A DNA stretch of 40,629 nt from a virus. Each line of letters opens with the position of its first letter. Within the stretch, counting starts at the first letter, position 1. The stretch spans positions 1 through 40,629 of the IMG/VR virus record IMGVR_UViG_3300039008_000041; one strand, given 5' to 3'. Below, one piece after another: positions 1 through 40,629 of this stretch. Below the pieces are notes generated by a model that was not told the DNA's origin, made no database searches, and worked only from the letters and a program-made list of their open reading frames with translations. Position numbers and translations under genes: made by a program.

Positions 1-141
1 AAAATTATTTAAAATTGAAGCTTTAATTGATATTGAAAAATATAATATTAAGAAAGGTGATTTAGGTGGCTATATTGAGAGTGAGAAAAATTTAGAAATA
101 TCTGGCGACGCTTGGGTATCTGGCGACGCTAGGGTATCTGG
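1..141. repeat. Terminal direct repeat, copy 1 (identical to 40489-40629). This is the signature of a circular or circularly permuted genome with a 40,488 bp unit.
   Basis: Read by eye: bases 1-141 match 40489-40629 base for base, and a reading frame continues across the junction. Confidence 0.9.
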
Positions 142-742
142 CGACGCTTGGGTATCTGGCGACGCTAGGGTATCTGGCGACGCTTGGGTATCTGGCGACA
201 CTAGGGTATATGGCGACGCTAGGGTATCTGGCGACGCTTGGGTATATGGTAACGCTAGGGTATCTGGTGACGCTGAGATATATGGCAACGCTGAGATATA
301 TGGCAACGCTGATATATATGGTAACGCTGAGATATATGGTAACGCTGAGATATATGGCAACGCTGAGATATATGGCGACGCTAGGGTATCTGGCGACGCT
401 TGGGTATCTGGCGACGCTTGGGTATCTGGCGACGCTGAGATATATGGCAACGCTGAGATATATGGCAACGCTAGGGTATCTGGCGACGCTGAGATATATG
501 GCAACGCTAGGGTATCTGGAGATAATGTAGAATATAGAAAAGATACTTACAATATAACATCTAATTCACAGTATAATATAACAATTACACCTAACTTTAT
601 TAAAGTAGGATGTAAGTTTTATAGTAAAGAAGAATGGTGGAATTTCACAGATAAAGAAATATTAGAAATGGACGGTAAAAAGGCGCTATTATTCTGGAGA
701 AAATGGAAACCAATTTTAAAAGCTATTTGTGATAAAAATTAA
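2..742 (+). CDS. C-terminal 246 codons of a hexapeptide-repeat (beta-solenoid-like) protein of unknown function. The gene starts at 40439 and wraps the junction (263 aa in total).
   Basis: The frame of position 2 is open from the window edge to TAA at 740-742. It translates as KLFKIEALIDIEKYNIKKGDLGGYIESEKNLEI, then about 24 units of SGDAWV / SGDARV / YGNAEI, then ...ITPNFIKVGCKFYSKEEWWNF...KAICDKN. It is absent from the ORF track because there is no ATG inside the window start. The track ORFs 210-530(+) and 70-504(-) are other frames of the same repeat. Confidence 0.8.
   Translation, partial: KLFKIEALIDIEKYNIKKGDLGGYIESEKNLEISGDAWVSGDARVSGDAWVSGDARVSGDAWVSGDTRVYGDARVSGDAWVYGNARVSGDAEIYGNAEIYGNADIYGNAEIYGNAEIYGNAEIYGDARVSGDAWVSGDAWVSGDAEIYGNAEIYGNARVSGDAEIYGNARVSGDNVEYRKDTYNITSNSQYNITITPNFIKVGCKFYSKEEWWNFTDKEILEMDGKKALLFWRKWKPILKAICDKN
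101..532 (+). repeat. Tandem array of about 24 units of 18 bp (tctggcgacgcttgggta / tctggcgacgctagggta / tatggcaacgctgagata), in frame and coding.
   Basis: Units start at 101, 119, 137 ... 497. The last unit (515-532) is degenerate. Neighbouring units differ by 0-6 nt. Confidence 0.9.
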
Positions 743-755
743 GGAGATTTAAACC

Positions 756-1157
756 ATGAAAAAACAAAATTTAAAAGAATACAGCTCTAACAATCCAAAC
801 CCGGATGATATTATGGTAGGCGATAGACTTCGTTTTTTAAGACAAACTCGCGCTTACTCTCAAGAAAAGCTAGGCGATGCTTTGGGCATTACGTTTCAGC
901 AGGTGCAAAAGTATGAAAATGCTACTAATAGAATTAGTGCAAGTAAGCTTATTGAAATCTGCAGAATTTTCAACACTAACCCTTGCTACTTCTTTTCTGA
1001 TTATGATAAAATTGAAGACTGCGATGCTGTTGAAAATGCAAATGCTAGTAAAATGTCACGCTACGCTAGGCTTGTGGGTAAATTAGACAAACTACCGCAA
1101 GAGGATATTATTTTTATTAATAGCGTAGTTAATAGAATGTCAAAAAATAAAGGGTAG
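756..1157 (+). CDS. XRE/Cro-C1 family helix-turn-helix transcriptional regulator
   Basis: The segment VGDRLRFLRQTRAYSQEKLGDALGITFQQVQKYENATNRISASKLIEICRIF is a classical HTH_3 pattern. An RBS aaggag lies upstream. Confidence 0.75.
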   Translation: MKKQNLKEYSSNNPNPDDIMVGDRLRFLRQTRAYSQEKLGDALGITFQQVQKYENATNRISASKLIEICRIFNTNPCYFFSDYDKIEDCDAVENANASKMSRYARLVGKLDKLPQEDIIFINSVVNRMSKNKG

Positions 1158-1161
1158 TATT

Positions 1162-1560
1162 ATGGATAATCATAAATTTAGAGTTTTTAATAAAGTAGTT
1201 AAAAAATATATTGATGATTTTTTAATCGGAGATGATGGAAGATTATATAGCAATTTGAATAACGGCAACTGCGTTCCATTAAAAAAAGAATTCTATAAAA
1301 TAGAATTTTGCACAGGTCTTAAAGATAAAAACGGTAATTTGATTTATGAAGGGGATATTATTAAGCTTAAATCAAATTATGATAAGCGAGGAAATGAAAG
1401 AGTTAAGCATTATATTAATGAGGTTTATTTTTCAACAGCAAAATTTAGGAACTGCTTTTGTATAAAAAATGGTAAATTTACAACACAATTATACGGACTA
1501 GGTAGTAATATAGAAATAATTGGCAATATTCACGAAAACCCAGAACTATTGGAGAGTTAA
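1162..1560 (+). CDS. YopX-family phage protein
   Basis: GLKDKNGNLIYEGDII and the C-terminal IEIIGNIHENPELL are typical YopX signatures. Confidence 0.7.
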   Translation: MDNHKFRVFNKVVKKYIDDFLIGDDGRLYSNLNNGNCVPLKKEFYKIEFCTGLKDKNGNLIYEGDIIKLKSNYDKRGNERVKHYINEVYFSTAKFRNCFCIKNGKFTTQLYGLGSNIEIIGNIHENPELLES

Positions 1561-1563
1561 AAT

Positions 1564-1770
1564 ATGAATAAAGAAGAAAATAAATCAGAAAAACTAGAAT
1601 ACGAATGCATTGATTGCTGTAAAAAAGATGATGAAATGGATACTTGCGATAATTGCGGACAACCTTGTTGCTGTGGCGATTATTATTCTGGGGATGCTTA
1701 TCTATGCGTTGATTGTGGGAGTAATTGGTGGGAAGAAGACATAGGCGATGAGAAAGAAGAGGATGAATAA
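1564..1770 (+). CDS. Small Cys-rich (zinc-ribbon-like) protein with an acidic tail
   Basis: Contains CIDCC...CDNCGQPCCCG...CVDCG followed by the tail EEDIGDEKEEDE. Tightly packed in the operon. Confidence 0.55.
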   Translation: MNKEENKSEKLEYECIDCCKKDDEMDTCDNCGQPCCCGDYYSGDAYLCVDCGSNWWEEDIGDEKEEDE

Positions 1771-1972
1771 ATTTATTTGCAAATGTTGCGGTAATGAAAA
1801 AACAGTCTTAAGACCTAGGGGTTTCTCTTGGGTCTTGGGGCTGGTAGGGTTGATTATATTCGTACCGCTTGTTTTAGTTGGCTTTGCCTGGAGTAAGACT
1901 TTAATTCCACATTGTAGTGTTTGCGGTTCTAAAAGATTAAAGAAAATAAAAATGGAGGAGCAGAATGTATAA
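1748..1972 (+). CDS. Small membrane protein with split CxxC zinc-ribbon motifs
   Basis: CKCCG ... hydrophobic span VLGLVGLIIFVPLVLVGFAW ... CSVCG. It overlaps the previous gene by 23 nt. Confidence 0.5.
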   Translation: MRKKRMNKFICKCCGNEKTVLRPRGFSWVLGLVGLIIFVPLVLVGFAWSKTLIPHCSVCGSKRLKKIKMEEQNV

Positions 1973-2279
1973 TTTATATTTAGATGATGAAAGAACGCCA
2001 AAGAATGAAACACCTTTTTTTATTGTTAGAAACTATGAGGATTTTAAGTATACAATAATGGAGAATGGTATTCCTAGCTATATATCATTCGACCATGATT
2101 TAGGAGATACTAAAACGGGCTACGATTGCGCTAACTGGCTACAATGTTATGTAATAATGAATGGCGTAAAAATTCCGTATAATTTTAACTATAATGTTCA
2201 TTCTGCTAATCCGGTAGGGGTTAAAAGAATAGTTGACTGCATAGAAAGCTTATTAAGGATGGTAAAAAATGACTCTTAA
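1965..2279 (+). CDS. Receiver-like domain protein of the cREC type (cyclic-phosphate-processing receiver domain family), standalone
   Basis: LYLDDERTP ... ISFDHDLGDTKTGYDCANWL ... VHSANPVG matches my memory of the family signature LDDxR / DHDLG / tGyd / HSxNpvG. Confidence 0.55.
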   Translation: MYNLYLDDERTPKNETPFFIVRNYEDFKYTIMENGIPSYISFDHDLGDTKTGYDCANWLQCYVIMNGVKIPYNFNYNVHSANPVGVKRIVDCIESLLRMVKNDS

Positions 2280-2472
2280 AAAATTAATAAAAAACGATGA
2301 GTTTGTAGATTTCAGATTTAAAAATAAATTTAATGATGAACTTTTTTGCACAAATGGAGATGAAGTACATCCATCTGAAATATATAATTACAAGCTTGAT
2401 TATTTTATTGGCTTATCTTCTATAATCGACTTGCTAGATGAAGAAGTGGAGATTGTAAATGAAAGAGTATAA
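2269..2472 (+). CDS. Hypothetical protein
   Basis: ORF overlapping its neighbours in operon style. No motif recognised. Confidence 0.5.
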   Translation: MTLKKLIKNDEFVDFRFKNKFNDELFCTNGDEVHPSEIYNYKLDYFIGLSSIIDLLDEEVEIVNERV

Positions 2473-2971
2473 ACTTCAAAAAAAATGGCTTACTGAAAAA
2501 TTAGACGGCACTAAGATTGATCTACCAGATGTTAAAGACGATGCTTTTGTTTACGTGCAGTTTATGGATGAAAAGCAATATAAATCAAAAAAGCAAAATG
2601 ATACTTTCCATGCTTTGCTGGATACTTATTGGGCTAGTGGTTGCAGTAGCTTTATTAGCTATGAAGATTTAAGAATTCACTATAAAACTGTAGCCGGGCT
2701 TGTGACTAGAGAGCGTTTACCTTTGAGTGATGGTCTTATGTCTGTGCTTAAGTGGCTTTATAAGCAACTTAGAAATAAGGGTCAGGATGCTGTAAAGGAT
2801 GAGCTGGGCTTGTTAATTAGTAAAGGTAAAGAAAAAGAGCGAAGTTGGTCTGGTGTATCTAACAAAAAAGCAACTTTAGCAATTCAAACTCTTATTGACG
2901 ACATGCATGAAAGCCGAGTAAACACTGATAAATTTTTAGAAATTTTAGAAGGGATGGGGAATGTACTTTAA
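2459..2971 (+). CDS. Hypothetical protein, tentatively NinB/Orf-like recombination mediator
   Basis: KSKKQNDTFHALLDTY resembles the NinB SxxQN...a.l segment, and the gene is followed by a YbcO-like gene as in lambdoid nin regions. The similarity is weak and judged by eye only. Confidence 0.35.
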   Translation: MKEYKLQKKWLTEKLDGTKIDLPDVKDDAFVYVQFMDEKQYKSKKQNDTFHALLDTYWASGCSSFISYEDLRIHYKTVAGLVTRERLPLSDGLMSVLKWLYKQLRNKGQDAVKDELGLLISKGKEKERSWSGVSNKKATLAIQTLIDDMHESRVNTDKFLEILEGMGNVL

Positions 2972-3257
2972 ACAAAAAAGACTAGTTGATAAAAAATACC
3001 TTGAATCTGCACGTGACATGGCTTGTTTAATTTGCGGGTCACGTGGTGATGTTGTAATGCATCATCTTAGAATTGGTATTGGTGGTGGCGTTGGCTTAAA
3101 GCCCGGGGATGATTGTTGCGTACCTTTATGTTATTGTCATCATGCTGAAATAAACCAAGGAGAGGCTAGTTTTGTTAAAAAATGGCGTTATATATTTGGA
3201 AATGACCCGGTTTCTTTTGCTAAACTACTATATAAAAGATATAAAAGTGCAAAATAA
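2961..3257 (+). CDS. YbcO/DUF1364-like zinc-binding phage nuclease
   Basis: CLICGSRGDVVMHHLRIGIGGGVGLKPGDDCCVPLCYCHHAEIN parallels the YbcO pattern C..C...aH.R...G.G.KP.D....C..CH.EI. Confidence 0.55.
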   Translation: MYFKQKRLVDKKYLESARDMACLICGSRGDVVMHHLRIGIGGGVGLKPGDDCCVPLCYCHHAEINQGEASFVKKWRYIFGNDPVSFAKLLYKRYKSAK

Positions 3258-3279
3258 TTGCATTTTTTTAAATAAAGAC

Positions 3280-3334
3280 TTTACTTTTAATAAATCAGAT
3301 GTTATCTTATTATTAGGTTAACAAATAGAAAGGT
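3280..3334 (+). promoter_or_regulatory. Phage promoter plus conserved leader, copy A
   Basis: -35 TTTACT (3280-3285), 17-nt spacer, -10 TATCTT (3303-3308), 6 nt, then AGGTTAACAAATAGAAAGGT (3315-3334). The ATG is at 3342. Confidence 0.6.
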
Positions 3335-3341
3335 TTATAAA

Positions 3342-3707
3342 ATGTCAAAATTTTACAAAATAAAAAATATAAATAACGACCCGTTCGATACTATTGTGGG
3401 GTTTATAGAAGAGCATAATTGCCGTCTAGCAGAAATAATTGAAGAGTGTTTTTGCGAAGATGAGTCTAATACTCTGTTTATGTTTAATGAAGAAATAACC
3501 CCTGATGAATGCATCGAGCTTGGAGCAGAAAAGTTTGCAACTGGCGACGGATGGGATGCGCCTATTGAGTATCATTTACGTGGGGATAAGAAAGCAATTG
3601 CTGATGCTTATATTGCTAGAATTGCAAATGGTGCTTGCCTAAGTGGTAACTTTTATAGTTTCTTATTAGGTCAGGTTATAGAAAATTTACCGAGCTTGGA
3701 GGGTTAA
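3342..3707 (+). CDS. Hypothetical protein
   Basis: First ORF after promoter/leader copy A. No motif recognised. Confidence 0.6.
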   Translation: MSKFYKIKNINNDPFDTIVGFIEEHNCRLAEIIEECFCEDESNTLFMFNEEITPDECIELGAEKFATGDGWDAPIEYHLRGDKKAIADAYIARIANGACLSGNFYSFLLGQVIENLPSLEG

Positions 3708-3710
3708 ATA

Positions 3711-3905
3711 ATGGCTATTTTATTATCAATTTTCGCAACTTCTGCACTTGTTGTTATATGGATTGTATATATTTACAGAGAAGATTTAGAAGGTCTTGAG
3801 AGAAGTGTTTTTTTAGATTTGGCAGGGTTTAGTTGTTTTATAAGTCTAATCGGTATTGTATTTACCAGTATTTTAAACTTAATAACTTTAGCAATAGGAA
3901 AATAG
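3711..3905 (+). CDS. Small membrane protein (two hydrophobic spans)
   Basis: Hydrophobic segments ILLSIFATSALVVIWIVYI and FSCFISLIGIVFTSILNLITLAI. Confidence 0.55.
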   Translation: MAILLSIFATSALVVIWIVYIYREDLEGLERSVFLDLAGFSCFISLIGIVFTSILNLITLAIGK

Positions 3906-3909
3906 AGCT

Positions 3910-4209
3910 ATGTATTCAGAAGAAAATGTAGCATTAAGGGTAATGCTAGAAAATTATAAAAATGGTAACAAGTGGCTATCTGGTCGTGATGTCCGCGAGG
4001 GATTCGAAGTTAAAAGGGACGGCGTGGTTTATGTATTTTATCCGCAGTTATCTCGCAGGTTGTCTGATTTAAATATTAAACTGCCTAGTGGTCGCAAACT
4101 GGCGTTTGATAAATTTAACCGATACCAGGACACGCCGTATACTGCTTACAGAATTAGAACTATTCTAAGAGCAGTAGATCTTATTTACCTTGACGAATTA
4201 ACAAAATAG
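3910..4209 (+). CDS. Hypothetical protein
   Basis: ORF immediately upstream of the methyltransferase. No motif recognised. Confidence 0.55.
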   Translation: MYSEENVALRVMLENYKNGNKWLSGRDVREGFEVKRDGVVYVFYPQLSRRLSDLNIKLPSGRKLAFDKFNRYQDTPYTAYRIRTILRAVDLIYLDELTK

Positions 4210-4220
4210 GATTTAAAAAA

Positions 4221-5093
4221 ATGAATAAAAAAATAAATGTATTAAGCTTATTTGATGGTATTAGCTGTGGTCGCGTGGCTTTAGAGCGCGCAGGGTTTAA
4301 TGTTGGAGTATATTATGCAAGTGAAATTGATAAATATGCAACTCAAGTGTCAGAAAAAAATTACTCTGATATTATTAGAGTGGGCGATGTCACAAAGTGG
4401 AAGGATTGGGATATTAACTGGAAAGAAATTGACTTAGTTATGGCTGGTTCACCTTGTCAAGGGTTTAGCTTTGCAGGTAAACAGCTTGCTTTTAATGATC
4501 CAAGATCTGTATTATTTTTTGAGTTTGTAAACATATTGAACCATATAAAAAAATACAATCCAGATGTTAAATTTTTATTAGAAAATGTTAAAATGAAACA
4601 GCAGTATATGGATGTTATAACAGGACTACTTGAAGAAAATCCACTTCTTATTAATAGCTCTCTAGTATCTGCACAAAATAGACAAAGACTATATTGGGCT
4701 AATTGGGACTTCACAACTCCATCAGATCAGGGAATTCTATTAGAAAGCATATTTGAAGATGATGATTGTGTTATGGATAAATACTACCTAACAAGAAAAA
4801 ATCTACAACATATGCAAAGAAAATTCGGATCAAAGGGGAAAGATATAACAGACTTACTTAAATGCAACACATTAACTGCATCAATGGGTACTGGTGGTGG
4901 AAATCATAGTGACATGGATCTTATCTTAAAAGACTTTTCAGTGAGAAGACTTACACCTTTAGAATGCGAAAGACTTCAAACAATACCAGACAACTATACT
5001 TCTGGAGTGTCAGACACACAAAGATATAAAGCCCTAGGTAATGGCTGGACTGTAGATGTTATTGCTCATATATTTAAAGGATTAAAAAAATAA
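4221..5093 (+). CDS. DNA (cytosine-5)-methyltransferase, orphan
   Basis: Motif I LSLFDGISCG, motif IV GSPCQGFSFAG, motif VI FLLENV, motif VIII SAQNRQR, motif X GNGWTV. No adjacent endonuclease. Confidence 0.85.
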   Translation: MNKKINVLSLFDGISCGRVALERAGFNVGVYYASEIDKYATQVSEKNYSDIIRVGDVTKWKDWDINWKEIDLVMAGSPCQGFSFAGKQLAFNDPRSVLFFEFVNILNHIKKYNPDVKFLLENVKMKQQYMDVITGLLEENPLLINSSLVSAQNRQRLYWANWDFTTPSDQGILLESIFEDDDCVMDKYYLTRKNLQHMQRKFGSKGKDITDLLKCNTLTASMGTGGGNHSDMDLILKDFSVRRLTPLECERLQTIPDNYTSGVSDTQRYKALGNGWTVDVIAHIFKGLKK

Positions 5094-5105
5094 TCTATTT
5101 TTTAC

Positions 5106-5159
5106 TTTACTTTTAATAAATTACTTGTTATAGTATTTATAGGTTAACAATAGAAAGGT
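5106..5159 (+). promoter_or_regulatory. Phage promoter plus conserved leader, copy B
   Basis: -35 TTTACT (5106-5111), 17-nt spacer, -10 TATAGT (5129-5134), 6 nt, then AGGTTAACAATAGAAAGGT (5141-5159). CTTTACTTTTAATAAAT is shared with copy A. Confidence 0.6.
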
Positions 5160-5167
5160 ATAAAAAT

Positions 5168-5356
5168 ATGACTAATCTACAAAAAGTAAATAAACAAGGT
5201 AAACTATTAGTTAAGGTTTCGTCTGTATTGGCTATTAGTTTAATTTTAAATATTGTACTATTTTGGCAGTTCTTAAATAAAACATCTGACTACGCTGATT
5301 GCATGTATAGTTTAACTCAAGAAGTAGCTAAAAACGACTTTAACAAAGGAGTGTAA
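5168..5356 (+). CDS. Small membrane-anchored protein
   Basis: One hydrophobic span, VSSVLAISLILNIVLFWQFL. First ORF after leader copy B. Confidence 0.55.
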   Translation: MTNLQKVNKQGKLLVKVSSVLAISLILNIVLFWQFLNKTSDYADCMYSLTQEVAKNDFNKGV

Positions 5357-5360
5357 GTAT

Positions 5361-6020
5361 ATGAATTTACAAGAAATACAACAAAAATTAATTGATTTAA
5401 ATGTTAACGAATACACAGAGAAAAAGCAAAAGTTGACTTATCTGTCTTGGACTCATGCCTGGAGAGAGGTTCTGAAAATATACCCTGATGCCACTTATAA
5501 TATTATTAAGGATGAGTTTGGTAAGTGTTATTTTGGAGATCCTGAAATTGGATACATGGTTCACACTACAGTTACTATTGAAAAAGTTACCCGCGAAATG
5601 TATTTGCCAGTTATGGATGGTGCAAATAAGTCAATGAAGTTAAAACCTTATACTTATAGCACTAAATACAGTGGAGATAAAACTGTGGATGCTATTTCTA
5701 TGTTTGATATCAACAAGACGTTAATGAGATGCTTAACTAAAAACTTGGCGATGTTTGGTCTTGGATTGTATATTTATGCCGGAGAGGACTTACCTGAAGG
5801 CGAAGAAAAAGAAAACAAATCAGAACCGGCTAAAAAAGCACCGGCTAAAGAGTTAAAGCCTGCTACTACTAAAACTGTAGACTGGGTTAAAGAAAAAATC
5901 GAACAGGAGGCTTACAAAGATTTAAATCATCTTAAAAACTCAATGAAAAAACTAGCAGTATTTACAGATAAGCAACAAAAAGAAATAGAAACTGCTTTTG
6001 AAAAGCAGGTAATGAAATAA
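5361..6020 (+). CDS. Single-strand annealing protein, Sak / Rad52-like (DUF1071 family)
   Basis: LTYLSWTHAWREVLKIYPDATY, YLPVMDGANKSMK and DINKTLMRCLTKNLAMFGLGLYIYAGEDLP are the family signatures. Confidence 0.8.
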   Translation: MNLQEIQQKLIDLNVNEYTEKKQKLTYLSWTHAWREVLKIYPDATYNIIKDEFGKCYFGDPEIGYMVHTTVTIEKVTREMYLPVMDGANKSMKLKPYTYSTKYSGDKTVDAISMFDINKTLMRCLTKNLAMFGLGLYIYAGEDLPEGEEKENKSEPAKKAPAKELKPATTKTVDWVKEKIEQEAYKDLNHLKNSMKKLAVFTDKQQKEIETAFEKQVMK

Positions 6021-6031
6021 GGAGAACTAAA

Positions 6032-6259
6032 ATGTCAGAAAAAAACCAAGAATGCACTCTAGTGCAGGATAAAATGCACAGGGACTTACAAAAAAACCTT
6101 AAAAACGTTGCAAATATCGCTATTGCGTTAGACTTATCGGATTTTGGGGTAAATATACCATTTAAAGATGAAGATTTAAACAAAGCTGGTATTTTTGGCG
6201 TTAAGCTAGAAGTAAAATCAAAAATAGTAGAAAACAAAGAGGAAATAAAAAATGATTAA
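6032..6259 (+). CDS. Hypothetical protein
   Basis: ORF between the annealase and the exonuclease. No motif recognised. Confidence 0.5.
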   Translation: MSEKNQECTLVQDKMHRDLQKNLKNVANIAIALDLSDFGVNIPFKDEDLNKAGIFGVKLEVKSKIVENKEEIKND

Positions 6260-6893
6260 ATTCCAAAAACATTATGTGATTGATATTGAAACAATGAAAA
6301 ACCCGGAAATGGTTCAGTTCTTACCTGAGCCGAAAGCAGACCCAAGGTTAAAAGACCCACTAAAAATTGAGGTTGACTTGCAAAAGAAAAAACAAGCGCA
6401 AATCGACAAGATGGCGCTTAACCCTCTATTTTCTACAATTGCCTGCATTGGTATTGTTGGAACTGATGGAACTAGAAAAGTTCTATTCGGCAATGAGCAA
6501 GAGATGATTAAAGAGCTACTATCTATTGTTAACGGTTCGCATGTTATTACTTTTAACGGCAAGGGTTTTGATTTTGACTTTATCTATAAGCGTGGCGCTA
6601 TTACTGGTGCTGTTCCATTATGGAAGAAAAAACAATACACAGACCGCTACAAAGCTGTAATGCATACGGACTTAATGCTTGAGTGGGATGCTTTCAACTT
6701 TACAAGCCTTAACACTTTATCTCGTGTTATTCTTGGTAAAGAAAAAGTAGACTTCGACGTTGCTCTTATCCCGGAGCTAGTTAAAACTGAAGAAGGCAAA
6801 AAACAACTTAAAGAATATTGTTTGAAAGATTGCGAGTTAACTATGAAGCTTGCTGAAAGGCTAGGCTATATTCAGGAGGACTTAGATGTTTAA
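6252..6893 (+). CDS. DnaQ-like 3'-5' exonuclease (RNase H fold, PolB-exonuclease-related)
   Basis: Exo I-like VIDIET, ITFNGKGFDFDFIYKRG, HTDLM, and YCLKDCELT. Confidence 0.65.
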   Translation: MIKFQKHYVIDIETMKNPEMVQFLPEPKADPRLKDPLKIEVDLQKKKQAQIDKMALNPLFSTIACIGIVGTDGTRKVLFGNEQEMIKELLSIVNGSHVITFNGKGFDFDFIYKRGAITGAVPLWKKKQYTDRYKAVMHTDLMLEWDAFNFTSLNTLSRVILGKEKVDFDVALIPELVKTEEGKKQLKEYCLKDCELTMKLAERLGYIQEDLDV

Positions 6894-7161
6894 AAGATAT
6901 TTAAAGGATTATAACTCTGAACTTGTAAAGTTTTCTAATTTAATGAAAGACCAAGGGTTAGACAATCAGGTTATCTGCCGATGGTTTAATGTTAACCCTT
7001 GCAAGTTCTCAATGTTAAAAAATAATAAGGCTAATATGACAAATAATTTTAAAATGATTTTGACTTTGTATATTAACAGAGTTGAGTCTATTGGGGTAGA
7101 AAAAGCAGTAAAAGAAATTAAAAAGCTAAACAAGGAGTTTAAATTTGAAAAAACTATTTAA
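6886..7161 (+). CDS. Hypothetical protein, possible small HTH protein
   Basis: QVICRWFNVNPCKFSMLKNNK looks HTH-like. Last gene of the plus-strand early block. Confidence 0.4.
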   Translation: MFKRYLKDYNSELVKFSNLMKDQGLDNQVICRWFNVNPCKFSMLKNNKANMTNNFKMILTLYINRVESIGVEKAVKEIKKLNKEFKFEKTI

Positions 7162-7256
7162 TTATATCTGTAAAAAGTTTAATAATTTTTTTGTTGCTTA
7201 TGATGCGTACTATAGAGAATGCCAAGAGCAGAAAAAGAAAACGCAAAATAGAGTAT

Positions 7257-7288
7257 AAAAAGAGGGAGGTTAGTACCTCCCTCTTTTT
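7257..7288. terminator. Bidirectional intrinsic terminator between convergent blocks
   Basis: aaaa-AGAGGGAGG-ttagta-CCTCCCTCT-tttt: a perfect 9-bp GC-rich stem flanked by an A-run and a T-run. Confidence 0.8.
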
Positions 7289-7400
7289 ATACTAATACAA
7301 TTGCTATCCCTATCATTATTGCCATTGCAACTATCATTTTAAAGAATATAGCAAAAGGACTTGCAGGTCTTCGGTAATAATAATCTCTTCGACTAAACAT
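7287..7400 (-). CDS. 37-aa membrane peptide, last gene of the lysis cassette (not in the ORF track)
   Basis: Translates as MFSRRDYYYRRPASPFAIFFKMIVAMAIMIGIAIVLV. Its start overlaps the upstream stop as ATGTTTAG. It ends inside the terminator. Confidence 0.45.
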   Translation of the reverse strand: MFSRRDYYYRRPASPFAIFFKMIVAMAIMIGIAIVLV

Positions 7401-7617
7401 CTTTTTTACTTTCTTCATCTCTGAAGATTTCAGTTGTAGCTACAGCACCTGCAAATAACGCACTACCTGCTTGTACCACACTATCTGTTTGTTCTATTAA
7501 TAAACCGATAGCAGTTGCTAGCTCAGGATTTACACCTGAAACACCTAAAATAACCAATAAAGCTTTTTTAGTGTTTGGCTGTTTTAAAACTCGCCAGAAG
7601 TTTTTTAGCTTTTCCAT
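7393..7617 (-). CDS. Small membrane protein, holin or holin-accessory candidate
   Basis: Hydrophobic segments ALLVILGVSGV and AGSALFAGAVATT. Immediately downstream of the endolysin. Confidence 0.4.
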   Translation of the reverse strand: MEKLKNFWRVLKQPNTKKALLVILGVSGVNPELATAIGLLIEQTDSVVQAGSALFAGAVATTEIFRDEESKKDV

Positions 7618-7656
7618 TTGATTGCCTTTCTTTTAGTTAACTATTATTAAATAGTA

Positions 7657-8088
7657 TCACTTAATAAAACGCTTGTCAATAATTTCAAAGTGACCTATAT
7701 CGTCAAAGTCTTGCTCTAATATATCTGTATCCATGTCGAAGTTGCCACCCCATCTACCTTGAACGCCAAGCTCTGCACATACTGATTTAAATAAACCGCC
7801 TAAGTAAATGTAATAATGTGATTCCCATGAAACCTGACCATTGATAAAAACCATTAAATCGCCAGCCTCTGCTGGTGCTATGTTATGCTTTGATAGCTTT
7901 GTTACCCCATCTATTTTACTTCTGCCATTTTTATATAATTCTTTTTGCTCTTCTATTGTTCTCTCTGTGCAAACTATACCGAAGTCTATATCGCTAATTT
8001 CTAACATTCTGTAGAATACAAGCTGAAGTACAGGATTTGCTTTTTTTAATCTCTCAAGGCTTTTTTTTGAAAATTTAAATTTATTCAT
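7657..8088 (-). CDS. Endolysin, peptidase M15 (L-alanyl-D-glutamate / VanY-like), single domain
   Basis: RTIEEQKELYKNGRS...SKHN...AGDL...WGGNFD...DDIGHFE gives the H-D-H metal-site context of the M15 family. No wall-binding domain. Confidence 0.75.
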   Translation of the reverse strand: MNKFKFSKKSLERLKKANPVLQLVFYRMLEISDIDFGIVCTERTIEEQKELYKNGRSKIDGVTKLSKHNIAPAEAGDLMVFINGQVSWESHYYIYLGGLFKSVCAELGVQGRWGGNFDMDTDILEQDFDDIGHFEIIDKRFIK

Positions 8089-8098
8089 AGGTTACTCC

Positions 8099-8464
8099 TT
8101 ATTTCTTTTCTAGGTAATAAACTCTAACTTTTAAGTCGTTAATGTCATTATGATTAATTGTTGTTAACTTCTTTAGATCTGCTCTATCTTGTTTAGCATG
8201 AGTTATCTCGTCCTTATTGCTATTTACTAGTAGAAGTATCGCTGACTGGTTTTCTTCCAATTTATCCGTGGTATCTGATAGATTTTCTAGTTTCTCATTT
8301 ATTCCAGCTGTATTTATTGCCAGTTGTTGCATTGTATTTTTTACCGGTTCGAAGTTTGTTGAAAGCCACCAGCTAATAAATCCAGCGAATCCAACCAGTA
8401 ACATTCTAGCTCCTGCTATTGATATGCCTACTAAGTCAAAATCATGTTTTTTTGTACGTTCCAT
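8099..8464 (-). CDS. N-terminally anchored coiled-coil protein, holin or spanin-like lysis candidate
   Basis: TM segment LVGISIAGARMLLVGFAGFISWWL followed by a long helical region. Directly upstream of the endolysin. Confidence 0.4.
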   Translation of the reverse strand: MERTKKHDFDLVGISIAGARMLLVGFAGFISWWLSTNFEPVKNTMQQLAINTAGINEKLENLSDTTDKLEENQSAILLLVNSNKDEITHAKQDRADLKKLTTINHNDINDLKVRVYYLEKK

Positions 8465-8475
8465 TTTTTGCCCTT

Positions 8476-9180
8476 TTAAATTAGTTTACGCCTCATTAAA
8501 TAAACTGATGGTAGACAGTCCAAAAAATGATATTGCCATTTTCTACCCATAAGCCTAAAAACAGGCTTAAAAATTCGCACGCAGTTAAATCTAAAATATA
8601 AACTTTCAGCTGTTCTGGCTGGAGCTCCTTTTAAACTATAAAAAGCATGCTTTATGTCTTCTGTTACCTTTACTCCGGTATCTATTACTATATAATTTTT
8701 GTTTAATCTTCTTTTTTTAAGTTCGCATATCTTTAGGTATGAATATCCCCACCTAAACTTAGCCCACTTACCGTCGCAAATCATACTCATAGTACCGGTT
8801 TCCATTCCGAATAATGATATTATGTAATCTCTTGCAGTATGTGGTTTGTAAAAAACAAGCATTATATTTTCAGGATTATACTCATCTGACTTTATATCAT
8901 ATGTCTTATATCTCTGCAACGCCATAAACCAAACAAAAACTAATATAATTATATATTTATACTCAATACCTATAGTATGCATAGAATTGTCTAATAATGC
9001 AACAGTTGCACAATAAAACAGCATTATTATGTTACTGTTAACATTTCTTAAATCATAGTTAAAGCTTGATTTTAAAGCGATTAAAAAGGCTATAAAAAAT
9101 TGCGATAGCAGTAGCTCTCTTGAAGTAAAAAAGCCACCTATCGCAATTAATTCTATTAAAAAAAATGTAAAATATAGCAT
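8476..9180 (-). CDS. Polytopic membrane protein with a C-terminal soluble domain, function unknown
   Basis: Three or four hydrophobic spans in the first ~95 aa, then ~130 aa soluble. TAA-ATG junction with the upstream gene. Confidence 0.6.
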   Translation of the reverse strand: MLYFTFFLIELIAIGGFFTSRELLLSQFFIAFLIALKSSFNYDLRNVNSNIIMLFYCATVALLDNSMHTIGIEYKYIIILVFVWFMALQRYKTYDIKSDEYNPENIMLVFYKPHTARDYIISLFGMETGTMSMICDGKWAKFRWGYSYLKICELKKRRLNKNYIVIDTGVKVTEDIKHAFYSLKGAPARTAESLYFRFNCVRIFKPVFRLMGRKWQYHFLDCLPSVYLMRRKLI

Positions 9181-9861
9181 TTACCACCCTGTAGTAATAT
9201 CTACAGCCTTTAATTCTTCTTTTGTTGAGCAGGCATTAACTTCTGCCTTTAGTGTTATACGTCTTTGATCTACTGCGTTTCTAGCTTTTATAAAATCTTC
9301 GAAGAATTGCACGATGCTTGCCTTATCCTCAAAAACAACAGACTCTTTTTCAGAAGTATAAAATGTAAGCTCTGCATTGCCGATGTTAGTGGTAGAATTG
9401 CAATGTGCAAGTCTAGCTCCGATAATTGATAAAGTCTCATCGTCAAAGTCAAAAGTGTAGTTATTATGATTATACCCATTGATTATAACTTCTTGCCATT
9501 TGGCTTGTATTAGATTTTTATAATCTAAAGTTAAATAACACAATTCTTTAGCAGAATCTAATACCCATGAACCATCTACATATTTGTAGCAATTTTCATC
9601 AGGGCATTTTTCATTTGTTTCTACTTCAATAGAACCATTAATAGACACAAAACCCTCTTCATCTAATTTATATGAATATTCAAACTGCTCAACATAACCC
9701 CATTTATTATTTACAAAAAATGCTTTATGCTTTTCAGGAATAACTGGCGCTAAATCAGTAGAAAAAGCTGGTAAATTATACTTCCCAAAATCATCTTTTA
9801 ATATATTACTTGAGTGAGTAAATTCATTTGTTTTTCTATTATAATTATAAATAGTTTTCAT
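9181..9861 (-). CDS. Tail fibre assembly / chaperone-like protein (DUF4376-like C-terminus)
   Basis: Lies directly downstream of the tail fibre. The C-terminus ...RITLKAEVNACSTKEELKAVDITTGW resembles the DUF4376 ending. Confidence 0.45.
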   Translation of the reverse strand: MKTIYNYNRKTNEFTHSSNILKDDFGKYNLPAFSTDLAPVIPEKHKAFFVNNKWGYVEQFEYSYKLDEEGFVSINGSIEVETNEKCPDENCYKYVDGSWVLDSAKELCYLTLDYKNLIQAKWQEVIINGYNHNNYTFDFDDETLSIIGARLAHCNSTTNIGNAELTFYTSEKESVVFEDKASIVQFFEDFIKARNAVDQRRITLKAEVNACSTKEELKAVDITTGW

Positions 9862-9873
9862 TTTTTTATTCTC

Positions 9874-10866
9874 CTAATATCTAATCATTAATTTTCTGTA
9901 AATGTTACGAGGTCTTGTTTCTGTTGAAGTTTGGGCTACATTTGAGGCATTAAAGTCAATCTGATCGTTAGAGTTAATTCCTGATGAGCTCCAAGAGCCG
10001 TTAGTTGTACCTGAAATATTTGAAGATGTATAAACGCCGCTAGCACCTCTAACCTTTGCTGTAATTTGAGAATTGTCATTATCCACAAAAGAAAACGAGC
10101 CTGTCATGTTTTCCAAAGCAAAGCTTTGAACAGATCCTACTGTGTCAGCTCCCGCTCTAGCTCCTGAATCAGGGTCAATACCAGCACCATTATCTTGTAC
10201 ACGAATGAATTGACCACGCATATCAGGCAATCTAAATGTTGTTGAGCCATTACCATCTGAAAATAACCCATATTCCCCTGCCTGCCAGTTAGCTTCAGTA
10301 TTAACTAAACCATTTGAGTTAGCCCAATTCCATAAGTTTGCATATGTAACCCTTGATATCTCTTGACCTTCCTCAAATAACCAACCTGACGGTGCTGTTG
10401 ATAACATTGTATAAACTTCTGACCCAATTGGCGAACTGCCTTGGCTTAATCCAGATAAATCTCCTAGAAAATCCCAGTTTGCATCACCCGAAGTGCCTGG
10501 TAGCGCATTGCCAATATTGTTATCAATTTTAGAGCCATATAGCTCGTAAGAACCCGGCTTTTTAACAATACTATACTGGTGGTATTCTGTTGCTAGAGAG
10601 ATGTCAAATTCTGCGATACCCTCTTGGAATAAATAAGCCAACTGTGAAGTTTGCAAGTATTGTAATGCCTGCAGCTCTTCAAGAGTTAAAAGCTTTTGAC
10701 CTGAAATTGTTGCATCGTTCCATCCGTTTACGAATGCTGTTAACGCTTGGATTGTGTCCAGGTCGTTAGTTAATAGTTTAGTGCCTAATTGAGCAGAACC
10801 AAACTGCCCGTTATTAGCCGCATTGGATGCAAACACTTTCTGATGTTTTCTTGGTAATTTTGCCAT
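9874..10866 (-). CDS. Tail fibre protein with C-terminal phage tail-collar domain
   Basis: GWLFEEGQEISRVTYANLW...TFRLPDMRGQFIR is the tail-collar signature. Lies downstream of the baseplate genes. Confidence 0.75.
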   Translation of the reverse strand: MAKLPRKHQKVFASNAANNGQFGSAQLGTKLLTNDLDTIQALTAFVNGWNDATISGQKLLTLEELQALQYLQTSQLAYLFQEGIAEFDISLATEYHQYSIVKKPGSYELYGSKIDNNIGNALPGTSGDANWDFLGDLSGLSQGSSPIGSEVYTMLSTAPSGWLFEEGQEISRVTYANLWNWANSNGLVNTEANWQAGEYGLFSDGNGSTTFRLPDMRGQFIRVQDNGAGIDPDSGARAGADTVGSVQSFALENMTGSFSFVDNDNSQITAKVRGASGVYTSSNISGTTNGSWSSSGINSNDQIDFNASNVAQTSTETRPRNIYRKLMIRY

Positions 10867-10869
10867 TTT

Positions 10870-11622
10870 TTATACCTCAATTAATTTATTATAGTTTAAC
10901 ATCTCGCCCTCTTTTGTATCAAAATCAGCGTATGTTGTAAAACCTGTTATTTGGTTGTTTGTGTTTTCATATGTTGCCATACCAAAGAACGGCTCGTTTT
11001 TTTCGATAATGTAATCTAAACCTACACCTATTGGCTTTGGAAGTACATCCTTTTGGACTGCTACCAGCACTAATGTTGATGCATCCGTTGGTACAAAATA
11101 AACCATCTCCATATTGCCATCGCTATCGGCTGTCACTGTATCTCCAAAGAACTTAAACAGACCATCGTCGATTTCTTTATGGCTATGATTAATATTATTC
11201 TGCAATATCTTAAGTTTAAGCAATTGTCTATAGTCTTCATCGCCTAGAACCTGCGTTACACTTAAAATTCCATTATATGTTAACACATTTCCATCTTTTG
11301 TGTCAAAGTCTGAATAATCAGCAACTCCAACTTTATTATCGTATGGAGTAGTTTCTGAGTAATCAATCAATGCTAAAGCTTTATCTGAATATGTTTGACC
11401 GGTGTAATTTCTATCAACTCCGATGTATTTTCCTAAAATATCAAGTTGTGCACCTACAGCTGTGTCTAAATCAAAAGCATCGCGAATATCAAATAAAATA
11501 TTATTTGCTAGAGCCTCTTCAACTAATATCTCTATTGTTGCCTTTGCTTTTGGGCGACTGTGGTATTGCACAATTAATAAATTTGTGTAGTAGTCTATTA
11601 GTTGTTGTTTTAGCTCATCCAT
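10870..11622 (-). CDS. Baseplate / fibre-attachment protein (DUF2612-like)
   Basis: The N-terminus LIDYYTNLLIVQYHSRPKAKATIE resembles DUF2612. Positioned after baseplate J. Confidence 0.45.
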   Translation of the reverse strand: MDELKQQLIDYYTNLLIVQYHSRPKAKATIEILVEEALANNILFDIRDAFDLDTAVGAQLDILGKYIGVDRNYTGQTYSDKALALIDYSETTPYDNKVGVADYSDFDTKDGNVLTYNGILSVTQVLGDEDYRQLLKLKILQNNINHSHKEIDDGLFKFFGDTVTADSDGNMEMVYFVPTDASTLVLVAVQKDVLPKPIGVGLDYIIEKNEPFFGMATYENTNNQITGFTTYADFDTKEGEMLNYNKLIEV

Positions 11623-11625
11623 TAC

Positions 11626-12822
11626 TTATACCTCTGTAATTGTGATATTTGTTGTTGTAATCGTCCATTTTGTGTCCAAGGTAGGCGTTTCTAAAAAGTC
11701 AACCCATATTGATCCATCGTCTGAAATCTCTACGTTAATTGGAACGCCTCCACCACCGTTTGCATTAATAGCATCTAGTGCTACTGCTGTAATTGCAGAG
11801 GTTTCTGCAAACTCTCCGATGCTGTATTCTAGATTATCTACAATATATTGCTTAATTGCCGGCTGGTCGAATATTTGTCCAGTTACTGTTGGTTTAATAT
11901 CAAACCTAATAAATAAGTCCTGCCCAGTTGGTCTATCAAACTTTGCATTAAATGTTCCACCCGATGCTGTTGTAATTGGCACTACAACGCCGCCTTTCAT
12001 ATTTGCTCCATATGACTTCTTCTCGTATATCACGTTTGCGATATCACTATTTGCCCCACCGTTTGCTATTAGCCACATACCGTGAGCAGGAATTCCATCT
12101 GAATCGACTACGTTTGTTACGTTCTCGAATAGCCTTGCCTCTGTTACACCGTCTAAATCTAAAACTGAACCAAGTAAGCCGTTTAAATATCCATTTGACG
12201 CATTTGCTACCGATTGACTTCTTCTAATTCTAAGCTCTGTGTCTGTTTCTTCATTTTCCCCTGTGCTAATTGATCCACTAGGGTTATTGATACCTGTTAC
12301 ACCTAAAACAACAGTTACTGCATTAGTAATTGTATCTGTTAGAACTTCAACCTCTCCGATTTCTTTTGCTCTAAAGTTTAAGCTTGTTGTTCCCGGAGTT
12401 AAAACAGTTGTATCAACTAAAATAAATTGAGTACCAGCATCGTCTTGTACTGTGTATCCTGTGCCGTCAACGTTGTTAAAATCTACATCTAAACCGTCAA
12501 GCGTAACTGTTCTATCAACTGTAATTTCTACCGGTGCAATAGTAAAAGTACCAGCTTTTCTTTCGATGTTATTAATTACCACTCTTTGGTCTAGTACTGC
12601 CCCTGTAGCTGTATCAGGGTTGAATGATTGATAAACATCATTAGCCAAACTTCTAAGGTCTGCTAGTGTTTGTGCAAGCAGGTTAATTATCTGACCGTCT
12701 TGAGTATCTGAATCTACATTGATATCTTGACCGTATATGTTTTTAAATCCAGTTTCTAAATCCTCGATGATTTCATTAAGCGTTTTTAGCTCTAGACCGT
12801 CTTCGTTTATAATATCTGCCAT
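11626..12822 (-). CDS. Baseplate J-like wedge protein
   Basis: Size (398 aa) and position after the gp25/W-like gene. The N-terminus and overall composition are typical of the Baseplate_J family. Confidence 0.65.
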   Translation of the reverse strand: MADIINEDGLELKTLNEIIEDLETGFKNIYGQDINVDSDTQDGQIINLLAQTLADLRSLANDVYQSFNPDTATGAVLDQRVVINNIERKAGTFTIAPVEITVDRTVTLDGLDVDFNNVDGTGYTVQDDAGTQFILVDTTVLTPGTTSLNFRAKEIGEVEVLTDTITNAVTVVLGVTGINNPSGSISTGENEETDTELRIRRSQSVANASNGYLNGLLGSVLDLDGVTEARLFENVTNVVDSDGIPAHGMWLIANGGANSDIANVIYEKKSYGANMKGGVVVPITTASGGTFNAKFDRPTGQDLFIRFDIKPTVTGQIFDQPAIKQYIVDNLEYSIGEFAETSAITAVALDAINANGGGGVPINVEISDDGSIWVDFLETPTLDTKWTITTTNITITEV

Positions 12823-13178
12823 TATACTGCTCTCTCTAGGTTATCTGTGAATGTTTGACTATAAATTGTTTGTACTTCATATTCAACGGTTAATACTCTA
12901 TTGCTGGATAGTTCTGCACTTAATTCAAGTATAGCACGGACGTCTTGTGTTTGCAATATTATCTGTCTAATTTCTTGCTTTAGTAATTCTTCTTGTCCTC
13001 TAATTCCTAGCCTGTTAAGCCAGTCAACACCAGCCTCTAAGTCAAAAAAGCAGTCGTTTTTCCATGATAAAAGTCTTGTTTTTATGCTCTGTTTTATAGC
13101 ATCTGTTTCTTGAAGGTAGTTATTTCCACCCTTTCCAAACGTAAAATCATAATTGCTATCTAATGCTCTAATTCTCAT
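12822..13178 (-). CDS. Baseplate wedge protein, GPW/gp25-like
   Basis: 118 aa, ATGA-type coupling to the J gene. TRLLSWKNDCFFDLEAGVDW is typical of this family. Confidence 0.6.
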   Translation of the reverse strand: MRIRALDSNYDFTFGKGGNNYLQETDAIKQSIKTRLLSWKNDCFFDLEAGVDWLNRLGIRGQEELLKQEIRQIILQTQDVRAILELSAELSSNRVLTVEYEVQTIYSQTFTDNLERAV

Positions 13179-13271
13179 AGTCTGCTCCTTGTCTTTTTAA
13201 AATATGTTTAGCAATAAGCTTGCCAATTCTTTTATTTGTAAAATCTGTAATTTTTCTCATAGCTTAATCCT

Positions 13272-13994
13272 TTATATAATTGAAACAATAATGCCATCTT
13301 GGACTGTTACGCTTTTACCGTCTTGGCTTGTGAATGTTCCGGTTGCGCCATTACCAGCTTTTAGAACTTTGCCCGCTTGTTGTGTAACGTCTGCATCTAC
13401 TATTAACGGGTTGCTATCTTTTTGTGTTACTGCTCCACCGATTGACAACTCTCCGGTAACTGTTAATAATGGAGTTGTTGCTAGCATGTTTAGCGTATCA
13501 TTAATTTTAATGTTATTAACTTCGCTAAAAAATACATTTAAACTTTCATTGTCAAAGTTTTGTATCGATTGCTGGGTGTTTCTTATACCAACTAAAGCAA
13601 ACGCATCACTAAGGTCGTGCGTTCTTCTGGTGTTTGGTATTGCAACGTTACCATCTATAAACCAGTTGTCTATATCTCTATCATTAAATAAAACTATACA
13701 GCTATCTCCTTTTTTAATCGGTGCTGAAATATAAGAATCTCCACCTAAAATAAAAGCAGGGCATGAAAGCAAAAGACTTTGTTCCTCGATGATATTTCTT
13801 CCGTCCAGGGTAATATCTTTTATTTTCTTAATAGCTAATCTAACTACCGCTGTTTGATCTGCTGTGTTAAAGCTTTCAACGTAGCCAATTTGAACGCAGT
13901 TTATTGTCTTGAAAATATCTTGCTTTAAGTTCTCAAGTGTATCTGCCATATCTGGCTTTTGTATTTGCTTTAGCTTTTGTTTTGGACTAAACAT
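13272..13994 (-). CDS. Baseplate central spike protein (gpV / Gp138-N-like)
   Basis: INCVQIGYVESFNTADQTAVVRLAIK is OB-fold-like, followed by a repetitive beta-helical C-terminus. Lies between the hub and W genes. Strong RBS GGAGGA. Confidence 0.6.
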   Translation of the reverse strand: MFSPKQKLKQIQKPDMADTLENLKQDIFKTINCVQIGYVESFNTADQTAVVRLAIKKIKDITLDGRNIIEEQSLLLSCPAFILGGDSYISAPIKKGDSCIVLFNDRDIDNWFIDGNVAIPNTRRTHDLSDAFALVGIRNTQQSIQNFDNESLNVFFSEVNNIKINDTLNMLATTPLLTVTGELSIGGAVTQKDSNPLIVDADVTQQAGKVLKAGNGATGTFTSQDGKSVTVQDGIIVSII

Positions 13995-14838
13995 TGTTAA
14001 ATCCTCCGAATAATTGACTACCTACTAATAAATCAAACTGTGACTGACACCTTGCCTCGACTGCCTCTGAAATTGTACCGCTGTGAGTAATTCCCATAAC
14101 TTTGTACTGTCCGTCGAATTGTGGCGCAATGCTTGATTCAATTTCTATTATCTGACTTAATATTATATCAGGTTTTAGAATTGTTTCAATGCTTAAATAT
14201 GCATCTCTACGCATTGGTGTTTTTAATAAACCGCTTGAGCTTGTGATTAATGGAACTAGTCCGGCTATTGCCTCGTTGTCATCTAGGATATTTATTTGTT
14301 CTAAATCGATATAAACTCTATCTTGAGTATACTTTTTGATTAAATCGTAGCTGTTACCGCTTAAAACTATAGGTCTTCTGAACTCTCCGTCAAGACTACC
14401 AATCTTACCAGTCTTAACATTAGGGAATCCGTCTATAATTTCCTGCACAACTTCTTTAAAAGTACCGCCTGTTAATGTTTTATTGACTTGTGCGTTTACA
14501 ATATCGAATCCACCATCTCTTGCTGTAATTTTAGTAACAGGAACATCGCCTTGTCTTTCCGAATAAGCAGTGAAAATATTGCCGATAAAAACATCGGTAA
14601 AGTTAACGCCATCGTTAGCTATTGAAAAAATAATACGCTTATAATTTTTTGGATTAAATCTATCTTGAAATATCTTGTCCCTAGTTGCTCTTTTCAATCC
14701 ATATATGTCCAGGGTCATGCTATTAAGTGAAGACATAACCCCGCGACTAATTGTAAAAACGGCAGTTAGCGGAGATGTTAAAGTTAACACCTCGTTTTCT
14801 AATTCTATAAAGCATCTGAATTTTCTAGTTAGAGCCAT
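13987..14838 (-). CDS. Baseplate hub protein (Mu gp44 / P2 gpD-like)
   Basis: Assigned by size and synteny between the tape-measure module and the spike. Confidence 0.5.
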   Translation of the reverse strand: MALTRKFRCFIELENEVLTLTSPLTAVFTISRGVMSSLNSMTLDIYGLKRATRDKIFQDRFNPKNYKRIIFSIANDGVNFTDVFIGNIFTAYSERQGDVPVTKITARDGGFDIVNAQVNKTLTGGTFKEVVQEIIDGFPNVKTGKIGSLDGEFRRPIVLSGNSYDLIKKYTQDRVYIDLEQINILDDNEAIAGLVPLITSSSGLLKTPMRRDAYLSIETILKPDIILSQIIEIESSIAPQFDGQYKVMGITHSGTISEAVEARCQSQFDLLVGSQLFGGFNNV

Positions 14839-15169
14839 AAACAGTTTCCTCTACTTCTTGCACTTCTTCTTCGTTTAATAGGCTGATTGTAGCCCTGCCT
14901 GATTCAAAATCTGTAATAAAGAAAGGGTCTAGTCCGTCATTTGTTGAGCACATTATACCGAATGGCAAAGTGTTTTTGAATTGTCTTAAAACATTAGGGC
15001 TATTAGTTAGCCTAATTCCGTTTATAACTTGCTCTAGGTACTCAATGCTAAAGTTCCAAGATTGTGACCTCGGTAAGTATTCAAGAGTTAAGGTTATTTG
15101 CTCTCTATTTTCGCCCTCTATTTGTAGCTTTTGTCTTGCCTGTGATGTTAGTGTTGTTAATGTAATCAT
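14825..15169 (-). CDS. Tail/baseplate-associated protein, unknown role
   Basis: Translationally coupled ORF within the baseplate module. Confidence 0.5.
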   Translation of the reverse strand: MITLTTLTSQARQKLQIEGENREQITLTLEYLPRSQSWNFSIEYLEQVINGIRLTNSPNVLRQFKNTLPFGIMCSTNDGLDPFFITDFESGRATISLLNEEEVQEVEETVYGSN

Positions 15170-15924
15170 TAGAATAACCCCTCAAATAAATCTAAAGCTA
15201 GAGATTGAATCTTGCCCTGCGTTCTACCTACTACGTTTTCAACTTCTTTTTGTGCTTTTGTAATAGCAGATGCAACTTTATCGCTTACATCTGTAAACTC
15301 AACATCTGCAAAACTTACTTGCTTTAGTGTTAGTGAAAATTCCGATATATCTTCGCTATCTTCTTTCTGCAATGCTATTACTGATTCAACTACCATATTT
15401 TGCAGGTACTCGTATGGAGTTTGAACAGCGATTAAAATCTTTTGTTTTTGCACTGATTTAAAGTATAAATAAGCCTGCTGTTGTCTGGTAGCCTGAGGAT
15501 TTAGGTTTTTTGTTAAAGCCCATAAATCCGCAAGGTCTTCGCTGTTTTCCTCAAAGCTTATGCTATCTTGCTCTGAAATACTCTTTAATGAATTAAAAGC
15601 TGAACCAATCGGCGTAATAAACGCACTAACTGCTGTTAGTTTTGTTGCAACTTTGTTTACTTCGCTTTCTACATCCGTTTCGTCTTGGTATACTAGCTCG
15701 CCTACATAGTTTTTAAGATTAATTCTCAAAGGTCTAACTGCCATTGCATCATTAATAACTGTGTTATCTTCGATGTAGTGGTCTGTGATTTCAGCTTGTA
15801 GCTCTATTTGCTCGTCGCCCTTAACGTCAAACACAAAGCCACCAAATCCAAATTGGGCTAGTGGGCTTACAATGTATTTGCTGTAACTATCTTTTAAGTT
15901 TACTATGTCTGCTTTTGTAGCCAT
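15169..15924 (-). CDS. Tail protein, Mu gp43 (DNA circulation)-like
   Basis: Immediately downstream of the tape measure. The N-terminus FGFGGFVFDV...ITDHYIEDNTVINDAMAVRPLRINLKNYVGE resembles the DNA-circulation N-terminal domain. Confidence 0.45.
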   Translation of the reverse strand: MATKADIVNLKDSYSKYIVSPLAQFGFGGFVFDVKGDEQIELQAEITDHYIEDNTVINDAMAVRPLRINLKNYVGELVYQDETDVESEVNKVATKLTAVSAFITPIGSAFNSLKSISEQDSISFEENSEDLADLWALTKNLNPQATRQQQAYLYFKSVQKQKILIAVQTPYEYLQNMVVESVIALQKEDSEDISEFSLTLKQVSFADVEFTDVSDKVASAITKAQKEVENVVGRTQGKIQSLALDLFEGLF

Positions 15925-17117
15925 TATATCACGCTCCCGTTGTTAAACTCATCGAATGAGAAGTCGAACTGCCTTTGTTGCTGTTCTGTTACGTTTCTTG
16001 CAACATCTCTACCATCTGCATTAGAATTGATGTTATATGTGTTATTAAATGTGGCATTTTGGTTATTTGTACCACCGCTTAACCCCAGAGAACCTACAAC
16101 GCCAGAGCCGAACTCCTTAACTGCATCTATTTTATCCCCGAAGAATTTTCTAACATCTCTAAATTTTCCAATAACCTTATCTATTTGTTTTCCTAATCCA
16201 TTAAATAAATTAGTTATGTCTTCAATCCATAATCCGATAACGCTCCCGTTACCTTGCAAGTAGTTTGATAAATCATCAAGTGCAAGTAAAACTCCGGCTA
16301 CTGCTGTTGTAAATGGTGCAAATACTGTAGCCAATGCAACACCTACTGCTATTGCTATTGTTTTTAAAATCTCGAATCTGTCAGATAATATTTTAAGACC
16401 TTTGCCTATCATTTCAAAAAGCCAGCTAATATCTTTAAAAGCCTCAACTAGTTTGTTTATAAACGGCAATAGTGCAACTACAGCTCTATCTTTAAACAAT
16501 CCCATCTCTATACGTATTCTTTGCACTCTCTGACCGAACTCCAGCAATGCCCTACGCTCTTGTGGGTCTAGGAATGTTAAGCCATCGCTAAGTTGTGAAA
16601 ACTCTTCGTTTGTCATTCTTAAAATGTTGATAAATCCAGCATCTAGACCTGTTTGTTGGATTAAGTTTGTGGCTGTTGCCTCGTCTAGCCCAACGATCGC
16701 ACTTCGCAAGTCTTCTATTACTTGGAATGCATCCTTACCTGCTACGCTAATGCCTAGTAGTTGGAAACCTGCAACGTTACCACCACCAAGAGCTATCTGC
16801 GTTAGGTTGGCTTGTAAGTTAGCAACGCTAGATGATACTTGCTCTGCTGTTAGTGCTAAGTTTGCTAGTTGACCTGCTGCTTGAAGTTGCTGCATCTTTT
16901 CAATCATTAAACCTGTTTGGTTATTCATGTTCTGTAAGGCGACAACCCCGTCAACAGTTCCTTTTGTGAATTGATCTAAGGCTACGGCTGTTGCTGTAAT
17001 TAATGCGCTTGCTTTACCAAGAGCCACACCAACATCATTAACGCCTTGTTTAAAGTCGCCTAGCTTATCTGTGTCTGCCTTTACTAGAATTTCTACAAAA
17101 AATTCAGCAATTTTCAT
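15924..17117 (-). CDS. Tail tape measure protein (short, 397 aa)
   Basis: Ala/Gly/Leu-rich helical protein with a central hydrophobic block, following the chaperone frameshift pair. Confidence 0.7.
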   Translation of the reverse strand: MKIAEFFVEILVKADTDKLGDFKQGVNDVGVALGKASALITATAVALDQFTKGTVDGVVALQNMNNQTGLMIEKMQQLQAAGQLANLALTAEQVSSSVANLQANLTQIALGGGNVAGFQLLGISVAGKDAFQVIEDLRSAIVGLDEATATNLIQQTGLDAGFINILRMTNEEFSQLSDGLTFLDPQERRALLEFGQRVQRIRIEMGLFKDRAVVALLPFINKLVEAFKDISWLFEMIGKGLKILSDRFEILKTIAIAVGVALATVFAPFTTAVAGVLLALDDLSNYLQGNGSVIGLWIEDITNLFNGLGKQIDKVIGKFRDVRKFFGDKIDAVKEFGSGVVGSLGLSGGTNNQNATFNNTYNINSNADGRDVARNVTEQQQRQFDFSFDEFNNGSVI

Positions 17118-17119
17118 TT

Positions 17120-17721
17120 TTACTCTTCCTTATTTAAAAATTGTATAGCCTCTGTGTAATCATTATCGAACTTCTCGTATTCTATAACTTTTAAAACCAC
17201 ATCTACCGGGGCTTGCATTACTCTTTCCGGGTCGCCGGTAAAATAGCCAAGTTTGGCAAGTTTAATAGCTATAAAATAGCTTTCGTCGTTTATTTCTGTT
17301 TTTGGCTTTCTGATGTTACCATCGCTGTGATGTTTGGTAACGCTGAAAGCACGTTCCTGAAAAAAGGTTCTAGGTTATCCTTTATGCAGAAAAACATAAT
17401 TTCGTAGTAATCAACCCTAACCTCTTCTTTTTCGAATAATCTCTCTGTTACTTTTTCGTCGTTATAAGTACAGCGCTCTAAGCATTTAAAAGTAGCTTTG
17501 TAAACGTCTTCTGAACTATCAACTGAAAGTATCGCATTTACTATTCCTGAGAAGATGCTTTGCGAGTTGCCTTTTTTTAAGCTTTCAATATCAAGATTGC
17601 CTAATTGTGATAAATCTTCGCTTTTAATTGTTTTTTGAATTGCATTTTTTAAATTCATTACATCCCTAAAAGGGGCGATGTTGACAGTTAAATCAGCACC
17701 GCTTTTTGTTTTATAATCCAT
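17120..17721 (-). CDS. Tail assembly chaperone, -1 frameshift fusion product (GT-like, about 200 aa)
   Basis: Minus-strand slippery heptamer T_TTT_TTC (plus 17359-17365) in zero-frame codons CCT TTT TTC. I read the -1 frame as open from there to TAA at 17120-17122 (...QERAFSVTKHHSDGN...YTEAIQFLNKEE), ending just before the tape-measure ATG. Confidence 0.6.
17290..17721 (-). CDS. Tail assembly chaperone (G-like, zero-frame product)
   Basis: Lies between the tube and the tape measure, and contains the slippery site described below. Confidence 0.65.
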   Translation of the reverse strand: MDYKTKSGADLTVNIAPFRDVMNLKNAIQKTIKSEDLSQLGNLDIESLKKGNSQSIFSGIVNAILSVDSSEDVYKATFKCLERCTYNDEKVTERLFEKEEVRVDYYEIMFFCIKDNLEPFFRNVLSALPNITAMVTSESQKQK

Positions 17722-17746
17722 AACTTCTGTTGCCTTTCTTTAAATA

Positions 17747-18202
17747 TTAACCAATTGAACGTCCTGCGCGTGTGAACATTAGCTGGTATGATGTTACCGC
17801 TTGCTCTGTGTCGCCCTCTACGTTTTCTTTTGAGTCCGGAATTCTTCTAATAACTCCGCCTTGCATTTGATACTTCTCTAGTTTTACATCGCCTAGACCG
17901 TTACCCAGTCTTTTTACAAATGAGCCGTTAGCAAGTGCAAAAGATGGAAAGTCGCGCTCTTGTGCATCTAGTTGCGATTGTAGAAATTCATCATCTGATG
18001 AGCCTTTTACTAATCTTAACACAACATCGGCATTGTTACCTTGTGCGTTTCTAGAATATAGAGCGTTTCCGTTTTTACCAGTCTTCATTGTTACTAGGTC
18101 ATTTGGGAATGTGATTGTTGATGTGTCGCCATCTGCAATATCTGCGAATACTCTATCAAATAATGTTAGTGTATCATCGCCTGTAATTGTGAATGTTGCC
18201 AT
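17747..18202 (-). CDS. Tail tube protein (DUF3277-like)
   Basis: 151 aa, directly downstream of the sheath. TITGDDTLTLFDRVFADIADGDTSTITF matches my memory of that family. Confidence 0.6.
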   Translation of the reverse strand: MATFTITGDDTLTLFDRVFADIADGDTSTITFPNDLVTMKTGKNGNALYSRNAQGNNADVVLRLVKGSSDDEFLQSQLDAQERDFPSFALANGSFVKRLGNGLGDVKLEKYQMQGGVIRRIPDSKENVEGDTEQAVTSYQLMFTRAGRSIG

Positions 18203-18219
18203 TGTATTATTCCCTTTCC

Positions 18220-19704
18220 TTAAGCCTCAACTGTTACGTTGATTGTTACTTCATGGATAGCACCTGCTAACTTAACTGCATGTTGCACAACCGGCGCGAT
18301 TCTTTGTTCTCGCTGTGATTGTTCTTGCTGTGCAATTGGTAGTGAGTATGTGTAATATCCTTTATTAGTGATATTGTTTTTAAATACTTCAGGGTCGCCG
18401 AATGTATCAGCTGAGTTCCATGCTAAACCTACACCTACGAATCCATTTGTTACAAATCTTTCTGCAATTTGGTCTACTGCATCTTTTAGACCATTCATGC
18501 CTGACTCTGTTTGTGGAATCTTAGTGTTTGTTTGTCTTAAGTAGTTAAAGCCTTTTGCCTCTAGTGCGAACTTATAAGCTAACTTAAAGTATACGTTATC
18601 GAAATAATCATTACCGCCTGTTGATACAACGCTTGGCACACCCTCGTATGAAACATAAACATCAGAGCCATTTTCTTTTGCCCTTGTTAAGTCTGTTTGT
18701 GTTAGGTTTGTATCTGGAACGATTCCTGATAATTCCTTAAGGTTCATAGTAATCGCTGTGTTAGAGCCTGTTGTATTCATGCTGAAACCACGACCGATGT
18801 AAGCTGATTTATAAAGATTTGCATCTGCTTGACCTGTTAGTGTGTAAGTTACTAGTCTTGTTTGGTCTTGGCTTGCATCTGAAGTTGCTTTAACAATTCC
18901 AGTATCCTCTAAATCTTGAGGCGCTGAGCAATGATGTACAAACATCTTATCTCTAGATTGGATTGCTGTTGCTGTTGTTGTAATAACTGCATCTTCGATA
19001 TCTTGGTTAGTTGTAACAACTCCAAAAAATACTTGGCTTTCCATTCTAACAATTGCATCTATTAATGTTTCTGCTCCTGCTGAATCTGTTCCTGCTGTTG
19101 TTGTGCCTGCTACTACGTTTAAATAAGAAGATCCTGCTAAATCTGTGCCTGTTCCACCCGGTAAAGCCTCAACTGATAAAACAGTTGTGCTACCTACTTT
19201 TTTGTTAGCAAATGCAATAATTCCACCTGATTCTGTAATCTGTGCGTTTTGAATCTTGCGTTGTAAGATTGTTGCAACATCTGCTAGCGTGCTTGCTGAT
19301 GCAAAGTTTAATCCTGTTAAATCATAGTTTGTGCCATTGATGCCGATTCTAATATCGCCGTCTGTTACTAACTTGAAGTTATCAAGGTTAGCTGAAATGT
19401 CTGCTGTGTCGAAGTTCTCACCTGTAGCTGATGTGCCTTCGAATGGCATAATAATAAGTTTACCATTGCCACTTCTTAGGTTCGGTGCTTGCGCAAACAT
19501 TGCATTAGCCATTTGTGTTACCGTTGCGCTTGTTCCCCAGTCTTGTGCTACTTGTTGTGCAGAGATGTACTCTCTGTACTCATCAACAAATGGCGCAGTT
19601 TCTGTTGTAAACAAACCAATAGTATTTAAGTTACGTTCTGTAAATCCTGATGGTAAGCCAGCAAGGTTTACATTGATAACATTTGAGATTGGTAGTTCTG
19701 CCAT
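18220..19704 (-). CDS. Contractile tail sheath protein (DUF3383-like)
   Basis: 494 aa, immediately upstream of the tube and downstream of the connector genes. Confidence 0.65.
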   Translation of the reverse strand: MAELPISNVINVNLAGLPSGFTERNLNTIGLFTTETAPFVDEYREYISAQQVAQDWGTSATVTQMANAMFAQAPNLRSGNGKLIIMPFEGTSATGENFDTADISANLDNFKLVTDGDIRIGINGTNYDLTGLNFASASTLADVATILQRKIQNAQITESGGIIAFANKKVGSTTVLSVEALPGGTGTDLAGSSYLNVVAGTTTAGTDSAGAETLIDAIVRMESQVFFGVVTTNQDIEDAVITTTATAIQSRDKMFVHHCSAPQDLEDTGIVKATSDASQDQTRLVTYTLTGQADANLYKSAYIGRGFSMNTTGSNTAITMNLKELSGIVPDTNLTQTDLTRAKENGSDVYVSYEGVPSVVSTGGNDYFDNVYFKLAYKFALEAKGFNYLRQTNTKIPQTESGMNGLKDAVDQIAERFVTNGFVGVGLAWNSADTFGDPEVFKNNITNKGYYTYSLPIAQQEQSQREQRIAPVVQHAVKLAGAIHEVTINVTVEA

Positions 19705-19716
19705 GTCTTTTTCCTT

Positions 19717-20301
19717 TTATTTTAGAATATCCGGCTCGACCGCTAAGTTTGGAATTTCGATTAAGCCATTATCTAGGTCTATTGTTTTCTCTGTATCCGC
19801 TCTGAATGGGAATGTTTCGAAGTATTCATCTGTTGATACTTCTACTATATTACGATACCATACTATGCACGGTATTACAATACTAAAACGATTTAATTGT
19901 TCAGCACCGTCTGTTTCAGAAGTGTTTACAAAGCTTGTACTTATTCTACCAAGTTTAAAGCTGTTTTCTTCTTGTACTTGTTTTGCGTATGTTGAAGTCA
20001 ACGCGCTTAATACTAACCACCTTTGCCTAAATGCTAGATCGTTTCTTGATAGAATTTCTACTTGTATGTTTTCTCGAACTTGTAGCTCTTGTATTTGCTG
20101 GGGTACTGCAGGCTCATCAGAAAAGTCTACCCTGCTATTATTTGACATCGGAACTGCATCTGAAAGACCTACGATTGCGAATAGCTCTTCCGAATCATTA
20201 GGAATAACTTTATTTTGTGAGCTAATCCATATGTTGTTATCGCTTAGCCCTAGTTCCTTTTGTATAATATCTCTGATTATGCTTTCTGTTGGTCTATCCA
20301 T
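19717..20301 (-). CDS. Neck / tail-terminator-like protein
   Basis: I prefer the start at 20301 (MDRPTESIIRD...) with RBS GAGGTGGA and an ATGGATAG overlap with the upstream stop. The track start at 20388 would overlap the upstream gene by 95 nt. Confidence 0.5.
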   Translation of the reverse strand: MDRPTESIIRDIIQKELGLSDNNIWISSQNKVIPNDSEELFAIVGLSDAVPMSNNSRVDFSDEPAVPQQIQELQVRENIQVEILSRNDLAFRQRWLVLSALTSTYAKQVQEENSFKLGRISTSFVNTSETDGAEQLNRFSIVIPCIVWYRNIVEVSTDEYFETFPFRADTEKTIDLDNGLIEIPNLAVEPDILK

Positions 20302-20665
20302 TGCTATCCACCTCATATACGTGATACTCAATATAATTATTAAGCTTATAATCTTTAATTCCCATAACCTTGTATTTTTTGCCGTCATACATGATTTGGT
20401 CGTTGTTTTGTAAATTGTTAAAGCTTGTTATTGCGTGAATTTGTAACCATTGATAAGCTCTTTGCCCCGCTGGCTTTTGCTCTATTTGTTCGGCACTCAA
20501 TGGCTGAACAGTACCATCAAAGCTGATAGTTTCTTCTGTGTTTTGTACAAATCCGTCAGTATCTACTGTTTGTGTGATTTTAATTAATGATATAGCGATT
20601 GTCCAGCCCTTAAAAGCTAGACTCATTTGTGGCATTCCGGATAAATTGTTTATTGTAATTGGCAT
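20294..20665 (-). CDS. Head-closure / head-tail joining protein
   Basis: 123 aa in the connector module. The pattern ...VQPLSAEQIEQKPAGQRAYQWLQIH... resembles head-tail joining proteins. Confidence 0.45.
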   Translation of the reverse strand: MPITINNLSGMPQMSLAFKGWTIAISLIKITQTVDTDGFVQNTEETISFDGTVQPLSAEQIEQKPAGQRAYQWLQIHAITSFNNLQNNDQIMYDGKKYKVMGIKDYKLNNYIEYHVYEVDSNG

Positions 20666-20666
20666 T

Positions 20667-21167
20667 TTATCTTTCCTTTACTTCGCTTGATACTGATTTC
20701 CTTAATTCGCCCGTGTCAATAAGAGGGCTATCAGAGCCTTTCTTTTTAATTGTATATGGAGAGTTTGCTTTCCATTGACCAAATCCTCGGCTCTCGAATG
20801 CCTCTTGAATTTTCCCCTCCGCTGATATACCCATCATTGTAAAGAAGTATTTAAAATCGCCATCTAATAGTCTTTTTTCTACTTTGTCTTTAATCTTTAG
20901 CAGTTCTTTTGCAATTGCTTTTGATTTAAATTCTATTGGGAATCTTAAAAACGACCTTGCTGGTACTTTTTGCGTTCCTGATGTTGCGCTAAGTTGTCCG
21001 AATTCATTTTTTAATGCAATCTCTGCCATTGTAAGCTTGCCGTCGGGATGCATTCCTGCACTTCCTAAAACTCCGACTTTTGTTGCGTATTTTTTCTCCA
21101 GGGATTTTTCTATACCGTCAAGTGATTTAGTATCAATTTTAAATTTGATTTTAGCTTGACTAGGCAT
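20667..21167 (-). CDS. HK97 gp10-like tail-completion / neck protein
   Basis: The C-terminal IDTGELRKSVSSEV is a typical gp10-family ending. Lies in the connector module. Confidence 0.5.
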   Translation of the reverse strand: MPSQAKIKFKIDTKSLDGIEKSLEKKYATKVGVLGSAGMHPDGKLTMAEIALKNEFGQLSATSGTQKVPARSFLRFPIEFKSKAIAKELLKIKDKVEKRLLDGDFKYFFTMMGISAEGKIQEAFESRGFGQWKANSPYTIKKKGSDSPLIDTGELRKSVSSEVKER

Positions 21168-21729
21168 GTGTTGCTCCTTGTACTGTCATAATCATTCCTC
21201 TACTTCTTCCGTATATAAGCATTGTATACTTTTGACCGTATCCGTTGCTTGATAAAATAGAGAGTTGAGGGTCATTTTTGTAAGCATCTGGTATGTCGTA
21301 GCTCTCTGATACGCTACCTACTGACCTACTTGCCACATTAAATGAACTTGAGCTATTTAAACCTTGCGTTGCTCTCTTAATATCCTCTACTAAGAAAAAC
21401 GCCGTCAAGTATAAATAAGCTAGTTGAATTTCTGCATCATCGTAAAATAATGTCTGATTAAATAGCATCTGCGCCTCTGCAAATGCTCTTTCTATGTCTG
21501 AATCTAAAACATAGTTGTTTATATCGTCTTGTGCTACATCCCAGTCGTTAGTGTCTGTTGGTAATGATGTAACGCCGTTGTTTTTGCAATCATAAAATAA
21601 AGCTGTTGGCTCATAATAAACCCTCTGCCCCTGATTGTATGTTGTTGTAATAGACCAAACAGGAAGATATGGGAAGTCCCTAGGGAACTGTTCCTTGAAA
21701 TCTTGAACTGTAATTGTGTTTAAATCCAT
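21160..21729 (-). CDS. Head-tail adaptor (DUF4054-like)
   Basis: The N-terminus ITVQDFKEQFPRDFPYLP resembles DUF4054. Lies downstream of the capsid gene. Confidence 0.45.
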   Translation of the reverse strand: MDLNTITVQDFKEQFPRDFPYLPVWSITTTYNQGQRVYYEPTALFYDCKNNGVTSLPTDTNDWDVAQDDINNYVLDSDIERAFAEAQMLFNQTLFYDDAEIQLAYLYLTAFFLVEDIKRATQGLNSSSSFNVASRSVGSVSESYDIPDAYKNDPQLSILSSNGYGQKYTMLIYGRSRGMIMTVQGATHA

Positions 21730-21764
21730 TTTTCTATCTTCCTATTTAGTAATTTATTTATATT

Positions 21765-21977
21765 TTATTCTGCTTTTGTATCTTCTACTTTTTCAGCTTT
21801 TGCTTTTTTAGTCTTTGCAACCTTTTTAACTTCTACGATTTGAAGTTCTCTAGGATACATTTCAACTAATTTTTTAGCCTCATCTTGTAGATCTACTTCT
21901 ACTTCTAAAAGCTCGCCACCTTTGATTTCGAAGTCTTCAAAAACAAATCTACGTTTACCGATATTTTTAACTTGCAT
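21765..21977 (-). CDS. Small Lys/Glu-rich protein
   Basis: 70-aa ORF between the capsid and adaptor genes. Confidence 0.5.
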   Translation of the reverse strand: MQVKNIGKRRFVFEDFEIKGGELLEVEVDLQDEAKKLVEMYPRELQIVEVKKVAKTKKAKAEKVEDTKAE

Positions 21978-22003
21978 GTGTTAACCCTTTCGATTGCTAG
22001 TTA

Positions 22004-23026
22004 TTAAACTGAATGGTCGAAGTAAATAACTTCAGCCGGACGATATGCTTTAAGACCTGTAAATTCGCCGTAAGCTACAGAGTTGTATTGGAAACCGTTG
22101 ATAGTATCTGTTGTAGTAGTTGTGTAGTCTACTGGGATATCCATTCTTAGTGTTTCTTCGTCGTATCTGTAAAGTGTGTAACGGTTTACGCCTAATGCGT
22201 TTCTAGCCTTGTTAGCGTATGCTAATGGTAGAATCTTAAAGTTGGCGTTCATTGTTACAGCCTTGAATGCCTCTTCCATTCTCTCTAGACGTGATTTAAG
22301 CGGGAATGACTCGTCAGTTGAGTTAGCTAAGCCTAAATAGTCATCTGTTGGGATAACGAACATGTTAGGTAGAGCTGTGTTGTTTGAGTTATTAAAGTAA
22401 GCAGGCATAATTCCACCAATAAATGCTTGGAATTCTGTCGCGTTCATGTCTTTAATGAACTTAGTAATAACTGCTGTGTTAACTGTTACGTCTGTTTGAG
22501 TTAGTAAACCGTTAACGTCAGCGTTGCCCTCAATACCTAGGAATGCAATTTTTTGGATACCTAGTTGCCAGTTTCTGAAACGTGCTGATTCTTTAGCTTC
22601 GATTAGCGACCAGTTGCCAGCTCTTGATGCTTTGTTAAGTTCGATTAGGTTGTAAACTACTTTTTTACCCCAGTCTTTAACTTTAACTTTTACACCGTCG
22701 ATTTCAGTTTCCATTGTTTCCATCTTACCAGTACCAGAACCTGAATCAATTAGACCAGTCTCGAAGTCTGTACCAACATCGAATTGTCTGTATGTTAATA
22801 TTTCATCTGACCATGCGTTCTCGCCTACTGCTACCGGAACGAATGAAGAAGGAGTTAATCCTTCGCCTAAAGTATAGAATTTTTGCTCAGTTACTTTAGT
22901 TTTGATGCCTGTTAATGTAGTGATGTCGATGTTTACGCCATTTTGTTTGTAAAATGATGAGTTTTTCAACTCCTGCATTAGTCTTTGGTCTGCTTTTTTA
23001 ACAGCCGCATTCTTTTTAATTTTCAT
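22004..23026 (-). CDS. Major capsid protein (DUF2184-type)
   Basis: 340 aa. Position after the scaffold and decoration genes in the module DUF1073 portal / MuF / DUF2213 / DUF2190 / capsid. Confidence 0.7.
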   Translation of the reverse strand: MKIKKNAAVKKADQRLMQELKNSSFYKQNGVNIDITTLTGIKTKVTEQKFYTLGEGLTPSSFVPVAVGENAWSDEILTYRQFDVGTDFETGLIDSGSGTGKMETMETEIDGVKVKVKDWGKKVVYNLIELNKASRAGNWSLIEAKESARFRNWQLGIQKIAFLGIEGNADVNGLLTQTDVTVNTAVITKFIKDMNATEFQAFIGGIMPAYFNNSNNTALPNMFVIPTDDYLGLANSTDESFPLKSRLERMEEAFKAVTMNANFKILPLAYANKARNALGVNRYTLYRYDEETLRMDIPVDYTTTTTDTINGFQYNSVAYGEFTGLKAYRPAEVIYFDHSV

Positions 23027-23046
23027 AATTACTGCCCTTTCCTAAA

Positions 23047-23496
23047 TTAAGCTAGTGATGGTATTTTAATTAACACACGGATTAAGTCGCCATCAGCTGA
23101 TGCAGGCTCTTGTGCAATACCAACTGATGTGCCAGTTGATTTAGTTACGATTTTACCTGTTGTTGGATTGTACTCAACTGTTGCGCCACGTGCAATAGAA
23201 GCACTCGCTACCATGTCCATTTCTACATTGTCGCAAGCTACTTTAGCCTCGTCGCCACCTGTTCTAGTGTCTTTGATGATATCGTAAACTCTAAAGCCGT
23301 AGATAGCATCTGTTGAATTTTCTGCTGGCTTTACAATTGTTTGCTTACCCGCTGTTGTTGATAATACCATAGCATCGCCTGATAGAACGTTTGCAGTTAC
23401 TGAATCATCAATTTTTACGTTGTAAATGTTTTCTGCGTTTTGTGTTGCTACTCTACCACGTACTGATGTTTGGTTAAATTGGTTTGGATTTGCCAT
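23047..23496 (-). CDS. Capsid decoration / cement-like protein (DUF2190-like)
   Basis: The two-block pattern VLSGDAMVLS... and GIAQEPASADGDLIRVLI is typical of DUF2190. Confidence 0.5.
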   Translation of the reverse strand: MANPNQFNQTSVRGRVATQNAENIYNVKIDDSVTANVLSGDAMVLSTTAGKQTIVKPAENSTDAIYGFRVYDIIKDTRTGGDEAKVACDNVEMDMVASASIARGATVEYNPTTGKIVTKSTGTSVGIAQEPASADGDLIRVLIKIPSLA

Positions 23497-23512
23497 TTTG
23501 TTTTACCTCTTA

Positions 23513-24085
23513 TTAGTATCTTGATTGACCACGAGCCACTTTGTCAGATAGTGTTTCGTAGCTTGAATTTTCAAGGCTAAACCCTTTGCCGTTAGCAATT
23601 GAGTTTTTCATGCTGTTGAAATAATCTTTTTTCTCTTCGTCTTCCGAGTTCTCCTTTTCGTCTTCCTCTTCGTCCTCAGCATTTTCCTTGTCTTCTTCGT
23701 CTTCGTCTTCCGAGTTCTCTTTGCTCTCTTCTTCCTCGTCTTCAGAATTTTCTTTATCGCCGTCTTCGTATTCGTCGCCTATTTCGTTTTCTTTGTCTTC
23801 CTCTTCTTCTAAGTTCTCTTTTTCGCCCTCATCTTCAGAGTTATCCTTGCACATTGCACTTTCGTATTTCTCTACAAGGTTCTTTACAGACATGCTTTCG
23901 CCTGCAACTTCCACGAAGTCTTCCATGTTTGCTTTTTGGTTTTTCTCTTCCTCTTCTTCCATGGCGTTAGTTACAACTTCAACCATAGACTTCAAAGGTA
24001 CAGTTTTACCGTTAGCAAGTTCTACAACTGTAGTTTCATCAACTACTTTAGTAGGTTCTTTTTTCATATTGAAAAGTTTAAACAT
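23513..24085 (-). CDS. Acidic scaffolding-like protein with low-complexity KENSEDEEE repeats
   Basis: Extreme Glu/Asp content in the middle third. Lies between the DUF2213 and decoration genes. Confidence 0.5.
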   Translation of the reverse strand: MFKLFNMKKEPTKVVDETTVVELANGKTVPLKSMVEVVTNAMEEEEEKNQKANMEDFVEVAGESMSVKNLVEKYESAMCKDNSEDEGEKENLEEEEDKENEIGDEYEDGDKENSEDEEEESKENSEDEDEEDKENAEDEEEDEKENSEDEEKKDYFNSMKNSIANGKGFSLENSSYETLSDKVARGQSRY

Positions 24086-24107
24086 CTTACTTCCCTTTCG
24101 TTCTTGT

Positions 24108-25112
24108 TTACTTTACATTTTCCAAGCTATCGCGAAGTTGCGAGTTATATTGCTTGTATTCTTCCTGGGTCATGATAACCGCATCCTCATAGCGAGGGTC
24201 TGGCACAATCGCCAAGTGGTTAAATTCCCCATTTAGAATTTCTCTGTTGTATGGTACGTTGATGTATGTTCCATCTTCGTTTCTTACATCTACTTCCTCA
24301 AAACCATACGCGTTTGAAACTAACCAGCCTTTTTGGATTGCCTCGTGTGCTTTATCTGATACTGCTACAAATTCACACCACCACCAGCCGTCATTTTCGT
24401 TATAAAAACATTTTGAAACGTAGCCGTCTGCTTGCTGTTGTAAGTTTTCCATGTCTACGTCTTGATGGATAACAAAAACAGGAACACCACGCATTGATTC
24501 ACACATCTTTCTGATTGTATCGTTTCTTACAAGGATTACATCGTCGCCATCTTCCCCTTCGTATCTTGCAACGCCCTCACGCATATGTCTAGCCATAAAT
24601 ACTTCTGGCATTTGCTTTGCGTTTACTTTTACTGTGAATTCTTTTGAGTTTTCTTTTTTATCGTCTTCTTGAGATTCTTTCTTGTCTTCTGATTTATTAG
24701 AAATAATAACCATTGCATTTAGTTTCTTTGCAATATCTGTCATTGTTGTTTTAGATAAGTTTAACCCGTTCATTTGGTTTTCCTTTTTTCTATCGATTTC
24801 TTTAGATTTCTTTTTAGCCCATTCAATTCCTGATGTACCTCCCCAACCAAGCCACGCAACGTATCCACGGTCTTTCCATGGCTTATCCGTGAATTTAGGG
24901 TCTACTTTTGCATTCTTCTCATGCCTTGCAAAGCTTGCCATTCTTTTAACAACATCTTCGCTTAAAGCCTTGCCACTAGCTAGCTGTCTTGCTCTAGCCC
25001 AACCTGTAGCAGTCATGCCTTTTACTTCATCGCCTTTTTCGTCTTTCCATTTTAAGACTTGCTGTGCGTTACCCTTAGCTGATTTAGGAGGTGTTAGATT
25101 TATTTCTGACAT
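24108..25112 (-). CDS. DUF2213-type prohead protease/scaffold protein with an N-terminal Mu-F-associated domain
   Basis: GVARYEGEDGDDVILVRNDTIRKMCESMRGVPVFVIHQD...LVSNAYGF...FNHLAIVPDPRYE fits the DUF2213 pattern. Confidence 0.5.
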   Translation of the reverse strand: MSEINLTPPKSAKGNAQQVLKWKDEKGDEVKGMTATGWARARQLASGKALSEDVVKRMASFARHEKNAKVDPKFTDKPWKDRGYVAWLGWGGTSGIEWAKKKSKEIDRKKENQMNGLNLSKTTMTDIAKKLNAMVIISNKSEDKKESQEDDKKENSKEFTVKVNAKQMPEVFMARHMREGVARYEGEDGDDVILVRNDTIRKMCESMRGVPVFVIHQDVDMENLQQQADGYVSKCFYNENDGWWWCEFVAVSDKAHEAIQKGWLVSNAYGFEEVDVRNEDGTYINVPYNREILNGEFNHLAIVPDPRYEDAVIMTQEEYKQYNSQLRDSLENVK

Positions 25113-25123
25113 TTGTTTTTCCT

Positions 25124-26083
25124 TTATTCAATTACAGGTATTGCAACGCATCGGCAGTTAAAATCTTCGCCAGGATGATTCCTGTTGCCGTTATCGTCTG
25201 TTACAGGTGGCTCGTTCCAGCTAAAGATTTGCCCGTTTAAATGAGCATGTCTATCTCTAGTTCTAGAATCTTTTGTTGCAGACCAACGGTATTTAGCAAT
25301 GCCAACTTGCTCGTATCTTTGCTGTTTGTACTTAGATAAAAGCAGGCTAGTTTCTTGCCTAGCTAAAAATTTAGCTTTTTTCTGGGTTGTTTGGTACTGC
25401 TGAGTGATTATACTTTCTAAAGTACTAGCCCTATACCCATTAAAAGTATTATCCCATACTTTTTTACGCATGTCAACAATTTGTTCATCTATGAATGTTC
25501 TAACGTATAAGTCCGTGTTTTCTGTGTAATCTCTTGTTAAATAGCTTATAGCCTCTTTGTTTAAGTCCGGGGCTACTGTAACGCTTTTGATTGTGTCTTG
25601 AAATTCTTTGTCCATAATCTTTACGGCATCGTCGTAAGTTTCTGCTAACTCGGCTTGTAGCTGTGCCTCTTCTATTCTTTGATTAATAACGTCAGCATCT
25701 AGCTTTTCCATGATTTCATCGTGCATCATTTTGAACTGATGCTTTGCGCTTACTATTGAAATTTGTACTTGTGATGGTAAGTTGTTATATAGAATGTACC
25801 AAGCTTTGCGACTTCTGCTGTACTTTGCGCCAGACTCTTTTAACTGCTTGCTGATTTGTGCGTTAAACTTTCCCTCAAATCTATCTTTGATATATTGAAC
25901 TTGTCCTGATTGAATTGCGTTCTCTAAAGCGGTGTATTTTGCGTTCTTTTTAATTCTTCGGTTATACTTTGCCATGATTTCTTCTATTGGTTTAAGCATA
26001 GCTTTTACCATCTCATCGTATAGCTTTTGCTCGATGTTTTTATAGAACTTTTCTTCGTGTCTGATTGGCTTTAGTTGTTTCAT
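25124..26083 (-). CDS. Head morphogenesis protein, SPP1 gp7 / Mu F family
   Basis: The C-terminal WSATKDSRTRDRHAHLNGQIFSW...PGEDFNCRCVAIPV is the family signature. Confidence 0.8.
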   Translation of the reverse strand: MKQLKPIRHEEKFYKNIEQKLYDEMVKAMLKPIEEIMAKYNRRIKKNAKYTALENAIQSGQVQYIKDRFEGKFNAQISKQLKESGAKYSRSRKAWYILYNNLPSQVQISIVSAKHQFKMMHDEIMEKLDADVINQRIEEAQLQAELAETYDDAVKIMDKEFQDTIKSVTVAPDLNKEAISYLTRDYTENTDLYVRTFIDEQIVDMRKKVWDNTFNGYRASTLESIITQQYQTTQKKAKFLARQETSLLLSKYKQQRYEQVGIAKYRWSATKDSRTRDRHAHLNGQIFSWNEPPVTDDNGNRNHPGEDFNCRCVAIPVIE

Positions 26084-26111
26084 GCTGTTTCCTAAATCAT
26101 TATATTCTTTT

Positions 26112-26140
26112 ATGCTATCATAAAAAATAAAACTTTACAA
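26112..26140 (-). promoter_or_regulatory. Candidate promoter for the head-to-lysis operon
   Basis: Minus strand: TTGTAA (26135-26140), 17-nt spacer, TAGCAT (26112-26117). It has the same TTGTAA -35 as the promoter at 35034-35039. Confidence 0.4.
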
Positions 26141-26143
26141 TAG

Positions 26144-26167
26144 AAAAAAGCCCGCTATCTACAGGCT
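26144..26167 (-). terminator. Intrinsic terminator closing the accessory cassette (minus strand)
   Basis: Minus strand: AGCCTG-tagatag-CGGGCT followed by TTTTTT. The G-U pair exists only in the minus-strand RNA. Confidence 0.65.
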
Positions 26168-26299
26168 CTTCGTTATTGTGCTATCTAGGCGCTCCGGTCA
26201 TTTTCAAAAACTCGAAGTGCAACTCCTCACTTAAAAGCAAGACTTCGCGCTGATGATGTTCGACCATGCCATAGTCCACCATTCTATACTATAACGAAG
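26168..26299 (-). ncRNA. GC-enriched structured RNA segment (3' region of the cassette transcript or an independent ncRNA)
   Basis: A 9-bp long-range stem CUUCGUUAU (26291-26299) / AUAACGAAG (26168-26176) encloses about 114 nt. An inner 6-bp stem pairs 26242-26247 with 26213-26218. By hand count 26161-26280 is about 47 percent GC, well above what the flanking sequence looks like by eye (not counted). A terminator follows immediately. Confidence 0.35.
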
Positions 26300-26320
26300 T
26301 TTATTTATTTTCTGTTTCAT
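26231..26320 (-). CDS. 29-aa Trp-rich peptide translationally coupled to the upstream gene (not in the ORF track)
   Basis: ATGA start/stop overlap with the 26317-26511 gene. Translates as MKQKINKLRYSIEWWTMAWSNIISAKSCF. It overlaps the structured segment. Confidence 0.35.
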   Translation of the reverse strand: MKQKINKLRYSIEWWTMAWSNIISAKSCF

Positions 26321-26511
26321 AATAACCTCTGTTTTTTAATCTGTAGTTTAAGCTTATTTTCCATACGTTGTATATCTAATTGCATATCATATAAATCGCC
26401 TAGCGTTATTTCAGCAACTGGGTTTTTTATAATAGACTGCATTAGTTTACGTTTTCGTTGGATTGTATCCCGCAGGTGTATCAACGGGATTAAATCGATT
26501 ATATTAGCCAT
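26317..26511 (-). CDS. Hypothetical helical protein (64 aa)
   Basis: Strong RBS AAGGAG 6 nt upstream. No motif recognised. Confidence 0.6.
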   Translation of the reverse strand: MANIIDLIPLIHLRDTIQRKRKLMQSIIKNPVAEITLGDLYDMQLDIQRMENKLKLQIKKQRLL

Positions 26512-26892
26512 AACTGACTCCTTAAAAGTAATTTGCCAAGGTATTTAGTGGCGACTATTTTTTAGTCATAATAAGTGCTAGTTTTCCCCGCGCAGTAGCA
26601 CTAGCAAACTATCACTGCTTTTCGCTTTCGTGAGTGGGTGGATTTTAAAGAGTTTACTCTCTTGTTTTTTATTTGCCCTTGTCTCTCATATATTCGTTAT
26701 CGTATGTTTCATAAAATAGTTTTTCGTCCTCTCTAAAGTCTATAAATATAAATAGTATTGATATTAAAGCACATACTAGTAATAAAATTTTTTACCTTTA
26801 TATTTTAATTTTATTAATTCTATACAAAAGCTTTTAAACTTTCCATAAATATCTTGTTGAGAAAAAGGGCAATATACTATTTTATCATTGCA
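26512..26892 (-). other. ORF-poor 380-nt intergenic segment with hairpins (long leader or ncRNA)
   Basis: No ORF with a canonical start longer than 8 codons. 7-bp hairpin AGUGCUA / UAGCACU around 26573-26601 and a 5-bp hairpin GACUA-aaaaa-UAGUC around 26551-26565. By hand count 26541-26640 is about 43 percent GC. Confidence 0.4.
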
Positions 26893-27321
26893 TTAATTAA
26901 TAGATCTTTGTAACCCATCAAAATTTAATTCCTCTATTTTTTTATATTGTTCTGCTATTTCTATTAGTCTTTTTATTGTATTAAAATCATTTTCATTATA
27001 GTTTGTATAAATAGTTTGTTTACCATTATTATTACCGTTACTAGATTGAAATAATATAAAGTTTTCCAAATCCCAAAAATCATCTCCGTATTCATTAGGA
27101 TCATCAAAACTAACATGGATAGCAAATCCTCCCTTTAATTCTTCTACTTCCCCTACATAGTAAGGTAAATTTATTTCTTGTATTTTTTGTTTTAACCATT
27201 CTTGTTTTGTTTGTTTAGGTAAGCAGTCATTACAATATAAAACATCATTTACAACCTTAATATTGCTAACTTCTTTACCACATTTAGAACATGGGTTATA
27301 TGTGTGTATTTGTTTAGTCAT
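26893..27321 (-). CDS. Zinc-ribbon protein, unknown function
   Basis: N-terminal CSKCG...CNDC, followed by an acidic/Asn-rich domain. Confidence 0.6.
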   Translation of the reverse strand: MTKQIHTYNPCSKCGKEVSNIKVVNDVLYCNDCLPKQTKQEWLKQKIQEINLPYYVGEVEELKGGFAIHVSFDDPNEYGDDFWDLENFILFQSSNGNNNGKQTIYTNYNENDFNTIKRLIEIAEQYKKIEELNFDGLQRSIN

Positions 27322-27583
27322 CGTCTTGCCCTTTCATTGCTACCAACTCATCAAAAAACTCATAAAACATTTTCCTATAGTTGTCTTGTGTATTATGGTT
27401 ATTGTTACTGTGCATTATTCTTATATCAATATAATCAAGCCATAACTGAATTGATGCGTGATATTCATTTTTTACAGTTAATATTAAAAAACCTTTGTTA
27501 ATATTTGACTGTGGTTTATATCCGTATTTTTTACAATGCGAACGCCACAGCCTCCTTATTCTTTCAGTGTTTTTAACTAGCAT
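27314..27583 (-). CDS. Hypothetical protein, paralogue of the 27573-27860 product
   Basis: Shares the W..HCK.YGY N-terminal block and the FYE...acidic tail with its neighbour. Confidence 0.6.
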   Translation of the reverse strand: MLVKNTERIRRLWRSHCKKYGYKPQSNINKGFLILTVKNEYHASIQLWLDYIDIRIMHSNNNHNTQDNYRKMFYEFFDELVAMKGQDDD

Positions 27584-27860
27584 CGCCTTGCTCTTTCATT
27601 AGTTTTTCGTAGAAGTCTAACACAAGTCTATTAGCTCCATCCTCCCAAGGTGCAATATGTAGAGTAAGAATATCACACGTATTATCTTCTACTAGTATAT
27701 AAGTGTCTGAAATGCACATATGAGTATCTTTAAACTGCAATTTTGTACAATCAGGATTGACTATCGATGCTCCGCAGTAATTAATACAATAGTTATCAAA
27801 ATTATACCCATACTCCTTGCAATGAGCCTCCCAATCTTTTTTGATTTGCTCTATATTCAT
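27573..27860 (-). CDS. Hypothetical Cys-rich protein, paralogue of the 27314-27583 product
   Basis: IEQIKKDWEAHCKEYGYNF aligns with TERIRRLWRSHCKKYGYKP in the neighbour. Confidence 0.6.
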   Translation of the reverse strand: MNIEQIKKDWEAHCKEYGYNFDNYCINYCGASIVNPDCTKLQFKDTHMCISDTYILVEDNTCDILTLHIAPWEDGANRLVLDFYEKLMKEQGDAS

Positions 27861-27872
27861 TATTCTATCTCC

Positions 27873-27998
27873 TTACTTAAAATTATCATTTGAAATTATA
27901 CCAGGGTATGCTCTCTGCTCCCACATCTTCGATAAATACGCTTTTTGCTGGTTAGTAAGCCAGAACTCGCATTGCCATATTAGCCATTGATTAAACAT
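27873..27998 (-). CDS. 41-aa Trp-rich peptide, first ORF of the cassette (not in the ORF track)
   Basis: Translates as MFNQWLIWQCEFWLTNQQKAYLSKMWEQRAYPGIISNDNFK. RBS GAGGAG lies within the conserved leader. Confidence 0.45.
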   Translation of the reverse strand: MFNQWLIWQCEFWLTNQQKAYLSKMWEQRAYPGIISNDNFK

Positions 27999-28010
27999 TT
28001 TTGATTTTCT

Positions 28011-28062
28011 CCTCTATTTGTTAACCTATATATAGTGTAAACCTTTTTTTACTAAAAGTAAA
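28011..28062 (-). promoter_or_regulatory. Phage promoter plus conserved leader, copy C (minus strand)
   Basis: Minus strand: TTTACT (28057-28062), 17-nt spacer, TACACT (28034-28039), 6 nt, then AGGTTAACAAATAGAGG (28011-28027). Confidence 0.6.
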
Positions 28063-28072
28063 GAACTAAATT

Positions 28073-28100
28073 AAAAAAAGAGCAGTTTTTTTACTGCCCT
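28073..28100 (-). terminator. Intrinsic terminator ending the terminase-portal operon (minus strand)
   Basis: Minus strand: AGGGCAGT-aaaaaa-ACTGCTCT followed by TTTTTTT. The single non-Watson-Crick position is G-U only on the minus-strand RNA. Confidence 0.65.
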
Positions 28101-28106
28101 TGTTTA

Positions 28107-28628
28107 TTATCCAAATCTTTTTAATACTTTAATATATATATCTACTAAAAAACCAGTTGCCTCATCTGTAGCTATTCCTAAAAATTCAGCAGGATTGTTT
28201 TTTATGTCTTCCGATCCAATAAATAAACTATTGTATCTTGAAACTATAGAAGTTCCTGCAATAAACCTATTACCACTAGCAAATGGCAGAGTAAATTCAC
28301 TTGGCGAGCCTAACCCAGCCGTAAGTGAAACTGCAAAGCTATCGTTTAAAGTAGTTGTTGTCAATGAGCCGTCTAATCTGATATCTACCATGTCGCCAAC
28401 CGCTAGTGTAGAAAAGTCTAACTGGCTGTTTGTGCTATCCCATAAACCACTAACTCCAAGTGGCAGATACGTTTCTTCTTCTGAACCACCTGCTGTTGTT
28501 AGTGTTAGCTTAGTAGGTACACCTGCTGGCAATGTAATTGGCGTTGTATCTCCGTTTACATAATTACCCCAACCAATGCGACATGCATCAGCTGGTAGTT
28601 CTCCATATCGTCTTAAAATAATTCCCAT
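28107..28628 (-). CDS. Beta-rich protein of unknown function (173 aa)
   Basis: Thr/Ser/Gly-rich with alternating hydrophobic pattern. Last gene before the terminator. Confidence 0.6.
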   Translation of the reverse strand: MGIILRRYGELPADACRIGWGNYVNGDTTPITLPAGVPTKLTLTTAGGSEEETYLPLGVSGLWDSTNSQLDFSTLAVGDMVDIRLDGSLTTTTLNDSFAVSLTAGLGSPSEFTLPFASGNRFIAGTSIVSRYNSLFIGSEDIKNNPAEFLGIATDEATGFLVDIYIKVLKRFG

Positions 28629-28639
28629 AATATTACTCC

Positions 28640-29128
28640 TTATTCATCGTGGGATGATATCAATCCACCTAATAACCTAAACTGGAAATACGCCTGTGAG
28701 CTATCCTTTGGAAATACTATTACCTCAAAAGTGTAAGCCCAGCTGGTTGTTGTGCCTGCATCATAACCAATAGCAATTTTATAAGTATGCATATCATCAA
28801 AGTTATTACTAGTAAAACCAAGGTTAGTGGTGTAACCTGATTCAGCACCAGATGTACGCATACTTCCATTAAGGTGTGTTATATTACCTGAACTTTGTGT
28901 GGTTTCAGTGATATGGTATATCTGTGCTCTAGATGTTGTGCCTACTCCAATCTGGAAGAACTTACCAGAACTTTCAGTATTTCTAGAATATATATCAAAT
29001 CTAACTGTTGTATCGGGTAAATCAAATCTAATATTTTCAACTGGTGTTGTAACATCTTCATCTTCTGTTGCCACGACTACCATTTTAGACCAGTTAGCAT
29101 CGAATGCTGGTTTTGCTGTAAATCCCAT
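28640..29128 (-). CDS. Beta-rich protein of unknown function (162 aa)
   Basis: Thr/Ser/Gly-rich. One-nucleotide TAATG overlap with the upstream gene. Confidence 0.6.
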   Translation of the reverse strand: MGFTAKPAFDANWSKMVVVATEDEDVTTPVENIRFDLPDTTVRFDIYSRNTESSGKFFQIGVGTTSRAQIYHITETTQSSGNITHLNGSMRTSGAESGYTTNLGFTSNNFDDMHTYKIAIGYDAGTTTSWAYTFEVIVFPKDSSQAYFQFRLLGGLISSHDE

Positions 29129-30048
29129 TATACTTTATCTCCTGTACCATTTAATATATTGATATATCTCCATTCACTACCATCGTAGTAGAACTTGAAT
29201 ATATCGCCCTTATTAACTAAGTTGGCGACGCCTTGGCTATTACTATTAAAGTTAATTCTAGCTCTGTTACTAGCACTAAACTGATCATGACTATCATACA
29301 CTGTAAAGCTATCTGTAAAGCCATCTGGAACTGTTAGCAAGATATCTCCCGATGTAGTATCAACCATGTAATCAACACCAACCTTAAGAGTAATGTCTGA
29401 ATTAACCGTCAGTACGCCTTGAATTAAGTCAATATGTGTAGCTGGTAAGTAAATAGCCTTTGTAGTAGGCACATTAGTAGCAGCAGTACCAGCTAATGTA
29501 ATACCTGAAAACTCTACGTACATTGTCATACCTGCATGCAAGGTTAATGCGTTAGGTAGAGGTAATGTAGCAACACCACTAACAATATCTTCACTCTTAA
29601 TATCGTAAGTAGCTACAGATATTTTAGCATTTGTATTATCAGTACCTAAGTAAGCATTTACGTTTAGTTTACCAGTTTCTAATGGTGCCACCTTTATACC
29701 AGTGATAACACTATTTAATGTAGTTGTGTATGTAACTACACCGTTCTCTAGAGGTTCATGTGCTAATGCACCAATTGAAATCTCCTGTTCCCCATCAAGC
29801 ATAAATACATGAGGGTTACCTTTTGTACCTGTACTAGAATCAAATGCATAAGCCATGACTAAAGTTTCAGTACCATCAGGTAAGTTTAAGTCTAAAGTAT
29901 TTACACCATTAGATAAACTCATACCTCCAAGCCATATTGTACTTGGGTCAAAAACAGTTTCTTTAGTTGCTTCTAGCCTATCTGTGTCAGGATTATATTT
30001 TATATATTTATCTAACTGGCTACCACCTTTTTTGTTAATTGTTCCCAT
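29128..30048 (-). CDS. Beta-rich protein of unknown function (306 aa), fibre- or adhesin-like composition
   Basis: No motif recognised. Composition resembles receptor-binding or decoration proteins. Confidence 0.6.
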   Translation of the reverse strand: MGTINKKGGSQLDKYIKYNPDTDRLEATKETVFDPSTIWLGGMSLSNGVNTLDLNLPDGTETLVMAYAFDSSTGTKGNPHVFMLDGEQEISIGALAHEPLENGVVTYTTTLNSVITGIKVAPLETGKLNVNAYLGTDNTNAKISVATYDIKSEDIVSGVATLPLPNALTLHAGMTMYVEFSGITLAGTAATNVPTTKAIYLPATHIDLIQGVLTVNSDITLKVGVDYMVDTTSGDILLTVPDGFTDSFTVYDSHDQFSASNRARINFNSNSQGVANLVNKGDIFKFYYDGSEWRYINILNGTGDKV

Positions 30049-30059
30049 GGTATTACCTC

Positions 30060-30377
30060 CTATGAAATAGAACCAAGGTCTTCAACCTCTATGCCAGATG
30101 TTATAACCTCACTCAATGTAGCCTGGCTTTCTAAAATTACGATGTAGCTCGGTATTCTTTCGAAAGTTCCTCCGTCGATATTAGAATCTCCCTCTAGCAC
30201 TCTTAAATCTGACAAATCTGTAGGCTGAGATAGTCCGTTGTATGAATAAATATCAAACGTCCCAGTTTTCGCTGATATATTTGGTGTTAACTGTTCCGAA
30301 CCAGAAGTTCCTCCTAGCCTTTTAACCTTATAAAGATTGCCTATTGTTATCTGTCTTTTATATGAATCTAAACTCAT
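30060..30377 (-). CDS. Hypothetical protein (105 aa from the preferred start)
   Basis: The start at 30377 (MSLDSYKRQ...) lies 22 nt after the portal stop and has an upstream aaaggg. The track start at 30407 would overlap the portal gene. Confidence 0.55.
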   Translation of the reverse strand: MSLDSYKRQITIGNLYKVKRLGGTSGSEQLTPNISAKTGTFDIYSYNGLSQPTDLSDLRVLEGDSNIDGGTFERIPSYIVILESQATLSEVITSGIEVEDLGSIS

Positions 30378-30399
30378 TTTTTTACCCTTTCGTTTGGGT

Positions 30400-31704
30400 T
30401 TATACATCTACCTTGCATGGCAATAAATCGCCACGGTTTACGTTTTCTTTTGCCTCTTCTGGGCTGATGATACCTAATTCTACTGCCTGTATGATTCTAT
30501 TCATCTGTGCATTTTTGATGTTTTCTTCCTGCTCTGCTGTTAGCACTCTTAGTGATGGGAACATAACCTCTAAATCATCCGGGATAAAACCGAATAGTTT
30601 TTGGCAAACTACTTTTAATGTTTCGCGAACCATGCGTTCTGCTCTTCCTACAACTTCTGACCTTACTTGCATATTGTAATTCTCTATATCGTCTTCGCCT
30701 GCGTTAAAGCCTGATGCTGATAAACCGAATAGCTTTGTCATCGGTCTACGTAGGTCTGCTGATACTCCGATGCGTGATTGACCTAGCATATCGCCTAAAC
30801 CTGTAAAATCTACTTGCTTTTGCTCGTATTCGTCCTCTGTGTCCATAACTAAAGCGTTAAGATGGTTTTTAATCATGTTAGAAAGCTCTACGCGGTTTGT
30901 TAGCTTGTCGCCACTACTCTGACCGTTTGTTTGTGCGTTTTTAAGAAGTCCTAATGCTGTGTTAAAGCCTTTGATTTTATAAATATCAATCTTAGCCTCG
31001 TCAACTAAATCAAAAATAACGTTGTTGTTTTTTAGATACTGATTTACTGAGCGAACTACTCTTTCAAGCTCTGACATTCCCCATCCCCTCATCTCACGTC
31101 TACGCCATGATGGTGCTTTTTTGTTTACGAATTTAATAACACGGCTTTTGTGCAATGGTTGATTGTATAGGATGTATGGAACGTCCGGGGTTGTTAGCTC
31201 CTGCTCTGCTTGGTTAAAGTGGTAGTACTGCATGTTAAGCTCCCATAAATCAGCCGCGTAGAAGTCTAATTGCGTTTTATCGTTAATCTGATTTAAGTTT
31301 AATGGAGTTTTAGGGTTTTGGTTTGTTTGAATAACTAAGCCACCGCCACCGTACAGTCTACCCCAAATGCAGGTCTCTTGTATCTTATCGTTAACTTCTT
31401 CATCTGCCATGTAGTTTTCTAGCATTGTAAGCTGGTCGTCGTCTAGCAGGTCTGTTTTGATTTCGTAACCTTTAGAGAATGCATCAAGCACAGGCTGTTC
31501 GATTAAAGCCTGCACGATTCCGTGTTCTATGTATAACTCTGATAAAAGTTGCCTATTCCAAAATAAAAGCTGATACCTGTTGTTTTTCGTGAATGTACCA
31601 AGCTTGTTAAGCTGTGGAATGTTGCCTATATTAGTCGCAAATGCCTCTAGTGAGTTATCAATAGGAGTTAGCTGCTTGCTGTTACTATTTTCTTTTTTTA
31701 CCAT
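30400..31704 (-). CDS. Portal protein (DUF1073-type)
   Basis: 434 aa, directly downstream of the large terminase. Overall pattern typical of DUF1073 portals. Confidence 0.75.
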   Translation of the reverse strand: MVKKENSNSKQLTPIDNSLEAFATNIGNIPQLNKLGTFTKNNRYQLLFWNRQLLSELYIEHGIVQALIEQPVLDAFSKGYEIKTDLLDDDQLTMLENYMADEEVNDKIQETCIWGRLYGGGGLVIQTNQNPKTPLNLNQINDKTQLDFYAADLWELNMQYYHFNQAEQELTTPDVPYILYNQPLHKSRVIKFVNKKAPSWRRREMRGWGMSELERVVRSVNQYLKNNNVIFDLVDEAKIDIYKIKGFNTALGLLKNAQTNGQSSGDKLTNRVELSNMIKNHLNALVMDTEDEYEQKQVDFTGLGDMLGQSRIGVSADLRRPMTKLFGLSASGFNAGEDDIENYNMQVRSEVVGRAERMVRETLKVVCQKLFGFIPDDLEVMFPSLRVLTAEQEENIKNAQMNRIIQAVELGIISPEEAKENVNRGDLLPCKVDV

Positions 31705-31743
31705 GTTGATTAGTTCCTTTTAGTATATACTATAATTAGTGTA

Positions 31744-33033
31744 TCATAAAACATCCAAAATTGAAAAGTCTTTTTTGATATAATCTTGTAATGCATATCT
31801 TAACGCATCGATGTGGTGGTCGTAACCTGCCTTATCATCAATAACTGGTAGCACTTTCGGGTTGCCGTCTTCGTCTAGTATGTTTTTATCAACCTTATAG
31901 CTGTAATGCTTGAATTCGTTTATAATTCCTTTACATCTCGGGTGGACGTATATCATGTTAAAACCGCGCAAGTATTCGATACCGTCTTTAATTGAGCCGT
32001 CCCACTTCTGACTTCCTATAATGTTAAAGCCTTGACGTGACACGTAACTAATTGTTTCAGGTCTTGCGCAATCTGCTACTATTTCCCACTCTCTCGAGCC
32101 CTCTATGTTATCGAATAGTTCTGGGATTTCTTCAAATTCCACGCCTGTTCCTGCCACTTCTTGGTCGATGTATAAATTATTATCTCGAATAAAGCAACGC
32201 ACCATTGTTGTCGGGTCTTTTGCAAATCCCCAGTCCACACCATAGAATAGTCTACTTTGGTATACATCGTTAAGATCTGGAGTTTCGAAATCCAGCTCTT
32301 CCCAACATCCGTGGAATATAACTTTTTGGTTCATTCCTGTTGCTATACCTAGATATTGGTTATTGTATAACTCTGGCTTGTTTTTTTTAGCCTCTTCTGC
32401 TTTCATTAAAAAACTCTCCCCCAGCCAGTCTTTTGGAACTGTTAGGTATGTGGAGTGGTGTGTATATCTGTAGTGCGGGTCTTCTTCCACTTCTTCGTTT
32501 ACCCATGCTGTAGATTCCTTTGGCGGGTTGTAACTCATGAAAGTAACAAATGGCTCGTTTGTACCACGCTCTAGTGATTGTTGAACTGACATGATTTCTG
32601 CGATGCCGTTAAACTCTGTTATTTCTTCGAACCAAATATATTTAGGATAGCCTACTACGAACTTCATACCTTTTACTTTTTCCGGGTCATCTAGTCCTCT
32701 GAATTTAATTTCTTGCCCTGTTGGTAAGTATGTTATTTTCATTGGGCTTACGCTAATCTTGAAATATCTGCCCCAGCCTAGCTCATTAATAGCCCATTGC
32801 ATTTGGTTATAAACTGTATCACGCAAGTTCTTTTCTGCTTTTCTTAGAATAACCGCGTTTGCTTTTGGGTCGTTTACTATTCCTAGTATTATCTCTAAAC
32901 TAATAAATGATGATTTTGTTGAACCCCTGCCTCCGCTTAGCCAATACTCAGCATAGCCATTATTCTTTAATAGCTTGTGTGCCTCGTGAAAGTGTGGCGC
33001 TATTTTTCTAGTTAGTTTAATTCTGTTACTCAT
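31744..33033 (-). CDS. Terminase large subunit (PBSX/Terminase_3-like)
   Basis: Walker A WLSGGRGSTKSS, Walker B-like IWFEE, and a C-terminal nuclease region with DHHIDALRYAL. Confidence 0.85.
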   Translation of the reverse strand: MSNRIKLTRKIAPHFHEAHKLLKNNGYAEYWLSGGRGSTKSSFISLEIILGIVNDPKANAVILRKAEKNLRDTVYNQMQWAINELGWGRYFKISVSPMKITYLPTGQEIKFRGLDDPEKVKGMKFVVGYPKYIWFEEITEFNGIAEIMSVQQSLERGTNEPFVTFMSYNPPKESTAWVNEEVEEDPHYRYTHHSTYLTVPKDWLGESFLMKAEEAKKNKPELYNNQYLGIATGMNQKVIFHGCWEELDFETPDLNDVYQSRLFYGVDWGFAKDPTTMVRCFIRDNNLYIDQEVAGTGVEFEEIPELFDNIEGSREWEIVADCARPETISYVSRQGFNIIGSQKWDGSIKDGIEYLRGFNMIYVHPRCKGIINEFKHYSYKVDKNILDEDGNPKVLPVIDDKAGYDHHIDALRYALQDYIKKDFSILDVL

Positions 33034-33395
33034 TAATCAATATCATCTACTACTACTGGTCTTTCACTGTCATAATGGTCTTGCTCTACCCTTGTAGAAA
33101 ACTCTGCTTTTTTCTTGCGCTCTAGATACCATTTTGCGGTTTCTTTGTCGTTTTTATTTAGGTGCTCTGCAACCACTGTTCTAGCTTTTAAAACTAATTT
33201 ATCTTTTAGCATTTCTTTGCGGTCAATAAATTCAGGATTATCTTTTTGGTAAGTATAAAGAGTTTGCTTGCTTATTCCTGCATGAAGACATGCCTCAAGG
33301 TCTGAGCAACCCAAAGAAAAAGCTTGTTCTAAGGCTTTTATTGTATCAATTGTCATTACTGTCGGTCTGCCTACTGTATTACTTGACTCTGCCAT
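33033..33395 (-). CDS. Terminase small subunit (HTH type)
   Basis: GRPTVMTIDTIKALEQAFSLGCSDLEACLHAGISKQTLYTY...AKWYLERK is typical of this small-terminase class. ATGA coupling to the large subunit. Confidence 0.7.
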   Translation of the reverse strand: MAESSNTVGRPTVMTIDTIKALEQAFSLGCSDLEACLHAGISKQTLYTYQKDNPEFIDRKEMLKDKLVLKARTVVAEHLNKNDKETAKWYLERKKKAEFSTRVEQDHYDSERPVVVDDID

Positions 33396-33734
33396 TTATA
33401 AAATCTCCCTTTTAAAATCTTCTATAAACCTCATTTCCCAGCGCCTTACTGTTCTTCTGCAAACTCCCCTCTCTCTTGCTATTTGAGTTTTAGATCTGAA
33501 TGATAGAACTTCCTTGATTGCTTGGGTTGGGTATCTTTTAGTTTCTGTTGCTAGAATGTATAAAAACTTATCGTTTATCTTGCTATGCTCTTCTACGGTA
33601 AAGTTATTGTTTAATACCATTTGCCCTTGGTGTATTACTGCGAATTGGTAATCTGTTTTTATTACGCCTTTCATTCCCTTTGTGCAAAGTCTTTTTGCCA
33701 AAGAAAGCAATTCCCCGTCTGTTATATTTTTCAT
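33396..33734 (-). CDS. HTH-domain protein, possible transcription or packaging accessory factor
   Basis: The C-terminal SKTQIARERGVCRRTVRRWEMRF resembles a sigma region-4-like HTH. Confidence 0.35.
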   Translation of the reverse strand: MKNITDGELLSLAKRLCTKGMKGVIKTDYQFAVIHQGQMVLNNNFTVEEHSKINDKFLYILATETKRYPTQAIKEVLSFRSKTQIARERGVCRRTVRRWEMRFIEDFKREIL

Positions 33735-33735
33735 T

Positions 33736-34974
33736 CTACACCTCCGCTAATACTTCATCTCTGATTTCGTTCCATTGGTAGGTTTTACCGTCACGGATTA
33801 ATTGGATGTCGTATTTATCTAAGTTGTTATATCTTTTTACGATTACATCTACGTACTTCTCGTCCAGCTCCATTATAAAACTTGTTTTATTAGCCTGTAT
33901 AGCTCCAAGTAATGTAAACCCAGATCTACCGAATAAATCCAATACTGTATTGCTATCTGAGTGATTACTTAATGCTCTAGTTGCTAATTCAAAAGGCTTT
34001 TGTGTTGGGTGCTGATAATTACTGTCTTTTTTAACATTCCACAAGTCTGATTCATTTTTAATATTATCATCTATCTTTGCATTATATAGACAAAATTCAT
34101 GTTGATGTCTGTATCCATTACCCATTCCAAATACATTTTTAGCCCAAACAATACAACCTTTAAATTCTAGTAAGTTTTGCAATAATCCATAAAAAGACCA
34201 ATTACACCATATATAATAATGCTTTGGATTTATATATTTAACAACATCTATTACTTTAGAAATAAATTCTTTAAATTCATCATTGCTTAAATCATCATTT
34301 TTAATAATATCGTGTTTTCCGCTACGACCATTAAAAGAAACATTATAAGGTGGGTCAGTATTTATAATATCAATTTTATTCCCATTTAAAAGTTTATTAA
34401 CATCTTCTTTACTAGTACTATCGCCACACATTAAACGATGCTTTCCTAGTACCCAAACATCCCCTCTTTTAGAAAAAGGTTCTTGGTCTTCGTCTGCCTC
34501 TGGAACTTCACCTTCTTCTATTTCCTTTTCTAACTCAATTTTCAAGTCGCCAAGCTCTATATCGTCAAATCCTAACAAATCAATATCGAATGATAAATCG
34601 CCCAGGTGCTGAATTTCTACTGCTAGCATTTCTTCGTCCCATCCGGCGTTAAGTGCTAGCTTGTTATCTGCGATTACGTATGCTTTTTTTTGCGCGTCTG
34701 ATAGCCCCTCTATCTTAATGAATGGCACTGTGTTAATACCCATTGCTTTTAAAGCCATAACACGACCGTGTCCGGCGATGATAATGTCGCACTCATCGGT
34801 TAGAACTGGGTTAGTAAATCCCCATTCTTTTATTGAACTGATAATTTGTTGAACCTGTTTGTCGCTGTGTGTTCTTGAATTGTTTACGTATGGTACTAGA
34901 GTTTCCACTTCCATTATGTGGTCTTGCCCGAATCTTTGCACCATTTGTTGTTTAATTTGGTCTATTGTTAACAT
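33736..34974 (-). CDS. ParB-like nuclease domain fused to an N6-adenine/N4-cytosine DNA methyltransferase
   Basis: N-terminal ParB-N-like region (NSRTHSDKQVQQIISSIKEWGFTNPVL...GHGR), then IINTDPPYN (motif IV) and DLFGRSGFT (motif I). Confidence 0.8.
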   Translation of the reverse strand: MLTIDQIKQQMVQRFGQDHIMEVETLVPYVNNSRTHSDKQVQQIISSIKEWGFTNPVLTDECDIIIAGHGRVMALKAMGINTVPFIKIEGLSDAQKKAYVIADNKLALNAGWDEEMLAVEIQHLGDLSFDIDLLGFDDIELGDLKIELEKEIEEGEVPEADEDQEPFSKRGDVWVLGKHRLMCGDSTSKEDVNKLLNGNKIDIINTDPPYNVSFNGRSGKHDIIKNDDLSNDEFKEFISKVIDVVKYINPKHYYIWCNWSFYGLLQNLLEFKGCIVWAKNVFGMGNGYRHQHEFCLYNAKIDDNIKNESDLWNVKKDSNYQHPTQKPFELATRALSNHSDSNTVLDLFGRSGFTLLGAIQANKTSFIMELDEKYVDVIVKRYNNLDKYDIQLIRDGKTYQWNEIRDEVLAEV

Positions 34975-34994
34975 CTTTTTATGATCCTCGTAAA

Positions 34995-35039
34995 TTTAAC
35001 CTATGCTAATATTATAATATATTTTTGAGACAATTACAA
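34995..35039 (-). promoter_or_regulatory. Promoter for the methyltransferase-terminase-portal operon, with a leader variant
   Basis: Minus strand: TTGTAA (35034-35039), 17-nt spacer, TATAAT (35011-35016), 8 nt, then AGGTTAAA (34995-35002). Confidence 0.55.
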
Positions 35040-35040
35040 A

Positions 35041-35079
35041 TAAAAAACCCCTTTTTTCATCGCGAAAGAGGTTTTTATA
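35041..35079 (-). terminator. Intrinsic terminator ending the minus-strand early operon
   Basis: Minus strand: AACCTCTTT-cgcgatg-AAAGGGGTT followed by a T-run. The G-U pair exists only in the minus-strand RNA. Confidence 0.7.
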
Positions 35080-35131
35080 CAATATTTTAGTTATAATTTA
35101 TAATAGTATTTTTATAATGGTAAGTAAAGCA

Positions 35132-35347
35132 TTATTTAAATATTTTTAGCTTATTGAAAACTCTGCGTATTACGTAACTTCTTACTAGAGATATTACTGT
35201 AAAAACTACGGCTATTACGATGCTATCTTCCGGGGTTACGTTATAACCAAACATTGGCAGAACTATTAAGTTTGAAATTGTTGCAACTGTAAAACCGATT
35301 AGAATGTTTGTTATACTTTCCAGTAGGCTATCTAATTTACTTTGCAT
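35132..35347 (-). CDS. Small two-span membrane protein
   Basis: Hydrophobic segments ILIGFTVATISNLIVLPMF and IVIAVVFTVISLV. Confidence 0.6.
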   Translation of the reverse strand: MQSKLDSLLESITNILIGFTVATISNLIVLPMFGYNVTPEDSIVIAVVFTVISLVRSYVIRRVFNKLKIFK

Positions 35348-35565
35348 TATTTACCATCCTTTGCCGCATTTTGAGCAAAAGGAGCACAGTCTTCTATAAA
35401 ACTTTCAGGAAGTCTAACCTCGTATATAAGCTGGGTTACTCCATTTTTTCCTGTTATTAACTCTTTTTTACTGTTCGTATAAGCTTTAAGCACTAAACTG
35501 TGCAATAAAAGCTCCATCTTTTCTTTTTCTTTATCTTTAAATAGGTTTTTAATGAATCGTAGCAT
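35347..35565 (-). CDS. Hypothetical protein
   Basis: I prefer the start at 35565 (MLRFIKNLF...) because AAGGAG lies 7 nt upstream. The track start at 35595 lacks an RBS. Confidence 0.55.
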   Translation of the reverse strand: MLRFIKNLFKDKEKEKMELLLHSLVLKAYTNSKKELITGKNGVTQLIYEVRLPESFIEDCAPFAQNAAKDGK

Positions 35566-35725
35566 TTTCTTTCTCCTTTTTTGCATATTCGGCATGGGTT
35601 ATTTTAATAAACATTTTAAATCCGTGGTGTTGGAAGTTATGTTCTACTTTGTAATCCTCTGTTGTTGTTTTAAAATGCTCTTCTACATCTTGCATTATGA
35701 TTAGCATTGCTTGTTCGTATGTCAT
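35549..35725 (-). CDS. Hypothetical protein
   Basis: I prefer the start at 35725 (MTYEQAM...) with RBS aaagggga. The track start at 35782 overlaps the upstream gene. Confidence 0.55.
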   Translation of the reverse strand: MTYEQAMLIIMQDVEEHFKTTTEDYKVEHNFQHHGFKMFIKITHAEYAKKEKENATIH

Positions 35726-35735
35726 TTTATCCCCT

Positions 35736-35966
35736 TTACATCCAACTCTGTATTTTATAACCACACTCCAATGGATTAGCATCTAAACTATTATTTTGCA
35801 ACAGCTTAAATTGTCCATTAGAGAATACTGCAGGCGTTGTTATGCTATCCATAATACAGCCAAGACCTTTTTCTTTGTAATCAAAGCCATTATTTCTAAT
35901 TAATAATAAAATTACATGTTGTCCGTCTTGTGGGAGTTCGTTAAACTGTATCGCTAACTTTGCCAT
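35736..35966 (-). CDS. Hypothetical protein
   Basis: ORF with RBS GAGGG 7 nt upstream. Confidence 0.55.
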   Translation of the reverse strand: MAKLAIQFNELPQDGQHVILLLIRNNGFDYKEKGLGCIMDSITTPAVFSNGQFKLLQNNSLDANPLECGYKIQSWM

Positions 35967-35969
35967 TAT

Positions 35970-36182
35970 CTAACCCTCTATTTTAGTTTTTATTTCTATT
36001 TTTCTAACACCTAACAGCTCATTTAAAGTTTTAATACTTTTAGATGCCGTTACGTGCAAATCCATCATCTCCATCAGCTTTCTGTCAGTTTCTATTTGTT
36101 TAAGGATATTATTTGCCAGAATTTCTTCTAGCTTTTCTACTCTTTTTTCTAGACTGCTAATAGATATTTCTAATCTATCCAT
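35970..36182 (-). CDS. Small coiled-coil protein
   Basis: Heptad-like LEKRVEKLEEILANNILKQIE. RBS AAAGGA. Confidence 0.55.
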   Translation of the reverse strand: MDRLEISISSLEKRVEKLEEILANNILKQIETDRKLMEMMDLHVTASKSIKTLNELLGVRKIEIKTKIEG

Positions 36183-36252
36183 TGCTATTTTTCCTTTCTT
36201 TATGCCCCTGTTATTTATCCTGCCGGGGCTTGCAGTTTTTGTTTAGAGGGAA

Positions 36253-36405
36253 TTAAAACCAACTAACGCCGAACCATATAAAAGTTCCGTGGATTACTCC
36301 AAGCGGTGCTAATAAAACATGTAGCACTATCATTGCTAGCCACTCTGTGTTAGATAAACAGTAGATTAAACTTGTTAAATACGAAGTTACAATCCAAAAA
36401 ATCAT
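36253..36405 (-). CDS. 50-aa two-span membrane peptide (not in the ORF track)
   Basis: Translates as MIFWIVTSYLTSLIYCLSNTEWLAMIVLHVLLAPLGVIHGTFIWFGVSWF. An alternative GTG start lies at 36417. Confidence 0.4.
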   Translation of the reverse strand: MIFWIVTSYLTSLIYCLSNTEWLAMIVLHVLLAPLGVIHGTFIWFGVSWF

Positions 36406-36430
36406 TAAAATATGCACTTTATTTTCTTTC

Positions 36431-36706
36431 TTATTTATTTAGTTTATAGATACCTTTGCGACCTTTAACAGAAGTAAAAAAAGGTTTTTTAAGTAAGGAC
36501 ATATTATAAAGCTTTGCATTTAGCTGATCTTTAGTCTTTTTATCTTTAAATCTTCTATAATATCCGACTGTTACCTCATCTAAACTTAAATCCCTATTTG
36601 CTATCTCAAATAATTCTATTAACCTTTTACCTATTTTATCAGAATTTAAATCTTTTAATATGTATTCAGGTAGGTCATCTTTGTTTTCTAAATCAAATAT
36701 ATTCAT
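36431..36706 (-). CDS. Hypothetical protein
   Basis: ORF directly downstream of ssb. No motif recognised. Confidence 0.55.
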   Translation of the reverse strand: MNIFDLENKDDLPEYILKDLNSDKIGKRLIELFEIANRDLSLDEVTVGYYRRFKDKKTKDQLNAKLYNMSLLKKPFFTSVKGRKGIYKLNK

Positions 36707-36722
36707 TTTTTAGCTTCTCTCC

Positions 36723-37139
36723 TTAGAATGGGATATCGTCGTCGAAGTCTGGCTCTTCTGACTCTACTTGGTTGCTCTGTGAATCTTCTACTCCGGACTT
36801 ACCTAGCATAACCATTTGTCCGCCGAAAGGTTGGACTGCGATTTCTGTTGTGTACCTTTCTACACCCTCTTTATCTGTCCATTGACGGGTTTGAAGTTTA
36901 CCCTCAAAGTATAGCTTATCTCCTTTTTTGCAATATTTTTCGATAACTTCCGCAAGCTTTCCGAACACCACCACGCGATGCCATTCTGTTTTATCTTGAC
37001 GTCCGCCGTCTTTTGAGTTCCAGCTCTCGGTTGTTGCGATTGTTAAGTTTGCGATTGCTTTGTTGTCGTTTGTGTATCTGATTTCGGGGTCTTTCCCAAG
37101 ATTACCAATTAATTGTACTTTATTTAGTGAACTAGCCAT
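36723..37139 (-). CDS. ssb: Single-stranded DNA-binding protein
   Basis: The OB-fold N-terminus [19 protein letters not shown]...[14 protein letters not shown] and the acidic tail DFDDDIPF are canonical. Confidence 0.9.
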
Positions 37140-37305
37140 TTTTCTTTTGCTCCTGTAAATATTTTAAAATTGTGATTTTTCGCACCAGCCTTTGCTCGCA
37201 AATACTTATCTCGTGCCTTTTACCCATATCTCTAAAAGTTTCGATTTCTGCTATTGTGCTTTCTATCTCTTCGCTTAGAGTTTCTATATATTTTTGATGG
37301 TTCAT
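37132..37305 (-). CDS. 57-aa helical protein, first ORF after promoter/leader copy D (not in the ORF track)
   Basis: Translates as [57 protein letters not shown]. It overlaps the ssb start. RBS aaaggt. Confidence 0.45.
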
Positions 37306-37324
37306 AGTTTTACCTTTCTTTTAT

Positions 37325-37368
37325 GTTAACCTTTCTTTTATTGTACTACTATTTTTTATAAAAGTAAA
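37325..37368 (-). promoter_or_regulatory. Phage promoter plus conserved leader, copy D (minus strand)
   Basis: Minus strand: TTTACT (37363-37368), 17-nt spacer, TACAAT (37340-37345), 7 nt, then AGGTTAAC (37325-37332). Confidence 0.55.
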
Positions 37369-37385
37369 GTATTTTTATAAAAAAG

Positions 37386-37637
37386 TTAGCTATTTCTTAT
37401 ATACATTAGCTGGCGGGCATCTTTACCTTCAGGAGTGTCTATTAATTCATAATTTTTTTGAAGATTGTCGATTGTGGTGGTTTGTGGTTTGTAATCTGGC
37501 GTTAGGCATTGATAGTGTCGTATTGCCTTACATTCGTAAGAATTGCCGCATATTCCTGGTTTATCGCTGTATATCTCGAACATTACAAACAATTTGCTTT
37601 TTGTCGTTTTGCTTTGGTATAATTTTACTTTACACAT
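37386..37637 (-). CDS. Hypothetical protein
   Basis: 83-aa ORF. No motif recognised. Confidence 0.5.
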   Translation of the reverse strand: MCKVKLYQSKTTKSKLFVMFEIYSDKPGICGNSYECKAIRHYQCLTPDYKPQTTTIDNLQKNYELIDTPEGKDARQLMYIRNS

Positions 37638-37695
37638 GGTCTTACCCTTTCGCTTTGTTTATCTTACTTTATTATAGATAAAAGCAAAAGTGAGT

Positions 37696-38133
37696 TTATG
37701 ACACGTAGCTGTATAGCTCTTCTTCTTTCTGCGGGCTGTTAATTAAAAAGTATTTAAAGCCTCGGCTCTCTATTTCTTTTTGGAATTCTACCTGATCCGG
37801 GGTTTGTTTGGTTTTGCCGATTATATTACCAGTTTTTCCAATACCCCACTTTTTAATCTCTACGAATATAACCTCTTTTTTAGATATTACAATTAAATCG
37901 CTTTGACCTTTGGTTAAGCCTTGACTTTGTATGTAACTAATAAATCCCATTCTCGCTTTTTGATTTCTGCCCATGAACATTAGCGCTATTGTTACATCGC
38001 TGCAGATTGTTATGCAGTTCTTTATCCTTAGCATTTTTACTATTCTTTGCTGTATCTTATGCTCGCTTACTGTTAGCACTACCTGCTTTGGAGTGACACT
38101 TTTTCTTTTAATTGCTGTGCTGTTTATATTCAT
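37696..38133 (-). CDS. VRR-NUC domain nuclease (PD-(D/E)xK superfamily)
   Basis: GQSDLIVISKKEVIFVEIKK...TPDQVEFQKEIESRGFKYFLI fits the VRR-NUC D...ExK...Q pattern. Confidence 0.6.
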   Translation of the reverse strand: MNINSTAIKRKSVTPKQVVLTVSEHKIQQRIVKMLRIKNCITICSDVTIALMFMGRNQKARMGFISYIQSQGLTKGQSDLIVISKKEVIFVEIKKWGIGKTGNIIGKTKQTPDQVEFQKEIESRGFKYFLINSPQKEEELYSYVS

Positions 38134-38180
38134 GTTAATCTCTTTTTTTGCGTTATTGTCCTATTATAGCATATTTTATG

Positions 38181-38209
38181 TTGACATGCCACCATTTGCC
38201 TGATAGTAT
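38181..38209 (+). promoter_or_regulatory. Near-consensus extended -10 promoter, face-to-face with a minus-strand promoter
   Basis: Plus strand: TTGACA (38181-38186), 17-nt spacer ending TGa, TAGTAT (38204-38209). On the minus strand, TTGATT (38225-38230), a 16-nt spacer and TACTAT (38203-38208) use almost the same -10 bases. Confidence 0.6.
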
Positions 38210-38215
38210 AAAAGT

Positions 38216-38318
38216 ATTCTAAAAAATCAATAACTAGGGATTTATCTCCTATCTGTTGCTTTTCTAGATGTTAACCTAAGGGCAGGGCTTGACCATTCGG
38301 GCTTTGCTCTTCTTTTTT
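38216..38318 (+). ncRNA. Candidate ~100-nt small RNA carrying an anti-leader sequence
   Basis: Begins about 7 nt after the 38204-38209 -10 box. There is no ORF. It ends in a 14-bp hairpin (38278-38291 / 38298-38311) with 5 G-U pairs that are valid only on the plus-strand RNA, followed by C + TTTTTT (38313-38318). Segment 38258-38277 is complementary to the conserved leader. Confidence 0.45.
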
Positions 38319-38498
38319 ATTTCATATCTTAATTATTGCCCTATTTTATGCTTGAATCATGCAATATAAACCATTTCTTCGACTATATACACGTTTTTAT
38401 GCAAAAATAATGCATAAGTCGGTTTTTGAAATAGTCAGTTTTTTATTTCCACCCGGCTCTATAAGGCTACAAGGTTAACAAATAGAAAGAGTTTAAAT

Positions 38499-38582
38499 AT
38501 GTACACACTAACAATCATCGCTACTTTATTAATTATTGATAGACTATTTTTTTCTGAAAAGGTCTTGAATTATAAAAAATAG
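38499..38582 (+). CDS. 27-aa hydrophobic peptide preceded by the conserved leader (copy E, 38472-38489)
   Basis: Translates as MYTLTIIATLLIIDRLFFSEKVLNYKK. AGGTTAACAAATAGAAAG lies 9 nt upstream of the ATG. Confidence 0.4.
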   Translation: MYTLTIIATLLIIDRLFFSEKVLNYKK

Positions 38583-38649
38583 TTATTATATTAAAATTGT
38601 AATAAAAATCTCCAAAGAGCGCCTACCTTAATCGGGGGCGACTTTTTTA

Positions 38650-38678
38650 TTGACAGCTTATTAAAACTAGTATAGCAT
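38650..38678 (+). promoter_or_regulatory. Candidate sigma70-type promoter
   Basis: TTGACA (38650-38655), 17-nt spacer, TAGCAT (38673-38678). Confidence 0.5.
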
Positions 38679-38686
38679 ATTTATAT

Positions 38687-38735
38687 GGGCTAGTTACCTC
38701 CTATTTTTATACAACACAATTACTATAGCTAGCCC
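38687..38735 (+). other. 10-bp RNA hairpin with a CCUCCU-initiated 29-nt loop
   Basis: GGGCTAGTTA (38687-38696) pairs with TATAGCTAGCCC (ending at 38735), including one G-U pair. The loop starts CCTCCT. A long T-run follows at 38760-38773. Confidence 0.3.
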
Positions 38736-38775
38736 TACCCCTTACCTTCTTTTAGCGGGTTTTTATTTTTTTTAG

Positions 38776-38804
38776 TTGACTTTAAGTAAAACTAATGGTA
38801 TACT
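38776..38804 (+). promoter_or_regulatory. Promoter of the replication-organiser operon
   Basis: TTGACT (38776-38781), 17-nt spacer, TATACT (38799-38804). RBS aaggag lies before the ATG at 38838. Confidence 0.6.
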
Positions 38805-38837
38805 TTTAGCATCTTATAAAAATAAGGAGTAAGTTAA

Positions 38838-39050
38838 ATGCAAGTAAATCAAGAAAAAACAATCAACCGTCTACATAACAGACATTATGCAAAAATAATA
38901 GACAAACTGGAGCAGGTTAATGCACCGGCAATTATTATTGACACGGTAAAACAGCAATTTTCCTTTTATACAAAGGATATCAAAGAGCAAGTATTAAGTA
39001 AAAGCAAGGATTATAAATATGAAAAACAAAACGACTATAACTCTCTATAA
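38838..39050 (+). CDS. Hypothetical protein
   Basis: First ORF after the 38776 promoter. Strong RBS. Confidence 0.6.
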   Translation: MQVNQEKTINRLHNRHYAKIIDKLEQVNAPAIIIDTVKQQFSFYTKDIKEQVLSKSKDYKYEKQNDYNSL

Positions 39051-39720
39051 AGATATTCAACCGCTTGTTAACATGATGACTAATGAGCAGGCTGGCATTC
39101 TTTTAAAATCAATATATAGTTACTCATGTGATGATATTATTCCAGAATGTGAAGATGTTATTGTTTCAAATACTTTTAAATTCATAAAAGAGAAGATGGA
39201 TGACCTAGATGCCAAATATAAGCAAAAGTCTGAGAAAAACAGGGCTAACGCTAATAAACGATGGGCTGACAATGCAACTAAAAGTAATAGTGATAATGCG
39301 ACCGCATTTTCTGGCGATGCGAACGCATGCGAACCGATGCCTACTGATACTAATACTGATACTGATGCTGATACTGATTTATTATCTAGCGATAATAAAG
39401 TATCTACAAAAAAACCAAGTGTTGATGAAATGAATTTTGCTTTTTCTAAATTCTGGGAGAACTATGGAAATAAAAAAGGGCGCGGTCATGCATTAAAGGC
39501 TTTTAATAAATTATCTGTTCATGATATCCAAAAAGTTTTAGACGTGGTTCAAAGTCCTGAATTTCAAAACCATCAAAAATCACTAATCAAAAAAAATGGA
39601 GACTTTAGAAAGCATCCGTCTACTTGGCTTAATGCCGAAGGGTGGAAAGATGAGCTTTCTATTCAAAACAAGCAAGCCCCAGCAATAACCATATTTCAAG
39701 ATAACGAAGAACCATTTTAA
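39019..39720 (+). CDS. Replisome-organiser / replication-initiation-like protein (DUF6291-like N-terminus plus FxxFWxxYG...KG C-terminal domain)
   Basis: MTNEQAGILLKSIYSY...KYKQKSEKNRANANKRW and FSKFWENYGNKKGRGHALKAFNKL resemble phage replication-organiser families. The two parts are joined by an acidic TDTNTDTDADTD linker. Confidence 0.5.
   Translation: MKNKTTITLYKDIQPLVNMMTNEQAGILLKSIYSYSCDDIIPECEDVIVSNTFKFIKEKMDDLDAKYKQKSEKNRANANKRWADNATKSNSDNATAFSGDANACEPMPTDTNTDTDADTDLLSSDNKVSTKKPSVDEMNFAFSKFWENYGNKKGRGHALKAFNKLSVHDIQKVLDVVQSPEFQNHQKSLIKKNGDFRKHPSTWLNAEGWKDELSIQNKQAPAITIFQDNEEPF
39317..39378 (+). repeat. Iteron-like direct repeats inside the replication-organiser gene
   Basis: ATGC(GAAC) occurs at 39317, 39327 and 39337 (10-bp phasing). 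Six tandem hexamers ACTGAT / ACTAAT / GCTGAT follow at 39343-39378. Confidence 0.6.
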
Positions 39721-39732
39721 GGAGTATAAAAA

Positions 39733-40374
39733 ATGTTAGATAAAAAAATCGTTTTTAACGGAATAGAAATGCTTTGTATTAATTTCAGCATAGATAAGAC
39801 CAAGAAGGAGATAAAAACGTTTTGTCGTTCTATTTATCCTATTCTGGAGAGTGAAAGCGTAACCAATGAAGAGTTCGGGAATGCTATTGTTGCTTTTATG
39901 AAGAAAACAAAGGGTTCTAATTTCAATAAAATACCAAGCGTAGGGGATTTCTTAGCAATAATTGGCAAAGCACCTAAAGACCCGGAGCAATTGGCTCAGG
40001 AACAGGCGATGCTTGTTTGGGAGGGTGGCTATACTTATGCTGATAAAGTTATTTTCGATAATCCAACAACTAATTACATTATTGAGCATTCTTTTGGTGG
40101 TCTGTCTAATTTCCGTTGGAAGTACCTTAATTCTCAAAATGAAAATATAATCGGCGACAACTGGGGAAGAAAAGAGTTTGTTTCGGCTTGGGTTACTGCT
40201 TACAAGGTTGGTAAAGAGAAAAAAAGCCCTTTGTGTAGTGATGCTAGCAGAATTGACAGCAAAATAAAAGTTATTGGCAATCCTGAAAAGGTTGTTTTAA
40301 TGCTGGAGAATAAGCCTGAAAATAATAAAACAAATGAATCAGTTAAACTTTTAAGTGAAAAAATGAAAATATAA
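39733..40374 (+). CDS. Hypothetical protein (replication-module neighbour)
   Basis: 213-aa ORF with RBS aaggag. No motif recognised. Confidence 0.6.
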   Translation: MLDKKIVFNGIEMLCINFSIDKTKKEIKTFCRSIYPILESESVTNEEFGNAIVAFMKKTKGSNFNKIPSVGDFLAIIGKAPKDPEQLAQEQAMLVWEGGYTYADKVIFDNPTTNYIIEHSFGGLSNFRWKYLNSQNENIIGDNWGRKEFVSAWVTAYKVGKEKKSPLCSDASRIDSKIKVIGNPEKVVLMLENKPENNKTNESVKLLSEKMKI

Positions 40375-40375
40375 C

Positions 40376-40431
40376 TTGACTTTAGGTAAAGCATGAATTA
40401 AGCTAATATATAGGTTAACAAATAGAAAGGT
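40376..40431 (+). promoter_or_regulatory. Phage promoter plus conserved leader, copy F
   Basis: TTGACT (40376-40381), 17-nt spacer, TAAGCT (40399-40404), 7 nt, then AGGTTAACAAATAGAAAGGT (40412-40431). The ATG is at 40439. Confidence 0.6.
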
Positions 40432-40438
40432 AAATAAA

Positions 40439-40629
40439 ATGAAAAAATATAAACTAAGAGAAGACTTAACAATAGATATTTTTGGTAAAAAATTATTTAA
40501 AATTGAAGCTTTAATTGATATTGAAAAATATAATATTAAGAAAGGTGATTTAGGTGGCTATATTGAGAGTGAGAAAAATTTAGAAATATCTGGCGACGCT
40601 TGGGTATCTGGCGACGCTAGGGTATCTGG
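40439..40629 (+). CDS. N-terminal part of the hexapeptide-repeat protein (continues at position 2 after circularisation)
   Basis: Translates as ATG ... MKKYKLREDLTIDIFGKKLFKIEALIDIEKYNIKKGDLGGYIESEKNLEISGDAWVSGDARVS and runs off the window end. Bases 40489-40629 duplicate 1-141. Confidence 0.8.
   Translation, partial: MKKYKLREDLTIDIFGKKLFKIEALIDIEKYNIKKGDLGGYIESEKNLEISGDAWVSGDARVS
40489..40629. repeat. Terminal direct repeat, copy 2
   Basis: Identical to 1-141. Confidence 0.9.

Follow-up and report, generated by a model that had tools for sequence, protein, structure and literature searches.

Classical morons are usually single genes carried by temperate phages and expressed from the prophage. 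Those of lambdoid phages were reportedly described by Juhala et al. 2000 and Hendrix et al. 2000. Morons of lambdoid phages are summarized in PMC2839356 and PMC4378225. A related design is found in T4-type phages, where PeSL cassettes, in which a sigma-70 early promoter is combined with a stem-loop, flank ORFans (PMC2839356). These PeSL and ORFan cassettes, characterized in the T4-type phages RB49 and phi1 by Arbiol et al. 2010, are mobile between genomic contexts, and their stem-loops have been proposed to stop early ORFan expression from spilling into late virion genes (PMC2839356). In Mu-like phages, anti-CRISPR genes reside within low-GC accessory regions of 34-100-codon ORFs, and the acr-aca operons of the Pseudomonas Mu-like phages JBD30 and D3112 occupy a head-gene region designated RGP G (PMC4378225; for Aca1, see PMC8633003). 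T-even IP loci contain hypervariable small genes with conserved N-termini, flanked by early-promoter/stem-loop elements, and their products counter host restriction (PMC2839356).

The window analyzed here is the entire 40,629-nucleotide stretch of viral DNA. Within its late genes lies a 2-kb cassette that we consider, with good but incomplete confidence, to be an accessory unit of the moron or PeSL-plus-ORFan type that is transcribed autonomously, and in which small early-region genes now occupy a hotspot between the portal and Mu-F genes. The minus-strand order is TerL (31744-33033), portal (30400-31704), four ORFs of 115, 306, 162 and 173 aa, the cassette, Mu-F (25124-26083), a DUF2213 protein and the major capsid protein. 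The portal-to-Mu-F interval contains the following features:

28107..30407, minus strand: proximal half of the portal-to-Mu-F insertion, with the 115-, 306-, 162- and 173-aa late ORFs (phrog_22216, phrog_2725, phrog_8270)
26084-28105, minus strand: the cassette, the distal 2 kb of the insertion
28071..28101, minus strand: predicted terminator T1, immediately past the stop codon of the 173-aa gene
27999..28062, minus strand: early-type sigma-70 promoter and conserved leader
27873..27998, minus strand: first cistron after the conserved leader, a 41-aa ORF with 4 Trp
27573..27860, minus strand: p95, a 95-aa acidic protein with relatives in loci L094 and L099-L101
27314..27583, minus strand: p89, an 89-aa diverged p95 paralogue whose ORF overlaps that of p95 by 11 nt
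26893..27321, minus strand: p142, a 142-aa acidic mosaic protein with a CxxC-15-CxxC zinc ribbon in residues 1-36
26669..26893, minus strand: pseudogene of a ~75-aa single-pass membrane protein
26512..26668, minus strand: true intergenic spacer
26317..26511, minus strand: p64, a 64-aa basic ORF (pI 10) with a good Shine-Dalgarno sequence, AAGGAG
26231..26320, minus strand: 29-aa ORF with 3 Trp, coupled to the 64-aa ORF by an ATGA overlap
26141..26171, minus strand: predicted terminator T2, an 11-pair hairpin and T-run at the cassette end
26112..26140, minus strand: candidate late-type restart promoter for Mu-F and the head genes, TTGTAA-17-TAGCAT with a TG upstream of the -10

A preliminary description of this DNA had noted that portal and Mu-F genes are usually adjacent and that they are about 4.3 kb apart here. 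The measured distance is 4320 nt. Of 59 related loci, 47 have a gap of less than 700 nt, and in the three closest Mu-F relatives (L095, L097 and L098) the two genes overlap; in all, they adjoin or overlap in ~50 related phages. We regard the junction, on sequence comparison, as a recurrent, family-wide insertion hotspot in small phi1422/phiPLPE-like myoviruses. The proximal half of the insertion is a separate module that lies outside the cassette. Comparison with related phages had been proposed as a check on whether the cassette is variable, and its genes were not found in any other related locus examined, either in the 59-locus comparison or in L095, L097 and L098; the cassette thus appears to be lineage-specific. 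The phage itself has no close relative. Megablast against 50,697 phage records gave no match, a search of 5.8 billion proteins yielded a best Mu-F homologue with 43% identity, and other contigs bearing the cassette represent the identical genome. TerL relatives were uninformative for host identification. Cassette GC content is 0.306. Late-region segments of 2 kb (minimum 0.311, mean 0.370) all have higher values, as do early-region segments of that size (minimum 0.313, mean 0.329). The search for flanking direct repeats or target duplications around the cassette yielded none that were convincing, and paralogues of its genes were not found elsewhere in the window.

Terminators had been proposed to bracket the 2-kb unit, and predicted hairpins do lie at its two ends. 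T1 consists of the hairpin AAGGGCAG-loop-CTGCTCTT followed by a T-run; its 9 pairs (28101-28078), 4 of them GC, give a folding energy of -11.6 kcal/mol and a z-score of -4.0, and 0 of 200 shuffled sequences folded as well. T1 is predicted to end the incoming packaging/portal transcription unit. At the other end, the T2 hairpin (26171-26145) has 11 pairs, an energy of -13.8 kcal/mol and a z-score of -2.7. Together with an operon-end hairpin at 7293-7252, T1 and T2 rank as the top three by paired bases among the minus-strand hairpins that our scan reported in the 27-kb late region. The fresh promoter suggested for the downstream head genes has a candidate at 26140-26112, directly after T2. The same terminator-then-TTGTAA-17-TAnnAT layout is seen at the head of the late operon, where TTGTAA-17-TATAAT is located at 35039-35011. 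The candidate was missing from the promoter scan listing because it has only 8 of 12 consensus matches, which is below threshold.

At the 5′ end of the cassette, an early-type promoter with a conserved leader had been recognized, and we find that this element of ~60 nt is one of five copies in the window. In the cassette copy, a -35 element (TTTACT, 28062-28057) is separated by a 17-nt spacer from the -10 element (TACACT, 28039-28034), and these are followed by GGTTAAC (28026-28020), the Shine-Dalgarno sequence GAGGAG and an ATG at 27998; the sequence between TACACT and the ATG is TAGGTTAACAAATAGAGGAG. The five copies were aligned, and the motif ACTTT-N24-30-AGGTTAACA has 5 matches in the window versus 0.01 expected by chance. 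The other four copies all precede early-region operons:

3279..3341, plus strand: sister copy heading an operon that runs from a 121-aa ORF through a C5 methylase, with its own upstream hairpin (-7.9 kcal/mol)
5105..5167, plus strand: sister copy heading an operon with a 62-aa ORF, a Sak single-strand annealing protein and an exonuclease
37306..37369, minus strand: sister copy heading an operon with a 57-aa ORF and SSB
40375..40438, plus strand: sister copy with the -35 element TTGACT, downstream of a 213-aa gene; the genes that it drives run past the window end

Three of these four operons carry DNA-metabolism genes (SSB, Sak recombinase/exonuclease and C5 methylase), and no copy precedes a structural gene. 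The label "early" rests only on the genes that the motif precedes, because the candidate promoter of the late operon is also sigma-70-like. A 6-bp GTTAAC palindrome is common to all early promoters of this phage. Upstream hairpins vary among the copies, from -11.6 kcal/mol at the cassette and the -7.9 kcal/mol structure at 3279 to -3.2 kcal/mol at 5105, and are absent at 40375 and 37369. L094 has a homologue of the 213-aa gene (39733-40374) that precedes the 40375 copy, and relatives of the cassette genes lie downstream of it there.

The preliminary description counted six small proteins with no recognizable function, and ORFs of 41, 95, 89, 142, 64 and 29 aa are all present. Searches of Pfam, PHROG, NCBIfam and PADLOC gave no assignment for any of the six products, and none matched HTH families (Pfam at E values up to 1; NCBIfam). 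The four longer ORFs score as coding and are intact, with Shine-Dalgarno sequences and overlapping or coupled junctions. The two tandem paralogues are as described: p95 and p89 share 10 of 18 N-terminal residues (E 2e-7), and a three-way alignment defined common motifs at both the N- and C-termini. p95 (pI 4.5) is predicted to adopt an alpha-beta4-alpha fold in which the terminal helices are conserved and the sheet is variable (pLDDT 76, pTM 0.72), and its family also shows nucleotide-level conservation at the gene ends. The zinc-ribbon protein is p142 (pI 4.8), the CxxC-15-CxxC segment of which is joined to a domain (residues 38-142, p142C) related to 79- and 76-aa proteins of L094 and L101. 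Structure prediction, which had been suggested for all products, was informative in part. The p95 model was usable, and fold searches with it returned nothing significant (best PDB match, E 0.39 with TM ≤0.41; best BFVD match, an uncharacterized protein at E 0.019); the p142 model (pLDDT 53) was too poor for use. Apparent similarities of p142 to LmuB in PADLOC (15 bits) and to DUF4428 (E 0.24) were dismissed as noise.

The 41-aa ORF has a weakly positive codon score (0.09) that is the best among its three frames, and no homologue of it was found. The pairing of a 64-aa ORF with a coupled 29-aa peptide was borne out as far as the ORFs and their ATGA overlap are concerned. p64 scores 0.05 in its best frame, and an IMG/VR scan found no relatives. 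A match between p64 and Crov588 (E 2.4e-6) proved to be an artefact, the sum of 12 sub-threshold matches of ≤5.4 bits each to a 25-repeat LRR protein (see PMC9525666). The 29-aa ORF lacks a coding signal (-0.09) and is overlapped by a rival 33-aa ORF (26181-26282; -0.06), which is the one called by JGI; its coding status is uncertain.

One element of the preliminary description did not survive scrutiny. The cassette had been portrayed as containing about 0.5 kb of ORF-poor, GC-enriched, structured sequence. The ORF-poor stretch is in fact 381 nt long (26512-26892) and has a GC content of 0.29, versus 0.353 for the window; only ~100 nt of it (26540-26640, within the intergenic spacer) reach 0.44. 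Folding z-scores of -0.6 to -1.7 indicate no significant structure, Rfam gave no match at gathering thresholds and only noise at E >1, and neither tRNA nor tmRNA was found. A structured RNA was rejected on these grounds; most of the gap is a pseudogene. The spacer itself contains no recognizable promoter. The pseudogene, identified from its reading frames, codon scores and identity to L101, spans ~225 nt and has been frameshifted twice. The original start, in a TAATG that it shared with the p142 stop codon, has fallen out of frame; the sequence GGT AAA AAA T near position 26790 contains a -1 frameshift; and 29 nt are 96.6% identical to a 53-aa TM gene of L101. Codon scores remain coding-like in its two frames (0.14 and 0.34). 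Part of the cassette, comprising the pseudogene and two doubtful mini-ORFs, is decaying and may therefore be under weak selection.

The only relatives found for the cassette genes come from three other uncultured phage lineages, where they occupy non-structural regions, and the families co-occur in two of these lineages, L094 and L101. In L094, p95-like and p142C-like genes lie downstream of the homologue of the 39733-40374 gene, behind a promoter of the same family. In L101, p95-like, p142C-like, second p95-like, Zn-ribbon and TM genes are flanked by an ERF/HNH region on one side and the small terminase subunit on the other. L010 encodes a protein with the same Zn-ribbon N-terminus as p142, positioned after YopX in a replication region, and 107 nt of the p142 gene are 92% identical to L010. 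Across the p95/p89 and p142C families, the 5′ ~55 nt and the 3′ 21-47 nt are 83-100% identical and the gene cores are saturated. p95 and p142 each have 1 partial relative among 5.8 billion proteins, and p142 has no further relative in a set of 1.84 billion cluster representatives. No p95-family homologue was found in cultured phages and no prophage copy among 185,579 species genomes, and an IMG/VR scan found no p142C relative.

These observations support the structural part of the earlier proposal, a self-contained and insulated accessory unit set among late genes, in that the gap, promoter and terminators are in place; the insulation is a prediction from those elements. Host sigma-70 RNA polymerase would start at the element that the cassette has in common with the SSB, Sak and methylase operons. 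Because promoter and leader are shared, we infer early synthesis, alongside the DNA-metabolism genes, of the 41-, 95-, 89- and 142-aa products and probably of those of 64 and 29 aa. T2 would block this early transcription from entering the head genes, T1 would block late packaging/portal transcription from entering the cassette, and the late-type promoter directly after T2 would restart transcription of Mu-F and the head genes. The products would be small proteins of the cytoplasm, acidic in two cases, whose ends are conserved and whose cores diverge fast. Their targets would most probably be proteins of the host or of competitors, in takeover or counter-defence. A small membrane protein that belonged to the module is already a pseudogene. 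The repeated promoter motif is present only at the cassette 5′ end, and insertion by recombination between such motifs is therefore conjectural.

What the products do is a matter of graded likelihood. An anti-defence or host-takeover role is plausible for small acidic proteins behind an early promoter, and the presence of such products with non-structural relatives is compatible with host takeover without being specific to it. The narrower proposal of a dedicated anti-defence island, in which at least one small acidic protein inhibits restriction, CRISPR or CBASS and is placed and regulated like the acr loci of Mu-like phages, is possible but doubtful. It would account for the early-type promoter, the small acidic products, the low GC content and lineage-specific presence, and the contrast, in the p95 and p142C families, between hypervariable cores and conserved ends that an arms race might produce, and it has a precedent in the anti-CRISPR genes that Mu-like phages keep among low-GC 34-100-codon ORFs (PMC4378225). 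However, no match to a known Acr or anti-defence protein was obtained in Pfam, PHROG, NCBIfam, PADLOC or PDB, the 15-bit LmuB score being noise. The cassette has no Aca-like HTH gene, its promoter is of the phage's generic early type rather than a dedicated autoregulated one, and the same features suit any early accessory gene equally. A more specific idea, which we offer as speculation and would not bet on, starts from the apparent co-travel of the p95/p89 and p142C families in at least three unrelated uncultured phage lineages. They could be a new polymorphic pair of early-expressed inhibitor proteins in which the terminal helices serve as a fixed scaffold and as recombination linkers, and the beta-sheet is a rapidly exchanged specificity surface directed against variable host-defence or competitor-phage targets.

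It is unlikely that the cassette is a neutral, eroding remnant of illegitimate or homologous recombination with no current function. Such a hitch-hiker would explain the twice-frameshifted pseudogene, the 29-aa ORF without coding signal, products that are near-orphans in libraries of 5.8 billion and 1.84 billion proteins, and the lowest GC content in the genome, but not four intact ORFs that have Shine-Dalgarno sequences, score positively for codon use and meet in overlaps or coupled junctions, the intact predicted promoter, terminators and restart promoter, or the fact that at least two other phage lineages have kept the p95 family along with the p142C family. Virion-associated proteins, internal or ejected like those of T4 IP loci, are suggested by the position between portal and Mu-F/scaffold genes and by the N-terminal 18-20 residues of p95 and p89, which are conserved ahead of a variable remainder and could be capsid-targeting signals; the T4 IP loci are likewise hypervariable and flanked by early promoter and stem-loop elements (PMC2839356). 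We think this very improbable. Homologues in L094, L101 and L010 are distant from head genes, the conserved C-termini are left unexplained by a cleaved targeting peptide, the promoter is of the DNA-metabolism class, and the predicted terminators would isolate the cassette from late transcription. Least credible is a lysogenic-conversion moron that is expressed from a prophage and benefits the host. The promoter/terminator architecture recalls classical morons and an HTH_3 protein of CI/Cro type is encoded at 756-1157, yet no integrase-sized ORF with a recombinase domain was present among the window ORFs examined, the survey of 185,579 species genomes held no p95-family prophage copies, and a promoter common to replication and recombination operons would of necessity be silent in a prophage.

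The favored reading, an autonomously transcribed accessory unit, can be set against the known designs. Like a moron, the cassette consists of extra genes between genes that are adjacent in relatives (4320 nt versus <700 nt in 47 of 59 loci), has its own predicted promoter upstream (28062-27999) and terminator T2 downstream, and differs from its flanks in base composition (GC 0.306 versus a late-region mean of 0.370). Transcription independent of the surrounding late operon, a defining moron trait, is predicted for the cassette from its sequence. In contrast to classical morons, it has six ORFs and a pseudogene, uses the phage's own early promoter family, and resides in a phage with no integrase among the window ORFs examined.

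The acr-aca operons share with it small low-GC accessory ORFs, an own promoter, a location inside the morphogenesis block and variability between relatives; their strong promoter, active at the onset of infection, has a predicted counterpart here. Unlike them, the cassette has no Acr homologue (Pfam, PHROG, PDB sequence and fold searches), no Aca HTH gene, and no inverted-repeat operator apart from the GTTAAC palindrome. In the related phage ZF40, acrIF8-aca2 lies elsewhere and portal and Mu-F are adjacent, which ruled out that locus as a counterpart at the junction. With IP loci the cassette has in common a set of small genes with conserved N-termini near early promoter and stem-loop elements. 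It differs in that IPs are packaged via a cleaved capsid-targeting sequence and are expressed for packaging, whereas the cassette homologues occupy non-structural regions and both of their termini are conserved.

The PeSL comparison involves a motif of unrelated sequence in a small 40-kb myovirus, not a T4-type phage. A convincing upstream hairpin is present at only 2 or 3 of 5 copies, the motif is found at one end of the cassette, with T2 and a TTGTAA-type promoter at the 3′ end, and the cassette shows no sign of mini-circles, motif-to-motif recombination or flanking direct repeats. The likeness lies in a repeated sigma-70-like early promoter and Shine-Dalgarno sequence, preceded at the cassette by a predicted terminator stem-loop, in front of genes that are database orphans in a hotspot region. 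The order of terminator, early promoter, ORFans, terminator and restart promoter lets the cassette illustrate cleanly, in nature, how a small myovirus of virulent type could fit early accessory genes into its late block and leave that block undisturbed, and its two orphan families, with their unusual pattern of conserved ends and hypervariable cores, are reasonable candidates for anti-defence screening. It reveals no new kind of system. The architecture is that of morons and PeSL cassettes, and the cassette is a fairly ordinary moron-type unit, though a real one.

The window is a small-myovirus genome of about 40 kb, to which none of 50,697 deposited phages is closely related. The nearest named relative is Bdellovibrio phage phi1422 (portal 41% identical), which has been placed in the phiPLPE-like "dwarf myovirus" group (PMC3391216). 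Every gene of the portal, cassette and head region is carried on the minus strand.

Features of the portal-head region
31744-33033, minus strand, large terminase (Terminase_3)
30400-31704, minus strand, portal (Phage_portal_3)
between portal and cassette, minus strand, four ORFs of 115, 306, 162 and 173 aa
26084-28105, minus strand, the 2-kb cassette
25124-26083, minus strand, Mu-F/SPP1-gp7 head-morphogenesis protein

The Mu-F gene is followed by genes for a DUF2213 protein, an acidic protein, a cement protein and the major capsid protein. The 190-aa protein encoded at 23513-24085, between the DUF2213 and cement proteins, contains extremely acidic Glu/Asp/Asn/Lys repeats (…ENSEDEEE…) and is presumably a scaffold or spacer protein. 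Two methylases are encoded elsewhere: a ParB-N-terminal/N6_N4 DNA methyltransferase fusion (33736-34974), with which the late operon opens, and a C5 cytosine methylase (4221-5093) in an early operon. Both are likely to provide anti-restriction self-methylation.

Portal and Mu-F genes had been described as normally adjacent and set apart here, and the comparison bears this out. In phi1422 the portal gene, a 110-aa gene and the Mu-F gene follow directly on one another, and in the three closest Mu-F relatives (41-43% identity; 5.8 billion proteins searched) portal and Mu-F genes overlap. A Mu-F profile was used to collect 80 metagenomic loci, and both genes were located in 59 independent ones. 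The intervening distance was below 700 nt in 47 of the 59, 0.9-1.5 kb in six and 3.6-5.5 kb in another six; the gap in the window is unusual. From these distances and the overlap in the closest relatives, the junction is ancestrally tight yet a recurrent insertion hotspot, and it is so across the phi1422/phiPLPE-like family. Inserts were found at L029, L030, L038, L062/L063 and L071, loci of this set; the large ones encode proteins which, judged by reading the sequences, are fibre-like, LamG-like, SGNH-hydrolase-like or pectate-lyase-like. A domain of about 100 aa resembling the 115-aa protein is often fused to these proteins or encoded ahead of them, and might serve to anchor head fibres to the capsid or neck. 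The same fibre or decoration-like class includes the proximal 2.3 kb of the window's insertion (28107-30407), made up of the ORFs of 115, 306, 162 and 173 aa. None of the cassette genes occurs in the large inserts of the other loci compared.

The last gene before the cassette encodes the 173-aa protein (28107-28628), which shares 70% identity with a Vibrio phage 1.009.O protein and 60% with one of Shewanella phage SFCi1, and belongs to phrog_2725, whose name, "acetyl-CoA acetyltransferase", is dubious. Flavobacterium phages also carry homologues, at different genome positions. Since a terminator and then a promoter follow the copy in 1.009.O as well, the 173-aa gene looks like a horizontally mobile late gene.

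The terminators predicted at both ends of the cassette are real hairpin-plus-T-run motifs. In hairpin scans covering nearly the whole window, T1 (at the start of the cassette), T2 (at its end) and the hairpin that closes the late operon have the most paired bases of the minus-strand hairpins reported for 7.4-35 kb.

Terminator hairpins
28101-28078, minus strand, T1, hairpin and T-run (-11.6 kcal/mol, z -4.0)
26171-26145, minus strand, T2, hairpin and T-run (-13.8 kcal/mol, z -2.7)
7293-7252, minus strand, hairpin closing the late operon

Immediately past T1 come TTTACT-17-TACACT, TAGGTTAACAAATAGAGGAG and the ATG of the first cassette ORF. This promoter-plus-leader of about 60 nt is present in five copies in the window (motif ACTTT-N24-30-AGGTTAACA; 0.01 expected). 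Three of its four sister copies head operons, for SSB, for a Sak annealing protein with an exonuclease, and for the C5 methylase; the fourth is downstream of gene 39733-40374, and the genes behind it run off the window end. Because three of the copies head DNA-metabolism operons and none of the five precedes a structural gene, "early-type promoter with conserved leader" was a fair description, and we infer early timing for the cassette promoter. A GTTAAC palindrome lies at about +1 to +10 in all five, within the invariant AGGTTAACA (GGTTAAC at 3316, 5142, 28026, 37331 and 40413); instead of being mere leader, it could act as the operator of a phage regulator, for which the HTH_3 protein at 756-1157 is one candidate. 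Immediately past T2, TTGTAA-17-TAGCAT has been read as a fresh promoter for the head genes. The head of the late operon (35.0 kb) shares the layout, with a terminator, a T-run and TTGTAA-17-TATAAT, and the candidate restart promoter is therefore somewhat supported, although it matches just 8 of 12 consensus positions.

As the preliminary description held, the cassette encodes two tandem paralogues, a zinc-ribbon protein and no product of recognisable function: Pfam, PHROG, NCBIfam, PADLOC and the PDB gave no assignment for any of them. The 95- and 89-aa proteins (p95, p89) have motifs in common at the N-terminus, where 10 of 18 residues are identical, and at the C-terminus; they can be aligned end to end through an 82-aa relative, and are therefore diverged paralogues. 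The AlphaFold model of p95 comprises a helix, four strands and a helix (pLDDT 76, pTM 0.72), with no significant structural neighbour in fold searches. The 142-aa protein (p142) is a mosaic. Its first 107 nt encode a CxxC-15-CxxC zinc ribbon and match, at 92% identity, the beginning of a 108-aa gene which, in locus L010 of another phage, comes after a YopX gene in a replication-type region; residues 38-142 (p142C) have relatives of 79 and 76 aa in loci L094 and L101, both lacking the ribbon. Beyond these partial relatives p142 is an orphan among 1.84 billion cluster representatives (exhaustive HMMER read). The pI is acidic for p95 (4.5) and p142 (4.8) and basic for the 64-aa protein. Codon usage speaks for coding in the ORFs of 95, 89 and 142 aa and, weakly, in those of 41 and 64 aa; the signal is absent in the 29-aa ORF and its 33-aa rival.

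About 0.5 kb of the cassette had been described as ORF-poor, GC-enriched and structured. The ORF-poor stretch measures 381 nt at 29% GC, with just about 100 nt reaching 44%; its predicted fold is no better than that of shuffled controls, it matches no RNA family, and it contains a decayed gene, so the structured-RNA reading was rejected. Read in three frames, 26669-26893 is a putative two-frameshift pseudogene, whose ancestral start would be a TAATG overlapping the stop of the 142-aa gene. A first shift, at about 26892, has put that start out of frame with (M)NDKIVYCPF...KYKGKK, which a -1 shift at GGT AAA AAA T (an A6 run near 26790) joins to ILLLVCALISILFIFIDF...DKGK, giving a single-pass membrane protein of about 75 aa. 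Both pieces have coding-like codon usage, and the stretch is identical in three independent assemblies. Along 29 nt the transmembrane part matches, at 96.6% identity, the gene for a 53-aa membrane protein found at the equivalent position in L101. The 26 nt after the pseudogene (26664-26689) are 77% like 28085-28110, the 173-aa stop together with the 5' half of T1. Next comes a weak hairpin, AAGAGAG-TAAA-CTCTTT, and the whole may be the remains of a second terminator between what were once two sub-cassettes.

Relatives of the module recur in other phages. L094, a 1.2-kb contig, has p95-like and p142C-like genes that are preceded by a homologue of window gene 39733-40374; the promoter in front of them is from the family of the window's element. 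L101 (a 41-kb IMG/VR contig) and its relatives, with GC of 0.26-0.32, have a rightward operon between the ERF/HNH region and the small terminase subunit that holds a p95-like gene, a p142C-like gene, a second p95-like gene, two zinc-ribbon genes and the membrane-protein gene. Going by these gene sets, the module recurs in both L094 and L101, and L010 shares the zinc-ribbon N-terminus. As p95-like and p142C-like genes occur side by side in L094 and L101, the two proteins may plausibly form a complex. In none of the three lineages are the relatives placed among the structural genes; in the window the module is, and it has retained (or else acquired) an early promoter of the phage's own. At 0.306, GC in the cassette is below that of any 2-kb window of the late or early region. 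Comparison between lineages shows nucleotide identity of 83-100% over the first ~55 nt and the last 21-47 nt of p95 and p142C genes, and saturated cores. For the p95 family, compared across three unrelated phage genomes, the saturated centre spans about 190 nt.

Conserved ends of p95-family genes
window, 27804-27875 and 27572-27618
L094, 705-763 and 930-953
L101, 8001-8054 and 8246-8292

This pattern suggests recombination at gene ends (linkers) or cassette-like exchange of cores. Module exchange is also illustrated downstream of YopX, where an unrelated 68-aa ORF comes after the window gene (1162-1560), and the zinc-ribbon relative comes directly after YopX in L010 (region 2602-3322).

The anatomy first proposed for the cassette was largely correct, the structured-RNA component being mostly a pseudogene; its label as an anti-defence or host-manipulation island is unproven. 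An early-type promoter, small acidic products and low GC are compatible with anti-defence, and there is a parallel in Pseudomonas Mu-like phages, whose anti-CRISPR genes reside in a low-GC accessory region (PMC4378225). However, no Acr or Aca-like component is detectable in the cassette, and ZF40, a structurally related phage, has adjacent portal and Mu-F genes with no accessory cassette between them.

The cassette has the predicted architecture of a moron. Closer still is its likeness to the PeSL+ORFan cassettes of T4-type phages, where a repeated stem-loop and sigma-70 early-promoter element precedes orphan genes, the stem-loops having been proposed to keep early ORFan transcription out of late virion genes (PMC2839356). 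Membership of the PeSL class is not established: just two or three of the five window copies have a convincing hairpin, and the cassette has the motif at one end only. Taken as a whole, the cassette is an instance of an already known type of element, carrying novel orphan proteins.

What the first reader, a model, noticed from the sequence alone, without database searches (positions are those of the whole stretch)
38216..38318. Candidate trans-acting small RNA complementary to the shared leader and Shine-Dalgarno of the phage's own early mRNAs
A near-consensus extended -10 promoter is followed, with no ORF, by about 100 nt. These end in a 14-bp hairpin whose five G-U pairs are valid only in the plus-strand RNA, followed by a U-run.

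Immediately 5' of that hairpin, GCUUUUCUAGAUGUUAACCU (38258-38277) can pair with the conserved leader AGGUUAACAAAUAGAAAGGU over 20 positions. That gives 16 Watson-Crick pairs, 2 G-U pairs and a 2-nt internal mismatch, and it covers the GAAAGG ribosome-binding site.

Read on the minus strand, this is another copy of the leader motif, but it has no -10 box upstream (CTGCCCTT) and no ORF downstream. An antisense function is therefore the more economical reading. One small RNA could thus translationally silence or destabilise the whole leader-bearing regulon (copies at 3315, 5141, 28027, 37332, 38472 and 40412). I am not aware of a described phage system of this kind.
Basis: partly seen in the sequence, partly recalled or inferred. 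Interest (0 to 1): 0.7.

Follow-up and report, generated by a model that had tools for sequence, protein, structure and literature searches.

The report
Phage small RNA antisense to shared leader
A roughly 100-nt non-coding RNA gene in a novel myovirus carries a sequence complementary to the 27-nt leader that heads most of the phage's operons, so one RNA could throttle most of the phage's own protein synthesis; nothing has been tested experimentally.

Summary
A strong sigma70-type promoter (TTGACA-17-TGaTAGTAT, 38181-38209) is followed, with no ORF, by about 100 nt. These fold into a 5' hairpin, a 9-nt single-stranded linker UGUUAACCU and a 15-bp terminator hairpin with a U-run. The terminator is stable only on the plus strand (-19.2 vs -4.9 kcal/mol).

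Bases 38258-38277 pair with the leader AGGUUAACAAAUAGAAAGGU over 18 of 20 positions (0 of 5000 shuffles as good). The six leaders rank among the eight best sites in the genome.

The only relative found (L004, about 79% identical in genes) keeps the promoter. It keeps 60 of 64 RNA-body positions, with a 20/20 anti-leader and one compensatory pair. Its terminator sequence differs but still pairs.

So an independent plus-strand small RNA gene is well supported. Antisense control of the leaders is the best reading but remains inferred.

Corrections:
- The leaders are complete 27-nt 5' UTRs of operons covering about 92% of the genome, including structural genes, so they are not "early" mRNAs.
- Only 9 nt of the anti-leader are accessible.
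- A minus-strand nuclease gene does lie downstream, but it has its own promoter.

A DNA operator, cis action or a non-leader function are not excluded. This is a new variant of phage antisense regulation.

The parts
38181..38209 (+). Promoter of the small RNA: -35 TTGACA (38181-86), 17-nt spacer, TG (38201-02), -10 TAGTAT (38204-09)
   Evidence: 10 of 12 matches, TG present. In L004 both hexamers and the TG are kept (TTGACA/17/TGaTAATAT) while the spacer differs at 5 positions.
38216..38319 (+). Predicted small RNA, about 100-105 nt. The TSS is inferred at about 38214-38217 and the 3' end lies in the U-run 38313-38318.
   Evidence: MFE -31.5 kcal/mol, z -4.15; minus strand z -2.1. No Rfam family or tRNA matches. 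60 of 64 body positions are identical in L004, against about 79% identity in the flanking genes.
38218..38268 (+). 5' hairpin of the RNA; its 3' arm holds the distal half of the anti-leader
   Evidence: All 19 pairs are kept in L004, and the apical pair changes A-U to C-G (compensatory).
38258..38277 (+). Anti-leader GCUUUUCUAGAUGUUAACCU, complementary to +1..+20 of the leader, Shine-Dalgarno included
   Evidence: It is 20/20 identical in L004. Net predicted interaction energy with the six leaders is -7.8 to -15.6 kcal/mol after opening costs.
38269..38277 (+). Single-stranded 9-nt seed UGUUAACCU between the two hairpins
   Evidence: Unpaired in the MFE and centroid structures of both phages. 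The opening energy is 0.2 kcal/mol. It is the exact complement of the invariant leader block AGGUUAACA.
38278..38319 (+). Intrinsic terminator: 15-bp hairpin (38278-38311, five G-U pairs) followed by CUUUUUUA
   Evidence: plus -19.2, minus -4.9 kcal/mol. In L004 the stem sequence differs (2 pairs changed on both sides, 3 on one side, none broken) and it is again plus-strand-specific (-20.2 vs -2.8).
38163..38192 (-). Divergent promoter (GTGGCA/18/TGcTATAAT) of the nuclease gene 38133-37696, back to back with the sRNA promoter
   Evidence: conserved in L004 (TGtTATAAT).
3315..3341 (+). Leader copy (27-nt 5' UTR; ATG at 3342) behind promoter CTTTACTTTTA...TATCTT
   Evidence: Net interaction -11.8 kcal/mol.
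5141..5167 (+). Leader copy with a 1-nt deletion; ATG at 5168; heads the Sak-like annealing protein / exonuclease block
   Evidence: Net interaction -13.0 kcal/mol.
38472..38498 (+). Leader copy 194 nt downstream of the anti-leader; ATG at 38499 opens a 27-codon hydrophobic ORF
   Evidence: inverted repeat I1. Net interaction -7.8 kcal/mol. It pairs in cis with the seed in a modelled read-through transcript.
40412..40438 (+). Leader copy behind TTGACT/17/TAAGCT; ATG at 40439; the operon appears to continue across the window end into 1-3257
   Evidence: This is the best predicted target (net -15.6 kcal/mol).
37306..37332 (-). Leader copy; ATG at 37305; heads the block from SSB through the methylase and terminase to the portal gene
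   Evidence: Net interaction -10.9 kcal/mol.
27999..28027 (-). Leader copy with SD GGAG; ATG at 27998; heads the head-tail-lysis block
   Evidence: Net interaction -9.3 kcal/mol.

Best explanation
The segment 38181-38319 is a free-standing gene for a plus-strand small RNA of about 100 nt. It sits in the divergent control region between the nuclease gene and the replication genes. A host-type sigma70 promoter should make it from the start of infection.

Proposed mechanism (inferred).
1. The single-stranded 9-nt seed UGUUAACCU nucleates on the extreme 5' end (AGGUUAACA, +1 to +9) of every mRNA that starts with the shared 27-nt leader.
2. Pairing then zips across a 2-nt internal loop into the Shine-Dalgarno (GAAAGG, +14 to +19) by displacing the 3' arm of the sRNA's own 5' hairpin.
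3. Covering the ribosome-binding site of the first cistron blocks initiation.
4. Through loss of translation-coupled protection (Rho polarity, RNase attack), this lowers expression of the whole operon.

The leaders head operons covering about 92% of the genome. The nuclease and replication genes next to the sRNA lack the motif, and the 83-aa gene beside the nuclease carries only a diverged variant (AGAUAAACA). The RNA would therefore act as a global gate or threshold, delaying or damping everything except the immediate-early functions until target transcripts outnumber it or its promoter is shut off.

Shown: promoter and terminator anatomy, strand specificity, conservation, and complementarity with its statistics.

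Inferred: that the RNA is made, that it pairs in vivo, the direction of the effect (repression), and its timing role.
For: Gene anatomy.
- The promoter scores 10 of 12 with TG.
- The RNA has a two-hairpin fold with z -4.15.
- The terminator folds at -19.2 kcal/mol on the plus strand versus -4.9 on the minus strand.
- There is no ORF.

Conservation in the only relative, L004 (about 79% nt identity in the flanking genes).
- Promoter hexamers and TG are kept while the spacer varies.
- 60 of 64 body positions are identical and the anti-leader is 20/20.
- The terminator is 24 of 39 columns identical, yet every pair is kept. Across the whole RNA, three pairs changed on both sides and three on one side.
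- The L004 RNA folds the same way, with the same 9-nt linker unpaired.
- DNA just past the terminator has no detectable similarity.

Complementarity.
- 18 of 20 positions pair with the leader. None of 5000 shuffles is as good (z -6.5).
- The six leaders are among the eight best sites on both strands of the genome.
- Net energies after opening costs are -7.8 to -15.6 kcal/mol, and the leaders themselves are nearly unstructured (opening 0.2-4 kcal/mol).
- The 5' half of the RNA has no outlier target in the phage.

Target side.
- Every leader starts 6-7 nt after a -10 box, that is at +1.
- AUG is at +28 in five of six copies.
- Positions 1-18 are conserved among paralogues and between the two phages, while the sequence after the SD varies freely.

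Mismatch pattern. Two of the four DNA-level mismatches to the leader consensus are transitions that keep RNA pairing as G-U. This is read from the sequence and is weak evidence, about 1 in 9 by chance.
Against: - There are no expression data of any kind.
- Only two genomes carry the element, and their seeds and leaders are the same. Seed-target covariation, the decisive comparative test, is therefore impossible.
- Eleven of the 20 anti-leader bases are locked in the 5' hairpin (7-9 kcal/mol to open).
- The core GTTAAC is a palindrome, which inflates the chance of antisense resemblance. A protein that binds the leader DNA would recognise the inverted copy equally well.
- The host is unknown, so the presence of Hfq or ProQ, RNase E and Rho is unknown.
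- A repressor of nearly all phage genes needs a relief mechanism, and none is visible in the sequence.
- Operon extents are inferred from gene orientation and recognisable promoters only.
Confidence: 0.5

Rival explanations
1. DNA operator. The about 20-bp leader sequence is the binding site of a phage DNA-binding protein, for example the conserved 133-aa HTH protein at 756-1157. This site sits at +1..+20 of the regulated promoters. The inverted copy inside the sRNA gene (+45..+64) would be one more operator, acting as a roadblock or autoregulatory site. Its RNA complementarity would be a side effect.
For: - The motif sits at a fixed position relative to at least six promoters.
- Its core GTTAAC is palindromic, as seen in the sequence.
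- HTH regulators are encoded.
- An inverted copy would be conserved and would co-vary with the other copies just as an antisense seed would.
Against: - The whole 64-nt RNA body is conserved, not only the 20-bp site. A compensatory pair in the 5' hairpin and a terminator conserved in structure but not in sequence point to selection on the RNA.
- The exact complement of the invariant leader block falls precisely in the single-stranded linker between two hairpins.
- Beyond 6 bp the site has no dyad symmetry.
- The central two positions differ in the inverted copy.
Confidence: 0.12
2. Cis-acting element. The RNA is the 5' part of a longer rightward transcript. Its terminator is an attenuator or insulator. 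In read-through transcripts the anti-leader pairs in cis with the neighbouring leader at 38472, masking that one ribosome-binding site. The arrangement would resemble c4-ant or a long-range anti-SD element. The other leaders would not be physiological targets.
For: - The anti-leader and the 38472 leader form an inverted repeat 194 nt apart (I1).
- In a modelled 38214-38530 transcript the MFE structure pairs UGUUAACCU with AGGUUAACA.
- The order sRNA, then leader-bearing promoter, is kept in L004.
Against: - The terminator is strong. In L004 it is followed by two more terminator hairpins before the leader, so little read-through is expected.
- The 38472 leader has its own conserved promoter.
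- It is the weakest of the six predicted targets.
- The ORFs behind it are unrelated in the two phages: 27 aa versus 61 aa.
Confidence: 0.12
3. The small RNA is real but does something else: it might act on host mRNAs, titrate a protein, or take part in replication control next to the replication genes. The anti-leader would be inherited from an inverted copy of a promoter-leader cassette and would not be its functional seed.
For: - Known phage sRNAs often act on host targets, for example lambda PreS on dnaN and VP882 VpdS (PMC12197685).
- The first 26 nt of the RNA are also 100% conserved in L004 but have no target in the phage.
- The gene lies in the control region upstream of the replication genes.
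Against: - The anti-leader is the only segment with outlier complementarity to anything in the phage.
- It is 20/20 conserved.
- It occupies the accessible linker.
- A relic would not be expected to stay perfect at about 79% background identity.
Confidence: 0.15
4. By-product short transcript of an antitermination-controlled promoter, like lambda 6S / StxS made from PR'-tR'. The promoter-terminator pair would exist to be read through when a phage antiterminator is present, and the RNA itself would have no role.
For: - A strong promoter is followed within about 100 nt by a terminator.
- There are three tandem terminators in L004.
- StxS shows that such by-products exist and can even be regulatory (PMC7547250).
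Against: - The genes downstream on the same strand are a tiny non-conserved ORF and replication genes. These have their own consensus promoters at 38650 and 38776.
- The late genes are on the other strand.
- No antiterminator was recognised among the proteins scanned.
- This reading leaves the complementarity (0 of 5000 shuffles) unexplained.
Confidence: 0.06

Closest known systems
c4 antisense RNA of phages P1 and P7 (immI region)
   Same: It is a small, structured phage RNA. Its short exposed sequences pair with the ribosome-binding region of the phage's own mRNA and block expression (PMC12197685).
   Different: c4 is processed from the same transcript as its single target operon (icd-ant) and controls immunity of a temperate phage (the processing is from my own knowledge). 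The RNA here has its own promoter and terminator and targets at least six dispersed operon leaders. No Rfam family matched it, and no lysogeny genes were found.
CI RNA of satellite phage P4 and the related CA RNA of N15 (from my own knowledge; not read here)
   Same: One small phage RNA pairs with repeated target sequences near the 5' ends of the phage's own transcripts. This shuts down downstream genes, partly through premature termination or polarity.
   Different: The P4 targets (seqA, seqC) lie in the same transcript that yields the RNA, and the outcome is prophage immunity. Here the targets are 5' UTRs of separate promoters, including structural operons, and there is no sequence or Rfam similarity.
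VpdS of vibriophage VP882 and PreS of lambda (Hfq-dependent trans-acting phage sRNAs)
   Same: They are free-standing phage-encoded trans-acting sRNAs. VpdS affects both phage and host mRNAs (PMC12197685; bioRxiv 10.1101/2024.10.31.621285).
   Different: Their known targets are individual, unrelated mRNAs, mostly host ones. No shared leader regulon has been described. Nothing similar was found by sequence among 50,697 phage records.
Lambda 6S RNA / StxS (the PR'-tR' short transcript)
   Same: A strong promoter is followed closely by an intrinsic terminator, giving an abundant short non-coding RNA. StxS is itself regulatory (PMC7547250).
   Different: Those RNAs lie directly upstream of the late operon and depend on Q antitermination. 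Here the same-strand downstream genes are replication genes with their own promoters, and the late genes are on the opposite strand.
Type I toxin-antitoxin pairs with a separately encoded sRNA (IstR-1/TisB type; from my own knowledge)
   Same: An sRNA gene lies next to a short hydrophobic ORF (27 aa, 38499-38582) and is about 20 nt complementary to that ORF's 5' UTR.
   Different: In L004 the ORF is replaced by an unrelated 61-aa ORF. The same complementarity also applies to five other operon leaders.

Membership tests
Trans-encoded base-pairing small RNA (free-standing gene) | Own promoter | tested here: met
   TTGACA/17/TGaTAGTAT scores 10 of 12. The hexamers and TG are conserved in L004 while the spacer varies. 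This is a consensus match, not a mapped TSS.
Trans-encoded base-pairing small RNA (free-standing gene) | Intrinsic terminator with U-tail on the transcribed strand | tested here: met
   15-bp hairpin followed by CUUUUUUA. Plus strand -19.2 versus minus strand -4.9 kcal/mol; the same asymmetry holds in L004.
Trans-encoded base-pairing small RNA (free-standing gene) | Non-coding | tested here: met
   No plausible ORF exists: there is only a 3-codon ATG frame and a TTG frame inside the terminator.
Trans-encoded base-pairing small RNA (free-standing gene) | Accessible seed complementary to translation-initiation regions of unlinked targets | tested here: met
   The 9-nt linker opens at 0.2 kcal/mol. 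Pairing covers 18 of 20 positions with net -7.8 to -15.6 kcal/mol. The leaders are the top sites genome-wide, and 0 of 5000 shuffles match.
Trans-encoded base-pairing small RNA (free-standing gene) | Seed conserved, or co-varying with targets, across relatives | tested here: inconclusive
   The seed and anti-leader are 20/20 identical in L004. Only two genomes exist and the leaders are the same, so covariation cannot be scored.
Trans-encoded base-pairing small RNA (free-standing gene) | The RNA accumulates, pairs with and regulates targets in vivo (chaperone binding where relevant) | not testable with these tools
   There are no transcriptome data, and the host is unknown.
P1/P7 c4 antisense RNA | Sequence and structure match to the curated RNA family | tested here: not met
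   No Rfam family matches at gathering score in the window. In 38100-38900, matches up to E = 10 did not include this family, and none overlaps the RNA at 38216-38319.
P1/P7 c4 antisense RNA | Processed out of the same transcript that carries its target just downstream | tested here: not met
   The RNA has its own promoter and terminator, and its targets are at six distant promoters.
Lambda 6S / StxS type PR'-tR' transcript | Lies directly upstream of the late (lysis/structural) operon on the same strand | tested here: not met
   Downstream on the plus strand are a 27-aa ORF and replication genes with their own promoters. The structural and lysis genes are on the minus strand.
Lambda 6S / StxS type PR'-tR' transcript | Q-type antiterminator encoded upstream | not tested
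   About 40 of the roughly 60 ORFs were scanned and none was annotated as an antiterminator. The remaining ORFs were not scanned.
Type I toxin-antitoxin with a separately encoded sRNA | Conserved small hydrophobic toxin ORF paired with the sRNA | tested here: not met
   The 27-aa hydrophobic ORF in the window is replaced by an unrelated 61-aa ORF in L004.
Repressor operator (DNA site) | Repeated site at a fixed position in the regulated promoters, with a cognate DNA-binding protein | tested here: inconclusive
   The fixed position +1..+20 is met. Dyad symmetry is limited to GTTAAC. Binding by a protein cannot be tested here.

The most novel reading that the evidence does not exclude
A virulent-looking myovirus uses one small RNA as a global riboregulator of its own genome. 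Nearly all operons (about 92% of the DNA) begin with the same 27-nt 5' UTR. An immediate-early sRNA, complementary to that UTR from the very 5' end through the Shine-Dalgarno, sets a post-transcriptional threshold or timer for middle and late expression. It might also provide RNA-based exclusion of superinfecting relatives. A diverged leader class (AGAUAAACA) would mark genes that escape the sRNA.
Probability: 0.4. Interest if true: 0.8.

Novelty: new variant of a known kind. Interest (0 to 1): 0.6.

Why it matters
Phage temporal programmes are usually explained by transcription: sigma factors, activators, antiterminators and phage RNA polymerases. Known phage antisense RNAs act on one gene or one operon (c4, sar, OOP, P4 CI) or mainly on host mRNAs (PreS, VpdS).

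A single sRNA matched to a leader shared by almost every operon would be a genome-wide post-transcriptional switch. The nearest conceptual parallel is the common leader of some eukaryotic viruses.

The idea is directly testable with a Northern blot and leader-reporter fusions. The 27-nt leader plus sRNA pair would also make a compact, portable regulatory module. The element lies in an uncultured phage lineage with almost no database relatives, so it also shows how much phage RNA regulation is missed by protein-centred annotation.

Tried and rejected
Searches for relatives.
- blastn against 50,697 phage records found nothing. The 1.5-kb query gave no match, and the 151-nt query gave only chance hits at E >= 2.
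- Exact and degenerate DNA patterns for the leader, the anti-leader, the promoter plus leader, and the sRNA 5' part were scanned in viral, genome and metagenome contigs. They returned nothing or single chance hits with no other similarity to the window.
- Protein-guided locus searches in IMG/VR found nothing useful.
- Homologue searches with the nuclease, the 213-aa protein and the 233-aa protein gave one true relative that covers the locus (L004). They also gave identical copies (L002, L003), short contigs of more distant relatives that do not cover the locus (L006, L043-L046) and unrelated lambdoid phages (L047, L048).

Known RNA families. There is no Rfam family, tRNA or tmRNA.

Minus-strand leader reading. 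Rejected: there is no promoter (4 of 12), no ATG within 40 nt, and the hairpin is unstable on that strand.

Second seed. The 5' half of the RNA has no outlier target in the phage.

Second orphan promoter unit (38650-38775). Its loop is 83% complementary to the next gene's 5' UTR, but this is no better than shuffles (375 of 3000). It is not claimed.

Methods. Whole-RNA duplexfold scores were abandoned because U-tails and hairpin arms give spuriously good energies against A-rich mRNAs. I used local duplexes with opening energies instead.

GTTAAC (HpaI site) avoidance. Not present: 25 sites observed versus 13 expected.

Type I toxin-antitoxin and Q-antitermination readings. Considered and set aside; see the membership tests.
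Full report
THE WINDOW. The window is 35% G+C. It looks like a complete, circularly permuted genome of a tailed phage with a contractile tail.
- It encodes a tail sheath, baseplate, tape measure, major head protein, portal, large terminase and endolysin on the minus strand.
- It encodes replication, recombination and methylase genes.
- No tRNA genes were found. About 40 of the roughly 60 ORFs were scanned and none is an integrase.
- The same contig occurs in a JGI metagenome and in a Logan assembly, and these copies are 100% identical across the locus.
- Nothing similar exists among 50,697 deposited phage genomes.

THE OBSERVATION.
- Promoter: a perfect -35 (TTGACA, 38181-86), a 17-nt spacer, TG and TAGTAT (38201-09). 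It is one of the three best plus-strand promoter matches in the last 3.6 kb.
- No ORF: the next 100 nt or so hold no credible ORF.
- Fold on the plus strand: a 5' hairpin (38218-38268), a 9-nt unpaired linker UGUUAACCU (38269-77), and a 15-bp hairpin (38278-38311) followed by CUUUUUUA. The MFE is -31.5 kcal/mol, z -4.15.
- Strand specificity: the terminator hairpin has five G-U pairs. It folds at -19.2 kcal/mol on the plus strand (z -5.3) and -4.9 on the minus strand (z -0.06).
- Pairing: bases 38258-38277 pair with AGGUUAACAAAUAGAAAGGU as 9 bp, a 2-nt internal loop and 9 bp.
- Statistics: none of 5000 dinucleotide shuffles of the RNA body pairs as well with the leader (-24.1 versus -9.3 +/- 2.3 kcal/mol).
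- Specificity: I slid the anti-leader segment over both strands of the genome. The six leaders fall among the eight best sites after the trivial self-complement.

WHAT THE LEADER IS.
- Each copy begins 6-7 nt after a -10 box, so it starts at the predicted +1. AUG is at +28 in five of six copies and at +30 in the sixth. The 'leader' is therefore the entire 27-nt 5' UTR.
- Four copies sit behind an unusual conserved -35 region, CTTTACTTTTA (3279, 5105, 37369-, 28063-). One sits behind TTGACT (40376) and one behind an odd but conserved promoter (38431-38471).
- Judged from gene orientation, these promoters head the following blocks:
  - the plus-strand block 40439 -> 7161 (regulator, methylase, Sak-like annealing protein, exonuclease);
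  - the minus-strand block 37305 -> 28107 (SSB, methylase, terminase, portal);
  - the minus-strand block 27998 -> 7393 (head, tail, lysis).
- Together these cover about 92% of the genome, so the transcripts are not 'early mRNAs'.
- The genes without the AGGUUAACA leader are those flanking the sRNA gene:
  - the nuclease (own TGcTATAAT promoter);
  - the 83-aa gene, which has a diverged leader AGAUAAACA that is also conserved in L004;
  - the replication genes behind TTGACT/TATACT at 38776.
- Leader positions 1-18 are conserved among paralogues and between the two phages, while the bases after the Shine-Dalgarno vary.

COMPARATIVE EVIDENCE. Only one relative covering the locus could be found.
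- L004 comes from an ENA metagenome scaffold. Its nuclease is 74% identical at the protein level, and gene DNA is about 74-84% identical.
- The homologous segment keeps both promoter hexamers and the TG while the spacer changes.
- It keeps 60 of 64 positions of the RNA body and all 20 of the anti-leader. The differences cluster at the tip of the 5' hairpin, where an A-U pair becomes C-G.
- The terminator is only 24 of 39 columns identical, yet every pair is preserved. Two pairs changed on both sides and three on one side, with co-ordinated indels.
- The L004 RNA folds identically, with the same linker unpaired. Its terminator is again strand-specific (-20.2 versus -2.8).
- Immediately past the terminator the sequences become unalignable.
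- This pattern (sequence constraint on the body, structure constraint on the terminator, promoter hexamers kept) is what a functional RNA gene on the plus strand should show. A 20-bp protein site or a decaying relic would not show it.
- In L004 two further terminator hairpins follow the first.

ENERGETICS AND ACCESSIBILITY.
- The seed costs 0.2 kcal/mol to open. The full 20 nt cost 7-9 kcal/mol, because 38258-38268 form the 3' arm of the 5' hairpin.
- The leaders are almost unstructured (0.2-4 kcal/mol).
- Net predicted energies are -7.8 kcal/mol (38472 leader) to -15.6 (40412 leader). The seed alone gives -5.9 to -9.0.
- These values are in the range I know for proven sRNA-mRNA pairs (my own knowledge), but they are predictions.

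MECHANISM PROPOSED. The seed nucleates on the extreme 5' end of each leader-bearing mRNA. Strand displacement then extends the duplex over the Shine-Dalgarno. Initiation of the first cistron is blocked, and polarity or decay lowers expression of the operon.

Because the sRNA promoter is a near-consensus host-type promoter in the immediate-early control region, the RNA would impose a delay or threshold on everything else. Repression rather than activation is inferred from two things: the Shine-Dalgarno is covered, and the leaders have no inhibitory structure to relieve. How repression is lifted is unknown; titration by seven or more target promoters, or shut-off of the sRNA promoter, are possibilities.

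RIVALS.
1. DNA operator read in either orientation. It is not excluded, because an inverted operator would be conserved too. It does not explain the conserved 5' hairpin with a compensatory pair, the structure-only conservation of the terminator, or the placement of the invariant block's complement in the single-stranded linker.
2. Cis action. In a modelled read-through transcript the seed pairs with the neighbouring 38472 leader. However, the terminator is strong (and tripled in L004), that leader has its own promoter, and it is the weakest predicted target.
3. A real sRNA with a different job. The first 26 nt are equally conserved and have no phage target.
4. A 6S/StxS-like by-product of antitermination. 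The downstream same-strand genes have their own promoters and the late genes are on the other strand.
5. A minus-strand leader. Rejected.

COMPARISON WITH KNOWN SYSTEMS. The closest known cases are antisense RNAs by which a phage controls its own genes.
- P1/P7 c4, P22 sar and lambda OOP are reviewed in PMC12197685. P4 CI RNA is from my own knowledge.
- Free-standing trans-acting phage sRNAs include VpdS and PreS (PMC12197685; bioRxiv 10.1101/2024.10.31.621285).
- StxS is a promoter-proximal terminated transcript with regulatory activity (PMC7547250).
- None of these is related in sequence.
- None is described as targeting a leader shared by most of the phage's operons.
- I therefore rate this a new variant of a known kind, resting on solid sequence evidence for the RNA gene and on inference for its function.

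SCORES. Confidence that a plus-strand sRNA gene exists is about 0.8. Confidence that its function is antisense control of the leader regulon is about 0.5. Interest is 0.6.

Noticed in passing
window 3279-3289, 5105-5115, 37369-37359(-), 28063-28053(-): There are two promoter classes. Four leader-bearing promoters share an extended -35 region CTTTACTTTTA (TTTACT/17/-10). The sRNA, the nuclease gene, the replication genes and a few others use canonical TTGACA or TTGACT promoters. The same box occurs in L004. It may be the site of a phage activator and so mark middle/late promoters.
   Followed up: partly
window 37664-37638(-); L004 6478-6503(+): The 83-aa gene next to the nuclease has a paralogous 27-nt leader, AGATAAACAAAGCGAAAGGG. 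Its 5' block differs from AGGTTAACA at two seed positions, and it is conserved as such in L004. It is not among the good predicted sRNA sites and may represent an 'escape' leader class.
   Followed up: partly
window 7643-7618(-): There is a further leader variant, TAGTTAACTAAAAGAAAGGC (ATG at +27). It lies behind a 10-of-12 promoter (TTGACA/17/TACTAT, 7679-7651) for the 74-aa gene downstream of the endolysin. Its predicted duplex with the sRNA is weaker (-17.5 kcal/mol).
   Followed up: partly
window 38650-38775: A second orphan promoter (TTGACA/17/TAGCAT) is followed by about 90 nt with no ORF. This stretch has a 10-bp stem enclosing a 29-nt loop and ends in a U-rich stretch. The loop's UUACCUCCUAUUUUUAUA is 83% complementary to the 5' UTR and SD of the next gene (38815-38832). 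That is no better than shuffles (375 of 3000), and the sequence is not conserved in L004.
   Followed up: yes
window 38499-38582: A 27-codon ORF sits behind the 38472 leader and encodes a hydrophobic peptide with a charged tail (MYTLTIIATLLIIDRLFFSEKVLNYKK), similar in style to a type I toxin or a holin. L004 has an unrelated 61-aa ORF at the same place, although the promoter and leader are conserved.
   Followed up: partly
L043 3245-3418: A more distant relative (47% identity in the 213-aa protein) has an orphan 11-of-12 promoter followed by about 100 nt. This RNA has a structured 5' domain, a 9-nt single-stranded linker CCUUAACUU and a terminator (z -4.1). The 25 nt before the terminator form an anti-RBS (anti-AUG plus anti-SD), and its best matches in the contig are gene starts (down to -25.8 kcal/mol). 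The opposite strand could instead encode an 18-codon ORF, and the locus is not syntenic with the window's sRNA.
   Followed up: partly
L004 5812-5690 (minus strand): In the relative, the sRNA terminator is followed by two more strong terminator hairpins (AGCAAUCGG...CCGGUUGCUUUUUU and GGGCAGG...CCCUGUCCUUUUUU) before the next promoter. These are absent from the window.
   Followed up: no
window 17752-17727(-): The intercistronic ribosome-binding region GGUUAAUAUUUAAAGAAAGGCAACAG lies upstream of the gene starting at 17721. It is the fourth-best predicted sRNA site in the genome (-22.7 kcal/mol), although it is not a promoter-proximal leader.
   Followed up: no
L004 (whole scaffold, 78,164 bp): The scaffold length equals 2 x 39,082 bp, and the gene order suggests the contig starts inside the phage's structural block. 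It is probably a head-to-tail dimer assembly of a circular or terminally redundant genome rather than a prophage with host flanks. This was not verified.
   Followed up: no
window 1965-2279: A 104-aa protein matches the Pfam cREC_REC family (cyclic-phosphate processing receiver domain; E 1.4e-22). It is conserved in L004 and is encoded in the leader-bearing regulator operon.
   Followed up: no
window 7253-7292: A perfect-looking palindrome, GTATAAAAAGAGGGAGGT...ACCTCCCTCTTTTTATAC, lies between the convergent plus-strand and minus-strand blocks. It is probably a bidirectional terminator. It surfaced as the best match to the CCUCC loop of the second orphan unit.
   Followed up: no
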